Source: Klebsormidium nitens (lineage: Eukaryota; Plantae; Klebsormidiophyceae). From it: a stretch of 64,000 nt of DNA. Below the pieces are notes generated by a model. That model was not told where the DNA came from. It did not search any database and worked only from the letters and a program-made list of their open reading frames with translations. The position numbers and the translations under genes are program-made. Location of the stretch: the NCBI GenBank assembly GCA_000708835.1, contig DF237125.1, forward strand, positions 1-64,000. Direction: 5' to 3'. Below are positions 1 to 64,000 of the stretch, piece by piece (positions within the stretch are counted from its first letter, which is position 1; every line of letters begins with the position of its first letter).

Positions 1-746
1 CGCGCAGCCGGGAGTCGGTGCGCAGTCGTGCCGTTACATCGGCGCTCTCACTAAGCTATCCGATCCGGTCCAATCTATCCAATTAACATGCCTGCTGTCT
101 CCACAAGCAAGAAGAAGAAGAAGAAGGTTCGAGGACAGCCCGAAAGCGTGAACCAACCTGACATTGGGTTGCTATGAGATTCAAGTAGAACTTCGCAAGT
201 GCTTCCATAAACTCGTTGCTTGAAAGGTGTTCTCTTTCGAAGAACGCCCCCACCAAAACAGATCTACAACTTGTAGTCTGGTGCATTGCATCATCGACAG
301 AAAGAACGAGGTTAATCAATGCTACAATGCTTGCTAGTCAAAAACCAAATTGAAGTCCGATCGTTTGCGGTACAAGGCTACGTATAATGATGTGGCATGA
401 AAAGTGCACAAAGACACGCTACAACTGTGCGCCTTTGAAAAGGGGCCCCGAGCCTGCCAAAGGTCTATGCAAACGCGATATAGTCATATTTATGTGCTCT
501 TGCAGAAATGAGGGAACTGCACAAATGTGGCAGCATGCTATCAAACCCCTATCAAACAGCTAGGTACGTCAAAGTGGAGCTTGACGCAGCATATTTGCTT
601 GTATGGAGGAGCCCTCTTGACCCTCTTACTCAGACCGAGCTCAGACCTTAATGGACTTCACGTTCTCTTTTTCTTTGTGGTAGACACATGGCCCATAGGC
701 TTCATATGACATGATACATGAATCATGTTTATGATGTTGTTCTTAA

Positions 747-1862
747 CCCTTTAACAGCGGGTGTTGCCTTTTGTTGCCTTTTGCAACCCCATGGTTATAT
801 TCGCGCGCTACGGCCTCCAAATTACCACAAATGGCCCCAGCTGTTCACATAATGTTTCAACGACTCAATATTAAAATTTAAAAAATGCAACTAGAATTTT
901 CCGGGTGGTCCGGGCCCATATATGAAGCTGACCCCCCAGTATACTGTTGCCTGTGTTGTTGCCCAAGGCAACAGGTCTGCAGGGGCCAACCGGGCAACAT
1001 CCGGGTGTTGTTGCCGCCAGGTCCAGGGCTATGTCTCTGCCCGGGTCCTCTGGCCGACCGTCCATGATGGTTTAGTGGGGGGGAGCTGTGCTAGAGCTTG
1101 TTGCCATGTGTCAATCATCCGCACAGCAGGGCAACACCAGTCATTCAATCTTGACCGTCCAGGTAGGCTTGTGACTGGGAGGTAACATTCCAACAACGGG
1201 GCCCTCTGTTTCGACTCTACGAGCAGTCGAGAACGAGTCTACGGGTGCAGGCTTCCGTTATCTTGTTGCCCTTTTCCCTGGCAAAATGGTAAAAAGGGCA
1301 ACAATAGAAATGGGGCCTAAAACGTAACAGACTGGCGCAGACTGCAACTACATAAGCAACTTTGCAAACCCTTGGAAGCAGCGGAGAGGCCCCGTTTTCA
1401 GCAAAGGCAACACGGCGAACGCGGCGCGCGGGCGCGCTGCAGCAGAAGCTATGAGCAACAAACAATAGCAGATCGTAACAAGCTTATACCTATGTTCGTG
1501 TGTTGCTCTTATAACTGTTGCTTATGGTTGCCCCAGTATTCACCGGTCACGGTGTCCGAGGCAACAGTAGCAACAAGGCCTCCGGAGCCTGGGCCCAAGG
1601 TGACTTGCAGAGAATCTTCGTTGGCCTGGTCGGAAAGGCCTTGGAACAGCAGAGGGTAGGCTGCTCGTTGGCCGGAAGCTCGCAGCCTCGATATCGCTCG
1701 ATTCCGAACCGTCACCGGCCGGCGCGCCGGTCCGTCAAATTTTCCGATCGGCGCCGTCCGATCGCGCAAGGCTCGTCGATCGAACGGTCAAATCGATTTT
1801 TGCGATTATCGCTAAAAATCAAGTACGGCGAGTCTGACGGGTTTTACCCCGCTGTTAAAGGG
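747..1862. mobile_element. Non-autonomous piggyBac-like DNA transposon (MITE), 1116 bp
   Basis: Perfect 15-bp terminal inverted repeats CCCTTTAACAGCGGG (747-761) and CCCGCTGTTAAAGGG (1848-1862), flanked by TTAA at 743-746 and 1863-1866. Interior is rich in GTTGCC/GGCAAC motifs and has no transposase ORF. Confidence 0.85.
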
Positions 1863-3122
1863 TTAAAGCTGCAGGGGCACATACCGTCGCGCTCTTGACG
1901 CTTTAGCAATATTGCTGGCGACTTGAAGGATTCAGTGAAGGTATTGACTCTAACTCCTCTCTAACTTAGGCGCTTTGACCATTGACCAAGTTAAGTAGTA
2001 AGTACAGAGGAAGCTGTACGGCAGACTGAGTCGAACCCGGGTCAACAATCCGTAGAGTCCGTCGTCTTTCCACTCTCCTCATTGGTCGGCTGATATACCA
2101 GTGACACATGGCAGCTTCCGAACGCATTGAAATTGTAACGCCCGGAAAACTCGACTGTCGACATACGGCCGTGACCCGTCACGGCGGATCAAGTTTGTTT
2201 TCGCAGCTATGTTGTCATTGGAGGGGGGCTTTTCGCAGCCCAGAGGGCCCTAGCTGAGGCTGGGGCTGGACTCTTGACTCTTGAGTCCGACTCCGACGAG
2301 TCTTGACTGAATGCAGAAGAGAAGCTCTGAGTCTTGCCGCATCAGGAGGTGCACAAGTGATTGCCTTGCTACTGCAGATATTGCTAACAGAGAGGTTCTG
2401 CAACGGAGAAAAAGCGGGGAAAAAGCACCCGAGGTGACCTGCGGTAGAAAGGTGAGTCTCTGATGACGAACACTCTTTGTGTGGGCCGCGCTCTTTCAAG
2501 CCCTCGGTGCATGAGCCTGTCGGACCCGGGTCGGACCCCAGGAGGACCCCTGAGCTCTGCAATCAAGGGCAGTAAACAGCTTGTCCAGGACTCCTTCGGT
2601 CGCTTGGAATTGCGCTGGCCCTATGTCAAGTATCGTTTCTCCCCAAGTGACATTCGGGGTGACATTATACGTGCTGTTTGCACCTGCCACTTGAATAGTC
2701 CTTAAAATCTGTCACATTGGTTGATGTTGTGGTGCTTTCGAGGGCAATCGCACGTTTACAAGAGGTGTGATGAGCCTGGACGTGTATTGGTGACCAGAAG
2801 TAGGAATCAGGAGATTGGGCCGGAGGGAAGAAGGTCTTCTGTGGGAGCCATTCTGTGCGCAGGAAGCTGCATGGTGTCAGAGCGTTGGGTAATGATTACA
2901 TGATGTGCAGTCTATCCGATCTGGCAGGAACATTCAGATGATATAATCACATTAGCAGCAGCCATGTGGCTCATGTGGGAACCTCACAAAACTGCTTCTA
3001 TTCGGAGAAAGAGCTTCTATGCAATTCTGGTCTGAATTTTGGAAGCTTGTTAGCCCCACTTTAACTGGCACTAGGGTTTCGTTTTGCAGGTTTACCCCTT
3101 GATTCGGAGCCACTTAAGGACC

Positions 3123-4124
3123 ATGGCACCAACCCTATTTGTGAGGATGCTAATCCTGGTGACCCTGTACGGGTGCGGGCCAATAAGTGGTGTCCACCCG
3201 TTTACTATTGAGGAGATGGGCAATCTGACGAACGAGAATGCCAATGTTCTCGCCAGCGTCGGGGCCCCCTCTAGTGGAGGGCAGGGCCCCGTCTGGAATC
3301 TGAGTAAGATCGATCTCGCCTACACTAGGAAGCTGTCAGGTCCCATTCCCCCTGAGCTCGGCAGCCTGACCAACCTCACCTGGCTCAGTCTCGTCAACCA
3401 CGCATTGTCAGGTCCCATCCCCCCTGAACTCGCCAAGCTCACCAAGCTTACCTTCCTCGATCTTTCTGCAAACAACCTCTCCGGCCCCATCCCCCCTGAA
3501 CTTTCCAGCCTGACCAACCTCACCGTACTTGAACTCTCTGGCAACAGACTCTCTGGTTCCATTCCCCCGCAGCTCGGCAGCCTGACCAAACTTACTTGGC
3601 TCAGCCTCCACTCCAACAACCTCTCCGGCCCCATTCCTCGTGAGCTCGGCAACTTGACCAAGGTAGATGTGGTATATCTCAACAACAACACCCTCTCCGG
3701 CCCAATTCCACCTGAGCTCGGCAGACTGACCAACGTGACTTACTTATCCCTCAACAACAACACACTCTCCGGCCCGATCCCTCCTGAGCTTGGCAAACTA
3801 ACCGACCTCTACGCCTTGAAACTCTCCGAGAACAACCTCTCGGGTCCGATCCCTCGTGAGCTCGGCAAAGCGATCATGACCCGCCTCTACGTCTTGGAAC
3901 TCTCCAACAACAGCCTCTCTGGTCCGATCCCCCTAAGTCTCTCCCGATTTCGCAACACAACTTTTTATCCGGGAAACTCTGGGCTGTGCTGCACCGACTG
4001 CAGCGCCAACTTCAGCTCACCGTGTCCTCCAGGAACATCATCATCATGTCCTTCAGTCGGACCCAATGTTGTCGGCGGAGTCGTTGCGGGAGCTGCTCTT
4101 TGCCTGGCGGTCCTGTTGACATAG
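3123..4124 (+). CDS. Secreted plant-type extracellular LRR protein (receptor-like), single coding exon, with C-terminal hydrophobic tail
   Basis: ATG at 3123 starts a signal-peptide-like segment MAPTLFVRMLILVTLYGCGPISG. About 9 repeats of the 24-aa motif LTxLxxLxLxxNxLSGPIPPELGx follow, then FYPGNSGLC, a Cys/Ser/Pro-rich linker and VVGGVVAGAALCLAVLLT-stop. Confidence 0.9.
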   Translation: MAPTLFVRMLILVTLYGCGPISGVHPFTIEEMGNLTNENANVLASVGAPSSGGQGPVWNLSKIDLAYTRKLSGPIPPELGSLTNLTWLSLVNHALSGPIPPELAKLTKLTFLDLSANNLSGPIPPELSSLTNLTVLELSGNRLSGSIPPQLGSLTKLTWLSLHSNNLSGPIPRELGNLTKVDVVYLNNNTLSGPIPPELGRLTNVTYLSLNNNTLSGPIPPELGKLTDLYALKLSENNLSGPIPRELGKAIMTRLYVLELSNNSLSGPIPLSLSRFRNTTFYPGNSGLCCTDCSANFSSPCPPGTSSSCPSVGPNVVGGVVAGAALCLAVLLT

Positions 4125-4980
4125 AACACAATCACAGGTGCTGGAAACGACCCGACCAGAGAACTCTCAGGTCATAGCTTACCTTGCAACAAGCAACAAG
4201 ACAAGAACCTAGTGGGAGACAACCATCCACCGGGGTTGGATAGGAAGCTAGTTCGTCTTGTGGCTTGGGCTTTATATCCATGCTTCTATAGCTTTGTTCG
4301 AGGGGGTTTCGGTTGGTTTTTGATTTGGCGGCATGCATTAGGCATCCTGTTTCGGCAATAGTCTGTTCGCTCCCAACACTTGGAGGTACTCTGTGCCAAC
4401 CGGACAGCAGACCAGATACGACAAATGCTGCTCCTTGTTTGCTTAATCTGGTTCACGTTTGAAAACTTAGTGTAGCCAATTGTATGATGTAACTCTGCAG
4501 GCCTAAGTTGTGGGTGTGCTTGCGAAGTTGCACCTGCATGCTGGGCAATGTTTCTTTAGGATGAACACCCAAGACATTTGTCTGGCCCCGTCCGGTAATG
4601 TCCATGTCCGGACCCTACGCTCAGGCCAGATCGAGATTTATACGTCAAGCGCGTCATGATGCTGTCTTTGTTGGCAGCCACGGCCTCCACTTCTACATGC
4701 ACTGGCACAGTCGATGATTCATTCAATGCAAGTTCGTTTTTCAGACGACCTTGCTAGTGAACCTATAGCTGGCTGGAGATTTTTCGGAGGACATGCGCAT
4801 GCCCCCTAATTAAGGTCGAGGACCCTTCGGACGGGCCCAGAATTGTCTTTTATGCGTCATTTGTTACAGACCCTGCAAGGGGGCGGAGGCCCCCAGGGGG
4901 CACATCCTGCCAGCGGACGCGTTTTCGCCAAATGGATTATGCCGAATCAGTATCGCATATATGATATAACACCATACTGT

Positions 4981-5009
4981 ATATCATGGTCGCTCGGCGA
5001 CCATGATAT
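4981..5009. repeat. Perfect hairpin with 13-bp stem and 3-nt loop
   Basis: ATATCATGGTCGC-TCG-GCGACCATGATAT read directly from the sequence. Confidence 0.8.
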
Positions 5010-8000
5010 GAGATGATCGTACATGATTCTCAATACACACAGTAATTATGATATATCATATGTATGATCGATGGTATTGGGTCGTCCCGTATGTTACATC
5101 GTATGATCGCCCAGCGGCTTGATAGTAGGGCTGGCCGGTCCGAAAAGGGCCGCTCGGGAACCACCTCATGTCCTTCCCGTCTACCGAGATCCCAACATTT
5201 CGACCAGACGGTTTTCGACCATACCCCCCGGGATCCACCTTTCAAATGCACGATTACCACCACCCCCAAAAAACACGACCTTTCAGTATAATAATTTCGA
5301 ATGCACGAAAGCGCGCTGTGCATTTACATCTAGTTCCTCATTCCGGAAAGGATGGAGCCTTGTATCTGGGGGGGTGGACAAGTCTTCGCCATTTGCTCGA
5401 TTACAAGAGACAGCGTCGGTCTGAAAAAATTAGCAAGTGGAGGTCTCATTGAGTTTATTCAGCACTTCGCAACTAATTCTCGAGTCCGGTTGCCGCCGAC
5501 ATACAGCCTACACAGGTAACTAGGACACCTGGAGGTTACTAACATTTGCAGATTTCGAGCTCCGGGCCGTCTAATTAAATTTGACGCTTGGTACCTAGTA
5601 CATCGCACGCCCATGTGTTTGTTCGATATTCTATTCCGATCGTAATTTGCCACTGTGGCCAAAAACATGCTGCGACCCGGTTGGTCCAAGTCGGATGCGT
5701 TCAATTCTTACAAACGTCAATATGCAGAATAGCTAGGTAGCTACGAACTCAAGCATCATCCAGGGGGATCGGCTGTATGCCGCACTGTATGCAATAAATG
5801 AATGCGTGGTGGTGACTCGCGTCGAACGGATTCGCTTATACCTTTTTAGTGTAGATGCATGGAAACCGTGCGGACAGAAGCATATGGACCTTGAACATAC
5901 CGTCCGCATGCGCGATGTACTTAGAATTTCAAGATCTTCTAGCTATTTTACCGTACGTGTGGTTAGTCGTGTACACATTTAGTGCTCAAGCTCTGCATGT
6001 ATGTATGATTCGATGCATGCACGACGGTATACGTACAGTATCCTTAGTAGTACCCTTGGCACCACTGGCAGAGATCTTAGGATGATACAGCATGGGACAA
6101 GGACTTCAATTTGTAAGTTCGGATGCACACTTTACCATATGGCCAACTTAGCCTAGTAGCCTAGTGATACGAATGCAATTCAATCAATTCTGTACTATAT
6201 ATTGCTGATATCGATTGAATGTACTATGATACGTCTTTATAGTATCATTTTCTAGTATCATATGTGACGCACGCGGTGCACTATGCACGCACAACCACGG
6301 ATGGATGGATCGGGATCGAGCTCATCGTACGGCCATACTATAATCGAGTCCAGGTCACCGGTTCCTAGGAAACTTAGTAAAAACATTTAGTCAAAACATA
6401 TAGTGCAACACACGTGAATGCGTGGACCAGGCTTGATCTTGAAACGTGACGTACATGCTGTGGAACGGAGCCAGACACCCCGCGGTCAGGCGCCCTGCGA
6501 GCTTACGATCACGATTTCTCAAATAGCATTTGCACGGAACACGCAATGCAATCATCACGGGCCTGTTTGAGCGCACAATTGCCTTTTTCAAACGCTTGTA
6601 ATGCCAGCGATTGACTCCTTGCATTTTTTGGGTGCGTTCTGGTTGGTTAATGAATCAATTAGGACCTGGTTCGCAGCATTCGACGCCTAGGGCCGCCTTC
6701 TTCGAATTGGACCTTGCAAGCCTCCGCAAAAACTGTGCCGCTCCTTCGATTGATACCTGCACAAAGGCAGACTCGTCAGTATTCTGAAACGCAACACGGC
6801 TTGACCCATCGGTGAGAGACCGTGTGCACATAATCCTGCTTGGAATCTCTCTTGCTGTGATGCTTTGGTGTGCGACGGCCGATTATATGGTAGACCTATC
6901 TTCAAAACTGAATGGTCAAGGTCAATGCTCGCTCAAGCAGCCACATTCGATCGCGATCGCCCTTCATCAGACTTGCGGGGTTGGTCTTCTTCACCAAATT
7001 TTGCCCGCTAGTCTATCAGCTGCGGCTCACATTCGCTCAGGGACGAAGGCGAGTGCAAATGGAGGTGACGCCCTCTTTCTACGAAAGCCTGACGAGGCAT
7101 TGTGATACATACAGCTCCGACGGTCCTGCAGGAGACAACGGAGACGAACAGGTTGCTGGATCTTAGATGCAGAGCTCAAAATGGTTTCACAGAGGGGGAC
7201 TTTGCCTGCTTTATCACCCCTTTTGCTAACTCGCATGCGCTTATTCCGTGAATGGCCGTTTCCCGGGATCCTCTTGGTCCCTTCAAAGTTGTACAAGGGG
7301 AGGAGTCTCTTCTTGGGACTTCAGATCTGTAAAACGGGGACAGTGGCTTCGTCAAACCTGTGAAAATATGACAGTGGCTTCATCAGGCAAATGCATATGA
7401 AGCGACGTGCTCACGGCCGAGAGGCGTTCGATCCGAAGTGATACGAAGTGCATCTGCACCAACTGCGAGGTTAGCAGTCAGTGTTTTGCCTACCATCATG
7501 AACCACCACTTGCAAAAAGCAATCGATTCGAACGGCCAATCACAAAGGCTCCTTGACAGAGCGGAATAGGTTTGGGATGACAAAATATACGCGAAATTTC
7601 GTTGGCGCGGCAGCAAGTCAAGCTTTCTCAATATCTCAGATTTGGAAACAAGCGTTTTGCTTGCTTTTTTTAGTTCTCTGAAGTAGTTATTGACACCAGT
7701 TAGCCTTCGTCAGTCTTACAACACGCCTCAAACGTGACGTTTGGGTCAAGGAAATCTTCAACATAAAGACCTCCTTGGCACCGCAAAGAACTCGTTTCCT
7801 GAAACGGTTTCGACGAGGAGAGTCGTGCTTACCAGCTCCACAACTCTGATCAGGCGGTCTCGAACACTCGGCGATTCAGCTTCCACTTGAAGTCAGTGCA
7901 AAGCATGCTTGATTCTTTCACATAAGACTATTCACTACGATGTTTCGTCCTAGTCCCGACGTATTTAACGCCGAGAGAAGAGGGCCACGCCCATTGTGGT

Positions 8001-8123
8001 ACAAGCAGCCATCATTCTTTTTTAGTCGACGGCCCCAGAACCGCCGAAAGCTGTAATCACGAGGTCCGAATTTTCGCTCACCAATGTAGCGGCCGTTGTG
8101 TTTCGACCCTAAGGGGAACGGCG

Positions 8124-11100
8124 TCAGAACGCGGCGTCTGAATGGTACTCCAAACGCTCAATGGCTTCGCACGCGCGCTCCATTTTGAGGCCCCGGCTGC
8201 CTTTCACCAGAACCAGGTCCCCAATCCCTAGAGTCAACGAGCCGCCAGCGCCCTCCATAGAGATCGCTTTCGCTAAGGTCGCAGAGTCCGGAAAGACTGC
8301 AGGGGGACGTGCGCAATTTCAGAACGAGACTTGTTTCTAAAAGGTGACAGCTTGAACCTGGCATGTCGAAGTGGGGACAATCGGGTTGTGACTAAGAGCA
8401 CAAAGAGTTGAGACCATGTGAGACCTGACGAACGAACGGCGAGCATCACCAGAGTCGCAAGTATTCAGAGCCTTTCAACAAGTCTGCTTTTCGTCTGATG
8501 TCTGAATATGGCAAAATGACCGTTGTCTCGATTATCAGATTCCGGATCAAGCATTTCGGACCCAGATGTTGCAGCTCGCTTGAGCCTTCCGTGAGATTCT
8601 TCCAGGCGGTTTTACCATGTTGCGTCAGCATCTACTGCGAAAGGCTGTCGCTTATTTCCTTCCAAGACGTGAATGATCAGATGCAGCGGCTCTCCGGCTA
8701 TCATAGAAGCTGCAAATATGGTAAACAGTAGAACAGATTCAAGTCACCGATCATTGCCAGCAAACGAATAAGTACGAGAGTCTGGAGAAAGGAGTTTGGT
8801 AGTAATCGGAACCTCCAGAACACAGGACTTGCGACGCTCTTGAAGAACCGAGCTTGTTAGCCAGGTGGTTGAGTCGGTAACGCAGTTAAGGAAGCCGAGC
8901 ACCGAGCAACTTTGAGGGAACCCAAATCATTCGTGAAAGGCGCTTACCCCGGAGGTCCAGATCCGAGGGCGCCACGCTGGCCGCCGCTTCTCGAAACACC
9001 TCGCCGCAGACTGCCACTAAGTCTATTCTGGATTCGACGCACTGCTGTAGAACTTCGATGTGGGCTTGACGCGACGCCTGCCCCAGCTCTGAAAAAGGAC
9101 GAGAGAGTACAACGTCAGCCTCCGTTTTAGACGGACTTGAGGAAACCGCTTCAAAAGGGCGCCTTCTCGAAACGCCTCGCCGCAGACTGCCACCAGGTCT
9201 ACTCTGGACTCGACGCACTGCTGAAGAACTTCGATGTGAGCTTGACGCGACGCCTGTCCCAGCTCTGGAAAAAGGACGAGCGAGTATGACGTCAGCCTTC
9301 GTTTTAGACGGACCTGGAGGAAACCGCTTCGAAATGGCGCCTTCCCGAAAGGCATCGCCGCAGATTGCCACCAGATCTATCCTGGGTTCGACGCACTGCT
9401 GAAGTACGTGGATGTGGGCTTGACGGGACGCCTGAACCAACTCTGCCGAGGGCCAAAAATTTCTGACGTCAGCCCTCCTTAGGGGGCGGATCCCGAGGAA
9501 GCGCGTTCGAGTTCTAGGAGCGGCGGTTCAAAGTGCAAAACCGCAATGTCTTGGAGCTTGTCTTGCTACCTCAAGTGACGTCATGAAGCCAATCCTCTGG
9601 TCGCTTCTGCGGTAAAGCGTCGAACGAAGCGCTGTTCTCGTTACGGATTTCACCAACTTATGTCGTCCCTACCTGCCCAGATCCGCTGACAACAGGATCA
9701 TCCCTCAAGTCCTTGCTGACCATAACAGAACCCCTAAACCTGCCGGCCGTCAGAACGTGTGGTCATCTCAAAGGTCCAGTAACATCCTTCCAACCACTGC
9801 TTGGGCTGCCTCTTTTAATATTGCCCGTGCATCTCCTCGATTGTCGGAAAAGCACAAACTGATAAAAGGTAGTTTGGTAACGTGAGCGTGCCTCACCTAG
9901 CATGTCTCCTAAAAGCGCCACTTTCTTGCCGCCGCACTCGACGCGCGCCAGCACCTCCAGTGCGCCCTTGACGCTCATTGGGTTTGCGTTGTAGGCGTCG
10001 TTCAGGAGCGTGAGGCCGCTTTTGTAGCACTTCTGCCAAAAAGCAGAGAAGGCAGGTCGGGCTACGTAAAGTTGGAAGTTGAGCCCAGGTGTGAATTGTC
10101 ACCGCATCGAGGTCTTCAACGTCAACGTCTTGGAGACCGCGCTTGGAAACCAAGCAGATTCCAACGGACTCGTCGATGATTTTCAGATTTTCGTAATGTC
10201 GTTATGCTAGAGCTTTTGGTCTTGGTCGGCGGGCTGCTCGAAGCGCACCTTTCGAGAGGCGTCGCAGTGAAATGAATGAGAATAGGGCATCCGGAGGCAG
10301 GATACGATGACCCGAGGCTTGATTAGGCAGAATCTGAGATCTGGAATCATTAACAAATCCATTTAATTTCTTTGAAACTTCTCCGCAAACGCGAAAGACG
10401 CAAGCACGAGACGAAACGAAACGAAACGAAACGAAACGAAACGAGGAGGCGGATCTGCCAGGGCCAATCAAAAATCTCATCAGTTTGCTACATCACTCGT
10501 TTTCTAAAACCAACAGTTCCGTCAGTCGAGCTCCATAAAACCTGCAAGTACCTCTGACGTCGAGAAAGTTTCTGGTCGCGGACGTCGACTGCCAACGTGA
10601 AACGTATTCTTACCTGGACTCGCATCCGCATCCCCACAGGCTCGTACTCCTGAATGCCCCGGACGGCAGTTTTCAAAGGGACTCCCAGCGCTACTGCCAC
10701 CGCAGCTGCAGCGGCAGCGTTCTTCAAAAGGTGCACACCTGGATGCTCAATCTGCACCACAAGCGAGGGTCTAAGCGAGGGTCTAGTGAGAACAGCTGAG
10801 GAGCGCAACGAATCGGTGTGTCATCAGCAGAAAGACGTGATTTATGAAAGAAAGCGAAATGTCCTGTGATTGAGCTTTCGAGGAGACTCTCAGCGCAACT
10901 GCCACAGTGGCCGCAGCAACAGCGTTCTTCAACAATTGCACCCCAGGGTGATCAGTCTGCACCGCAAGCGAGGGTCTAATGAGAACCTCTTGAGAGCGCG
11001 TCGACAAGTTTATCTAGGAAGGGAACTATCAGCAGAAGATGGGTGGTTTTGTGAAAGAAGGTTTGTTCTTCAATAGGGCTTCCAAGTGAACTCGTGCCTA

Positions 11101-14100
11101 TGCCACAGCCGTCGCACCGAGGGCGTCCTCCAAAAGGGGCAGACCCGGGTGAGCAATTTGCACCAGAGAAAGACTCTGAAAGGAAGCTCAAGAGAGCGCG
11201 TGGGACTTAAAGGACTTGGAAAGACAGACTGTGAGCAGCAACCGTCTCCTTCACACAGAAACTTGTTCCGCGAACAAAGGCTTGTTGACCGGGGGACTAC
11301 CCGTTCCAGACAACTCCGTAAAGAGCCTCAGAACCGAAAGCACACCTTCTACAGAGAGCGCTCGACCGTTCGTTTCCTTTGTTTTAGCTGCAAGGCCCAC
11401 AAGACGCCAATCTACCCGTTCTAGTCAACAGAGAACTGCAGGATGCTCTCCGAGGTACTATGAAGGAGAAGCGTACCTTCAACAGAGAACTTTCATTCTT
11501 CCGCTCCCAATCTTTCCGCTGGAAGATGCACTTGACGCACTTTACCCGTTCTAGTTCCACAAACATTTGCAGGCACAGACTCCTTCTACAGGCGCTACAA
11601 AACGCGGAGCGTACCTTCAACAGAGAGCTCTCGATCGTTCGCTCCCCCTCTTTCCGCTGCAAGACGCACTTGACGCCGAGGCCCCCGTCCGTGGTCCTGA
11701 CGTTGAGCAGTCGGACGTCCACCCCCGCGCCGCTGCCGTACCGCACTACACGGACGCCATCTGTAAGGAACGGCACATTAGCTGTGATCCTTGAAAGCGA
11801 TCCTTGTGATTGTCCACACCTGATGTCTTGTGCTCCACCTGAAACACACTCTCTCATTTCCGTCCTGATTGTGTTCTTTTGACAATCCAAAAACACGACG
11901 GAAAAGTTGCAAACGGAAGGACCTCGGCTGATCGAACCGCTTTGCAGCACGAGCGAAGTTGCACAGCGTCTCAGGGTGTCTGCCTCAGGTTTTCCAGTTC
12001 TTTGGTCCATTCTGAAAAGAAACAGTGCTTTTACGGCGAACGATTCCGACATACAATCAGCAACAGAGAGCCAGGTTTCCCTTAGGTTCGAGTTACGACG
12101 GAGCGCCCGAGGCAGTTTCAATCGCGAACAGCTCCGAGGTTATCAAGCCGCCGAGCGTGCCCCTGATATCAATGCAGCCACGCTTGGGGTGGAAACATGC
12201 CTAGCTTACGCCCCTGGTTTTCTCGGCTGCTAAGGGGCAGACTCGAGAAGAGGATGGCTTAGAAAATTGCCAGCGATGCAACACACCTGAAATCGGTAGC
12301 GCAGCAACCAAGGGGTCATCCATGTTGAGAACGACCGTGTCACCCGCTCGCGCGGTTTCGAAGAGCTCGCCTTTGGCCTGCGCCACCGCTTCCACCGTAC
12401 CCAACTGAAGGACGGGGACGACATGAGTGTTACTTGAGCTTTTAAAGTAGACCAGATTAAAATGCTACTTCTTGTCGAAATCAGGGCTCAGCATTTGCTT
12501 GTGAGATCGACAACTTTGAGCAAAAGTCTCAATGGTTTGCCCAAGACGTTCAGCATCTCTGCCCGAAGAACGACCCACCACGCCCAAAGTGCGAAGGTAA
12601 AAATTTTAGTGAGCACGACGAGAACGCGTAAACGAACTGTCACATCACCAGAATTCCGACATTGTTCCAGCTCCACAAGCTCAGTCGATCGTTGAAACAA
12701 CAGAATTTTGCGCCGGAAAGCCAGACGGGGAGAGCATGACCACCTTGCTCGGTGCTGAAAGTTGAGTATACAAAGTGTTGACATACTTGGGGCCAATCTG
12801 AGAGCGGATGCTTCGGCATCAGGACCAAAAGTCGCTCGACGCAACTTCAGCATAATAAGGAGTAAACCGATTGGAGTTGAGAGGTACTTTGTGGCCTCTT
12901 AACAGAAAATCGGTTGGGTATGACGCTGTAGTACTGGCCATCCGACTGTTCAGTGGTTTCATGGCCGTCTTCAAGGTAGGTTGTCGTCAGCGTTTGATCT
13001 TGATGCCAAGCTGCAACTCTGTGCAAACATTTTGAACCTTCGCAAAGCCGGCCTCCAGCAGTTCACCAGGGCGCGTCTAGTTCAATGAGATGTTTCTTCG
13101 AATATCTATCCAAAATCTGCAGCGTAAAGCGTAACACCACCTAGCAAGGCGATCCAGAAAGTGACTCAAGTGTCGACGGCGTTGTCAGGCGTTTGTTCAA
13201 GATTGACAGAAGAGGAGGTGGACTGCTATATGGCTTCCTGGAGAAGTTGTTGGGCGTCTCTCAAACCGCCCACGAAATGTGTCCTCATAACCAGACCAAT
13301 ACCGACTCGCTGACCGGTATACTACGCAGGAAGTGTGAGGTTATAAAGAAGATTTACAAAAGAGCATCCACGCATCACAAGAACTAGACAAAGAGGTTCT
13401 GCAAAGCAGTTCCGAAAGACAAACACGGCATGCGAGACTGACAAGGTGAAGGGTGAAGGGTCACAATCAGGCCACGCCCCGCTTCTTTTACGTTATAAAC
13501 ATAGACTGGTACAACATATGCAGAGAAAAAGAAGAAGGACTTTCTTCCCGGGAAACGTTCAGGTCTGGAAAGAAAGGCTTGCTCACGTCCAGTTACCAAA
13601 GTCCCGCCTGCTCGTCTTAATATCTTTCTCAACGCGCTCAGAGCAGAAGCAAATGCGTCACAACCCACGATTTATTGGTAAGTGGCTCAGAGTAAGGCCG
13701 CGAATTTCTGGCGACCTATTTCTCGTGTTGAAGGAAGTGCTTGCGCGTCCTCAGGACTGAGACCTTCGCTTTTGGAAGCTCAGCCAGACTCCGGCCGGAC
13801 AATCGTCACACGTTTACTAAATGTTCAATGCGCATTGCGCCGCTGTGCGCGCCAGTCTGCGTATTCCTCGTCTTGGTGGCCGGAAAACTGTAGGGCGCCC
13901 TCAAGGACGGATGGTAACCCTGTATGACTTGACGATGACTTTGCAACGTACGTTCTTTTCTCTGAACAGAAGATAGCACCAATCCATCTACTGTGAAACT
14001 TACATTAACAAGCTGAATCTCGTACTGGCTCAACTCTTTGCGAATGTGGGTTCCCTTCAAGGCGCCCAGGAAAGGCCTCTTCATAGCCAGCTCAAAGCTT

Positions 14101-17100
14101 AACCCATGATGGTATTGTGCAGTTGATGAAGACGATACTTGACAAGAGAAGTAGACTCGCTTCGAAGGACTCAAGATCAAGTAACCTTGAAGCAGAACAA
14201 GGCGCAAATTTATCTGGAGGTCCTCTGCCAGAAGTCAGGATTAACGGAACGGAGCAAGCGTACCAAGGGGTCCTTCCGGAAAAGGCTGCCAAGAACAGCT
14301 CTGGGCACTAAAACCTGGGGGCCTCGTTCTTCATGGAACTAGTATTGACCCCAGTGGTGACCACTTGGGAGAAGACAGGCACCGTCATGCTCATAATGGG
14401 TAGGCTTCACTGCATATGCCTCCTCCCTCAACAACAAAGAACACAATCCTGGATGAAGGAACACACTTTGGCGCAGCTTAGGCACAGTCCCGAACAGCTT
14501 AACCGATGGCTTAGCGAGTGACTTCCACTTGGCGAAAGAAAGAGTACGAGGACGAGATTAGCATTTTGGACGTCAAGTCTTCATGTTTCTCAGGACTGAA
14601 GTCACGTTCAAGAACGGGCAAAAAAGGTCTGTTGAAACAGACCGCCCTTTGCTCGACTGAACGTGACATAAGGCTTAGGGGATACACCTAACCGAAATAC
14701 CTTGAAACCAAAAGTTCTTACAAATGCATCAAAGGCGGGATTGGCACGTAACAGACAGCATGGCCTCCTGTCTGGTAAAGCTTGCTAGACATGATGATGA
14801 GAAAGCACCAAAGCACAGAAGAGGCAAAGACGTATATCTCTGGCCGGCTCCTCTTCGTTCGAGCAACTGGGCTTGACCCCGGAAAGAGCTCGTCCTTGCC
14901 AGGCTTCCGCCCACGAAAGTATCTACTGTGTAATTTGAGAAGCCACAGCACCAAACGGCATGCGCCAGAAGTACACATGCTTTGCCATAAGCTGACGTGA
15001 GTGCCTCAATATCATTTCTCCCTTCTGGGCGGAGAGAAAGGAGCGTGCGTTGGATGCATTGTTGATCTCAGCACAACAAGGGTGATAGGTGCCATTTTTT
15101 GTTTGAAGAGGTCCTGAAGACAGAGTCAACACAAAACCTTATGGTCTTCTGACACCGGTGAACCTCGACCAGAAGAAGAGGCAAACGAAGTTCGTCTGGC
15201 TACTCGGATTACGATTGAATGTGTTAATCAGGGCTTCAGCAGTGCGAAGAAGGAATGGGCTAAGCAAAAGTGCGTGACGCCCATATCGTCACGCATCACT
15301 GCCTGACTACTTCGCCTCCCGAAATACGTTCCGAGATGTTGCTCCTACTCGTAAATATGTCGAGCACGGCATTCAACGATACCAACCCGGTACACAAACT
15401 GCAAAAGCTCTAAGGGTGCGCGTCGACCGAAAAGCTGCGAGAAGCTTTCCAGATTTTGCGGCCAATCGGATGGCTTTTCATATCCACGTGGTAACTGGAG
15501 GTACATACCAAATGCGTAATATGGCTTTACAAGTACCGTACCTCCTACCTGTCGGTACTACAAAGGCAACACTGGAGGCCAAGTAGATTTTTCGGTCGAC
15601 GCGCAACCTAAAGCCCGAAGAGTTTGACCATCGCTTCATCCCGGCATCATTTCCAGAATCTCTTTGAGCATTTGTTGCTCAGAATGTCGAAGAGTTTCAC
15701 TGCCAAAAGGGTGCTCGGTACCTTCCCATACTCGGAACGCGCCATGTGAGTGAAGTGGATACATGAATGAATGAATAAATGAATGCAGGGTCAGCTTGCA
15801 CACCTTGATCCAACTTAGAAGGCGAAAAACAAGCAACGGACGGCCGCTGTCTCCTGGATGGAAATCTACTCAAACTTGGTAAACAGCCGACGGTCTCAAG
15901 TGAACTCAGAGCCTAGCGTTGCAAAGATGGGAACTTCAGCTCCCCTTTTTGACCTCAAGTCGTCCTGGGATCATTCAGAAGGTCAGGTGGGGCGTTGGAA
16001 GGAAAAGTTTCATCAAGACCTGGTCAAACAACGTTGACATATGGCCAGCCATTGGCGTCTGAAAAATCCGCGCCAGGTTTCTGCTAACAGAAGGCGCTTT
16101 CTTACATCCCTGCTAACGAGTACTATAGCAGAGAAGGCACGTGAGTGGAAACGCCAAACGCTGGGCGGAGATTTTCGTATTGCGGTAAGGCCGGAAAGTG
16201 ACAGTGCTCCGTCCCATTCAGAGGCCGCAAGCCGAACAGAGACGGGCGTATATTGGCCGCCCACTTAAGGGAGACGGCTTCGAGGTTGCTCTCGATGAAG
16301 CTTTTCGCGCTCTCCCTGGTGCAAATAAACAAAAAAAGAGCAACAAAATCCGGTACGTTCTCAGATGTCCTTAAGGGCACCCCTGAGAAGGGCGAGCATA
16401 TCAAACGCTGCAACCAAACAGCATACTATGCGAAGAAGGTGTTTTACTTTGGGCCTTTGCATGAATGTAAAGAGGTCGACAGGCGGTAAGACCCGTGATT
16501 GGCAGCCGACTCGCTCAAGTATCGATGAGACGGCGTTGGCTGATGCATTCCTATGGGCATGAACAGCCCAGCGTGTCTATCCTCCTTGCCGAAAGCTTGT
16601 CAGGCACAACCTCAGTTGAACATTCTTCTTTGATGCAGACTCCGATGAGGCTTTCGGCCAATGAGAAAGCATAGCTGCTGCCAAAGCAGATGCCTTTAGC
16701 TGTCACGGACTGAACAACCAAGGCGTCCACCAACCGCGGGCTGCGGCCTACTTCCGATTCTCCTCACAAAACCCCGCGACTTACACGAAAGAAGGCAGAT
16801 GCGGAAAGACCTTAGCAGAACCCGGAAAACAGAGTTGCGGAAATGGGAATGGAGCAGTTACGTTCGTCCGGTACTGACGTAGGACCAGACCTCTGGGACG
16901 CTCTCGGGACTTGGGGCCTGACCGACGAGACCCCATCAAGGTTCAAAAACGTAGACAAAACCTCGGCTTCTGGCTTGACACCCGATTTGCCATTGAGCTT
17001 AGGGCTTATTTCAAGGCTCTCAAAAGTGCATCATAACCGAGTGAGATTAATAGCTTCGATGAAAGGCACCCCTCAGACATTGCAACAGGCACCGCAACAA

Positions 17101-20100
17101 TCTGCCACGGCCGCGAGCAGCGGTGAGTCAGAAAGCGGAGCCGCTTAAGAGGGCTCCAAATCAAGTCGGGTGCTTTTGGGGTTTTAGGGGTTAGTATCCT
17201 GAACAGAAGTCTTCATGCACGAAGTTGCGGGTGGCGAAGCAAATGTACCAGATTTCCAATCTTGCAGAGTTTGGTAGGACACCTCTCATCGGATACAAGG
17301 GGGCCTTGTTCACAACACAGCTAGTAACGGCCGCTATCACTTGCTGCCCATCGAAAGTTGCGAGCTGCAAATTCCAGCAGAAGATGTTGTGCTTCAGCAT
17401 AGAAAACGACACGTACAAGCCCTTCTCATCAGAAGACAAGCAGCCGTCATGATTATAAGGATAGAGAACCACTGCCTGTGACTCCTCCGTGAGAATGCCC
17501 AGCGAAGCGTCCCCTCTCCTGGGTGCGTACACACAAGCAGACGCAAACAGAGAGCCAGAACCGAACCGCGCGGACGGTGGCCCAACGAGTTATATCCACC
17601 TTTCGAAGAAGCCATTGATGACTGGACCCTGGGGTCCCAATCTTTCTCGGGGATGAAGTCACGTTGGAAACAAAACAAGAGATCCTGGTCACCTACACCG
17701 CTGTTCATGCGACTAAAAGTGAAGAATAATAGCCGAATCATGTGCATCTCTAAATACCAAAATGGCAAAGCGAGTGGGGTCTGTCGCAGGAGCCCTTGCT
17801 TTCTATCGTTCAGCAGGTGGGTTCTTACATCCTTGCTAACAATGATATTAGGAAATGGCACATAGACGGTCTCACAGAGTCGCTGGTAGATCTTTTTAAC
17901 TGCGGCAATGCCAATTAGCAGGGTAATCCCAGCATGTTGCAAAACCGACGAGCCAATAAGAGGCGAGCACATGTCGGGCCGCCCAATTAGAAGAAGGACA
18001 CTAAGTTCGCCATTGATGCAGCTTTTGCGCTCCTCCCTAGTGGGAAGCAAGGGATAATTATTGAGAAAGGACGGCCTACTTTATGGAAACGATGTAAGGA
18101 CACCGCTGCAAGAGGCAAGCGTTCACATTTTCACAGCGTTAAAGGTACCCCAGCAAACGAAGTAAAACCCAGGGCTCTTAATCTCGATGAAAAAGGCTGA
18201 ACAAGCCACAAAACCAGTGAAGGTCAGCCGGATTGCTGACAGCAACGAACGGCGTCGGGATTGGGTTACTTCATTGGCTTGACCAACCCAACATCTCCAG
18301 TCCTCCTTGCCACAACCATGTTAAGCACAGCGAGGTTGCACGATCATTATCGAGCCGGAGTGCAGAAAGCACATGTTGCTGCCAAGCAATCCGTTAAGCA
18401 TTGTCGGCCTAAACAGTCAAAGACCTGATAAAACCGCGCTGCGGCCCTTCCTTACCACACAAAGGCCACTTCCGAAAGGGTCGCCGAAGTCACGAGGATA
18501 GAGTCGCGGGACATAAGTGAAGAACATGCATAAGAGGGCAACACGACATGTGTTTGTCGTTGAGATTCTGACACGGATTAAGGACTTGCAAGCTGACGAC
18601 GCTGTCGCATTCAACTTGCTAAGGGGATAAGGAAGTCGGCGACAGCAGAATCTCGCAAGGGCCAATGAGCACAGCGCTTCTCCGAAGGCTCTTCGAAAGT
18701 GCATCATAGCCGACGAGGCCAATAGCTTCACGAAAGGCGCTCCACAGAAACCGCAAGAGGCTCCGTACTGATTTTCCCCGGCCGCTAGGGGCGGCCGACG
18801 ACAGCTTGACGGATTCTGAACGAGTGTTCGACTGACCAGCCAGGGGGCCCGACCAGCAGGAAGACAAGATATATGAAATGATGACGGGATTACTCGAGTG
18901 CAAAAGGTTGGATCCCGAGGAAAAGGCAGATTTAAAAACAGAAAAAGTCTCCTTACACGGCGAAAGCAATAGGATCCGAAAGCCGCACAGCGAAGGCTTC
19001 ATAGTGCTGGCAAAGAATCAAAGAAAGAATCAACGGCCATTGCTGACCAGTCGTTCATAAAAGTTGGCCGTACGGAGGGAAGCGTGGCGAGGGCCCGGCA
19101 AACAGAGCCAGTGCTCCTACTTTTGATAAGAAAAATGATATCCAGGCCAATATGAAAGCGGTAACGTTCTTCGGTTAGGACCAAACGACTTTGGAAAAGC
19201 CGCCTTCCCAACATCCGCAGAGTTTCGAGCTTCTGAAAGGTGCGGCCGAGGGTAGCAATCCGTTTACGAACGACGAATATGTCAAGATTCTAATGCGGGA
19301 GACACTGAGTTGGCGTCAGATTGACTTACGTGCTCGGCAGTCACGCGGGGCCTTTTAAGATCGTCAGTTCAGAAGGCAGACAGAGCATCTTTGACAGGTA
19401 TCAGAATCTTCGTGCACGGAACTGATGGGTTGCATGGCGTCGGCTTTCAGTTCGGACGAGTGGGCTATCAAAGGAATCACCCAGCGTGACTTTCCCTCAT
19501 GGCCACGCAACATTCATAGATGGCGCAAGCCAGTAGAAAGAGCCATCGACTCTACCAGTCCAGTAGCAACCGGATTTGGCGATCCGGATGAGACACGACA
19601 AAAGTGCAGCATTCACATGACGCGAAGAACACCCCCGCCGGTACGTCGACTCAGGAAGAAGCATAAAGGCTCAAGCGTTTCATCGAGAGCGGACAGCTTC
19701 TCGGTACTCACCCCTTCGAGATGCACTGGCCCGACGTTGGTTATGAGTCGAACGGTGGGGCGGCAGATCCCGGCCAGCTCGGCTATCTCCCCGGCGTGGT
19801 TCATGCCAAGCTCCTGCAGAAGCGTAGCTAGGCAGTGTGAGCTCAATTTTGAGAGGGCCGGCCCGTAGAAGTTCAATTGAATACGAGACTACGAGTCCAT
19901 TTTCTGCGCGACGCCCCTTCTAAAGCCGAAACGTACACCAGAGTGGACACAGGACCGTCGCTTGGATCAGAAAAGATGTCATACACGGGCAGATGCTTGA
20001 TGAACGGGTTTCAATTGTGCTCAAAACCGACCTCCTCGGAAAAGAAGCAGTGCTCACAGACTGACACCGAGCTTTGGCTTTTGAAAACACGTTGAATATT

Positions 20101-23100
20101 GATGTCCTTGCCATCTGCTTCTCTCTTGAGAGCCCGCATGCGACGTAGGTCGTTCCGTCCAAGAAGCAGCCCCACCCATGCTGACAGTTCCGTCCGCTTA
20201 CGACCAACTGAAGCACCTAGTGCAAGGTATGTCTCTATCAATCACAGAATCACGAACCGTATTATACAAATTGACCAAATGACTATGCTTGAGCCTTCGG
20301 GTCCTTATCAGGTATAAGCAATTGATCTGGGGCCAGGTTTCCCTCTCGGAGTGGTGCCTTCAGTCTCTACTATTTGTCTCGTGTTAAAGGATGAGAAGTT
20401 CTGCTCAGTCCATTCTCCCGCCCAGCACGGAATCGCTAAGAAACATCATCGAATACAACTTACCAGCACCAAAGCCTTCGAGTGACAGGGGGTAGCGAGC
20501 AGCGTCAAGGGGACCCCGATGTGATTGTTCAGGTTGCCGCGTGTCTCATGCACGTGGCCCTGTCAGGAGGCCAATCCTGACTTCAGAAGTTGCCCCACTC
20601 GGCAACCCAGACCATGATTTTCAAATCCTGCTCACTTTCGTTCGAGGCGCTCAGGAAGGTAGGCTAAGAAAACCAGATGGACCCTGCCATAACCGTTGCC
20701 GCTGGAACAGCCTGATGCGTCGGGTGAAGAGAGATATCAAAGCCGAAACTCGGTGACTGACTAACGCACCTGGCACCTCTTCCCAAAAAGAGAGAAGCAC
20801 AGGATGCCTTTGAGGTGCCACAGTTGGCGACACTAATTTGTTCATACAGTCGCACAAAGAACTTCGATAGAGAGCCAGTACTGGAAAGCAGTAAACGGCC
20901 TTGCGGGTCCCCACGGCAAAGCTCTTTACGTTGGATAGCACGTTCATATTATGATTTCTAGACCCGCGTTTGATATCTGCGGCCCCAGATTTCTGCTGAC
21001 TTTTGAGCTTCCTTGACTAGGAGGGGCTTGAATGGCGCTGTCTCTCACCAGCGAGCGTAGTGCGAGTCCAACCATTGCGCGAGTCCCCGTCTTTCCAGAG
21101 CTGCCTGCAGAAGGCGAGAATGAGATATGATGCATATGTTGCAGCTAGAAAAGGACAACTCTTCAGGACGAAAGGAAAGAGGAACGCATATCGCAGTAAG
21201 TCGAGAGCCACCATAATCCAACGCTAAACAACCTCAAGACGTGGCACCATCTGATGAGGATTGTGTGGTCCTTCGAATCCCGCTATGACAACACACAGTC
21301 GTTGGGTGAGAGCCTGGAACAGAAAAAAGGTCCAGCCAGCTGACGACAACATTGAGGATAGAGTGAGAGGGGAACGAATGCCAGAAGACGCCAGGATAAT
21401 GGGTCTCACACCGAGTGTTTGAAGGCACCTGAAAGGTCAACAGTTGCTTGGGACAAGAGTTCGGAATACATGCAGGTGCTGAGGGAACTCGAAGTAAACC
21501 TTAGACGTGTCCCAGGGTAGAAACAGGACACCAATCAAATCTATCCATGGAAGCTGGAATCCATCCTTCTTCCCGGGTGGAGCCAGAGACTATCTCACCC
21601 GTGATACCAACGACCGGGCCCTGGGATCGGTCCCGGACATGAGAAGCTAGCTGCTGGAGAGCAACCAGTGTGTCATCCACTTGAAGGAAGCCGCGAGACC
21701 AGTTGGAAGGCACGGCGATTCCAATCGCCCCGGCGATTCCAATCGCCCCGGCGCTGGCAACAAACAAAAAAAGCGTGTTAGGCAGGAAAGAACGCGAGTG
21801 ACTACCTTGTTAATCATGTTCTAGATTGTTTAGCAGAGACTAAAGGGGCCATCGCTGGTGGGATTAAAACAGACATGTGGCTATGTTTGAACAGCTTTGG
21901 GAGACAGACGCACCAAAAGCAAAACTTTCCTCCTTGATAGTGGGAGGCCTCCGATGCTTTGGATTTGACTGAAGCAGTGCCAGAGTTATCGTGCTCTTAT
22001 GCCGACAGAAAGTTGCATCTGAAATGGAAGTGGAGAGCGAGATCAGCATTCTGTCTGCATCGGCTGACGTGGGTTGAGAAGCAAACTCCCAGTTATCATC
22101 TGGTTCAGTATTGGTGGACCCATCTTGAGATTGCGCTTTATCAGGGAACAGCCGTTTCCTACACTTGACTTGACGAATCCGAAGCGTAGGTCCTGAAATA
22201 AAAGCAGAGACAACAAGCTCAAGCTTTGAGGTTGTCCATAGAAACTCACCAGCCTTTCTCTGCAACTTCGTTCAAGAAGTCGTGCCCATCGAAGCGGTCA
22301 CCCTTCAAAGCAAGGAACCAATCCCCCTCCTGGACGATGCGGCTGCACAGCAATTGCTTGTCAGTGTCAGAGAGCACTTCCACAAGAAATCTTAATTCGG
22401 AAAATCGAAAACGGAGAAGAAAAGTGAGAGGTACAGAAACAAAATGCAGCTTATATGCCCTATGATCTGAACTTGGCCGCAGAAACCGTTCAAATGCAAT
22501 GGTTTCTTGTGTGGACCTGAGATCTGTAGCCCTCAAGGTCCCATGTTAGTCAAATTGACAAGCCTCCTTTGAACAGAATAGATTGCACCCTTCAAGAAAG
22601 AGAATCAGACTGGTAGAAAGGTCTGCGTCAATCCTTGCAGATCATGATCTCCTGGCTAGAGGGGCTAACATACATCAACATACCTGTCGGTGCAGATACT
22701 GCCCGGTGGCCCATCTTTCAACAATTTGCCCCCTGTACGAAACAAAAGCACGTTCAGGCATCTATGCCACAGCGCATAACCAGCTCTTTCTTCGCCTCTT
22801 TTTTAAAAAGGTTCAAACGACCTGGTTATAATTTAAGCGTCTTTTACCTTCAAAATCATTTCAAACCAGGCGCTTGTGGCTTCTACTGTGAAGCTTGGGC
22901 ACATCCAACCAAAGCAAGCTTAGCGATGCATCGCTAGCTCTAAAGTTACTCGAAGACCCCGTGTTGAATGCCACTATAATCCAAGGGGCAGTAGCAACTG
23001 AGTAACCCAAGAAAAGGACAGCATTCTCTTTCACAGTGCACCTGTTGTAGGCTATGCACCATTTCACACTAATCTTGAAAGACACACCAGATATGACCCA

Positions 23101-23526
23101 GACTGAGGAAATATGCATTGACAGAGGACTCCATGCGCGAATCTTGCCTGTTGCTTTCAACAGCTCTTCTGGGCTGAAAATGACACCATGCCTTCCATCC
23201 TGCCAGCTCTGTGCATCTGATTTGGGTGGTGCAGTGTCGGTCGAAGTCACGGCCGCGACCCGTGCGCTATGTGAGTCCCTTTGGGGACTACTTTTCGGGC
23301 GGCCATAACACAAAGGTTTGCTGGATTGAAAAGCAAGGCTAAGCTGTTTGTGATTTACATAAATGCCATGTCTTCCATTGGTATGCGAACAGACACTCGT
23401 CTTCTGGCGCGGAGCTGGCAGCGGGAGTTGGACTTCTCCTGGACAACTTTCTTTCTGGAGAATTCCTGCCCCCAAGCTGATTTGATATGGCTGTGCAAGA
23501 GCAGGTGAGAAAGTGCCGGACCCCAT
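8124..23526 (-). CDS. murF: Plastid-type UDP-N-acetylmuramoyl-tripeptide--D-alanyl-D-alanine ligase (MurF), 13 exons
   Basis: Phase-consistent exons: 23526-23148 (transit-peptide-like, GC donor), 22732-22684, 22342-22250, 21753-21599, 21104-21049, 20559-20464, 19813-19712, 12404-12287, 11760-11615, 10751-10614, 10032-9897, 9088-8948, 8296-8124. MurF motifs: TDSR..GDWFLALKGDRFDGHDF, VGITGSSGKT, GNLNNHIGVPLTL, ELGMNHAGEI, TNVGPVHLEG, AKGELF, NDAYNANPMS, LGDMLELG, VLVKGSRGLKME. Confidence 0.93.
8948..9445 (-). repeat. Three tandem ~177-bp copies spanning the acceptor and 5' part of MurF exon 12
   Basis: TTCTCGAAAC.CCTCGCCGCAGACTGCC recurs at 8988, 9164 and (variant) 9342. Each copy encodes a variant of LGQASRQAHIEVLQQCVESRIDLVAVCGE after a CAG acceptor. 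Confidence 0.9.
10411..10444. repeat. (ACGAA)6+ microsatellite in a MurF intron
   Basis: acgaaacgaaacgaaacgaaacgaaacgaaacga read directly. Confidence 0.9.
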
Positions 23527-23878
23527 TGTTCACTTTCCTTAGGCTTTCATCTCAGCTTAAATCAGCGGATAGAAAGAGATGAAGCACTTGACCATACTTT
23601 CTAGCGACCTCTTCCGGCCTCCTGACTTTTGCCATTGGCATTGGAAAATGCAAATTGCAATGCAGACATTGCATGTTGCGTGCATTGGCTTCGTCACAAC
23701 TTGAACTTCCAGGTGGGTTGAGCGCCTAGATTCTTAACCAAGCATTAACCCGGTCACATAGCCTCCCGGTCATCGGTCGCCGGACTCAAACATGGCCTCA
23801 TGTGCTAGAATAAACGACCCGGTTCACTTCACTCCGGCCACCCTTGATAAAACCTGCCAAAACCCAATCGGGTTACGA

Positions 23879-23899
23879 TTTTTGGCGCGAAGGGTTACA
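23879..23899 (+). promoter_or_regulatory. E2F-like site upstream of the SAE1 pseudogene, in the divergent MurF/SAE1-pseudogene spacer
   Basis: TTTTTGGCGCGAAGGGTTACA contains TTTGGCGC (E2F consensus TTTSSCGS) and is identical to 33305-33325. Confidence 0.55.
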
Positions 23900-24144
23900 T
23901 AAATCGATTCGTGCAGAGTCGGAAATAGTCTGAGCTAGGCGCCATTTCATAGCGCAGAAAACAGGTGACATGTCCTTGCAAGGGAGCTTCCTACGCCCTA
24001 TCTGTATACGGTATATGATCCAATTCTCAGGAGAAGCGCCACCATCATTTCCTGGTCTGCATTGGGACTCAGCAAGGCTTACGGAAGGTTATACTTTAAG
24101 GCGCGAGAGGGAAGGGCTTCAAAAGGACAGTCCGAGTTGTCACA

Positions 24145-25626
24145 ATGGCGCAAGAGGGCCATGCCATGCTGACCAAGCAGGAAGCGGCTGTGTATGATAG
24201 GCACATCTGGGTCTTGGGGGGTGGAAGCACACAAGAGGTGCGTAAAAGCCCTCCAAGCAGACTTTGCATAAAACTTTTTTTTGTTGGAAACCTATGCAAT
24301 CATCCAACTCGAACTCCAGCTTCAGCTCACAACCTGTCGCCTTAAGTATCCGTGCATAGTCTTTGCTAGTGTCTGTGTATGAAGCAAAAAGTGTTTGTTG
24401 GAACAGTCAAAATGGGCTTTGCATTTAACAACCGCTTGGTTTATTTGAACGCGAAACTTGGTAAGAAAGCAGTGGTGGAATCTCACCACCTCTTTTTCTC
24501 TGCTGCTGTGGCTTGAGCTCTTGGTTGCCCAGATAACTTACTTGAAGCGTCGTCTATGGTGCATCCAGTGGATACTAAATGGGTTCTGGCTGACTCAGCA
24601 TTGATCCATTGCTGGCGACTAATCAATCTTTATATGAAGCGCGGCTGAGATGTCAATTCCAAGTACGTGGGCCCATTATTGGTGTCACTTTTTCATTTGT
24701 AGTTGACTCTCTCTGACAGGCACTCAAAAAGTCACTCCCCTCTCTTGACAGGATGAGCAGACCCAACTTCCTGGTGGGGGGTGCCACCACCGGCATCATC
24801 GCGGAGGCCCTGAAGAAATTTGTTCTGGCTGGAGTGGGGTCTGTGAACCTTGCTGATGACAGTCAAGTTTCCTTCTCATACCGGGCCTCGTAGACACTGG
24901 TGCGTCAATGGGGGCAGCGTGCCCGGCAGCGCTGCGGGACCTCAATCCAATGGTGGCTATCGAACGGTCAGAGCAGGTGAGCTTTGTTCTGACATTTAGA
25001 AGTAAGCAACAGGATTGTGCATCAAGAGTGAATTTCGGCAGCGACATCTTTCCTCATGGCGGCCTATCATTTTGAGAGAGGTGGCACGCACTGGTTGTCC
25101 ACTTTTCCCTGGGTATTGAGCATGTTTCCATCTAGAAATGACCCGTCGTTGACTCATGAACTTGCATCTTCTCTCAGAGAGTTCTGTAGCGAGTAGCAAA
25201 GGTTTTGGTGAATCCAAAGGGACTTTGGCTAGTGCTCCTTTATGTCAATAATGAAGTAGACATGTTCACACCCCAAATCCTGGTTGACTATTTGAACCGT
25301 AAAATAAAGGAAAGGCTGGCTGAGGAACCGAGAGACCGCGCGTTCACTTACTAGTGAGACCGCGCTCACATACTAGAAAGCAGATCTGTGTAAGCCCAAC
25401 TCTTAGCAGACAACATTGGCCTTTTTCTGAAGATTAGATGACAATCAAGCATAAATACTGGACAGACGTGAATGGCTATGGAAAGAAGTGGTTCAAGGTG
25501 ACTGGACTCAGGCAGTCGAGAAGTGAACCGTGGAAACTTTGCTTGCAGGAACACTGCGAATCAGGCGCCAGAGTTCTCTGTCCCTTCACTCTGTTTCTAC
25601 TAGGTCGGGTGCCCCTTGACTTAAAG
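24145..25626 (+). pseudogene. SAE1: Truncated SAE1 pseudogene (exons 1-3)
   Basis: Exon 1 (MAQEGHAMLTKQEAAVYDRHIWV) has a +1 insertion relative to the copy at 33578. Exon 2 (~24752-24977) has an internal deletion. An exon-3 homologue ends at 25626. I found no homologues of exons 4-6. Confidence 0.85.
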
Positions 25627-26937
25627 GTGAGAGGATCACAATAATTGGCGCATTCAATGCTGAAGGCGCAGCAACCGAGTCTCTCCTCACTAGAAGCTTC
25701 AGCTTGACATCCAGCCAAACAGAGTGGCCCTTGCTTTTGTGCCTCTGTTCCCAAGACCGTTCATATCCTGGGTTGCGGTTCTAATTGCAATTGCGGCTGT
25801 AAAGACGGCTATGTAAGCCATGTTTGCACACTTCAGTCGAAGGGATCGACTGGAGCGCTACTCTTCCAGCAGCCTGGGAGCCAATAGGAGGGGAAGTGGT
25901 CCAGCGCTTCAGTGGGGAGCTATGCATCCGGGCTGTCTGCCAACTATTGGCCTCGATGAACAATAAAGACGACATCTCTTGAAGAGGTATGCAGTAGCGG
26001 TTTGACTCATTCCCCACGTGTTTAGGGGCAAGTAGAGATTGCCCGATCTTGTCCCTGTCTCATTTGATCTGGAGCAGAGATCTGACCCACTTCGTTTGCG
26101 GGGTCAGCTAGTCGTGACAACTTCATTGCCGCTCGTGTTAGTAAAACCAACTGAGCAGGTAATGCTTGCTGCAAGCATGGATAGCCAGAAACTAAAAAGG
26201 AACCAACAGAAGAAAACTGTATCCAAATCTACGATGCGACCAAACGGTACTTAAACAGGACTTGACAGCAGACGACCGCTTCGGCCGCCTCTAGCTTGTC
26301 GTAAATTTATTCGCTTCCAGGTCCCGTTCCACTTTGTGGCCGGTCTGTTCTGATTTGGTCCCTTGGCGAGCCGTCCATTTACTGCCGTTCTTCCTGAGGG
26401 GTTTGGTGGGAAAGCCGTTCTGTTCGAGGTATCTGAGCTGACCCCCTCCGTCGTGGAGCCTCCTCTGCTATTGCAGGTTCGGTCAAACCTGGCCGCCTGA
26501 CCTGACTCTGCTTTCAGCCCGTCGCAGAACTTGGCCGAAAGCCCGGAACCTGGGCCGTTCGATGAATTTTGTCCTAGCATCCGAGGGTTCAAGTTTTGCG
26601 CATCGGGCAAACTTCTGCGATCGGCTCAAATCGGACTCGGGTCAAGCGGCCAGGTTTGACCGAATGTGCAATACACCCAATCTCTTTCCAAAGATTGTTT
26701 CCGTACCAAGTCTTGTTCCGAGTTGATGCCAGTCCGTGCTGACTGTCTTCTGATCTGACCCCGTTTCGTGCTGATTCCGTCCATCCTAAGGACATCCCTG
26801 TTTTGATCATTCCGTGGCTGGGTTATGGCGAGTCCGCCGGGGGGAAGCGGATCTGTTGCTAAATCCAACCGGTGTTGATGCTGCCCGGTTCGAATGGCAA
26901 AATGTGATTTAGTTTCCGCTTTTTGACGTTGCTACAG

Positions 26938-28224
26938 GTACGAACATTGCAGGCATTGCCCAGCAGAAACTGGACCGGATGGGAGAGGACGTCAGCGAAA
27001 CCATCAACAACGTGAGCACAACGGAGGTGCGCTCTAGGGTTTTTCATTTACTCTGGCGTTTGTCGCATCGCGAGCACGAAAACTCTGGTCCGAAAGTTTG
27101 AAGCCGTCTGAAGCGGAGGTTGGACGTCAAAGCTGGCCCTTTAGCGACACTTCGGAAAAGTTACAATGTCGTCTTACCTTCGGTCTCTCAGGTTGTTTGC
27201 GTAAAAGCAAACGGATATAACTAAGATTCTTCAGAGGAGACAGAACTTGAGCGCTGACATGGGCCTGCAGTCGGGTCTCCACATGCGGCTCTGACTCTCT
27301 AACAATCTGAGAACCCTCCGGTCGTGCAGACTTAGAAGTTTGGAAAGAGGATAGCGACTCCTGCTTGCAAGCTCGATAGGAGGACGACGTCTGCTGCCGC
27401 TGCCCTTAGCTCGTGAACCCGCGGTCGGAAAATCAACGAACCGTTCCTCTTATCCTCAGCAACATCGACGAGAACCTTAACCGATTCCCAGCCCGAGTAC
27501 CTAACTGAAGGACACGATCACTTTGATCGTCGGGGCTCCGCAAGTTGGCCTTACTTGCACTTATTGTAACCGTGCTCCTGCAGATTAGGGATGGGGCTGC
27601 CGCGGCCGGTGCGAATGGGCTTGATGTGGTGGTCCGCATAGTGACATTCATCTTAGCTCGCTTGTATCGTCTAAACCGAAAGGTGAGGCGACCTCTGCAA
27701 CTACCCACGCTCTAACTCATCCCATACATACTAAGCAATCAGGGAGTAAAAAAGACAACCACGTCCAAGTGTTGGGAAGGCTTGCGCTTCAGAGTGGGTC
27801 TTGCTTTCTTAACAGACTCTTGTCTTCGAGATTGCTCTCAGCATGGGTTCCGTGATCCGCCTCGTGGTCTTGGAGTCTGGCAAAGCTATCGCTGGAACCT
27901 GGGGCTCTGTGAGACACAAACCTCGAACCGTGAACAGGAAAGGCAAGGACGGCAGGAAACTCAAATTTGAGTACAGAGGGGGCACTCTTTGAAGCCCTTT
28001 CTGGCTTACCGTGGTCGACCACCCTCATCTTGTGTTTTTGCCTACAATTTTAGCTTGCATGTGTATATTTGATATCTGCAGTGAGCCTTCGATCGGAAAG
28101 GAAAGCACGTTCTAAAACTCGTCGCGATTCTTCCCCTCTACAGCAAAATCCTTGGTGGCACCGTGCTGACTCTATTGGCAGACCCGAGTCAACTGGAGAT
28201 GGCCGATATGATAACCGACATTAA
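26938..28224 (+). CDS. Putative 3' exons of a small unidentified spliced gene
   Basis: Three segments with canonical YAG/GT boundaries and compatible phases: 26938-27026 (TNIAGIAQQKLDRMGEDVSETINNVSTTE), 27584-27682 (IRDGAAAAGANGLDVVVRIVTFILARLYRLNRK), 28144-28224 (QNPWWHRADSIGRPESTGDGRYDNRH*). No start codon or family recognised. Confidence 0.35.
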
Positions 28225-30563
28225 ACTAAACTTCCAATTCTTTGAGCAAGCAAAGAACGGAAGAATGTCTAGGAGCCGCTTTGACTGGATCGGGAAGCAG
28301 CGCTTAGCATAAGGCCTCCTTGGAAACCCGTTACAAGATGAAGTCCTGCCGAAAACCGTGGGGTCTTTACGTAAACTGTTCCTATGTCTGGTGGTCTCAA
28401 AGCAGGGCACTAGCCGCGAAGTGCACTCGATGAGACCTGCCAGATAGCAATCTTGGCAGGTGGCTGCCACAATGAATTGCGTAATCTCGGAGCTCAGTGC
28501 GGGCCATGTTCTTATGTCCGATCGTCGCGTGCAGCCCAAGGCGGCCACATGGTTGCGCTCTTTGGAACAGGTTTAGGCGGCATATATGCACTTTTGTTGG
28601 CAAATTTCCCCGTAGTTGAAGGAACTTGGAAGCGCCCCCGTTTGGAAATTATCCCAAGTGGCAGTGAGTCTGGCAGAACGCGTTAGGCCCAGTCCATGGC
28701 ATGACACCATGCCACCATTGGCACGGATGAGTGATTGACCTCGGAGTACAACCTACATAAGTGGCACACGTCAAATAGCCTAGTAGTTGGCACGCCTTCA
28801 AAATACGACGTGCAAATCATTGTCATTCAGTATTGCATGCCTCAGATAAAATTGACATGCACAGAAATTCAAGGGAACGTCGCATGGTCCTTTCCGACCT
28901 GCATGGCGCCGAAACTAATCAAGGCCGTAACATGTCGGTGGCGGGTCGGAGAAGACTGCGACTCCCTTAAGGAAATTCATGAATTCAATGATTGTATGTT
29001 CGACAACGTTGCATGAATCACGTTGCATCCAATGATCTGGCGGCCGCCATGCGAACCTAGCTACATTATTAGCGCCTCTGCATCAGCGCCAATGGTCGGA
29101 TGTCATCTACCATGCGACCGACCAGCCTATCAAAACTTGAAAACCAGACATCCATGCAAAAGCTTTGCAAACAACACCATCCAGTGACGCGGTGCATGTC
29201 ACGTACTAACATATTTCGCTTCCTAGCCTCGGGCCTAGAGTAGATGTGTGACACCGCACATATTCTCCATCGATCTAGGGCAGACCAAACGCACAACGAC
29301 TTTGATGGGGTCAATCTAGCAACGCAAGATGCTCCCGCAAGATCCCAGCGGTTGCAGCAACATTAGCTCGGAGGTAATCAGAGTTTAAATCTCAGGTTCG
29401 CAAAGCAGAGTCACGTCCAGAATTTCTTCGAATCGAGGCAGAGTCATGTGCATATGTCAGGACTTCTTCCCGCCAGATAACAAAGGGGCTTCCCTCAATA
29501 AAGAGGGTCCCGAGCTGGCAACTAGCCTGAACGTACTTTGGAGCGGATGGAGTCGACTACTCCAATCTGCTCTATACGGACACGATCATCTGTCCAAATA
29601 CCCTAACTTCTTTCGGGGACGTACACATCTGGGGGTACGTGCACCGAAGCTGTCCTAAAACTACAATGCGATTTGCGAGGTCATACACAATCAACACTCA
29701 AAGCCGCATCCACAAGCCATAATCTACAACCCGTCCATCAGCAACACAATCTCGCCGGCCATCTGCAACACGTTTGCACGCTAAGTCCGGTGCAGTGACT
29801 TCGACCCAGACAAACAACGCCACGAAGCAAGCAAAGTTACTATCAAGCAATCAAAGCAATCAGCAATCGGACTTCAGACCTCCGCTCGCCTAAGAACGAC
29901 CAGCTGGAATTCCGCATGCTCTGTATGACGGGAAAACGACAGGAAACCGAACGGGACAACTCAAGATTTCGTCCTGCGATTTAACTGAGAGGATGCAGAG
30001 GCCGCTCGCCAGGCACCCCGCAGTCTGTCAACCGTTGCTGGGCCCAGCTTCGGCGGAAACATCTGCAAACGGGAGGAGGGAGGCCATGATTTACTGAAGC
30101 AGCGCATGCCATGTAAACATGGGTTTAAGCCACCACGTGCCACGAAGTTTCTGAAACGAACCAACCCCTGATTCTCAGGACCGTTTCGTTAAGATGGACG
30201 CGACAAAGGTTGCTTGCCGTCGAGATCTGCGGCCCTCTTAGCGAAGGATACATTCAGCAGAACGAGCAGAATTCTGCGACGGGCCCAGCCGATCCGGCTT
30301 GTGCAACATCAGTACTTTAGACATTCTTCCATTTCCTCCTACTGGACGAAGACGGTCTGCTTGAGTGGGCAGACGACCGCGCACACGCCAACGAGAAGAG
30401 TCGGACAAGGCTGTTGATGCAAATTGTGAACAGCCGTCCCGCCTAAGCGGACGCTTCGCCGCCCAAAGGGACTCAGATCTCAAGGGCAAAAGTCATCATC
30501 CACTCAAGTCATCGTCCATCTGAACACCTAACACGAGTCAAGACTGTGGTCATTTCAGATTAC

Positions 30564-32879
30564 CTAGCACCTTATGACAACATGGTTGTAGTCCTGACAA
30601 GCAGGTAATCCAAGCAGAGTGACTAGAACAGGTCCCTTACCCTCAACGTGCTCCAGAATCTCTGCATCGTCCGCCACCAGTCGCGATGCGCTGCGCCCCC
30701 CCAGGGCCCCCCTCATCCCGATTGCTTCCGCGCCATCCGGTTTTGTCGGTTCCATGCGGCCCAGTTGCTTTTCCAATGCCGCTTTGTCAAAGGACCGATC
30801 CAGATGCGCTTTCGCATCGTCAGCGAGCCTTTTCAGCTGCTCATCCGAGTTGTCGTCCATCGCTTTCGACGCGCTCACCAGCGGAATGTCCACCCGGATG
30901 TAGTTCTCCTCTGCTCCAAAGCTCTTGAAGAGGCGTTCGACCTCGTCGTGAACAACCATCGCGCTCCCCTTCATCGACGCTTTGACGAGGTACCCAATCC
31001 AACCAAAGAAACAGTAGCAGCCCCTGGGGCGCGCTCTTTTTGACTGGTCACTGCTTGCATGGTCCTCCTGAGATTGAACGGGTTTAAAGCCAGTACCCAA
31101 AGAAACCACAAACAGGTTTCTCAGATCCACCACGTGGTCTCTTCCCTTGTCCTCGAAGTACTTCCTGTTTTCCAGGGCATGGGTGATTGCCAACATAGTG
31201 GGGTTGTTGACATAAATCCCGCCATCAAGGAACCGCTTCCCGTCAAGGACGGCTGGCACAAAGAAGGTCGGCGCGGCCGAAGTAGCCCGGCAAACCTCGC
31301 GCAAAAGCTTTCCGCGATGCTCCTCCCGAAGGGAGCTGAAGACCACCGGCCGGTCGTTGTCGACCTCATATGCCGGAATCACTAAAGGAGTGAGTGCATC
31401 TTCGAGCCTTAACTCCCCAAGCTGTTCCTCCAGCTCGCGTTCTAAAGGTCCGGCAGCATGCTTCGGGAAGCAGCACCAGCCGAAGCAGCGGAGGCGGGCC
31501 CAGAAACCCGAGAAGATCCGCTTCCCCAAACTTCGGTACACGCCCTCGATTTCTGCTGCAGAAAACATCGGCTCGACTGCGTCGCGGTTCAGGTCCTTAT
31601 TGGGGGCACAGAGCATCGTGGCAATGATTCCCCCCGTGCTCGTTCCCGCAACGATGTCGAAGCAATCGTGCAACGGCCTTGACTGGTCTCCTCCCAAGGC
31701 CTGCTCAAGCCGTCCAAGCCATTCTGCAGGCAACACACCTCTGATGCCGCCTCCATCAATACTGAGGATTCTGACTGGTTTGACTTCCTCTCGCACTTGG
31801 CTCAACCTGTCGGCAATGGCAAACGCTGTTCCAGCCACATGGAGACCTAAATTGCTCGCCTTTTGAAAAGCGTGCTTTGCCCGAGCCCAGTCCTTTGGTA
31901 CCCCGCTACCTCGCGAGTACAGAAGCCCAATGTTGAAATGTGCACACTCGTTCTCCTCAAGGCCGTTGGCCCTTTCATAAAGTTCCTTGGCGTTCAGAAA
32001 GTCTTCAACTCTTGCTCCGAGTTTGCATTGAAGAGTGCTTCCCAGGTTCACCATGGCCATGGCGTTGCCTAAGTCAGCCGCCTGCCGCCACAATGCCACC
32101 GCCCTCGCCTCGTCCTTCTCCACCCCCATGCCACGCGCATAGCACCCTCCCAGGTTGGACATGGCCATGGCATCCCCTAGGTCAGCCGCCAGCCTGTACA
32201 GCACCACTGCCTCGGCTTCGTGCTTCTCCACCCCCGTGCCACGCTCACAGCACACTCCCAGATTGGTCATGGCCCTGGCGTCCCCTAGGTCAGCCGCCCG
32301 CCGGAACAGCGCCACTGCCTTTTTCTCATCCTTCTCCACTCCACTCCCATTCATGTGGCACCATCCCAGGTCGGTCATGGCTGCGGCATCACCTAAGTCG
32401 GCTGCCTGTTGGTACTGCGCCACTGCCTCCGCTTCGTTCTTCTCCACCCCCCTGCCATTCTGGTAGCACACCCCCAGGTTGAACATGGCCCTGGCGTGCC
32501 CCAGGTCAGCCGCCCGCTGGTACAGCGCAACAGCCTCCGCTTCGTTCTTCTCCACCCCCATGCCATTGGCGTAGCACACTCCCAAGTTGAACATGGCCCT
32601 GGTATTCCCTAGGTCAGCCGCCCGCCGTAACAATGCCACTGCCTTTGCTTCGTCTTTCTCCACCCCCGTGCCAGTACGGTAGCAATTGCCCAGGTTGGTC
32701 ATGGCCCTGGCGTACCCTAGGTCAGCCGCCTGCTGGAACAGCGCCGCTGCCTTTTTTTCATCCTTCTCCACCCCACTCTCCTTCATGTAGCACATTCCCA
32801 GGTCGGTCATGGCTTCGGCATCACCTAAGTCGGCTGCCTGTTGGTATTGCGCCGCAAGCTCCTCGTCCTTGTTTGCCAT
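30564..32879 (-). CDS. Intronless SEL1-repeat / patatin-like phospholipase fusion, 771 aa
   Basis: About 9 SEL1 repeats of 36 aa (AADLGxARAMxNLGxCYxxGxGVEKDExxA), followed by a patatin domain with DGGGIRG, GTSTG (catalytic Ser), SAAPTFF and DGG (catalytic Asp). Confidence 0.93.
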   Translation of the reverse strand: MANKDEELAAQYQQAADLGDAEAMTDLGMCYMKESGVEKDEKKAAALFQQAADLGYARAMTNLGNCYRTGTGVEKDEAKAVALLRRAADLGNTRAMFNLGVCYANGMGVEKNEAEAVALYQRAADLGHARAMFNLGVCYQNGRGVEKNEAEAVAQYQQAADLGDAAAMTDLGWCHMNGSGVEKDEKKAVALFRRAADLGDARAMTNLGVCCERGTGVEKHEAEAVVLYRLAADLGDAMAMSNLGGCYARGMGVEKDEARAVALWRQAADLGNAMAMVNLGSTLQCKLGARVEDFLNAKELYERANGLEENECAHFNIGLLYSRGSGVPKDWARAKHAFQKASNLGLHVAGTAFAIADRLSQVREEVKPVRILSIDGGGIRGVLPAEWLGRLEQALGGDQSRPLHDCFDIVAGTSTGGIIATMLCAPNKDLNRDAVEPMFSAAEIEGVYRSLGKRIFSGFWARLRCFGWCCFPKHAAGPLERELEEQLGELRLEDALTPLVIPAYEVDNDRPVVFSSLREEHRGKLLREVCRATSAAPTFFVPAVLDGKRFLDGGIYVNNPTMLAITHALENRKYFEDKGRDHVVDLRNLFVVSLGTGFKPVQSQEDHASSDQSKRARPRGCYCFFGWIGYLVKASMKGSAMVVHDEVERLFKSFGAEENYIRVDIPLVSASKAMDDNSDEQLKRLADDAKAHLDRSFDKAALEKQLGRMEPTKPDGAEAIGMRGALGGRSASRLVADDAEILEHVEGKGPVLVTLLGLPACQDYNHVVIRC

Positions 32880-33304
32880 TTGGGCCGCTGCAGACGCTTC
32901 GATTGTTCACAATGTGTTTTCACATTACCGCAGTCCACAATGCATCGTCCTTGACCAACCAGGAGACGTAAACTCGCAAAAGATGGATTACCCTTGCAAG
33001 AAAGCCTTCATCTGAAAGTAGGCTTCTCCGCCGCGTCTCTTGCAATGCTGTTCTGAATTCTGGATGCAGCACCAGCACCAGCAATTGGTGTGCCCTATCC
33101 ACCTCAGACCTAGCGGCTCATTTGCAGGGGTTTAAAATGGTTTTAAATTTTATAAACAATCTTCCCTCGGGAATCGCCACCGCCCGGCTCAAATGCCCAT
33201 CTCCGCCTGCTAGGATCCGCCGAAGAGCAGCCGGTTTGCTGCCGCTCACCTCAGGCCATTCCGATTCGGCATGCCAACGTGGTTCCAAACCACCAAAATT
33301 CCCC

Positions 33305-33325
33305 TTTTTGGCGCGAAGGGTTACA
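33305..33325 (+). promoter_or_regulatory. E2F-like site upstream of SAE1
   Basis: TTTTTGGCGCGAAGGGTTACA about 250 bp upstream of the SAE1 ATG, identical to 23879-23899. Confidence 0.55.
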
Positions 33326-33577
33326 AAAACCTGTTCAGCCTGGCAGAACCAAGTAGCGCCCTGATTTTGAGCTCCTACATAACCACTGTTTCCTTAGCGA
33401 TCGTTGAACACAGAGCAGGAGGTGTGCCACCTCTGTCCTGCTTTCCGGGTTTCCCAGACCTTCCTGCTTTCTTAGTCTTGCCGGTCTGCTTCGCCAAAGA
33501 ATCTGGTGAAAAGGAAAGATACATCCAAAGGCTCGCAAAAGGAGGAGCCTGAAAACAGGACAATCCGATTTGCTGCA

Positions 33578-36500
33578 ATGGCAGACGAGGGCAATGCCAT
33601 GCTGACAGAACAGGAAGCGGCGGTGTATGACAGGCAAATTCGGGTTTGGGGGGTGGAGGCACAAAAGAGGTGCGTTGAAGCCCCTTTTGAAGAAAGCCAT
33701 CGTGGTGTTGATCCGCATTATCTGTAAAGATGTTATTTGAGAGCCACCCTTTCCCCCTGGTTTCCTCATTTGAAGAAGAGGCAGATTGAAGGGAGTGCAG
33801 TGCTTCAACTATCATCAGCCACGCCCACAGAAAATTGTTGGTGAATCTATGAAAGTCTTCGGGAAAAAAAGTAACAGTATGGAACAAGATATGTTTGGCC
33901 CATGAAAGCTCATGCAATGCGGTGCCCTGACTGCCAATGTTCCATCCACACTCCTGACTCCGGCATGGTCTGCACTGATTCTCTGTGTATGAGCCAAACT
34001 GGTGTCTGTCAAATCCTCAAGGAGAACTTGGCATCCAATCAATTGTGGCAACCCTTTGTTCCAGCAAATTGACAGGAAAATCCTGGTTACGTCTTCAATA
34101 AGGTTCATCTTTGGTGCATAGGGACGAAGTTCTGGCAGATGGACCAAAGAATGTAACGCTGGAGAAAGCCCGAAAATAACACTTTGGCCCTCAGCACGAC
34201 TCTTTATTTCCTTGAATGGTTCTGTGACCCGTCAAAGTTACTCCCGTCAAAGCCACTCTCCAAATATCATGCTCTTTTCTTGACAGGATGAGCAAGTCCA
34301 ACATTCTAGTTGGGGGCGCCATCACTGGCATCATTGCAGAGGCCCTGAAGAACATCGTTCTGGCAGGAGTGGGGTCCGTGACATTGGTCGACGACACGCC
34401 TGTTTCCGCCGAGTCGATCGCCGCAACATTCATTCTCACACCTGACCTCATAGATTCTGGTGTGTCGATGGGGGCAGCTTGCGCTGCGGCGCTTCAAGAC
34501 TTCAATCCAATGGTGGCAGTACGGTCAGAAGAAGGTGAGGTTTGGTGTGACAGTTGGTGAAGAAGATCAATCAAGTTAAGGTCACAGGCAAGCTCTTGGT
34601 CTACATGGATTGAGAGACTGCCGGATGGGGCCCGTTGCTTTCAAAACAGGGGAGACACAGTGGTTGCCTGAAGTCGTGCAATTGCAAAGACCTATGGATC
34701 CGGAGATATTAGATTGCTTTCCGAGGCAGCTTTGCCGTACCTATTTCTCAACTGAATTTGTGAAAGTATGGAAGGGGGAAGGGTTCTCATAAAGCAAGCC
34801 GAGATTCCGAGGCTTCCAGCCAGCTTGCCATACTGAGAAGAATGTATGCTCTCAATCCCTCTTCAAATGGAGCTCAAACATGGTTGTTAACAGGGGTAAG
34901 GGAAGATCGGGGACAGGAGCCATTGGCCAAAAATAAGCAAGTAGGTTGACGGATAGAGGCGTGTTGATTATACAAACGAAAATATACTGTGCTTGCAGGA
35001 AATATTGTGGACAAGGCGCCAGATTTCTACGACTTCTTCAGTGTGGTGCTACTGGGTCGGGCGCCACTTGACTTGCAAGTAAGAGCACTACTTTTTCGAG
35101 ATGACAAGACAGAAGGATATTGGTGGTTGCGCGTTAGAAAGACGAGGACCTTCCGTGGGCTTTGGCAAGAAGCGGCTTGACTGAAGTAGATTCGTTACAA
35201 ATACCTGCTGTCGACGGCCTCGTCTTCTTTTTTGAAGATCGGGCGTTGGCTTGTGACCCCAGCCCAGCCGTTGCTGCAGAATCTGTCTTCTTCATTTTCC
35301 GTGAGGAGAGAAACTCGTCGGTTCCATCGTAAGAAAAGTACGTGTGCCCGGGCTGTCAGTATTGAAGCCCGGTCGATACTCTGGTCACGATTTGCTAGCA
35401 TATCTCTCCAGAAGGCTGCATCAACCACTCCAAAACGCACTTCAGTGTTCTTTCCATTCGTAATCAGCCAAGAGAAGGTATGACCTTTCTTCAGGCCAAG
35501 ATTGCTGATCTAAAAACTTTGTAATGTTTGTTGGTTGCTAAGAGTCCGTCACGGAATACAGAAAAGAATATTATCCGCCAATCCCCTCTGCAGAAAAAGA
35601 TCAATGGCATTTGTCGATCGCGGGGCCACAAGGTTGCCTTCTTCTCGGCGGACGTTCGTGGCGGCATAGGACAGATCTTCGTGGACCTCCAAACACACAA
35701 CTACACGCCTTTTCCGAAGCCAGACACCACACCAGAGCCACAGACCGCTCAGTATCCCAGCCTCGAGGTAAGGAACAGATTGACGAGAAAAAGGTTCACC
35801 CAATGACTGCAGTGCCCGGACATACGAGAACTTAGTTGCTCTTGTCTAGTGTGACGGTCGTCCTAGGCACGAAAACGGGTATTTCATAGGTTAGCTTTTG
35901 AGAACCATTGGGGTCCTTGACGGGAGGACAATCACAAACATCTCGTCACATGCTGCAGAAGCAGCAATCGAGCCCTTCGTTCGCCGATCGTCCTAAGTGT
36001 TTCCCATCGGCCCTGAGTGTTTCCTGCACTCAGGGTTCTGCTCGTCGTGCTGCGCATGGTTCTTCGGAAATTAGCAAGGGCCTTCCAGAATCAGCCCGCT
36101 TGCAGTGACGACGCCAGCTAGTGTTGGAACGTACTGGACTTTCTGGTTCTGAGGAAGTGCAAAGCGTCAAGATGCTTAAGAGAATTGCGCATCGAAGTTA
36201 GGGCGGACTGGCCCAATCATTCTTGTATCTCTGAGGTGATTCCGCATGCCAGAGTCGCTTTTGTATTTCTGAGTAGGACTGCCGATCCGAACCTTCCTGC
36301 TGTAGTCAATACTTGGACGTGTTTCGTCCTCTCAGGCAACGAGAGTTTAGAAACCGTGCGAAGGTTCTTCTGAACGTCGCCTTCGAAGCTATTGTGAAAG
36401 TCAGGAAGATGGTTCTAGCGATGGCAGGACTCATTGAACCCGTTTTCAAAGGCCAGAAGACACATCTGCTGTTCGCCGACCATGTCCCGCAAGCAACATC

Positions 36501-38170
36501 AATTATCCAATCACCACGTGTAGATCCTGGATTTTTAACAGCTCTTCAGCCTTTCAGCTATTTCCTTTGATTCTGGTAGGCGATCTGTTTTTCCGCCCTT
36601 AACACCGTTAACCCATTGTGCACCAAACCCACTCCCGTCATCTGCCGTGCCTGTAACCACTCGCAGCATTTCGGCGATCTCGTCTCGTTAAACATGAATT
36701 GGTCCACAACCCATACATTGTTCGGTCAGTCACCTACATAATCCCATCTCTCATTTGCCACGCCTTTACAGGAGGCCTTGTCGTTTTCTTGGAAGCCCCT
36801 GTTGGAGCAGAAGCGAAAAGAGAGGACGGACAGCCTTTTCTTTACCATGCGCGTCTTGGAACGATTCGAGCAGGCGGAGAAGCGGAGACCAGGGGCGGTC
36901 TCCGCAGCAGATCTGCCTGGTCTGCTGAAGACACGGGACGACATGGCCAAGTCGCAGGTGAAGCTCACTCAGAATCTGTTAGCATTCATGTGATCTGCTT
37001 CGTATAGTACTGTCGCCGTAGGCGTCAATGTGGGATACAGTTGCGGAGGTTGGCAGTGGCAAAAGGATTGATGAGCCGCTCTTGCTAATCATTCAGTCGG
37101 TGGTTCTGCTAATCAAAGTGGCATTTTCCATCCAAGGTCGCTTATCTGAACGGCACGTCTAAGATAGAGCACCGTGCCAATCCTCTTCGAGCTGCTCCGG
37201 CTGCCGTCACCTTAGCCACATGCTTGCCATATCGCCGAATGTTCCAACTGGTAGTTGCGCCCCTTTAGTTTAGAACTGCTCATTATAGCCATCTATTCAA
37301 CGCCGAGTGATATCTGAATCGAAACTCTTCTACCGACATACCTTTTGACAGAAGGTCTGCACCGGATCGACGGCTCGCTCTTTCTTTTCTCTCTTGTAAC
37401 TTCCAGGCATTCAGATAGGTCTTCGTTTGATTCAATTTTGCTCACAGAGTTGGAACCAGAAACCTTTCAGCCGCTGCGCCACTCAGACTCCGGTCCCGTG
37501 TTCGAATCAACCTCTAGGATAAGCCTTTCCCCGGCACCTTTTGCAGGACGTTCAGCCGGCCAAAATTCCGGACGAGCTGCTGGAGCGGCTTACGGACGCG
37601 GGGCCCAGAGAGTTGCCGGCAGTGCCCGCAATCTTATTTTGAAAATGTTATTGCAATTTGAGTTAACACGTGAGCCTTCTAACCGCTGCGCTGTTAGTCT
37701 TCAAACCTGGTCCACACTCGCGTAACCCGTTTTTTAACCACCATTCTGCAGGAAGTTCTGCCGGAGATGATTCCAAACGAGCTGCTGGAGCGGCTCGCGG
37801 CCGGGAGAGCTGCCCGCGGTGTCTGCACTCTTGTTCTGAGATTATCATTGCTCTCTGAGTTAACACGCAAGCCTTTCAGCTGCTGCGCTGTTAGTGTCCG
37901 AACCTGGTCGGCACTCGTTTAACCCGTTTGTTGACCACCATTCTGCAGGACGTTCTGCCGGAGATGATTCCGGACGAGCTGCTGGAGCGGCTCGCAGATG
38001 CGGGGCCCGGGGAGTTGCCGGCGGTGTCGGCAATTGTCGGCGGCATTTTGGGACAGGAGATCCTCAAGAGCGTGTCAAGTAAAGGAGCGCCCGTGGAGAA
38101 CTTCTTTTTGTACAGCCTAACGAAGCACACAGGACTGATCGAACGCGTTCCTCCGTTGAAGAAAAGCTGA
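33578..38170 (+). CDS. SAE1: SUMO-activating enzyme subunit 1 (SAE1/AOS1), 6 exons, 333 aa
   Basis: Exons 33578-33669, 34287-34534, 34999-35078, 35594-35767, 36772-36957, 37949-38170 total 1002 nt in frame. Motifs: LTEQEAAVYDRQIRVWGVEAQKR, EALKNIVLAGVGSVTLVD, LQDFNPMV, ELPAVSAIVGGILGQEILK. Confidence 0.92.
37547..38040 (+). repeat. Three tandem ~200-bp copies spanning the acceptor of the last SAE1 exon
   Basis: TGCAG|GAxGTT.....IPDELLERL-coding sequence starts at 37547, 37752 and 37949 (periods 205 and 197 bp). Only the third copy continues as the full exon. Confidence 0.9.
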
Positions 38171-39184
38171 TAGACTGGGCGTACTGCAGCATGTTCTCGC
38201 GCAGAACCTTGTTGCGGTGTTTTGTGTTTCTTCGGTTGCTGCTTGAGGCAGCGTCGAGTTGCACCAGCGCGCATGTGCCATATGGAGTGCCGATCACGTT
38301 TCTCAGTTCTTGGTGCGGGGCTTGATTGGTTTAGTTCTTACATCCAGTGTGGCAGCTGAGAAATACACGTCCAATTGCTATGCTTGGTGGCAACTCCAGG
38401 CTCGCCCGAGCCCAGCCATGAGGGGCACTGCGCGGCTTCCTTATTAACTCGAGACTCGATTCAAATTTATCACAGTAGGCTGACAGCGAGTCACGCGGTC
38501 GCATGCGTCACAGGCTTGCCCTGGCCTTGCTCGAATATTGCACATGCACTCCGCTTGAGTCAGTGAGCAGATTAAGGCGGCATACAAAACAATGATGGCA
38601 CGACCCAGGACGTTAAGTTGCAAGAGCCAGCGATGATCGGTCAGGTAACGGATGCCGCCGTGCGATGGCCGCATGGGCAAATTCAAACCCTGAATGCATG
38701 TGTTGCAAAGCCAACGGCACGTGCGGGCGTAATGGCAGGCCCGTGACCAGGCTGTACAGTGGCATACTGGCATCTTCTAAAACCGACGCGTTCAACGGTT
38801 GTCGTAGTCACTACGTCACGAGCATATGCTGCGCGAAATTACATGTTGCTCCCTGCCGCGGAATCAGTGTGGCGCCTCATGAAGCTAGCGCTATTGAAGC
38901 AAGACGGTTGAAGGAAACAATTCAATAAGCTGGACACGTACATCCAATTGACCGTCTCGACCATGTATATACGAAGAGCATTGAAGACCCTGTACGTTTT
39001 CGAAAGAACTCGACCTTCCAGAAGCTAGGCCCGGGTGGTTGCATGTGCTCCGCCATCTGCCAGGCGGCTCGGAAGCAACGTACTCGCATTATAGGCCTTC
39101 TCCCAATGTTTGGAGTCAATGCTACTAAAATCTGTCCCTTTTGCTCACCACTTTGCATTTCCAGCTGTACTTGGTTTAGCTTCT

Positions 39185-40511
39185 CTAAGGGTGGCCGCTG
39201 CTGTCGAAAGCCACTGCATCCACGGCAATCCTAGTGTCCTTTTGACACGATACATCCTGATCAAACTCCGAACCTCTCCCAAAACAGTAAAGTGACCTTG
39301 ACGGTTTGCGATTCCCCCGTCCCCAACCGTCAAGAACTGCGTCTTCTAGACGGGAATACACTCCCAACACTCCCAGTGTCGCAGGAAAATAGTCCGTCTT
39401 GCGATCAGGGTAGTGATACAGCACATACTTCGCTGACGAAACTTCTGGATACATTTCAAATGCCGGATAGTAAGGCGCTCCCTCTACCTTGACTCTAATC
39501 ATACGGTCACTTCGAGGACGGTCCTTCAGTCGTCCATCAAAGTAGACATCTTTTACATTCATAATATATGGGCCGTCGTTATCGACACTCAGCTCAGTAG
39601 CGAACTCGATGGCCTTCTCTAAAGACTTACACGCCCACAGGATGTCCCAGTCAAATGCTTCTCCAATGTCGCCGTGAACATACACCACGTAAAGTTGTTT
39701 GGGGACAAACCTGCGTCAATCACGGAAGTGCTGACATCTTCAGATCCTTGGTTTTCCCAGGATAGCGACGAAGTCTTCGAAGTTACTGAGTCTTTTTTTT
39801 CGCGGCTTAACGTCATGCATCAGCGCGAGTCGAACAATATCCAAGACCAGTGAGCTTCTGATCAAGTTAGTTGGCGTTAAGGTGAACAGTAAAGATGATA
39901 GTCGGTCTGCTGAAAAGAGGAGCTATCACGCGGAGAGAGAGGCAAGGCGCAGTGCTGGGCCATATTGGTTGCTGCTGCCTAATTTCAAGGAAGCACTGTC
40001 AAAAGAACCGTGACAAATTGGAAACTCCAGATCCAGCAACTTTGATTTCAAAGTTCAGGTTCTGTGGGAGAAATCACTTAAACTGCCCAGTACACATGCA
40101 CGGTGGGTAGACCTCCCAAATAACGGTCCAAGGGAAGGAAAGACCAATCCCCGAACGAAGCAAAGGCTATCACTTAATCACTTGCAAGCAATATTGTCAC
40201 AGACCTTCGGCAAACCCAGTGATCATAAGCTATGCCGTGACCTACCTTTCGATGAACAAACGCCGCAGACGTCTTGCGTCCTCACGGCACTCCTCCGAAA
40301 CGTCTTGCGTTGGAAAGTAAATGGATAGCAGATCGAACCATAGTCGAGACGACTGTTGAACAAACTCTAAGCACGCCTTGTCAGCGGTGCCAAAGCTCAG
40401 GACGTCCGCAACTGTTAAGGCGCTGAAAGTCAGGATTCGAATCAGCAAGTCTTCCGGAAGCTGTAGGACGTGGGTATTGGTTGGCTTAGACTCCATAGCA
40501 GAGCCTGCCAT
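39185..40511 (-). CDS. F-box protein with uncharacterised C-terminal domain (array copy 1)
   Basis: Exon 1 40511-40246 (LPEDLLIRIL..LTVADVLSF..LWFDLL), phase-2 intron, exon 2 39710-39185 (YFP..YVLY..LGVYSRLEDA..GNRKPSRS..FGRG..FDQ..RIAVDAV). Confidence 0.85.
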
Positions 40512-41093
40512 TACTCCGAACCTGATCAAATCCAGTCTTCAAACTTTTGCTGAAAGAAGCTGGTAATGATCAAAGATCAGTGGCAACCACGCCTGATCGG
40601 TCAAGGAACCGGCCGCGGGCGCCCCTACACAGCCCTTATGTTAGTTTGCGCGCGCGCATAAGCTTGAGTGCGGCACCCCCCGTGGTTTTTGAAATCTTTC
40701 TGGCGCCTTTTCTTGTCCTGGTCGAGCTCCTTTTTCCTTACTAATACTATTCCTCCCGCCTCTGTCGTCCGTCCGCGCTTTGGAGCCACTCGGGAGTGGT
40801 GCGCGGTTGTCGGCTTGAAAGGGTCTGGAGAATTGTAGTGCAGCCGAGGCGCGGCCCCGCGCCCCCCGCGCGCGCGCCGGGCACATAGCGCGGCCGGGCG
40901 ACGCGCATTCAGGCCGAGGCTCGCCAACTCAGAGCGGCCTCGAAGCGGCGCGCTTTTCGCCTCAGGCCCGTACACCCAGTGAACGTGTTGGTAAGTCCAG
41001 GGCATGCAACCAAGTCGCTGAGCCGCTTTAGTTGCAAAATGAACGCGCCCATCCTAACTTTCGGCGACGAACCGTACCCCTCGAAGCGAGGAT

Positions 41094-41195
41094 ATTGAAG
41101 CAACTTCGTAAATTCCCGAACGTGACGCGCTTTCTCAAGCTGAAGCAAGACGTCTTGATCGAGGTGCTTTTTGATGGTGAGCTTTCGGTGACGTC
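41094..41195 (+). pseudogene. Truncated F-box fragment, homologous to the start of the gene at 50152
   Basis: LKQLRKFPNVTRFLKLKQDVLIEVLFDGELSV resembles MKQLRTLRDFFKGDSCFLKLTEDILVQILVDGQLSV. No continuation found. Confidence 0.6.
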
Positions 41196-41931
41196 AGCTG
41201 TTGTAACCCAAGGACCGCGCAGCGCAGGCGGCCCGGCATAGTTTGAACTACGAAAGCAGCGAACATGTATGCGCCAAATGTCTGCTTCATGCATCTCATG
41301 TTGCCCGCGAAACCAGATCCGTCCATCAGAACTGCAGGAAAACCGTGGGTTCCTGGCAGCCGGATTCACACTGCTCGTAGCAATGCGGAACGAAGTGGCA
41401 GTCTCTCGAAAAGCGATAGGTATAAGCGCAAGATTTGAATTGAAAGGGCCGAGCTTTAGAGGTCAAAATGAGATGCAGCCAGACATGATCCTGATGCTCT
41501 CGACCCCGTTCAATGTGGGCCGAATAGAAGACGAGAACTTTGCAAGATGAGATAACGCCGTGCTAGCTTGCAGATCTTGGATTCATGGCAGAAGTGGGGA
41601 TCCTGCTCTAACATCAGATTGCCTTTGCGGGCAAAACGGATGGTTGCCACTAATTAAGGCCGGTCTACCTACGCAGACACAAATTTGCCTTTGCGGAGAA
41701 TGCAAGCCTTTAATAAGTTTATTTGTTGGATCTAAAGGTTACGTACGCAGTCTCTTTCGGCGCGTTCAGGGCGCAGTCAGTTTCTTTGGAAACATTTGGA
41801 TCCTGTAGAGCATTCCGTGAACTTGAAGGGCTGAGCTTGACGGATCAGGCCTGCATGTACATGAACCGACACCACTACACTTGAAGGTTGTCCTTCTCAA
41901 GCTCAGCTTGCGCTTTCAGCACTCGTTCTGT

Positions 41932-43220
41932 CTAACCTCTCTTGAAGCGATCCCGCTGGGTGTTGAATGCTACTTCGTCTACGCCAATCCTTGAGAAAGG
42001 ACTCGAAGGATCACCCTGATCAAAGTGCGTACCTCTCCTAGAAGTAAATCTTGCGGACCGTGCCGGTTTGCCATCCCCAACTTTCCTTCCGTCAAGAATT
42101 GCATCTTCGAGACACGAGTACACACCCAATAGATCGAGTTTCGCGTCGAAACTCTGCTTCTCAGGGTAAAGATAAAGCACATAGTTCTTCTCTAGAACTT
42201 CGGGATACACTTTGAACCCCGGAAAATACCGCGCTTCGCCTACCCTGACTTTCGCCATATGGCTAATTTTAACTCCGGATTTCAGTCGTTGTTCCAAATA
42301 ACAACCTTGTGTGTAAGTCGAAAAATCTATGCCAGTACCGAAATGAGAAGCGAACTCAAAGGCCTTCTCCAGGGACTTGCAGGCCCAGAGAAACTCCCAA
42401 TCGAAGTTGTGACAGTTATCGTTATGGAGGTAAACCACGTAAAGCGACTCGGGAACAAACCTGCAGTCATTGAGAAATCGATCAATTCAAACAGCAGATT
42501 CAAAGTTGAGGACATGTTTCGTCTCATTGTCCGACTTCAATCGATCTTTTTCTCAGAATCGCGTCTACTATCGTGTAACGGAAGTTTCTAAGACCCTCGC
42601 AAATCCACAGTCAAATTCTCTTCCGGTAGTTCACTGGAAGTGCGCAGATGTTAAGAAGACGTCTTAGCTGACAGGATCCTTCAGGGAACAAAAAGGAATC
42701 GCCCAAAGCTGAAAAATCTTCGTGGTTGCTGCTCTCATCCTACAACGAAGATAGATGCAAAAGCTGAATTCGCAGGATAAGAAGCTTTTTTGAGAGGTCT
42801 TCCTAGAAAAAGAAAATCATCTTTTCCCTAAGAGTGTCAGATCCGGAGGTGATAAGAGTTTCTGTAGAGCATATATATAACCTTAAATCCAGCACACCTG
42901 GCGGCAAGCAAATTACTTAGGCGCGCGTAGTCTTTGCTTCAAGCTAAGGACGTTTCTTACTCTTCCTTAAGCAAACGCCGTAGACGTCTTGCGTCCTCGC
43001 GACACCAATTCGAGACGTGGTAATTTGGGTATTCCCTTCTCAGGAGCTCAAACCACAACCGAGACGATCTTTGAACAAACTCCAAGCACGGCTTTCCCGC
43101 TGCGCCAAAGTTCAGGACGTCTTGAACGGACAGGACACTGTTTGCCAGGATTGAAGCGAGGACATCGTCTGGAAGACTTAGGACGTGCGTGTTGCTTGGT
43201 AAACCCATTCCTGCGGCCAT
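41932..43220 (-). CDS. F-box protein with the same C-terminal domain (array copy 2)
   Basis: Exon 1 43220-42961 (an upstream in-frame ATG at 43283 is possible) and exon 2 42460-41932. Same motifs: LPDDVLASIL, YFPGF, YVLYLY, LLGVYSCLEDA, GDGKPARS, FDQG, RIGVDEV. Confidence 0.85.
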
Positions 43221-44570
43221 TTTCTGAACGAGCTCTTTTGGAAACGCTTGTGAAAGTGGTAGGCTGCGGTTGTTGTTGGCCATCTTGGTAGAGAGCTGCC
43301 AAAGCATTAGTGGGCAAATTGGCGAGCCCGACTCCTCTCTGGCGACTCTAGCTTCGTCCAGGCGTTGGGTGGCCCTCCGCTAGTTGCATGACACTTTAGC
43401 ATCAGGAAGCTTTAGGAATAGTGAGGGCTGCTAGCAAATTCTCTTCATCATCCAAGTTTAAGTTTGTTCATTTATTCTAGCGCGCGCGGCTGCCCGGTTG
43501 TTGGCGTTGCGCGCGCAAAAGGGTTTGGACGGCCGCAGGCCGCGCCTGGCCGTGCCGATTCGAGTACGCGGCCCAGCGATCAGTGGTCAGCGCGGCCGCG
43601 TGCCGCTCGCGCCCGGCGACCGGTCAATGTTGCCCGGGCCGTCACGGCACAGCGTGCATTCCGCGCGCGGCCAGTGCGCTCAGCGCCGCACCGGCGACGA
43701 GCGTGCCGGCGACGCGCGCTCGCCGTTGCTGGCATCCGCGACCATGTGGCCAATCAAATAGACTGGTTGTGTAGGTTTTGAGGGACCAAGTCACTGCGCG
43801 ACTTCAGCTGCAAACGTGGAGCGCCCAACAGCGACTGCAGACCCTGGCTTAGAAGCAGCAGTGAGATTTAAGGCAACTTTGGACTTTGAGCAACTCTCCG
43901 ACATTAAAGGGCGGCAAGTCCTTTTTCAAGGATAGCTTAATGGTCCAGCTTCTCTTTTGTGAATTCTACGGTAGTCAGCCACAGTTGGTGCAATCGTCTG
44001 CAGCGAGTAGGAAGCATGAGGCGCGGCGCCGGCAACCCGGGATTGTAACATCTCGAAAACTGCGAAACCCATTGAACGGGCACAGGAGTCTACTGCTAAT
44101 GCATCAGTTGATGTTGGCCGCACAACCAGGATCGTCCATGAAAGACGCAATGAACTCGTGGATTCGCGACAGTCGGAACTTCACCGCTCTCGATCGGCAA
44201 TTGGAATCGTGTTATGGCAGCATGAGAAGCACCTATGGGAGCAAGCCTTGAAGAATACACGAACAGGCCAAGCCAGAGAGGATCCAATCACCGAGCCAGA
44301 CATGGCTCTGGATTCACATGCTCTCGACACGGTCCAATACATGTCAGATGAAAAAGACGGCAGCATGAACTGTTACTTGTGACTTAACTTATCCCCATTC
44401 GATTTTGCAAAAGCACGCATGATGAGTCAAATGAATCATTTTCATTGCTTCGCTTTTGTGGGCAGTTCCAAGTCCCCGCAGGCAGGATTCAAACACCAGT
44501 GCTACTGAATCTGAATCCGTCCTTCTAGTTCGTTTTGAAGCGAATCAGTACGATCCTGTCCAGCGTGTGT

Positions 44571-45857
44571 CTAGCCATTCCCGATCCCGGTGAAATCCGA
44601 AGCCACTTCGTCCACGCCAATCCTAGAATACTGATCTGAAGCAACACCCTGATCAAAGTGCAAACCTCTCCCAAAAACGTACCTCGATCGTGTCGGCTTT
44701 CCGTCTCCCAGTTTCCAGGCTTCGAAGACTGCATCCTCTCGAGAGGAGTATACACCGAGCAAAATGATGTCCAAGAGATTCGGGCTGTTCAACTCGCAAT
44801 CAGTATAGTTCCAGCTGTCACTGTTTAATGCGCAATCAGTATAGCGATATAACACATACTTTGTCGAGGAAGCTTTCGGAGACAGCTTGAATGCCGGAAA
44901 GTAAGGCGTGATAAATTGAAACGCGACAGTGGCCGAACCGGTTTGGCGCAATTCAGCGCCGTAATCTTTGGCTTTCTGGAAGGATGTGAAAGCCTTGAGC
45001 ATGTTCCAATGGTCGCCATTGTCGGTAAACACCACAGAGACAAAATCAGGAACAAATCTGCGTGCAAGGAAAGATGGATTGATTTCTTCTGCAGCGCGAG
45101 GTGGGAACTTTTGTGCTCCCAATGATTTTCAATCTTGACAATACTTCACTCGGATTCGAGCACAAGACGGACTCGCAATTGGGCTATGTAAACGCACAAA
45201 ATTCGAGGCATTTATCGAGTTCAAGCATCAGAAGCAGGGCTCAGCTGTGGTGAAAGACTGCCTGTGTTGGAAAACAAAGTGCATCAAGATGTGCTTCGAC
45301 TGATCTTCTGTTGTAAGGCGATGTATGCACCTTGCAGAAACCAGATCGGAACTCTCTGAGTCTGCTACGCCTCCAGCTAGCGCAAAGTCAGTCTCTTGTT
45401 GCATTACCTGCGGATGAGTTCGTATTGTTGCAACCGTTGGCTTTATCACAGGAGTGAATGTGCTTTCGAAATCAAGTTGTTCAAGCGACCCAGAAAATCG
45501 GGCAGCCTTCAACAGTAAACTAGGGGACACCGACGGGTATAGAACTCCCTAAAAAGCTGGGGCAATACTAGTGGGCAACTGGGCGCACATGCCGTACCTT
45601 TCTATGAACAAACGCCGCAGAAGTCGTGCATCTTCGTAGCACCTCTTTGAAACGACCTGCTTTGGAAAGTATCTTCTCAGGATCTCGAGCCAGAGTCTAC
45701 ACGAACTCTGAACAAAAGCCAAGCACGGCTTTCCGGCGGCGCCGAAGCTCAGGACGTCCAAAACGGACAGGGCGTTGCTAGACAGGATTCCAACCAGAAC
45801 GTCCTCCGGCAGGTTCAAGACGTGTGTACTGCTTGGATGAGCCACCCTTGCGGCCAT
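44571..45857 (-). CDS. F-box protein with the same C-terminal domain (array copy 3)
   Basis: Exon 1 45857-45598 and exon 2 45057-44571. Contains a 33-bp-period internal duplication (YTDCALNS / YTDCELNS). Confidence 0.85.
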
Positions 45858-46360
45858 ATTGAGAGTCAGATCTTCCAAAGCTTGCTCAGATCGTAGTGTG
45901 GGCTTCTTCGGAACATATGGCGGCTTGAACCACTCTCTAGCGGATCATGCCTGAGACAGCTAGCTAGCGTCTTAAGCCATGCGGAACTTAGAAATTGAAC
46001 GTTCGAAAAGTTCCACTAACAGAAAGAAGGCATGGCGGAGACAAGAGAAGCATTGGCCAAAGGCTGACGAAGATGCGTCCAAAAGCTGAGCAATATTTCT
46101 CCTCTTTATACATTCTTGGTAGATAAATGCAGACTCGAGTGCCACAAGAGAATGTACTAGACCAAAACACCCCTTGCGTTCTCTGAAGTCAAACAAGAAT
46201 TGTATGATTGCGGAGGAACACGGTAAGCTAGTATGGAATTTGCATGGTCGGAAGCTAGCGCTATGCCTTTAGCCTGTGAAGGATGCAATGCAGACTTCTG
46301 GGCTGAACAGCAACTCATCAAAATCAGCCGTACTTTGAAAATCAAAGCCTGATGTTCTAC

Positions 46361-46623
46361 CTTCTGATGAACAAAGGCCGCAGAATTGGTGCGTCCTCGC
46401 GGCACATCTCCAAAACGTTTTGCTTTGGAAAGTATCTTCTGAGGAGCTCAAGCCATAGCTCGGACGATCTCTGAACAAACTCCAAGCACGGCTTTCCAGC
46501 GGCGCCGAAGCTCAACACGTCCGCAACGGACAAGGCGCGGGCTGTCAGAATTTCAACCAGAACGTCCTCCGAAAGCGTTGAGACTTCCGTTTCGCTTTGC
46601 ACAAGCTCCACCGCTGCGGTCAT
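46361..46623 (-). CDS. Orphan F-box first exon (array copy 4) with intact donor but no second exon of its own
   Basis: MTAAVELVQSETEVSTLSEDVLVEILTARALSVADVLSFGAAGKPCLEFVQRSSELWLELLRRYFP ends at AG|GTAGAA in phase 2. No exon-2 homologue lies between 45858 and 46360. Confidence 0.7.
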
Positions 46624-47149
46624 CTTGAAAGTCGACTCTAGTTGCAGAACGATGCTATGTGGGCGGCGCTTATGGCAGCAGATGAATCATTCCTGCCAGG
46701 ATCCCTACTAATTATCAGCAGTGACGAGCTTGGGGTCAGCAGCCCAGCTCAAATCATTTTTAAAGGGATTGCTTCCAGATAGTGCGCGAATAGTGCGGGC
46801 GGCAGCCCGCTTAAGGGTTTAAGCGCCTTTTTGTGACTGTCCAGGGCTTGGCTCCGCGCCGCTTTGGCTAGGCTCTGACTCGAGGGTGCGCGGCGCGCGC
46901 GGTTGTCAGTGTCGCCAACCCGGACCCTTCTCTTCTCAGGGCGGGCGCGCTCCCGACCGGCGCCGCCGCGGCAATTATTAATAAAATCACCGGCCAGTGC
47001 CCCAGGGGGGATAAACTACCGCCCAGCAAACTCCAAGCTGATGTACCGTTGCTCGGGAAAAGGTTGTCGAAGGGCACGGGCGGAGCGCGGGCGCGGGCCG
47101 GCGGCGCGGCCGCTGCTTCGCCGTTCGATGCAGCCAAGCTTATCTGTGC

Positions 47150-47765
47150 NNNNNNNNNNNNNNNNNNNNNNNNNNNNNNNNNNNNNNNNNNNNNNNNNNN
47201 NNNNNNNNNNNNNNNNNNNNNNNNNNNNNNNNNNNNNNNNNNNNNNNNNNNNNNNNNNNNNNNNNNNNNNNNNNNNNNNNNNNNNNNNNNNNNNNNNNNN
47301 NNNNNNNNNNNNNNNNNNNNNNNNNNNNNNNNNNNNNNNNNNNNNNNNNNNNNNNNNNNNNNNNNNNNNNNNNNNNNNNNNNNNNNNNNNNNNNNNNNNN
47401 NNNNNNNNNNNNNNNNNNNNNNNNNNNNNNNNNNNNNNNNNNNNNNNNNNNNNNNNNNNNNNNNNNNNNNNNNNNNNNNNNNNNNNNNNNNNNNNNNNNN
47501 NNNNNNNNNNNNNNNNNNNNNNNNNNNNNNNNNNNNNNNNNNNNNNNNNNNNNNNNNNNNNNNNNNNNNNNNNNNNNNNNNNNNNNNNNNNNNNNNNNNN
47601 NNNNNNNNNNNNNNNNNNNNNNNNNNNNNNNNNNNNNNNNNNNNNNNNNNNNNNNNNNNNNNNNNNNNNNNNNNNNNNNNNNNNNNNNNNNNNNNNNNNN
47701 NNNNNNNNNNNNNNNNNNNNNNNNNNNNNNNNNNNNNNNNNNNNNNNNNNNNNNNNNNNNNNNNN
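47150..47765. other. Assembly gap (616 N)
   Basis: Run of N. Confidence 1.
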
Positions 47766-48494
47766 CCCCGCGGGCGGTCCTATGGCACAGGTTTAGGGAG
47801 AAGCGTCAACATGCATCATATGATGCCCAAGTCGGACGGTCATAGACACGACCATCCATCCACATCCGTCCACATCCGTCCATATCCATCGATCCAAAAC
47901 GTCGCAGCAAATTTGCGGAGTACTGATAATAGGAGCCCCATAGATTTCAGCGTTGCAATGCGTTAGACATGCAGCTCAACGTTTCAATATCTAGCAGCGC
48001 GATCAACATAAGCCTTGTGAATCGGAACCGATTCACAGAACTTGGGCAGATTCCGGCCTTCCATATACTCGGGACAAGGGTCTATATTTCATCGAATGGA
48101 AGGACAAAAGCCACTAATATTATCGGCGTGCTCGCTTGCAACGAACTTCTTAACATTTGATTCAGCATGGGATTCCATTGATTAATCAGCCTGTGTGGCA
48201 CTTCAAATGGACCGGATGCAGGCGATGGCGTCACTGGCGCATAATCAGCGCGCGCTCTCCTTCAATGAAGCACGCCAATGTCCAGATTATGCTATCGGAC
48301 ATTCAGACGATCCCCACAGTCTCGAGCCTGATCACTAACAGCATCCAAGAATCCAATGTCGAGCGAATACTCGAGGAACATCCTGCGGAACTGACGGGTT
48401 GCAGCGCTTGAAGCACCAGGTTGCGTGTCTAGAACAAGAGCTCAAAATTTCCCGTCCTCCTATAATTTGCTTTGGTCTCGCAGTTTCATCTATT

Positions 48495-49675
48495 TCAGGC
48501 CTTCAAGGCGTGTCCTCTGCTGTTGAAAGTCACTGCATCTACGCCAATCCTGAAGTTCGGCTGTAAGGCAGCTCCCTGATCAAACAGCATTCCTCTCCCG
48601 AAAACATGTTTTGATCGTGCCGCTTTTCCATCTCCGAGTTTCCGGCCGGCAAACACCGCATCTTCTAAACAGGAGTACACTCCCAGCACCCTGATGTCAC
48701 CATGAAAACTGTCGCAATCTGCGTAGCGATATAGCACATACTTTTCTGAGGAGGGTTTTGGAGACAGCTTAAACGCCGGAAAGTAAGGCGCTCCTTGTTT
48801 TCCGAATCAAGTGACTCGTTCGCGGCGCGGTTCCAGTTGGTGAGAGCATCGGCCTTCCAAGATACTCATTCTCAATGCCAGATCTGAGATAATTTCAAGC
48901 GTTGCTAGCTCTGCGCCGTAGCAGCTGGCCTTTCTTTCAGATTTTAGAGCCTCGAGCATCTTCCAATGGTCGCTTCTACAGGAATATACCACATAGAGTT
49001 CTTCAGGAACATATCTGCGTGCAAGGAGAAGTCGGCATAAACTCCCCAAAGCGAGTCAAGGACTTGAGTTTTCCCATGCCTTTGCATTGTGATTCGTGCT
49101 CGAAAACGAAGTGCACGAAAATTGCTTTTCAAGAGGCTCACAGTAAAAGGCACCTTGAGAGCCACAAAGCGCGACGTTGGTGTTTGCTATATCCCTTCAA
49201 ATGGCAAAGGACTTGGATTGGCAGCCACATAGACCTCCAATTTCACAGGTTCGAACTTTGAAGTTAGCATTCTGCGAAAGACCTCATTTGTGTCCTTGGA
49301 AACCCATCTCAGCAGAATTGATGTCTCAAGATCCAACAGAACCCAGACTGCAAGAAAGGATATCAAGAATGGCACTCAGTTTAGAAACCGAAAATGGCCG
49401 CACATGCCGTACCTCTCTATGAACAAGCGCCGCAGAAGTCGTGCGTCTTCGCGGGATGTCCCTGGAACCTTCTGCTTTGGGTAGCCTCTTTTCAGAAGCT
49501 CGAGCCATAGTCGAGATGACTTCTGCACAAAATCAATGTAACGCTTTCCGGCAGTGCCAAAGTTCAGGACGTCAGCAACTGAGAGGGCGCTGTTAGTCAA
49601 AATCTGGATCAGCAAGTCCTCGGGAAGGCTGAGCGCGTGCGCGCCGCCGCTCTGTCCATCTACCGCTGCGGCCAT
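48495..49675 (-). pseudogene. F-box array copy 5 with an in-frame premature TGA
   Basis: Exon 1 49675-49413 and exon 2 49014-48495. TGA at 48809-48807 interrupts RVT*FGKQGAPYFPAF, and the same frame resumes with all family motifs. Confidence 0.75.
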
Positions 49676-50151
49676 CTTAAGGATCAGATCTTTTGAAGGT
49701 TGCTCATAATCTGGTTATCTGCTTCAGACATTGTTGAAGGCAATCGCTCCTGGCCGGCTTGCTGCCACAAAGCAGAACAGCAAAACAAAAGCCGGGGATA
49801 AAGCACCCTTGAATTGATCTTGGGTCTCTTCGATTACTAAAGCGCGGATTGCTGCATTTGCCTAGCCCTCTAGCTCGAGAGCGCGGCTGTCGCGTCGACG
49901 TCGCGGTCCTCAAACCTCTGCAGAAGGGTTTATCTTCCGAGCGCGCGGGCGGCCGCGAATAATTCGACCAAACCCCGTACCGGGACAGCGCGGCCGCGCG
50001 ACCCAAACCGTGACGTGCGCCTCTTTGGGCTGCTGAGCCTGAGGCTGCTAGCTGCTCAGACTGAGTCCACCCAAGGTCTGCGCAGCCGCTTCCATCATTC
50101 AGACTCTATTCGTAGGCGGCCTTCTGATTTTGTGAAAACCTTGGTACGAAA

Positions 50152-51514
50152 ATGAAGCAGCTTCGGACGTTGCGGGACTTCTTCAAGGGCGACTCGTGCT
50201 TTCTCAAGCTGACGGAAGACATCTTGGTCCAGATCCTAGTTGATGGTCAGCTGTCAGTCAGAGACATCGCCAGGTTTGCTGCATCTGGAAGGTCATGCCG
50301 CAAGTTTGTTAACGGGTCCGCTCGTCTTTGGCTGGAGCTTCTGAGACGGGACTTTCCGAAAGATGAAGTTTCAAATGTGTTCCAGGAACACGTCAGAAGC
50401 CTGCAGGGTTTGTTCAAAAAGAGGTGAGATGCCCTGGGTATGCTTTCACGCTCGGGTAGTACGCTCTATGTCTGTAGATGTCTCCTTAGTTCTATCACCT
50501 TGAATCTAAAATCTATGGGAGAAAGAGTTTCATGAGCTCGACGACTGGATATAAACGTTATTCCTAGCCTATGCGGTTTTCTCAGCATGTGAAACAATCA
50601 ACTCTTCTGAACTTCAAAGTCCAACAACCAGCTTCAGGCAATTGTGCTACAACACGGCTTGGGCGGGGGTCTCAATCCAATTTTGGTCCGCTTTTCCATA
50701 CCTTCCGGCCGGCAGCAGTTTGGGAGCACTTTCTTCTCCTACACCTCTGTAGGTCAGTCCCAAGGATCTGGAACAAGATTTGAGTTCTTCCCTTTTCTTT
50801 GGAACTGGACTTGCGGCGTTCTTGACAGCAACCCTGAGGCTTGAGAGCAAGCTCTTTTACAGTGTCGAGATTTCTCAGTGAGCTCAAAAGACAATTGGCG
50901 TAAGATTATGCAGCTTATTCCGACCTGGGTCGAATCGGAAATGAGGGTCTAACTTTGCATGAGGACATAAAAATCAGTGTCCTGATTGCAGGTTTGCCCC
51001 CAAGGCAGTATACGCTGTCGACACGTATACTGACAGCTGGACCGAAGATCTTGGCGACACATGTGCGGGAGTGTCCTGGCAATTTGTGTGTGCATATAGG
51101 TCCATCGAAGAAGCGAACAAGTGCGCTTCAGAGCTCGAACACAAATTGGATTTGGAGACAACTTCAGGAGGTAATCATTTCTCTGATCAACTTGTGCATA
51201 ACCGAGTTTCAGTAGACGAGGTGCCGTACTTTCCTGGGATGTACTCGGCAGAGTCGTCAGCACTGACGGATAAGAAGTACGTTTTGTACCGCTACCGAGA
51301 CCTAGACCCAAGCGAGGTGGATCTCGACCTTCTGGGAGTGTTCTCGATTTTAGAGGATGCAATCGGTGAAGCAAGAAGGCGTGGGGACGGCAGGAAGAGC
51401 GAAGCGGCGTTTGCTCTAAAGAGAGGTCAACATTTTGACGAGCAGTCAAAGGCTGACTTCCACACAAGGATCGCCGTTGACGAAGTAGAATATCACTATT
51501 CCAACCGAGATTGA
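50152..51514 (+). CDS. F-box protein with the same C-terminal domain, inverted orientation (array copy 6)
   Basis: Exon 1 50152-50423 and exon 2 50992-51514 (FAPKAVYAV..SWQFVCAYRSIEEA..YFPG..YVLYRY..LLGVFSILEDA..GDGRKS..KRGQHFDEQ..RIAVDEV). Frame verified across the junction. Confidence 0.85.
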
Positions 51515-54500
51515 CACTGCATTAAGATCCTTCGATGGTCCTTTCATCCTTTTTTCCTTCGAGTTCGCAGTAGCTTTGTGGCTGCTAGACCGTACCTCGA
51601 GGCTTTCATGCTTGCAGCAGCCTGAGCAATCTGGGGCCTCTTTGAAGTAAACATGATAAGAGCAGTTGTTCATAGCGGTGGTTTTTCAGACCCATTTACA
51701 GAATATGCATGTTGAGGGGAGCAGTCGCAGGGTACAAATGTGTTGGCGTCTGGCGCATAGATGCAACCGAAGTCAACGCTTGAGTCCTGCCTCCTTTTTA
51801 TTTTTGAACATATCCGATTGAAACGGTCCCAAGGTATTACCCTTCAAGTCGTACAAGCTCTTTCGACGCGAGGAAGAAAGTAGAGAATCTGCTATATGCA
51901 ATACCTTGATCAGATCTCCAACGATATCGGAAGTTCCCCGGAAGTTCAAGGAACGTCACGGTGACGCTGCGTTTCTCTCAAGACAGCTTCGCTGTCAGGC
52001 TGCATGATATATACACGATGATGACGTTCCGGATCAGTGCCGTCATACAGAGGATGCAGTTTAGTGGCCGTTAGATACTGTATTTTGGTGGGCTCCATTC
52101 TGATTGTGTGGCCGCTTAATTGAGAGCTCATCGCACGGTGGAGCTCATGGCCCAAACACCATGAAGAGCATCATAAATACTTAGAGTCAAGGCATACAAA
52201 GTCCCTCGCACGAATCTGCAATCTGAAGACCGAATCGCCAGCGAGAATGTAAGAGTGAAACCGGCGCATGCTCTGTCCTATGTTCATGATATTACTCCAG
52301 CTGCCATTCCTGCTGTTCCTGCTTTACCATTCTAGACCCACAGATATGCACAAGAATCTTGACGACCAACAAGCATCGCCTCCTATGTAATGTTATCTTC
52401 ACTACTTCAGCGATCTTTCAGCACTCCTTGAGTCCCCAATGCCGGCGTCACTCAGATCAATTGCCGTCAACCCGAAACTGGTCAACCGATAGTCCTTGAG
52501 CTTGCCCCCGCCGAGCAGCAACGTCAAAAACGGCCATGTTCCTGAATGTTTGAAACGTTAGGCTCTTCTAGCTGATGTGGATTCTGAGCCAGTGGATTCA
52601 GGTGATCAACCCTTTGGCGAGGATGGCAGGGTACATACGCTGCGTGGTGCTATGCCCAGACGCCCCTGGCCCCAGCCTCTAGCACTTTTGCCTACTGCAT
52701 GAAGCACGGTACTGACGCGAAGAGTTACACACAGCAAAACAGACAGCAAAACAGACGAGCTGAGCGGGCCGGGTACATTCAACCTTCAATGTGCAGCGGC
52801 CGAGTTCCAAAAAGTTACACAAAGCAGAACAGAAAAGCTGAGCGGGTACCTTCAGGCTTCAATCTTCAATCTTCAATCTTCAATGTGCAGCCGCGTTCTG
52901 CAAAATTGCCTGCGAAAATCGGATGCGCTTCGATCGAGCTGGCGCCAGAACTAGCGCGCGGGGCCACCGGTCTGACCGGTACTTGGCATGAGACTCATGT
53001 GGCGGTCGAATGTCGACATTCAAACTTTGACCACGTGGCGCGCGCCCGGCCGGTTGTCTACCGAGCGCCATTTTCAGTTTTCAGGTAGGTAGGTACCTGT
53101 ATTACCTCAGGCAGCCTAGGTATCTAGCTTCGAAATCTTACCGGTCGAGATGTTCAGATTGCGGGAGCGTCCGCCAATTGGCAGATCAGGAGCGAGTGAA
53201 ATTCCGGTGTGCATAAAAGTATGTCGACACTTGAGTCCCTATCTATCCTACAGACAAGGGGATCCCGTACCTACGTACCAAGTAGACTCGAGCTTGCACT
53301 ACGGTGTACAATATCAGCAGCAACAGCAACATCAACTGGGATTCTGCATAGGGTCATGGCCACTTACCGGAGAAAGAGAGAATCACAATGACAATCTGTT
53401 TGTTAGATGACTACCAGAGCGTTGGCTAGGCCAACTCGAGTCAGTTAGTGTCGCTTGTGAGCGCACGTCCCTCGCTCACGGCTAGCTAGTCCCTGCCCAG
53501 CTTCGTGTGGGCGCTTGATTTGTTAAGTATCTACAAAGAAAATTGCAGCTTGTCTTCCGAAGAGTACTCCAAAGTTAGCCGATCAGGGTGAGCTTGTCTT
53601 CAGCGGCTGCCAGCGATCAACCAGCAACGTGGATGGGGACGGCCTTGTCAGCTAAATTATATATGAGACTGGAGACGCCCTGTGGATTTGGGGCGGCATG
53701 AGATTTTGGACCTGAGGTTTTCTTCTAAATTTGGAGGGACAAAGCGGCGCTGTTGCCAATACTAGGTAATAACCCGGTCTCTAACTGTTTTTGCAAGACT
53801 TGGCCGCTGTCTTCAATGCTGAAACCTTCCCTCTCACAAAAATGTGTTCTGTTCCGGATTCCCTATGTTTGGTAGTCATCCCGCTCAGAACGTCCGGCGG
53901 ATTACTTGGCTCACACATTTTCCTATGGGTTGCACATGGCTGCTCCTAGTGATTGTGCCTGCACAATCTCTGAATCTGTTCACAAGGTAAAGAGGGGGGC
54001 CAGCAAGGGCTTGATTTCCCGGTTGAATGACAATTAGAATTTTACTGTGATGGGTAACGTTGTATTCTATGTCGGCCACAGCTGGTGGGTTTTAAAGAAA
54101 GCAGCTTGACATGGCAGCGCACGCTTCTAGGACAGAGCAGGCACTGCAGCATACGGCCATGCCTTAAGTAGTCAGCGCAGATTTTGGATGGGTCAGTCTG
54201 CTTTGAGATGGGTTGGCAGATTCGCAAGGCCAGCACCAGGAAGCAACATGCCTTTTGGTGGATCACGATTCACCACTGGAGAGATATCTGTAGGTCAAGG
54301 ACAATGAACACCTCATGAGCTGGTCAACTTCAAACCAGACTGAGGAGCACTTTATGTCTCATTCCGCAATGCTTTATGCCTCCGTACATTAACACACACA
54401 GAAGCGTGTTGTGTTCCTATCACTTTACTAATCAGACGTATCTCGAGGCTAGATTATGGGGTCCGCAGATTTAGGAAGCTGCCCTGGTCTGTACGTTCCT

Positions 54501-54946
54501 GGTGAGGATTTGTTCCAAAGCTTCTGAAATGACCTTAAAAGCTGATCGTATTTTATCCACTTCAGGGACAGTGCCGGTACTACCTACCAAAAAAGCCTCT
54601 GTTTGCCAACGCAGTCATCGTTTTTATTCGCTCGGCACGTAAGCTACTCTAGAGGACAAGCAGAATACAGGAGCAAAGGGAGTGACACCAGGAGACGCTG
54701 CACCCGTTTCAGCCTACCAGCTTTCCGCAACAAAGAAGAGGAAGTCACCAACTTGGTGTTCTTTACCAGACAGGATATTCCAGTCCCTCATAGGGCTTCT
54801 TTCAGATCCTGCTGTAGCATGCTGCGTAGACCTCTGTCCCCAAAGACTTTACCTAAAGCACTGCCGCTCCTCTTGCAGAGACACCGACGGCAAAGGCCCT
54901 TTCTGTGCGACAACCCACAACTATCTGCCGCCAACTGACGCCCCCG

Positions 54947-57900
54947 ATGACGACACAAGGTCACTTGGTCGCCCTTTTCTGGCTGACGTCATTGGTTTTG
55001 CTGTGCCCGGTGGTTGTGTCTCAACCTCAGACGGCCGTAACTCTCTGTTCCGGCCAAGCCGGTGCCTGCGTGGCCCGCAACGGCAACCTTCCCGAGTTCC
55101 CATGGGACGCCCGGTGCGCGTGCTTAACCAAGGTGGTCAACCTAACCCTCGTTGAACAGGGCATCACGCGCCTGCCGGTAACGTGGGCCTCCCCGGGGGC
55201 TTTCCCTGAGCTGCGGCTCCTCAACCTCACCTCCAACAGCATCGCGGAGCTTCCCGTCGGGTGGGGTGCGCCGGGCGCGTTTCCCAAGCTTGCGCAGCTG
55301 TGGGTCAGTTACAACCGGGTGCAAATGCTCCCCATGGAGTGGGGTATTAACGGAGCGTTTCCCACGCTTGTCGAGCTGCGGCTCGGGACAAACGAGATTA
55401 CTTCCCTGCCCGATGCGCCGGCAGGCTCCTTGCCCTTCTTCCCCACGCTTCAGACGTTGACCTTTCCGAGGAACCGGATCACTGGGAGCCTGCCCGCGTC
55501 ATGGGGCCGACGGGGGGCCTTTTCCCAGCTCCAGCAGCTGTACTTGGCTTACAACCGCATTTCGGCGATCCCCGCATCGTGGGGCGTCTCGGGTTCATTT
55601 CCGCAGCTCCTAGATTTGGACCTGGACGACAACGGAATCTCCGCGCTTCCGGAAACCTGGGGTACTGGCGGCGGGTTTCCCAAACTCGAGTCCCTCACAT
55701 TGGACCAAAACCGGATCGCCGCGTTTCCTGCTTCTTGGACAACCAACACCACCGTGACGTTCCCGTCCCTGCAGCTGCTGACGGTGGCTGACAACCAGCT
55801 GACGTCACTGCCCGACAATTGGGGAAGCCCGTCCGCGCTCCGTTCGCTGCAGATACTGTCGCTAGACGGGAACCGCATCGCAGCCCTGCCGAGTGCTTGG
55901 GGGATCCCCCTTCGGTTTCCGCTGCTCGGGGAGCTGTTTCTTTCGCGGAACGCGATCGCAGCGGTGCCCGCCACGTGGACCACTCCGGGCGCGTTCCCGC
56001 TCCTCCAGAACCTCGTGCTGGACAACAACCGGCTGACGGAGGCTCCGGCGGTCAGTTCCGGTGCCACGTGGCGATTCCTGATCTCCCTGTCCCTGAGCGG
56101 AAACCGGATCGCCGAGCTGCCGGCAAGCTGGGGCGCGCGTGGGGTGTTCCTCAGCCTCCTGAATCTAGATTTAGGGAATAACAGCCTAACCCGGCTGCCT
56201 CCCGCTTGGCCCAGCCCAACCGCTTTCGCAAGTTTGTCTAATCTAGACATCTCGGGAGGGCAGCTGGAGAGCTTGCCCGACGCGTGGTTCGCGAACGGCT
56301 CCCTCTCCGATTTGTTCGTTCTCGACGCGTCGGGGAACCGTATCTCTGCGCTCCCGAGCGCGTGGGGGATCCCTGGAAGAGTGTGCAACGTGGTCGACTT
56401 AAATCTGGCGGACAACAAAATCGCCGCACTGCCCCCGAACTGGGGACTGAACGACACGTTCCCCTACCTTTTCAAGTGGAATTTGAGCAACAACCAGATG
56501 GAGGAGCTTCCGGCGTCCTTTAGCGACGGGCGATTTGACATACTGTGGTCCCTGGACTTGGCGGGCAATAGGATTCGCACGTTGCCGACCGAGTGGGGCT
56601 TTGATGGCGCCTTCCGAACGCTAGTTGCGCTCAACGTCAGCCGCAACAACGTCACGAAGATTCCCGATAGCTGGGCGGTTCAAAAGTCGGGGAACCGCTC
56701 CTTCGCGGTGAGATGCTTCTCTCGTTCCCTTTTTTGTTTGAAATTAGCAACCGTTGAATGCGTTCAACAACCTGACACGATCAGCTGAATTTGAATTGGA
56801 TTATGCATGAGCCCTTTCTTCTTCTTTCCGTATGTAGCCCAAGGGAAACATCAGGTCTCCACCGTGAGTTTGGAGCAACCTTTGAACCAGATTTTGACGT
56901 ACGTCGATTCTGACTGGAGCTACTTTACGAAAGATTGTATGCCTAAAGGGACAAGATGTGACGGTAACAAACACGTGTTTTTACGTTTTCGTACGCCTTC
57001 TTTCTTCAAACGCCCTTGAACAAATCAAAGCGGACCAACTTTCGCGCACTCTTTGACCGTCCGCGGCCTTCCCGTCCGCAGATCCTGGACGAGCTCAAGC
57101 TTTCGGACACGCCTGCACTCGCTGGCAGAAAGCTCGAGTCCGTCCTCCCGGGGTTTTGGACCAAGTGCATTGAGTCCGGCGCCTACGGATGCGCCGTCAA
57201 CTTCCTCGGTAGCAACCTGAGCACCCACGTGTCGGCTGACGTCAAGCGCCAAGTCTGCTTCGGCAACATCACGGTTCTCTTCCGCGGTCCGCCGGGATAC
57301 GAGCTTCCCCGGCGACCCAGCAAAGCTGTCGGCGGCGGACTCGTGCCCATCGTCCAGTTTGACGAAATCGATCTGGGCCCCGAGGGGGTCCATTTGACGG
57401 GGCTCCGGTTCCCCCCGCGCCCGGGCAACCTGTGCCGCAACGCGCGCGCCGCGCTCGTGATCGGCCTCATGTGGGGGGGCACCGGAGGGGCCCTTCTGTT
57501 GGGCGTGATCGTCCTGCGCGTGCGGCACGCGTTCAAGTCGTTCGAGGCCCCCGCCTCGGGGGGCGCGCGCGCGCACAGCTGGCACAAGGGCGCGCGCTTG
57601 TTCCTTTTCGGGCTCGGCGGCGCGGCGTGGCACGTGGTCGACTTAGCGCTCGACGCGCGCGTGCTGCGCGACGTGTGGATCCAGCCGCTCGACACGTGGG
57701 TCAAGTGGGTCCTGCTCGCGTTCATCGTTGCGCAATACGCTATCGCGGGGCTGTTCCTCGGGGCGTCGTGGTGGGCCGGCGCGTGGCGCTCGCCGCGCGG
57801 CGCGGCCGCGAAGCCGCGCGCCAACCGGTCACCCGTCGGTTTCCATTGGTGGCTCGTGGCAGATTACACATACTCCCACACAGACGCCCCGGCTTCGGTC

Positions 57901-58374
57901 AGCATTACGCAATTCTGCTGGGCGGTTGCCACGTGGCCGTTCGCGGCCGCGGCCGCGGTTATCTTAGACGCGGCCGCGATCGTCCTCCGGCTTGGCGTGC
58001 ATCCGGTGGTTGGGGGGAAGGTCGTTTCGCTGGACGCGTATGTTGCGGCGCGGGGCCTTATCGAGGAGCTGTTTGAGGCCGTTCCGCAGGCGATTCTGCA
58101 GAGCGCGCTGTATTTGCTCGGCAACTCCGCGGCGACTAACTATTACATCGACGACGCGATCTTCATCCCGTCGCTCGTATGGAGTCTGATGTCGCTTCTA
58201 AAGTGCCTTCTGGGCAAGTATAGGGACGCACTGGCCATAGGCAGTTTCGCCCCCAAAGCAGTGTGGCACGAGCTCAGGAACATGTGCCCCTTGTTTATCG
58301 ACCGTGCTGACGCGCGCGCACAGGAGGCGAACGCTGACGAAGGCGACTCGGAGCTGAAGGATTTATATCCTTGA
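54947..58374 (+). CDS. ~1017-aa membrane protein: signal peptide, ~20 26-aa LRRs, and a multi-pass XK-related-like domain
   Basis: Exon 1 54947-56707, phase-0 intron (GCG|GTGAG ... CCGCAG|ATC), exon 2 57082-58374. The junction completes an LRR (SFAILDELKLSDT). About 6 hydrophobic segments, with motifs VDLALD, IEELFEAVPQAILQ and SLVWSLMSL. Confidence 0.88.
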
Positions 58375-59922
58375 TAGTCTTGCTTGACGGGCTGCTTACG
58401 AATTAGCGGGGGACGTAGTAAATTCAAGGGAGCCTGCATGATTGATGTGCGGTCGACAGAACACGGGAGATGATGCTTGACAGGAAAGTTGACCTATAAG
58501 ATTGCTGGCCTGGTACGAATGAGTGGTTCCAAGTTGAAAAGGCACGAATTGTAAGATGAACGGGGAACAGATGATTGTCGTTGTCAGTGTTGCATAATCC
58601 GATCCCATCCGATCGTTTCTAGTCCATTTTGTTGCGTGAGCAAGTCTTATTCCACACTCTTATCCTCTTCGATCCACATTGTGTTCTTTCTAGCGGATTT
58701 TTTGAGTATGGTGGTCTGTATACAACGTCCTTATTCTCCCGGTCCGATATCTAGCTGGTGCATGGACAATAATATTGGCCGCGCCGACTCTATCGATTGC
58801 AGGCTATCGTATTTTGTAGTATTTAGATTGCTTTAGGCACTGCGAGTAGACCGTCCATCTCAACGCAAGACTTTCTCGGCCTTACAACTACTTTGAATCT
58901 GAGTGTGGCTGTGTTTGTTGGACAAGGGAGTCGGCCGCCGCGCCTATCTGACCGTACTCGGGCCTGCGAGCGCTCTTGCATTTGCAATCGGATCGTTAGG
59001 AGCATTGGATATGATTTGAGGTGCAAGGTATCTCATTATTGGCAGGTACTGTAAATAACCGGGTTTACGTCCATGCAGATCGATTGATCTAGCTCAGTCA
59101 ACAATCTCTAATCGAGCTGACTCATTTGCGCTATATAACTGGCCGCACGTAAGAGCCGCGTAAAATGTCGCGGATCGAATAGATGCAGGCCTGCGACCGG
59201 GTCAGTTATTGCTCCAAATTGCTTTCAGATGAAAATCGTAAAGATGCACATGGCCCATGGTGGTGCATTAATATTAATCGATATTGGCCATTGGCTCTCG
59301 AATCCATCGATCACTAATAAACAAAGCGGTCAATGCTTTGTGATGACCAATCCCCCGCGGCAAGTCGATCATCATACTGCCAGCACTATGCAATCGGCAC
59401 CTAAGGAGTGAGTGACAGGTTGATTACACCACTGATAGATCGGACATACAATTAACTTCATATTTCCGCTCAGTCAAACGTGGGGACGGCCGGGCCGTTG
59501 ATAACACACAGTACTGGCGTGAGATTCGATGAATATCCAATCACGACATTTTCAGATTCGCGACTTACTTTGCAATCACCCTGATGGAAGTTTTATGTAC
59601 ACAGGCGGTCACTCGAAATCTTCTTTCTGATTGACTAGCCGAAGGTCTAATCTACAGTTTTGCTGAACGCCATATGCTCACTAAACAACTGCAACGAAAC
59701 TGGTAAGTCCCCAGCAATTACAAATCTAAGCAAGCACATATTATGCTTCCAGTTCAAACAACTTTGCCTGGCAGCGGTTGGCATGAGTATTGCATGATGC
59801 CCATCTAACTGAGCATTATTCAACGCACCCTACGCTAACTCTCCGCTGCCTTCCGATACACTCAATCGAAATGCAACGATGCGTGCACAGATGCAGGGGA
59901 AGCTTCAATGAGTTCCAATAAC

Positions 59923-62900
59923 CTAGGCCAACTTAGCCATCCAGTCCAGTAGCGCTTTATTCGTCTCGGCGGGCGACTCGTCGTGCGGGCAGTGCCCGCT
60001 TTGCAAGCTCACTCTATCCGCTTTCGGATACAACTCCTGGATCCGGGCCGCTTTGCTCGGACCCATCCACGGGTCTAGGTCGCCCCACAATAACAGAAGC
60101 GGCATGCTTAACCGGGTTAGGAGCTTGTCTATGGTCGTTGACCCCGGACCGAGCATAACTTGCGTCACCAATCTGCATCAACAAGAGCAGTCTCAACAAA
60201 GGTATTCGAGCACGGAACAGGGAAAGTGACGGAAGATTTTGATAGAGGTCTTGAAGGCGTGAACAACCCTTCGAAGACTTTGCTCAAATAGCCGTTCACC
60301 CAGCGCAATATCCCCGGTTCGAAACTGATGCTTAGACCGTAAGACTGTCGTCGACTGCCGTGTACGGAGGAGACTCGCAAGAGGACTTTCAAAAGAGCAC
60401 AACATAAGAGCACAACATAAGCGGCAAGAACAACTCTGTAAACATACTTTTTGTTTGTTGAAGCGCTTCACTTAAAAGCACATCTGACGGCATCGACGAA
60501 ACGCTACAACCCGCTACAACCTTTGATTCAGGAATATATTTCAGATACTTGCCCTCTACGAACCCAGAATCCCCTTATCTTCCAGCGCAGACGGATTGGT
60601 CTTCAAACAACTCTCCCCTACGGATCCAATACTTCGTGCGCTCCTCAAGTGACACAAAACTCTACGACCGCTGCAAAGTAAATGTAACTCTCGCTTCCAA
60701 GAATCAGTGTTAAGCAACAGGTTAGAATTACTCTCGCTTCCAAAAATCAATGTTAAGCAATAGGTGCGAACTGCGCACCTGTAGTAGACCTCCGCGGCGT
60801 TCGGACCGTATGCAGGCTGGGTAATGGAGTCGACCAAGTAATCGTCTACGTTTGTCTTATCAATGTACACCTGTAAATACCATGAACATGAATGAGCTGT
60901 GGCCAATCCAGAACCTGTTCCGCTCATGAGTTAACTGGATCGCTACGTATGGTGTTTCAGAGCAAACCATTTTCGAGAATCAGCTCCTTGCTGCACTTTA
61001 ACAGAGAAGAATATGATACGGACGAGAGTGAACGTCTTTCAAACACATGAGGATATTCTGCACGATATCCACTGCAGACCCAGAGAATTCCTTCACATTT
61101 CAAAGGAGCAACGTAAGCCACCAGAGTCGAACGGCAACGTCGTAACAGGTCCAGCAAAGCACACTTTTTTTTTGGGAAACTTTGAACGAAGGCCTCACCG
61201 GTGCAGCAGGACAAACTTTCTCTGGGACAAACTTAGCAGCCGCCGAATTCGACCAGAGCTAACGACGAAAAGCCCGTACCTGCCGCAACACGCTTCTTAC
61301 ACGCGTCGGGAGGCGCGCCTGCTTAAACGCGGAGGGCAACATTTCCCTGCTGCTCTCCAGTCCTACGATTCTTAAACCTTCTCGAAATCTTGACTACACT
61401 ACCCCCCTAGCAGCGCTGAAGACAATCAGAACGAACCGAAACCAGCGTACCTGTTGCAACACGCTTTTCACGCGCGTCGGGAGGCGCGCCTGGTAAAACG
61501 CGAAGAGCAGCATCCCGCGCTGAGCGGCCTGTTTCACAGGAGCCGTCAGCCGATCCATCATCGTCTCCGGCTGCTGCGCGGACGCAAGATCGTCGACGTC
61601 CGCTTCGTCCAACTGCGGACAGAGAATTAATAAAATCTAACGATTGAGATAAAACAAATGATGACGGTCTCAATCAGGAAGAATAAGAGCCAGGAAAAAG
61701 AAGCTCCCGGAAAAAAGTAGAACCCTAACCCGACGAGTGACCCGCTCCGCACCCGTACCCACCTCTACACCCCGACCCTTAACCCAACCGTCCGCGGTTG
61801 GCGAGCTGCTTTCCCTGCCGCTTGATAACATGATTTAGGTCCTCAAAGGCATTCACTTTATGGAAAGTTTGTTGATACGGGTAACTTTTGGATTATTCCA
61901 TCGATCAAAATCGGCGAGACCCGTGCACGAAAGCAGGAACCCGGTATGCGCTCAACACCCGCAACAACACTGCCGGCCTCAACAGTAACCTCAGCCGACA
62001 TCAGGCGCCCCTCGCGCTACTCACTTCTCAGAGATTCATACTCATTTTCTTGCCGATCTGAGACAGGATTGAAACACTGCCAAACTCTTTGAGAATTTTA
62101 CGGCCAGGCCCTATATTGAAAAGAGTCAAGGGTTTAAGAGTCGCGTGGATCCAAAGACGTACGTCAACTTCGTCGGACGGAAGGAGTATCTGCATTGAAC
62201 TTAGGAAAAACTTTCGTGATTGCAATGTCCTGACAAGCTCTCTGCGCCGTTCAGAAACTGAAGATCAAGTCTCAAGCGCCGCCGCTCTACTACGCAAGTC
62301 TGACCACCCCAAGTAATTCACAGCGGCACGACTATATACGGAAAATTCTACAAACTAAGGTTTTCGTGCAATCACTGATCAAAAACATCCGGGCACACGC
62401 TCCAGATTCCTGTGCTGGTTTTGGGCTCTTTTCCCTGGCAACAACAAAAGGAAGGTTCGACGTCGTCGCAAAACAGCAAAAGAAGGGGCGCTTTTTTAGG
62501 GACACCGCCACCTCACAAAAATGACGTCACGCACCTCCTGGGCGACCTCGCTTCCGGCAACAACGGGCGGCTTCTCGTCCTTGTCAGCGAATTTGCCGGC
62601 CACGTTCAGGAGGACGAGCCCCTTAACCAGTTCCGGGTTCTTGGCCGCGGTCGACAGAACGGTGAAGCCTCCGATACTGCAGCCACGTGGCATGTATTCT
62701 CGCCCTGATTTTTGCGCTGCTTGACTTACGGATGTTCGGCTTGACTCACGAATGTTCAGGGAACGAGCTGTTGCGCGCACACAGGAGTCAAGTTTCTAAC
62801 AACCGAGATGTACGGCTACTGACCGCTTGAGAGTGAGAGACTGATTGCTTTCAGATTAACTAGAAGCTTTCATAGTGCTCAGAGATTCGTGCTGACCTGT

Positions 62901-64000
62901 TTCAAATGTCGCCAGCAAAAACCGCGACTAGCGAGGGGGGGGCAAACAGAACAGAGAATCCAGTTGCGCTTTGATTAATCGAAGAACGTCAGGTGCCGCG
63001 TAACCTGCTTCTTCTTTCCTGACGACTCTATCTGTTTCCAACGAAGTCGCTTAGTCAGCCAAACGGATAATACGCACTTCACGAAAAGACAACGAACTAA
63101 CCCACCCCGAGGGTCCTGTCCAACTCAATAACACTGAAAAGCAGAAGAGAAGAAGAGTTGAAAATCTGAGTGAGAAGAACGTGCCCCAAGAAGGTACCTG
63201 TTTCCAGCCAAGACAACCGGCCCCCCGCCCGCCTTTTCCCTGATGAAGTCCGCAACTTGATCCCGCCATAGCGCGGCGTTGTAATCAACCAGCGCCTTGT
63301 CGCTCCAGCCGAAACCCAGTAGGTCGAGTGCATAAACCTTGTGCTTTTTGGCTAGCTCGGGGATGTTGTACCTGCAGAATCGGACCGGATTCCACTCAGA
63401 TTGCGGCTTATGATGGTTCAAAATGAACAGTTCCCCTTCAGATCGCAGCTTACAATGGTTCGACTTAGACATTCGACATGGTGGTTTCGCCAGACTGTAA
63501 TACGCACAAAAGATAAGATGAAAAAAGTCGGAGCGACATGTGAACTTGGTTTATAAAAGGGGCGCGCCCGTTGCAAACTCCATCTTTTGCAACGAACAGC
63601 CAAGCGACCGTACAACCAGACAAGCATCTTTACACTCGTTACTCCAACGACTAAGCATTGGTCAAACAGGATAAGAGCAAACAGGGTTCAGGCGTGCGGG
63701 TCAAGACCAAACCCTGTCTTAAAACTCCCTAGGGAGACCCGTCGCCTCCTCCCCGGCTTTCCACAAGGCGCCGAAATACCTCGACCGCAGAACCTGCTTC
63801 CATACGAAGCCAACCTTTGCAACATGGCAAAAATTGCTACTGATACAAAACAATACCTCCAAACCCTAGAACCCTAAAAACCTAAAACCCTAAAACCCTA
63901 AAACCCTAAAACCCTAAACCCTAAAACCCTAAAACCTCCGAACTAATGTCCACAGCCTTTCATGTCAAACCTATGGGCTCACCTCCAATGGAACGCGCTC
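59923..64000 (-). CDS. Alpha/beta-fold hydrolase (plant pheophytinase-like/abhydrolase family), 5' end outside the window
   Basis: Exons >64000-63983 (SAFHWR), 63371-63198 (YNIPELAKKHKVYALDLLGFGWSDK), 62676-62535, 61612-61451, 60870-60779, 60172-59923. Catalytic triad motifs GNSIG, WGDLDPW and GHCPHDE. Confidence 0.9.
63861..63937. repeat. Interstitial telomere-like tract (CCCTAAAA)n / (TTTTAGGG)n in a hydrolase intron
   Basis: About 9-10 imperfect units, mostly CCCTAAAA, some CCCTAAA. A coding exon of the same gene follows at 63983. Confidence 0.85.

Follow-up and report, generated by a model that had tools for sequence, protein, structure and literature searches.

According to the prevailing view, signaling by surface receptors in plants and related algae proceeds via kinases or via co-receptors that carry a kinase. 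In the animal proteins Xkr8 and Xkr9, the C-terminal tail plugs a cytoplasmic pocket, from which it is released by caspase or phosphorylation. The XK family to which these proteins belong is built of two structurally related repeats (ND and CD), which together comprise eight TM helices plus inserted helices (PMC8298096, PMC12334663). Each of the two repeats of XKR9 contains four TM helices and one inserted helix. TM1 and TM3 carry acidic residues, which were called "a characteristic feature," and a conserved PQL sequence marks a kink in TM3 (PMC8298096). Scrambling by Xkr8 requires D26, D30, K134, E137, E141, and R183, which are located in α1, α4, and α5, i.e., all in the N-terminal repeat (PMC8500837). 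The family has been described as conserved "from nematodes to humans" (PMC12334663).

Here, we describe a gene in a window of 64,000 nucleotides of DNA of the streptophyte alga Klebsormidium nitens, the whole stretch that was analyzed. Its product is best explained as a leucine-rich repeat (LRR) surface receptor with a membrane module that is distantly related to the N-terminal repeat of XK/Xkr proteins and that would produce a kinase-independent output within the membrane. We give this reading, in which the mechanism is inferred, a probability of roughly 0.68.

Gene Structure and Transcript

The gene is intact, transcribed, and correctly spliced, and all its features are on the forward (+) strand. 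The coding sequence (54947-56707 + 57082-58374) runs from the ATG at 54947 to the stop codon at 58372-58374 and encodes 1017 amino acids. It is preceded by a non-coding 5'UTR exon, the 3' end of which is located at 53734-53765. A loose-end consensus of four runs matches 53734-53763 exactly, with a GT at 53766; the transcript contigs reach up to ~444 nt upstream of the junction, of which the 30 nt next to the junction were mapped to the window. The 5'UTR intron (53766-54878; GT..AG, 1113 nt) has the acceptor ...ttgcag ending at 54878. Exon 1 (54879-56707) consists of 68 nt of 5'UTR and the codons for residues 1-587; transcript contigs cover it from 54877 to 56706 with zero differences to the window. 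The coding intron (56708-57081; GT..AG, 374 nt, phase 0) is represented by a joint 56706>57081 in contigs of four runs, and an intron of 378 nt is found at the same position in the K. nitens homologue GAQ93027.1. Exon 2 (57082-58374) contains the remainder of the coding sequence up to the stop codon and is followed by a 3'UTR (58375-58624), in which the contig ends lie between 58543 and 58624; the transcript contigs stop ~190-250 nt past the stop codon.

Because the spliced mRNA contains an in-frame TAA 108 nt upstream of the ATG at 54947 and no ATG in between, this position is the start codon. An in-frame upstream extension of the coding sequence was considered and rejected on the basis of the same TAA codon. 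A second copy of the gene was not found within the 64-kb window by tblastn.

Contigs of 1.6-3.8 kb from four public runs cross the splice with the 374-nt intron removed, and in three of these runs, the two coding exons are contained in full in one contig. Thus, the LRRs and the membrane part are encoded on one mRNA, as the preliminary description of the locus had presumed when it treated them as a fusion. The fusion might have been an artifact of two neighboring genes or of a pseudogene, with the two parts on separate transcripts. Separate transcripts had been named in the preliminary description as an outcome that would refute it. Nothing was found in favor of this explanation, and it is refuted by the spliced contigs, which span both coding exons in three runs and cross the splice in the fourth, with the GT..AG intron out in all four. 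The reading frame is intact across 1017 codons, the overall dN/dS is well below 1 (0.22, see below), and the position of the intron is shared with GAQ93027.1. The probability of such an artifact is close to nil.

Ectodomain and Overall Architecture

The product is a type-I membrane glycoprotein of 1017 amino acids. The signal peptide (residues 1-25; 54947-55021) is marked by an N-terminal hydropathy maximum of 2.43. It is followed by 20 LRRs (residues 63-587; 55133-56707), which were recognized by the Pfam families LRR_4 (E 2.8e-43) and LRR_8 (E 2.2e-40). These repeats conform to the consensus LxxLxLxxNxIxxLPxxWGxxGAFPx and are 25-28, mostly 26, residues long. The extracellular juxtamembrane stalk (residues 588-707; 57082-57441) contains four family-conserved cysteines, at positions 616, 624, 646, and 705 (alignment A4), and is predicted to form a small α/β unit in an AlphaFold model of exon 2 (model 2, see below).

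C-terminal to the stalk, six hydrophobic or amphipathic helices are found, i.e., TM0 at residues 708-734 and five helices at ~759-786, 792-819, 862-890, 907-934, and 945-968. TM0 (57442-57522; hydropathy 1.92) is the helix with which the receptor crosses the membrane; in model 2, it corresponds to helix 123-151, in a block with a pLDDT of 95-98. The other five constitute what we call the half-XK module. The protein ends with a cytoplasmic acidic tail of 49 residues (residues 969-1017 and the stop codon; 58225-58374), which contains no further domain, is poorly conserved in the family, and has a low pLDDT. No kinase family was recognized in exon 2 by Pfam (E ≤ 10), and the mRNA ends ~200 nt past the stop codon. 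The layout is the one that had been proposed at first sight, with a signal peptide, ~20 LRRs, a Cys-containing stalk, ~6 helices, and no kinase.

Family and Selection

The protein is a member of a family of at least 54 protein clusters (E ≤ 1e-3), and LRRs were detected in 20 of the 48 members scanned. All named members are from Klebsormidium (K. nitens and K. subtile), whilst the metagenomic relatives (groups P0037, P0043, P0050, and P0052) are encoded on contigs from ENA and JGI metagenomes and from NCBI assembly GCA_030012865.1. The family is expanded in Klebsormidium, and this locus is not the only one with such a design. A literature search yielded no description of a combination of LRRs with a half-XK module or of any family member, and no paper linking XK-related proteins with Klebsormidium, or Xkr8 with LRRs and algae. 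Public annotations in the family, i.e., "L domain-like superfamily," "hypothetical," and, for one paralogue, "FLS2 kinase," are uninformative or wrong; the paralogue GAQ78274.1 is annotated "FLS2" in GenBank.

In a comparison with the closest K. nitens homologue, dN/dS was 0.22 overall, 0.13 in the module, 0.16 in the stalk, and 0.23 in the tail. Within the LRRs, it amounted to 0.57 at the x positions of the β-face and to 0.17 at the other positions. These ratios show purifying selection, whilst the face of the LRRs predicted to bind a ligand evolves fast. The combination of such a face with a constrained module is a pattern like that of receptors.

Resemblance of the Membrane Module to XK/Xkr Proteins

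The half-XK module (residues 759-968; 57595-58224) consists of TM1, TM2, an IH1-like helix, TM3, and TM4, as delineated with an AF2 model, VIA-align, and Pfam. The preliminary description had reported an XK/Xkr-like membrane domain and had suggested a Pfam search and a comparison of predicted and solved structures. In the Pfam search, XK-related (PF09815) was the sole match on exon 2 (E 0.056, 12.9 bits). The score was 13.9 bits for the 236-aa module and reached 19.9 bits (E 4e-4) for a 93-aa piece comprising TM3 and TM4, which matched positions 115-186 of the profile (337 positions). XK-related was also the top Pfam family over the domains of the family members (best E 1.8e-4), only three to four of which matched it at all. 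Thus, XK-related is the only family indicated, but the three scores of this protein, at best 19.9 bits, are below the gathering threshold of 24.8 bits. Searches among PDB sequences with the family HMM profiles A2 and A3 retrieved no Xkr chains at E ≤ 10, and a phmmer search with exon 2 gave a chance PPR match alone. A feature search of the ESM Atlas returned a PF09815-containing cluster at rank 4 (score 0.84), which is to be taken as a lead and not as evidence.

For the structural comparison, two AlphaFold models were made without templates, one of the module (model 1, AF2; pLDDT 81.5, pTM 0.76) and one of all of exon 2, based on a different alignment (model 2; pLDDT 77.9, pTM 0.80), and these were compared with 48,161 solved chains. 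With model 1, VIA-align ranked XKR9 first (Z 10.2, rmsd 3.4 Å over 153 residues, chain 4-190), XKR4 second (Z 9.3), and XKR8 twelfth. In a second look, four Xkr chains occupied ranks 1-4 with Z-scores of 10.6, 10.2, 9.0, and 7.6, followed by 6.5 for the next chain. With model 2, XKR9, XKR4, and XKR8 were found at ranks 1-3 of the 48,161 chains (Z 10.4, 9.3, and 8.0; next 7.3). Thus, the predicted fold does align with the Xkr structures. Over the various runs, Z was 10.2-10.6 for XKR9, with an rmsd of 3.4-3.8 Å over 153-160 residues, and 7.6-9.0 for XKR8; a Z of ~10 is inside the range that helical bundles may reach according to the warning of VIA-align, and a designed helix bundle scored 8.8. 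Foldseek with model 1 gave XKR8 as the top hit (probability 0.95, TMq 0.46) with a non-significant E of 0.3, and three further Xkr chains within the top 21, whilst with the 430-aa model 2 it gave noise alone. A fold search of the ESM Atlas produced unrelated bacterial clusters (TM ≤ 0.34).

The structural alignments are confined to residues 4-190 of XKR9, i.e., to the N-terminal repeat. The second repeat is absent, as the protein ends 49 residues after TM4, and the part of the fold that is not present includes helices lining the hydrophobic cleft of Xkr8. Hence, the N-terminal-repeat fold, the motifs discussed below, and the sole Pfam pointer uphold part of the original claim, but with a C-terminal repeat missing, a sub-threshold Pfam score, and profiles that do not find Xkr proteins, we consider the module a distant half-XK relative and not an XK-family protein.

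The motifs on which the original claim was based were all found in place, as were the start and stop codons. TM1 contains the sequence VDLALD (residues 773-778; 57637-57654), in which D774 and D778 are at positions i and i+4, a spacing that matches that of D26 and D30 in Xkr8. In the family alignment, D778 is conserved as D in 19 of 26 sequences and D774 in 15 of 26. TM3 contains the motif R911-x3-E915-x3-E919-x2-P922-Q923-x3-Q927 (58051-58101), within which residues 914-927 (58060-58101) read IEELFEAVPQAILQ. In a register derived from the motif spacing and the Pfam alignment, it corresponds to K134/E137/E141/Q145 of Xkr8 and the PQL kink of XKR9. Within the family, P922 is conserved in 31 of 32 members, Q923 in 28, Q927 in 29, and both E/D915 and R911 in 25. 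Since E919 is replaced by R in 12 of the 32, one "essential" acid of Xkr8 is not kept family-wide. The sequence SLVWSLMSL comprises residues 951-959. The hallmarks of the XK family, i.e., acidic residues on TM1 and TM3 and the PQ kink in TM3, are present, with A for L in PQL. Thus, the module keeps the buried acidic/polar network of the XK N-terminal repeat, with D-x3-D on TM1 and R/E/E plus the PQ kink on TM3; in Xkr8, the residues that scrambling depends on are part of this network.

Alternatively, the module could be a lineage-specific helical bundle that became XK-like by convergence and that serves, without translocating lipids, as a multipass anchor or oligomerization device of an LRR protein involved in adhesion or cell-wall sensing. 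Klebsormidium grows as filaments, and LRR proteins on cell surfaces can mediate adhesion. The sub-threshold Pfam score, the failure of the family profiles to retrieve an Xkr sequence, the Z-scores of 8-9 of helical bundles against unrelated chains, and the missing second repeat would all be consistent with this option. However, all three Xkr representatives rank 1-3 among the 48,161 chains when the independent model 2 is used, and four Xkr chains rank 1-4 in the second look. Furthermore, the Pfam match and the structural alignment point to the same helices, and the motifs are located where the Xkr hallmarks are. Conserved D, E, R, and Q residues within helices and a dN/dS of 0.13 are also not what one would expect of a plain anchor. 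We therefore consider convergence unlikely, and, judged from the predicted models, the resemblance to XK/Xkr proteins is specific and would reflect homology.

Proposed Mechanism and Significance

If the protein is a surface receptor with a half-XK module, as we favor, it would presumably be located in the plasma membrane, and the module would produce the output inside this membrane. Binding of a ligand, or ligand-driven pairing of ectodomains, may alter how TM0 and the module are packed or may join two modules. The altered packing or pairing could then change lipid translocation, or a related handling of lipids or ions, at the plasma membrane. The protein might then function as a ligand-gated scramblase or channel, as the preliminary description had suggested. 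The combination of an ectodomain, a single TM helix, and an XK-like bundle in one chain would mirror the non-covalent pairs of Basigin or Neuroplastin with Xkr8.

A more far-reaching, and quite improbable, version of this idea is that the half-XK module represents a surviving single-repeat form of the XK scramblase fold. Pairing of the ectodomains by a ligand would then join two halves into a receptor-gated scramblase resembling the two-repeat proteins, and the animal XK proteins would have arisen by duplication of such a unit. A further improbable option is that the module is a true half-XK relative that signals rather than scrambles, either by recruiting a cytosolic partner or as a unit that binds or conducts ions. 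Half of the XK fold is missing in the algal module, and XK works with the lipid-transfer protein VPS13A, to which it binds (PMC9436381). On the other hand, a partner or a motif for such a function was not found, and the short cytoplasmic tail shows poor conservation and was modeled with low confidence.

If the favored reading, i.e., an LRR receptor with output inside the membrane, is correct, a conserved, expanded, and expressed family in which an LRR ectodomain is wired to an in-membrane module would generate its output by a different logic, and this in a lineage near the origin of the land plants. A half-size XK relative outside animals would also widen the range of the XK fold. Such a relative would provide a natural test case for the way in which scramblases with two repeats originated and for the half in which the lipid path is located; all Xkr8 residues essential for scrambling belong to the half that is kept in the algal module.

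Comparison With Known Systems

The module shares with XK/Xkr proteins (XKR8, XKR9, XKR4, XK, and CED-8; PF09815) a predicted succession of TM1, TM2, an inner-leaflet helix, a kinked hydrophilic TM3, and TM4, predicted cytoplasmic N- and C-termini, a D-x3-D pair on TM1, and E-x3-E-x2-PQ on TM3. It differs in having one repeat of four TM helices and one inserted helix instead of eight TM helices plus re-entrant helices, in PQA for PQL, and in an R at the position equivalent to E141 in many relatives. The algal protein has an acidic tail of 49 residues, but a caspase-cleaved regulatory tail is not evident. Furthermore, its module follows a large LRR ectodomain and an additional TM helix in the same chain. 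Whereas the family treated in the papers cited is an animal one, the host here is a streptophyte alga.

As in the complexes of Xkr8 with Basigin or Neuroplastin (PMC8500837), a type-I single-pass glycoprotein with a repeat ectodomain has its TM helix together with an XK-type bundle. However, the elements are covalently connected in one chain in the algal protein, the ectodomain is composed of LRRs instead of Ig domains, and the bundle is half the size.

With plant LRR-RLPs and LRR-RLKs, such as FLS2, the protein has in common a signal peptide, a long LRR array, a Cys-containing juxtamembrane region, a TM helix, and an LRR β-face that evolves faster. It lacks the cytoplasmic kinase domain of LRR-RLKs, and, where LRR-RLPs have a short tail, its TM0 is followed by a conserved multipass module of ~280 aa. 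Finally, whereas the plant-specific LRR is a 24-mer, LxxLxLxxNxLSGxIPxxLGxLxx, the algal repeats are 26-mers with LPxxWGxxGAFP as their second half.

Gene structure and expression

On the forward strand, the long open reading frames 54905-56788 and 57016-58374 differ in frame, and a canonical intron connects them into one LRR receptor gene with its CDS at 54947-56707 and 57082-58374. The last bases of exon 1 (...TTCGCG, to 56707) precede the donor GTGAG, and the intron, of phase 0, closes with the acceptor ...CCGCAG at 57081. The spliced CDS comprises 1017 codons, from the ATG at 54947 to the stop codon at 58372-58374, and the G+C content of exons is 0.60-0.74 vs. ~0.47 in flanks and introns. 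The ATG at 54947 was confirmed as the start, since an in-frame TAA is located 108 nt upstream in the spliced mRNA without an ATG in between.

The LRR part and the membrane part belong to one expressed gene. Contigs of four public transcript runs, which carry four study labels and two organism labels between them, match the locus with 0-1 differences and cross the spliced joint, so that the alternative of separate transcripts failed. Both coding exons are spanned by a single contig (3.5-3.8 kb) in each of three runs: it covers 54877-56706, leaves out 374 nt with GT..AG ends, and resumes over 57081-58543/58575. In the fourth run, the same joint occurs at depth 107, together with a faint unspliced piece (depth 7). 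In addition, 0.88 of the sampled words of a 3501-nt query were present in ten runs, which is the value predicted by removal of the 374-nt intron. An unspliced contig of one run (X1; 56678-57043, exon 1 into the coding intron; depth 7.4 vs. 107-128 for spliced contigs) is explained either by intron retention (pre-mRNA) or by traces of genomic DNA in the library.

Four transcript contigs extend 5' of 54877. Since the extension maps to 53734-53763, where the genome continues with GT, the gene has a spliced 5'UTR exon and a 5'UTR intron of 1113 nt (53766-54878, + strand). The 5' leader is long (53320-54946), with ~444 nt upstream of the junction in the contigs. If this upstream exon forms one uninterrupted genomic stretch, it contains six uORFs of 5-22 codons, which may exert translational control. 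Downstream, the next ORF, on the - strand (59923-60171), ends with a motif typical of the C terminus of the alpha/beta-hydrolase fold (...LLLWGDLDPW...GHCPHDE...) and probably represents the 3'-terminal exon of a neighboring, convergently oriented gene.

Architecture and topology of the protein

The signal peptide, ~20 LRRs, Cys-containing stalk and hydrophobic helices of the preliminary description were all recovered by hydropathy, Pfam and repeat analysis. The signal peptide (residues 1-25), which directs the ectodomain into the secretory pathway, is followed by an N-cap with Cys (26-62), 20 LRRs (63-587; Pfam LRR_4, E 2.8e-43), mostly of 26 residues with the pattern LxxLxLxxNxIxxLPxxWGxxGAFPx, and a stalk (588-707) with four Cys (616, 624, 646, and 705). 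Then follow TM0 (708-734), a basic cytoplasmic loop (735-758), TM1 and TM2 (about 759-786 and 792-819), a long basic loop (820-861), a hydrophobic kinked helix (862-890), the hydrophilic helix TM3 (907-934), TM4 (945-968), and an acidic tail (969-1017). Of 13 N-x-S/T sites, 12 are located in the ectodomain, and the charge distribution agrees with an ectodomain outside, TM0 running out-to-in, an in-out-in passage, a helix inserted from the inside, and again an in-out-in passage. The stalk, TM0 and the module (759-968) form one co-conserved unit of ~400 aa in the family alignment (A4), and the number of LRRs preceding it varies.

A catalytic cytoplasmic domain is absent. The claimed lack of a kinase was confirmed: Pfam matched exon 2 to XK-related only (E 0.056, 12.9 bits; exon-2 residues 312-384 on profile positions 114-188 of 337), and the transcript contigs terminate 170-250 nt past the stop codon, so there is no further exon and no kinase downstream.

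Relationship of the membrane module to the XK family

XK-related is thus the only family indicated for the TM region, and the 93-aa TM3-TM4 piece reached E 4e-4 and 19.9 bits, below the 24.8-bit cut-off. Over the domains of the family members, XK-related was the commonest Pfam family (3 of 32 members; 4 of 46 in another set) and also had the best E-value (1.8e-4, in the first set); the present protein is among the most XK-like members by Pfam score. Family HMMs did not find Xkr chains among PDB sequences, which counts against XK likeness.

The 236-aa module was modeled with AlphaFold2, using no templates and an alignment of 32 family members in which XK proteins were absent; this model (model 1) had a pLDDT of 81.5 and a pTM of 0.76. 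Its best Foldseek match in the PDB was human XKR8 (E 0.3, probability 0.95, TMq 0.46); the top 21 also contained XKR8 7dce and XKR9 7p14 and 7p16, with unrelated entries of the list at ≤0.30. Model 2, of all 430 exon-2 residues and from a different alignment, had a pLDDT of 77.9 and a pTM of 0.80. A set of 48,161 representative chains was scanned exhaustively with VIA-align; the absolute Z values of the Xkr matches fall in the caution range for helical proteins. For model 1, the leading chains were XKR9 (rank 1, Z 10.2, rmsd 3.4 Å over 153 residues, chain 4-190) and XKR4 (rank 2, Z 9.3), with XKR8 at rank 12 (Z 7.6); in a second look, four Xkr chains took ranks 1-4 (Z 10.6, 10.2, 9.0, and 7.6; next 6.5), and for model 2, XKR9, XKR4 and XKR8 were ranks 1, 2, and 3 (Z 10.4, 9.3, and 8.0; next 7.3), with residues 168/170-387 aligned on XKR9 4-190. 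The helices might instead have converged on this fold as a multipass anchor of an adhesive LRR protein, which we consider rather unlikely: for these predicted structures, repeated top ranks of one small family, in the register of the Pfam match, are hard to ascribe to chance. The proposed XK-like fold was therefore retained for the first repeat, the only part aligned.

In XKR9, the related repeats ND and CD each comprise four TM helices plus a helix inserted in the inner leaflet (Straub et al., PMC8298096). Scrambling by Xkr8 requires D26 and D30 (alpha1), K134, E137 and E141 (alpha4), and R183 (alpha5) (Sakuragi et al., PMC8500837), all of them on N-terminal-repeat helices. The algal TM1 carries D774 and D778 (i, i+4) and TM3 carries R911-x3-E915-x3-E919-x2-P922-Q923, with the spacings of D26/D30 and E137/E141/Q145. 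The buried polar network is largely conserved. Among 32 relatives, P922 is kept in 31, Q923 in 28, Q927 in 29, G934 in 32, E/D915 and R911 each in 25, D883 in 27, and D944 in 28, and D778 is D in 19 of 26 (otherwise N, Q or S). The XK motifs noted earlier thus match in spacing, but position 919 alternates between E (11/32) and R (12/32).

Taken together, we estimate at roughly 0.8 the probability that the module is a distant homolog of the first XK repeat. It falls outside the XK family as defined, because it lacks the second repeat and scores under the curated threshold.

Relatives and selection

The closest public protein is GAQ93027.1 of K. nitens ("L domain-like superfamily protein," 1020 aa, 84% identity over exon 2), whose gene has an intron of 378 nt at the same position. 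Identity amounts to 72% in the LRRs, 88% in the stalk, 93% in TM0, 84% in the module, and 65% in the tail. Purifying selection is evident from the Nei-Gojobori dN/dS of the pair (overall 0.22, dS 0.67; module 0.13, TM0 plus loop 0.15, stalk 0.16, LRRs 0.25), a pattern indicating that both genes are functional. Within the LRRs, dN/dS was 0.57 at the x positions of the beta-strand face vs. 0.17 elsewhere. In these sequence comparisons, the membrane unit is most constrained and the putative ligand-binding face least, as in receptor families.

When 1.84 billion representatives were scanned exhaustively with phmmer, 54 clusters matched at E ≤ 1e-3. All members with an organism name are from Klebsormidium (K. 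nitens or K. subtile), and more distant ones are located on metagenomic or genomic contigs. In a Pfam scan of 48 members, LRR families were found in 20, and the families seen were LRR types, Sel1 (1 member) and XK-related (1 member); no kinase family was found, including in GAQ78274.1 (K. nitens; P0016). The GenBank name of the latter, "LRR receptor-like serine/threonine-protein kinase FLS2," was apparently transferred on the basis of similarity in the LRRs. One relative (P0034) has Sel1 repeats C-terminal to the module (residues about 190-290), and in another (P0046; 997 aa, JGI metagenome contig) the conserved TM3-TM4 block lies mid-protein; these may be other architectures of the module or merged gene calls. 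A distant subgroup on megabase-scale contigs, i.e., L007 (GCA_030012865.1, JASCQU010009586.1) and the ENA metagenome contigs L001-L003, has PT for PQ in TM3 and a long insert ahead; its source would show how far the module extends outside Klebsormidium.

Possible function and novelty

The protein would be a receptor in the plasma membrane with the membrane module itself as the effector; ligand-driven rearrangement or pairing would alter lipid translocation or related lipid/ion handling. Dimerization has been linked to Xkr activation (PMC12334663), and the partner of Xkr8 is the single-pass glycoprotein Basigin (PMC8500837). Since the retained half bears the Xkr8 scrambling residues, a fused "Basigin-like helix + half-XK," active as a dimer, is plausible by this analogy. 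Lipid scrambling by the module is possible though doubtful, and the full model of a receptor-gated, dimer-reconstituted scramblase is improbable. Likewise improbable is a half-XK that binds partners or ions and does not move lipids.

No paper on XK-related proteins with Klebsormidium, or on Xkr8 with LRR and algae, was found in the literature searched. The LRR receptor ectodomain and the XK-type fold are each known in kind; their combination, the half-size module and the lineage are new.
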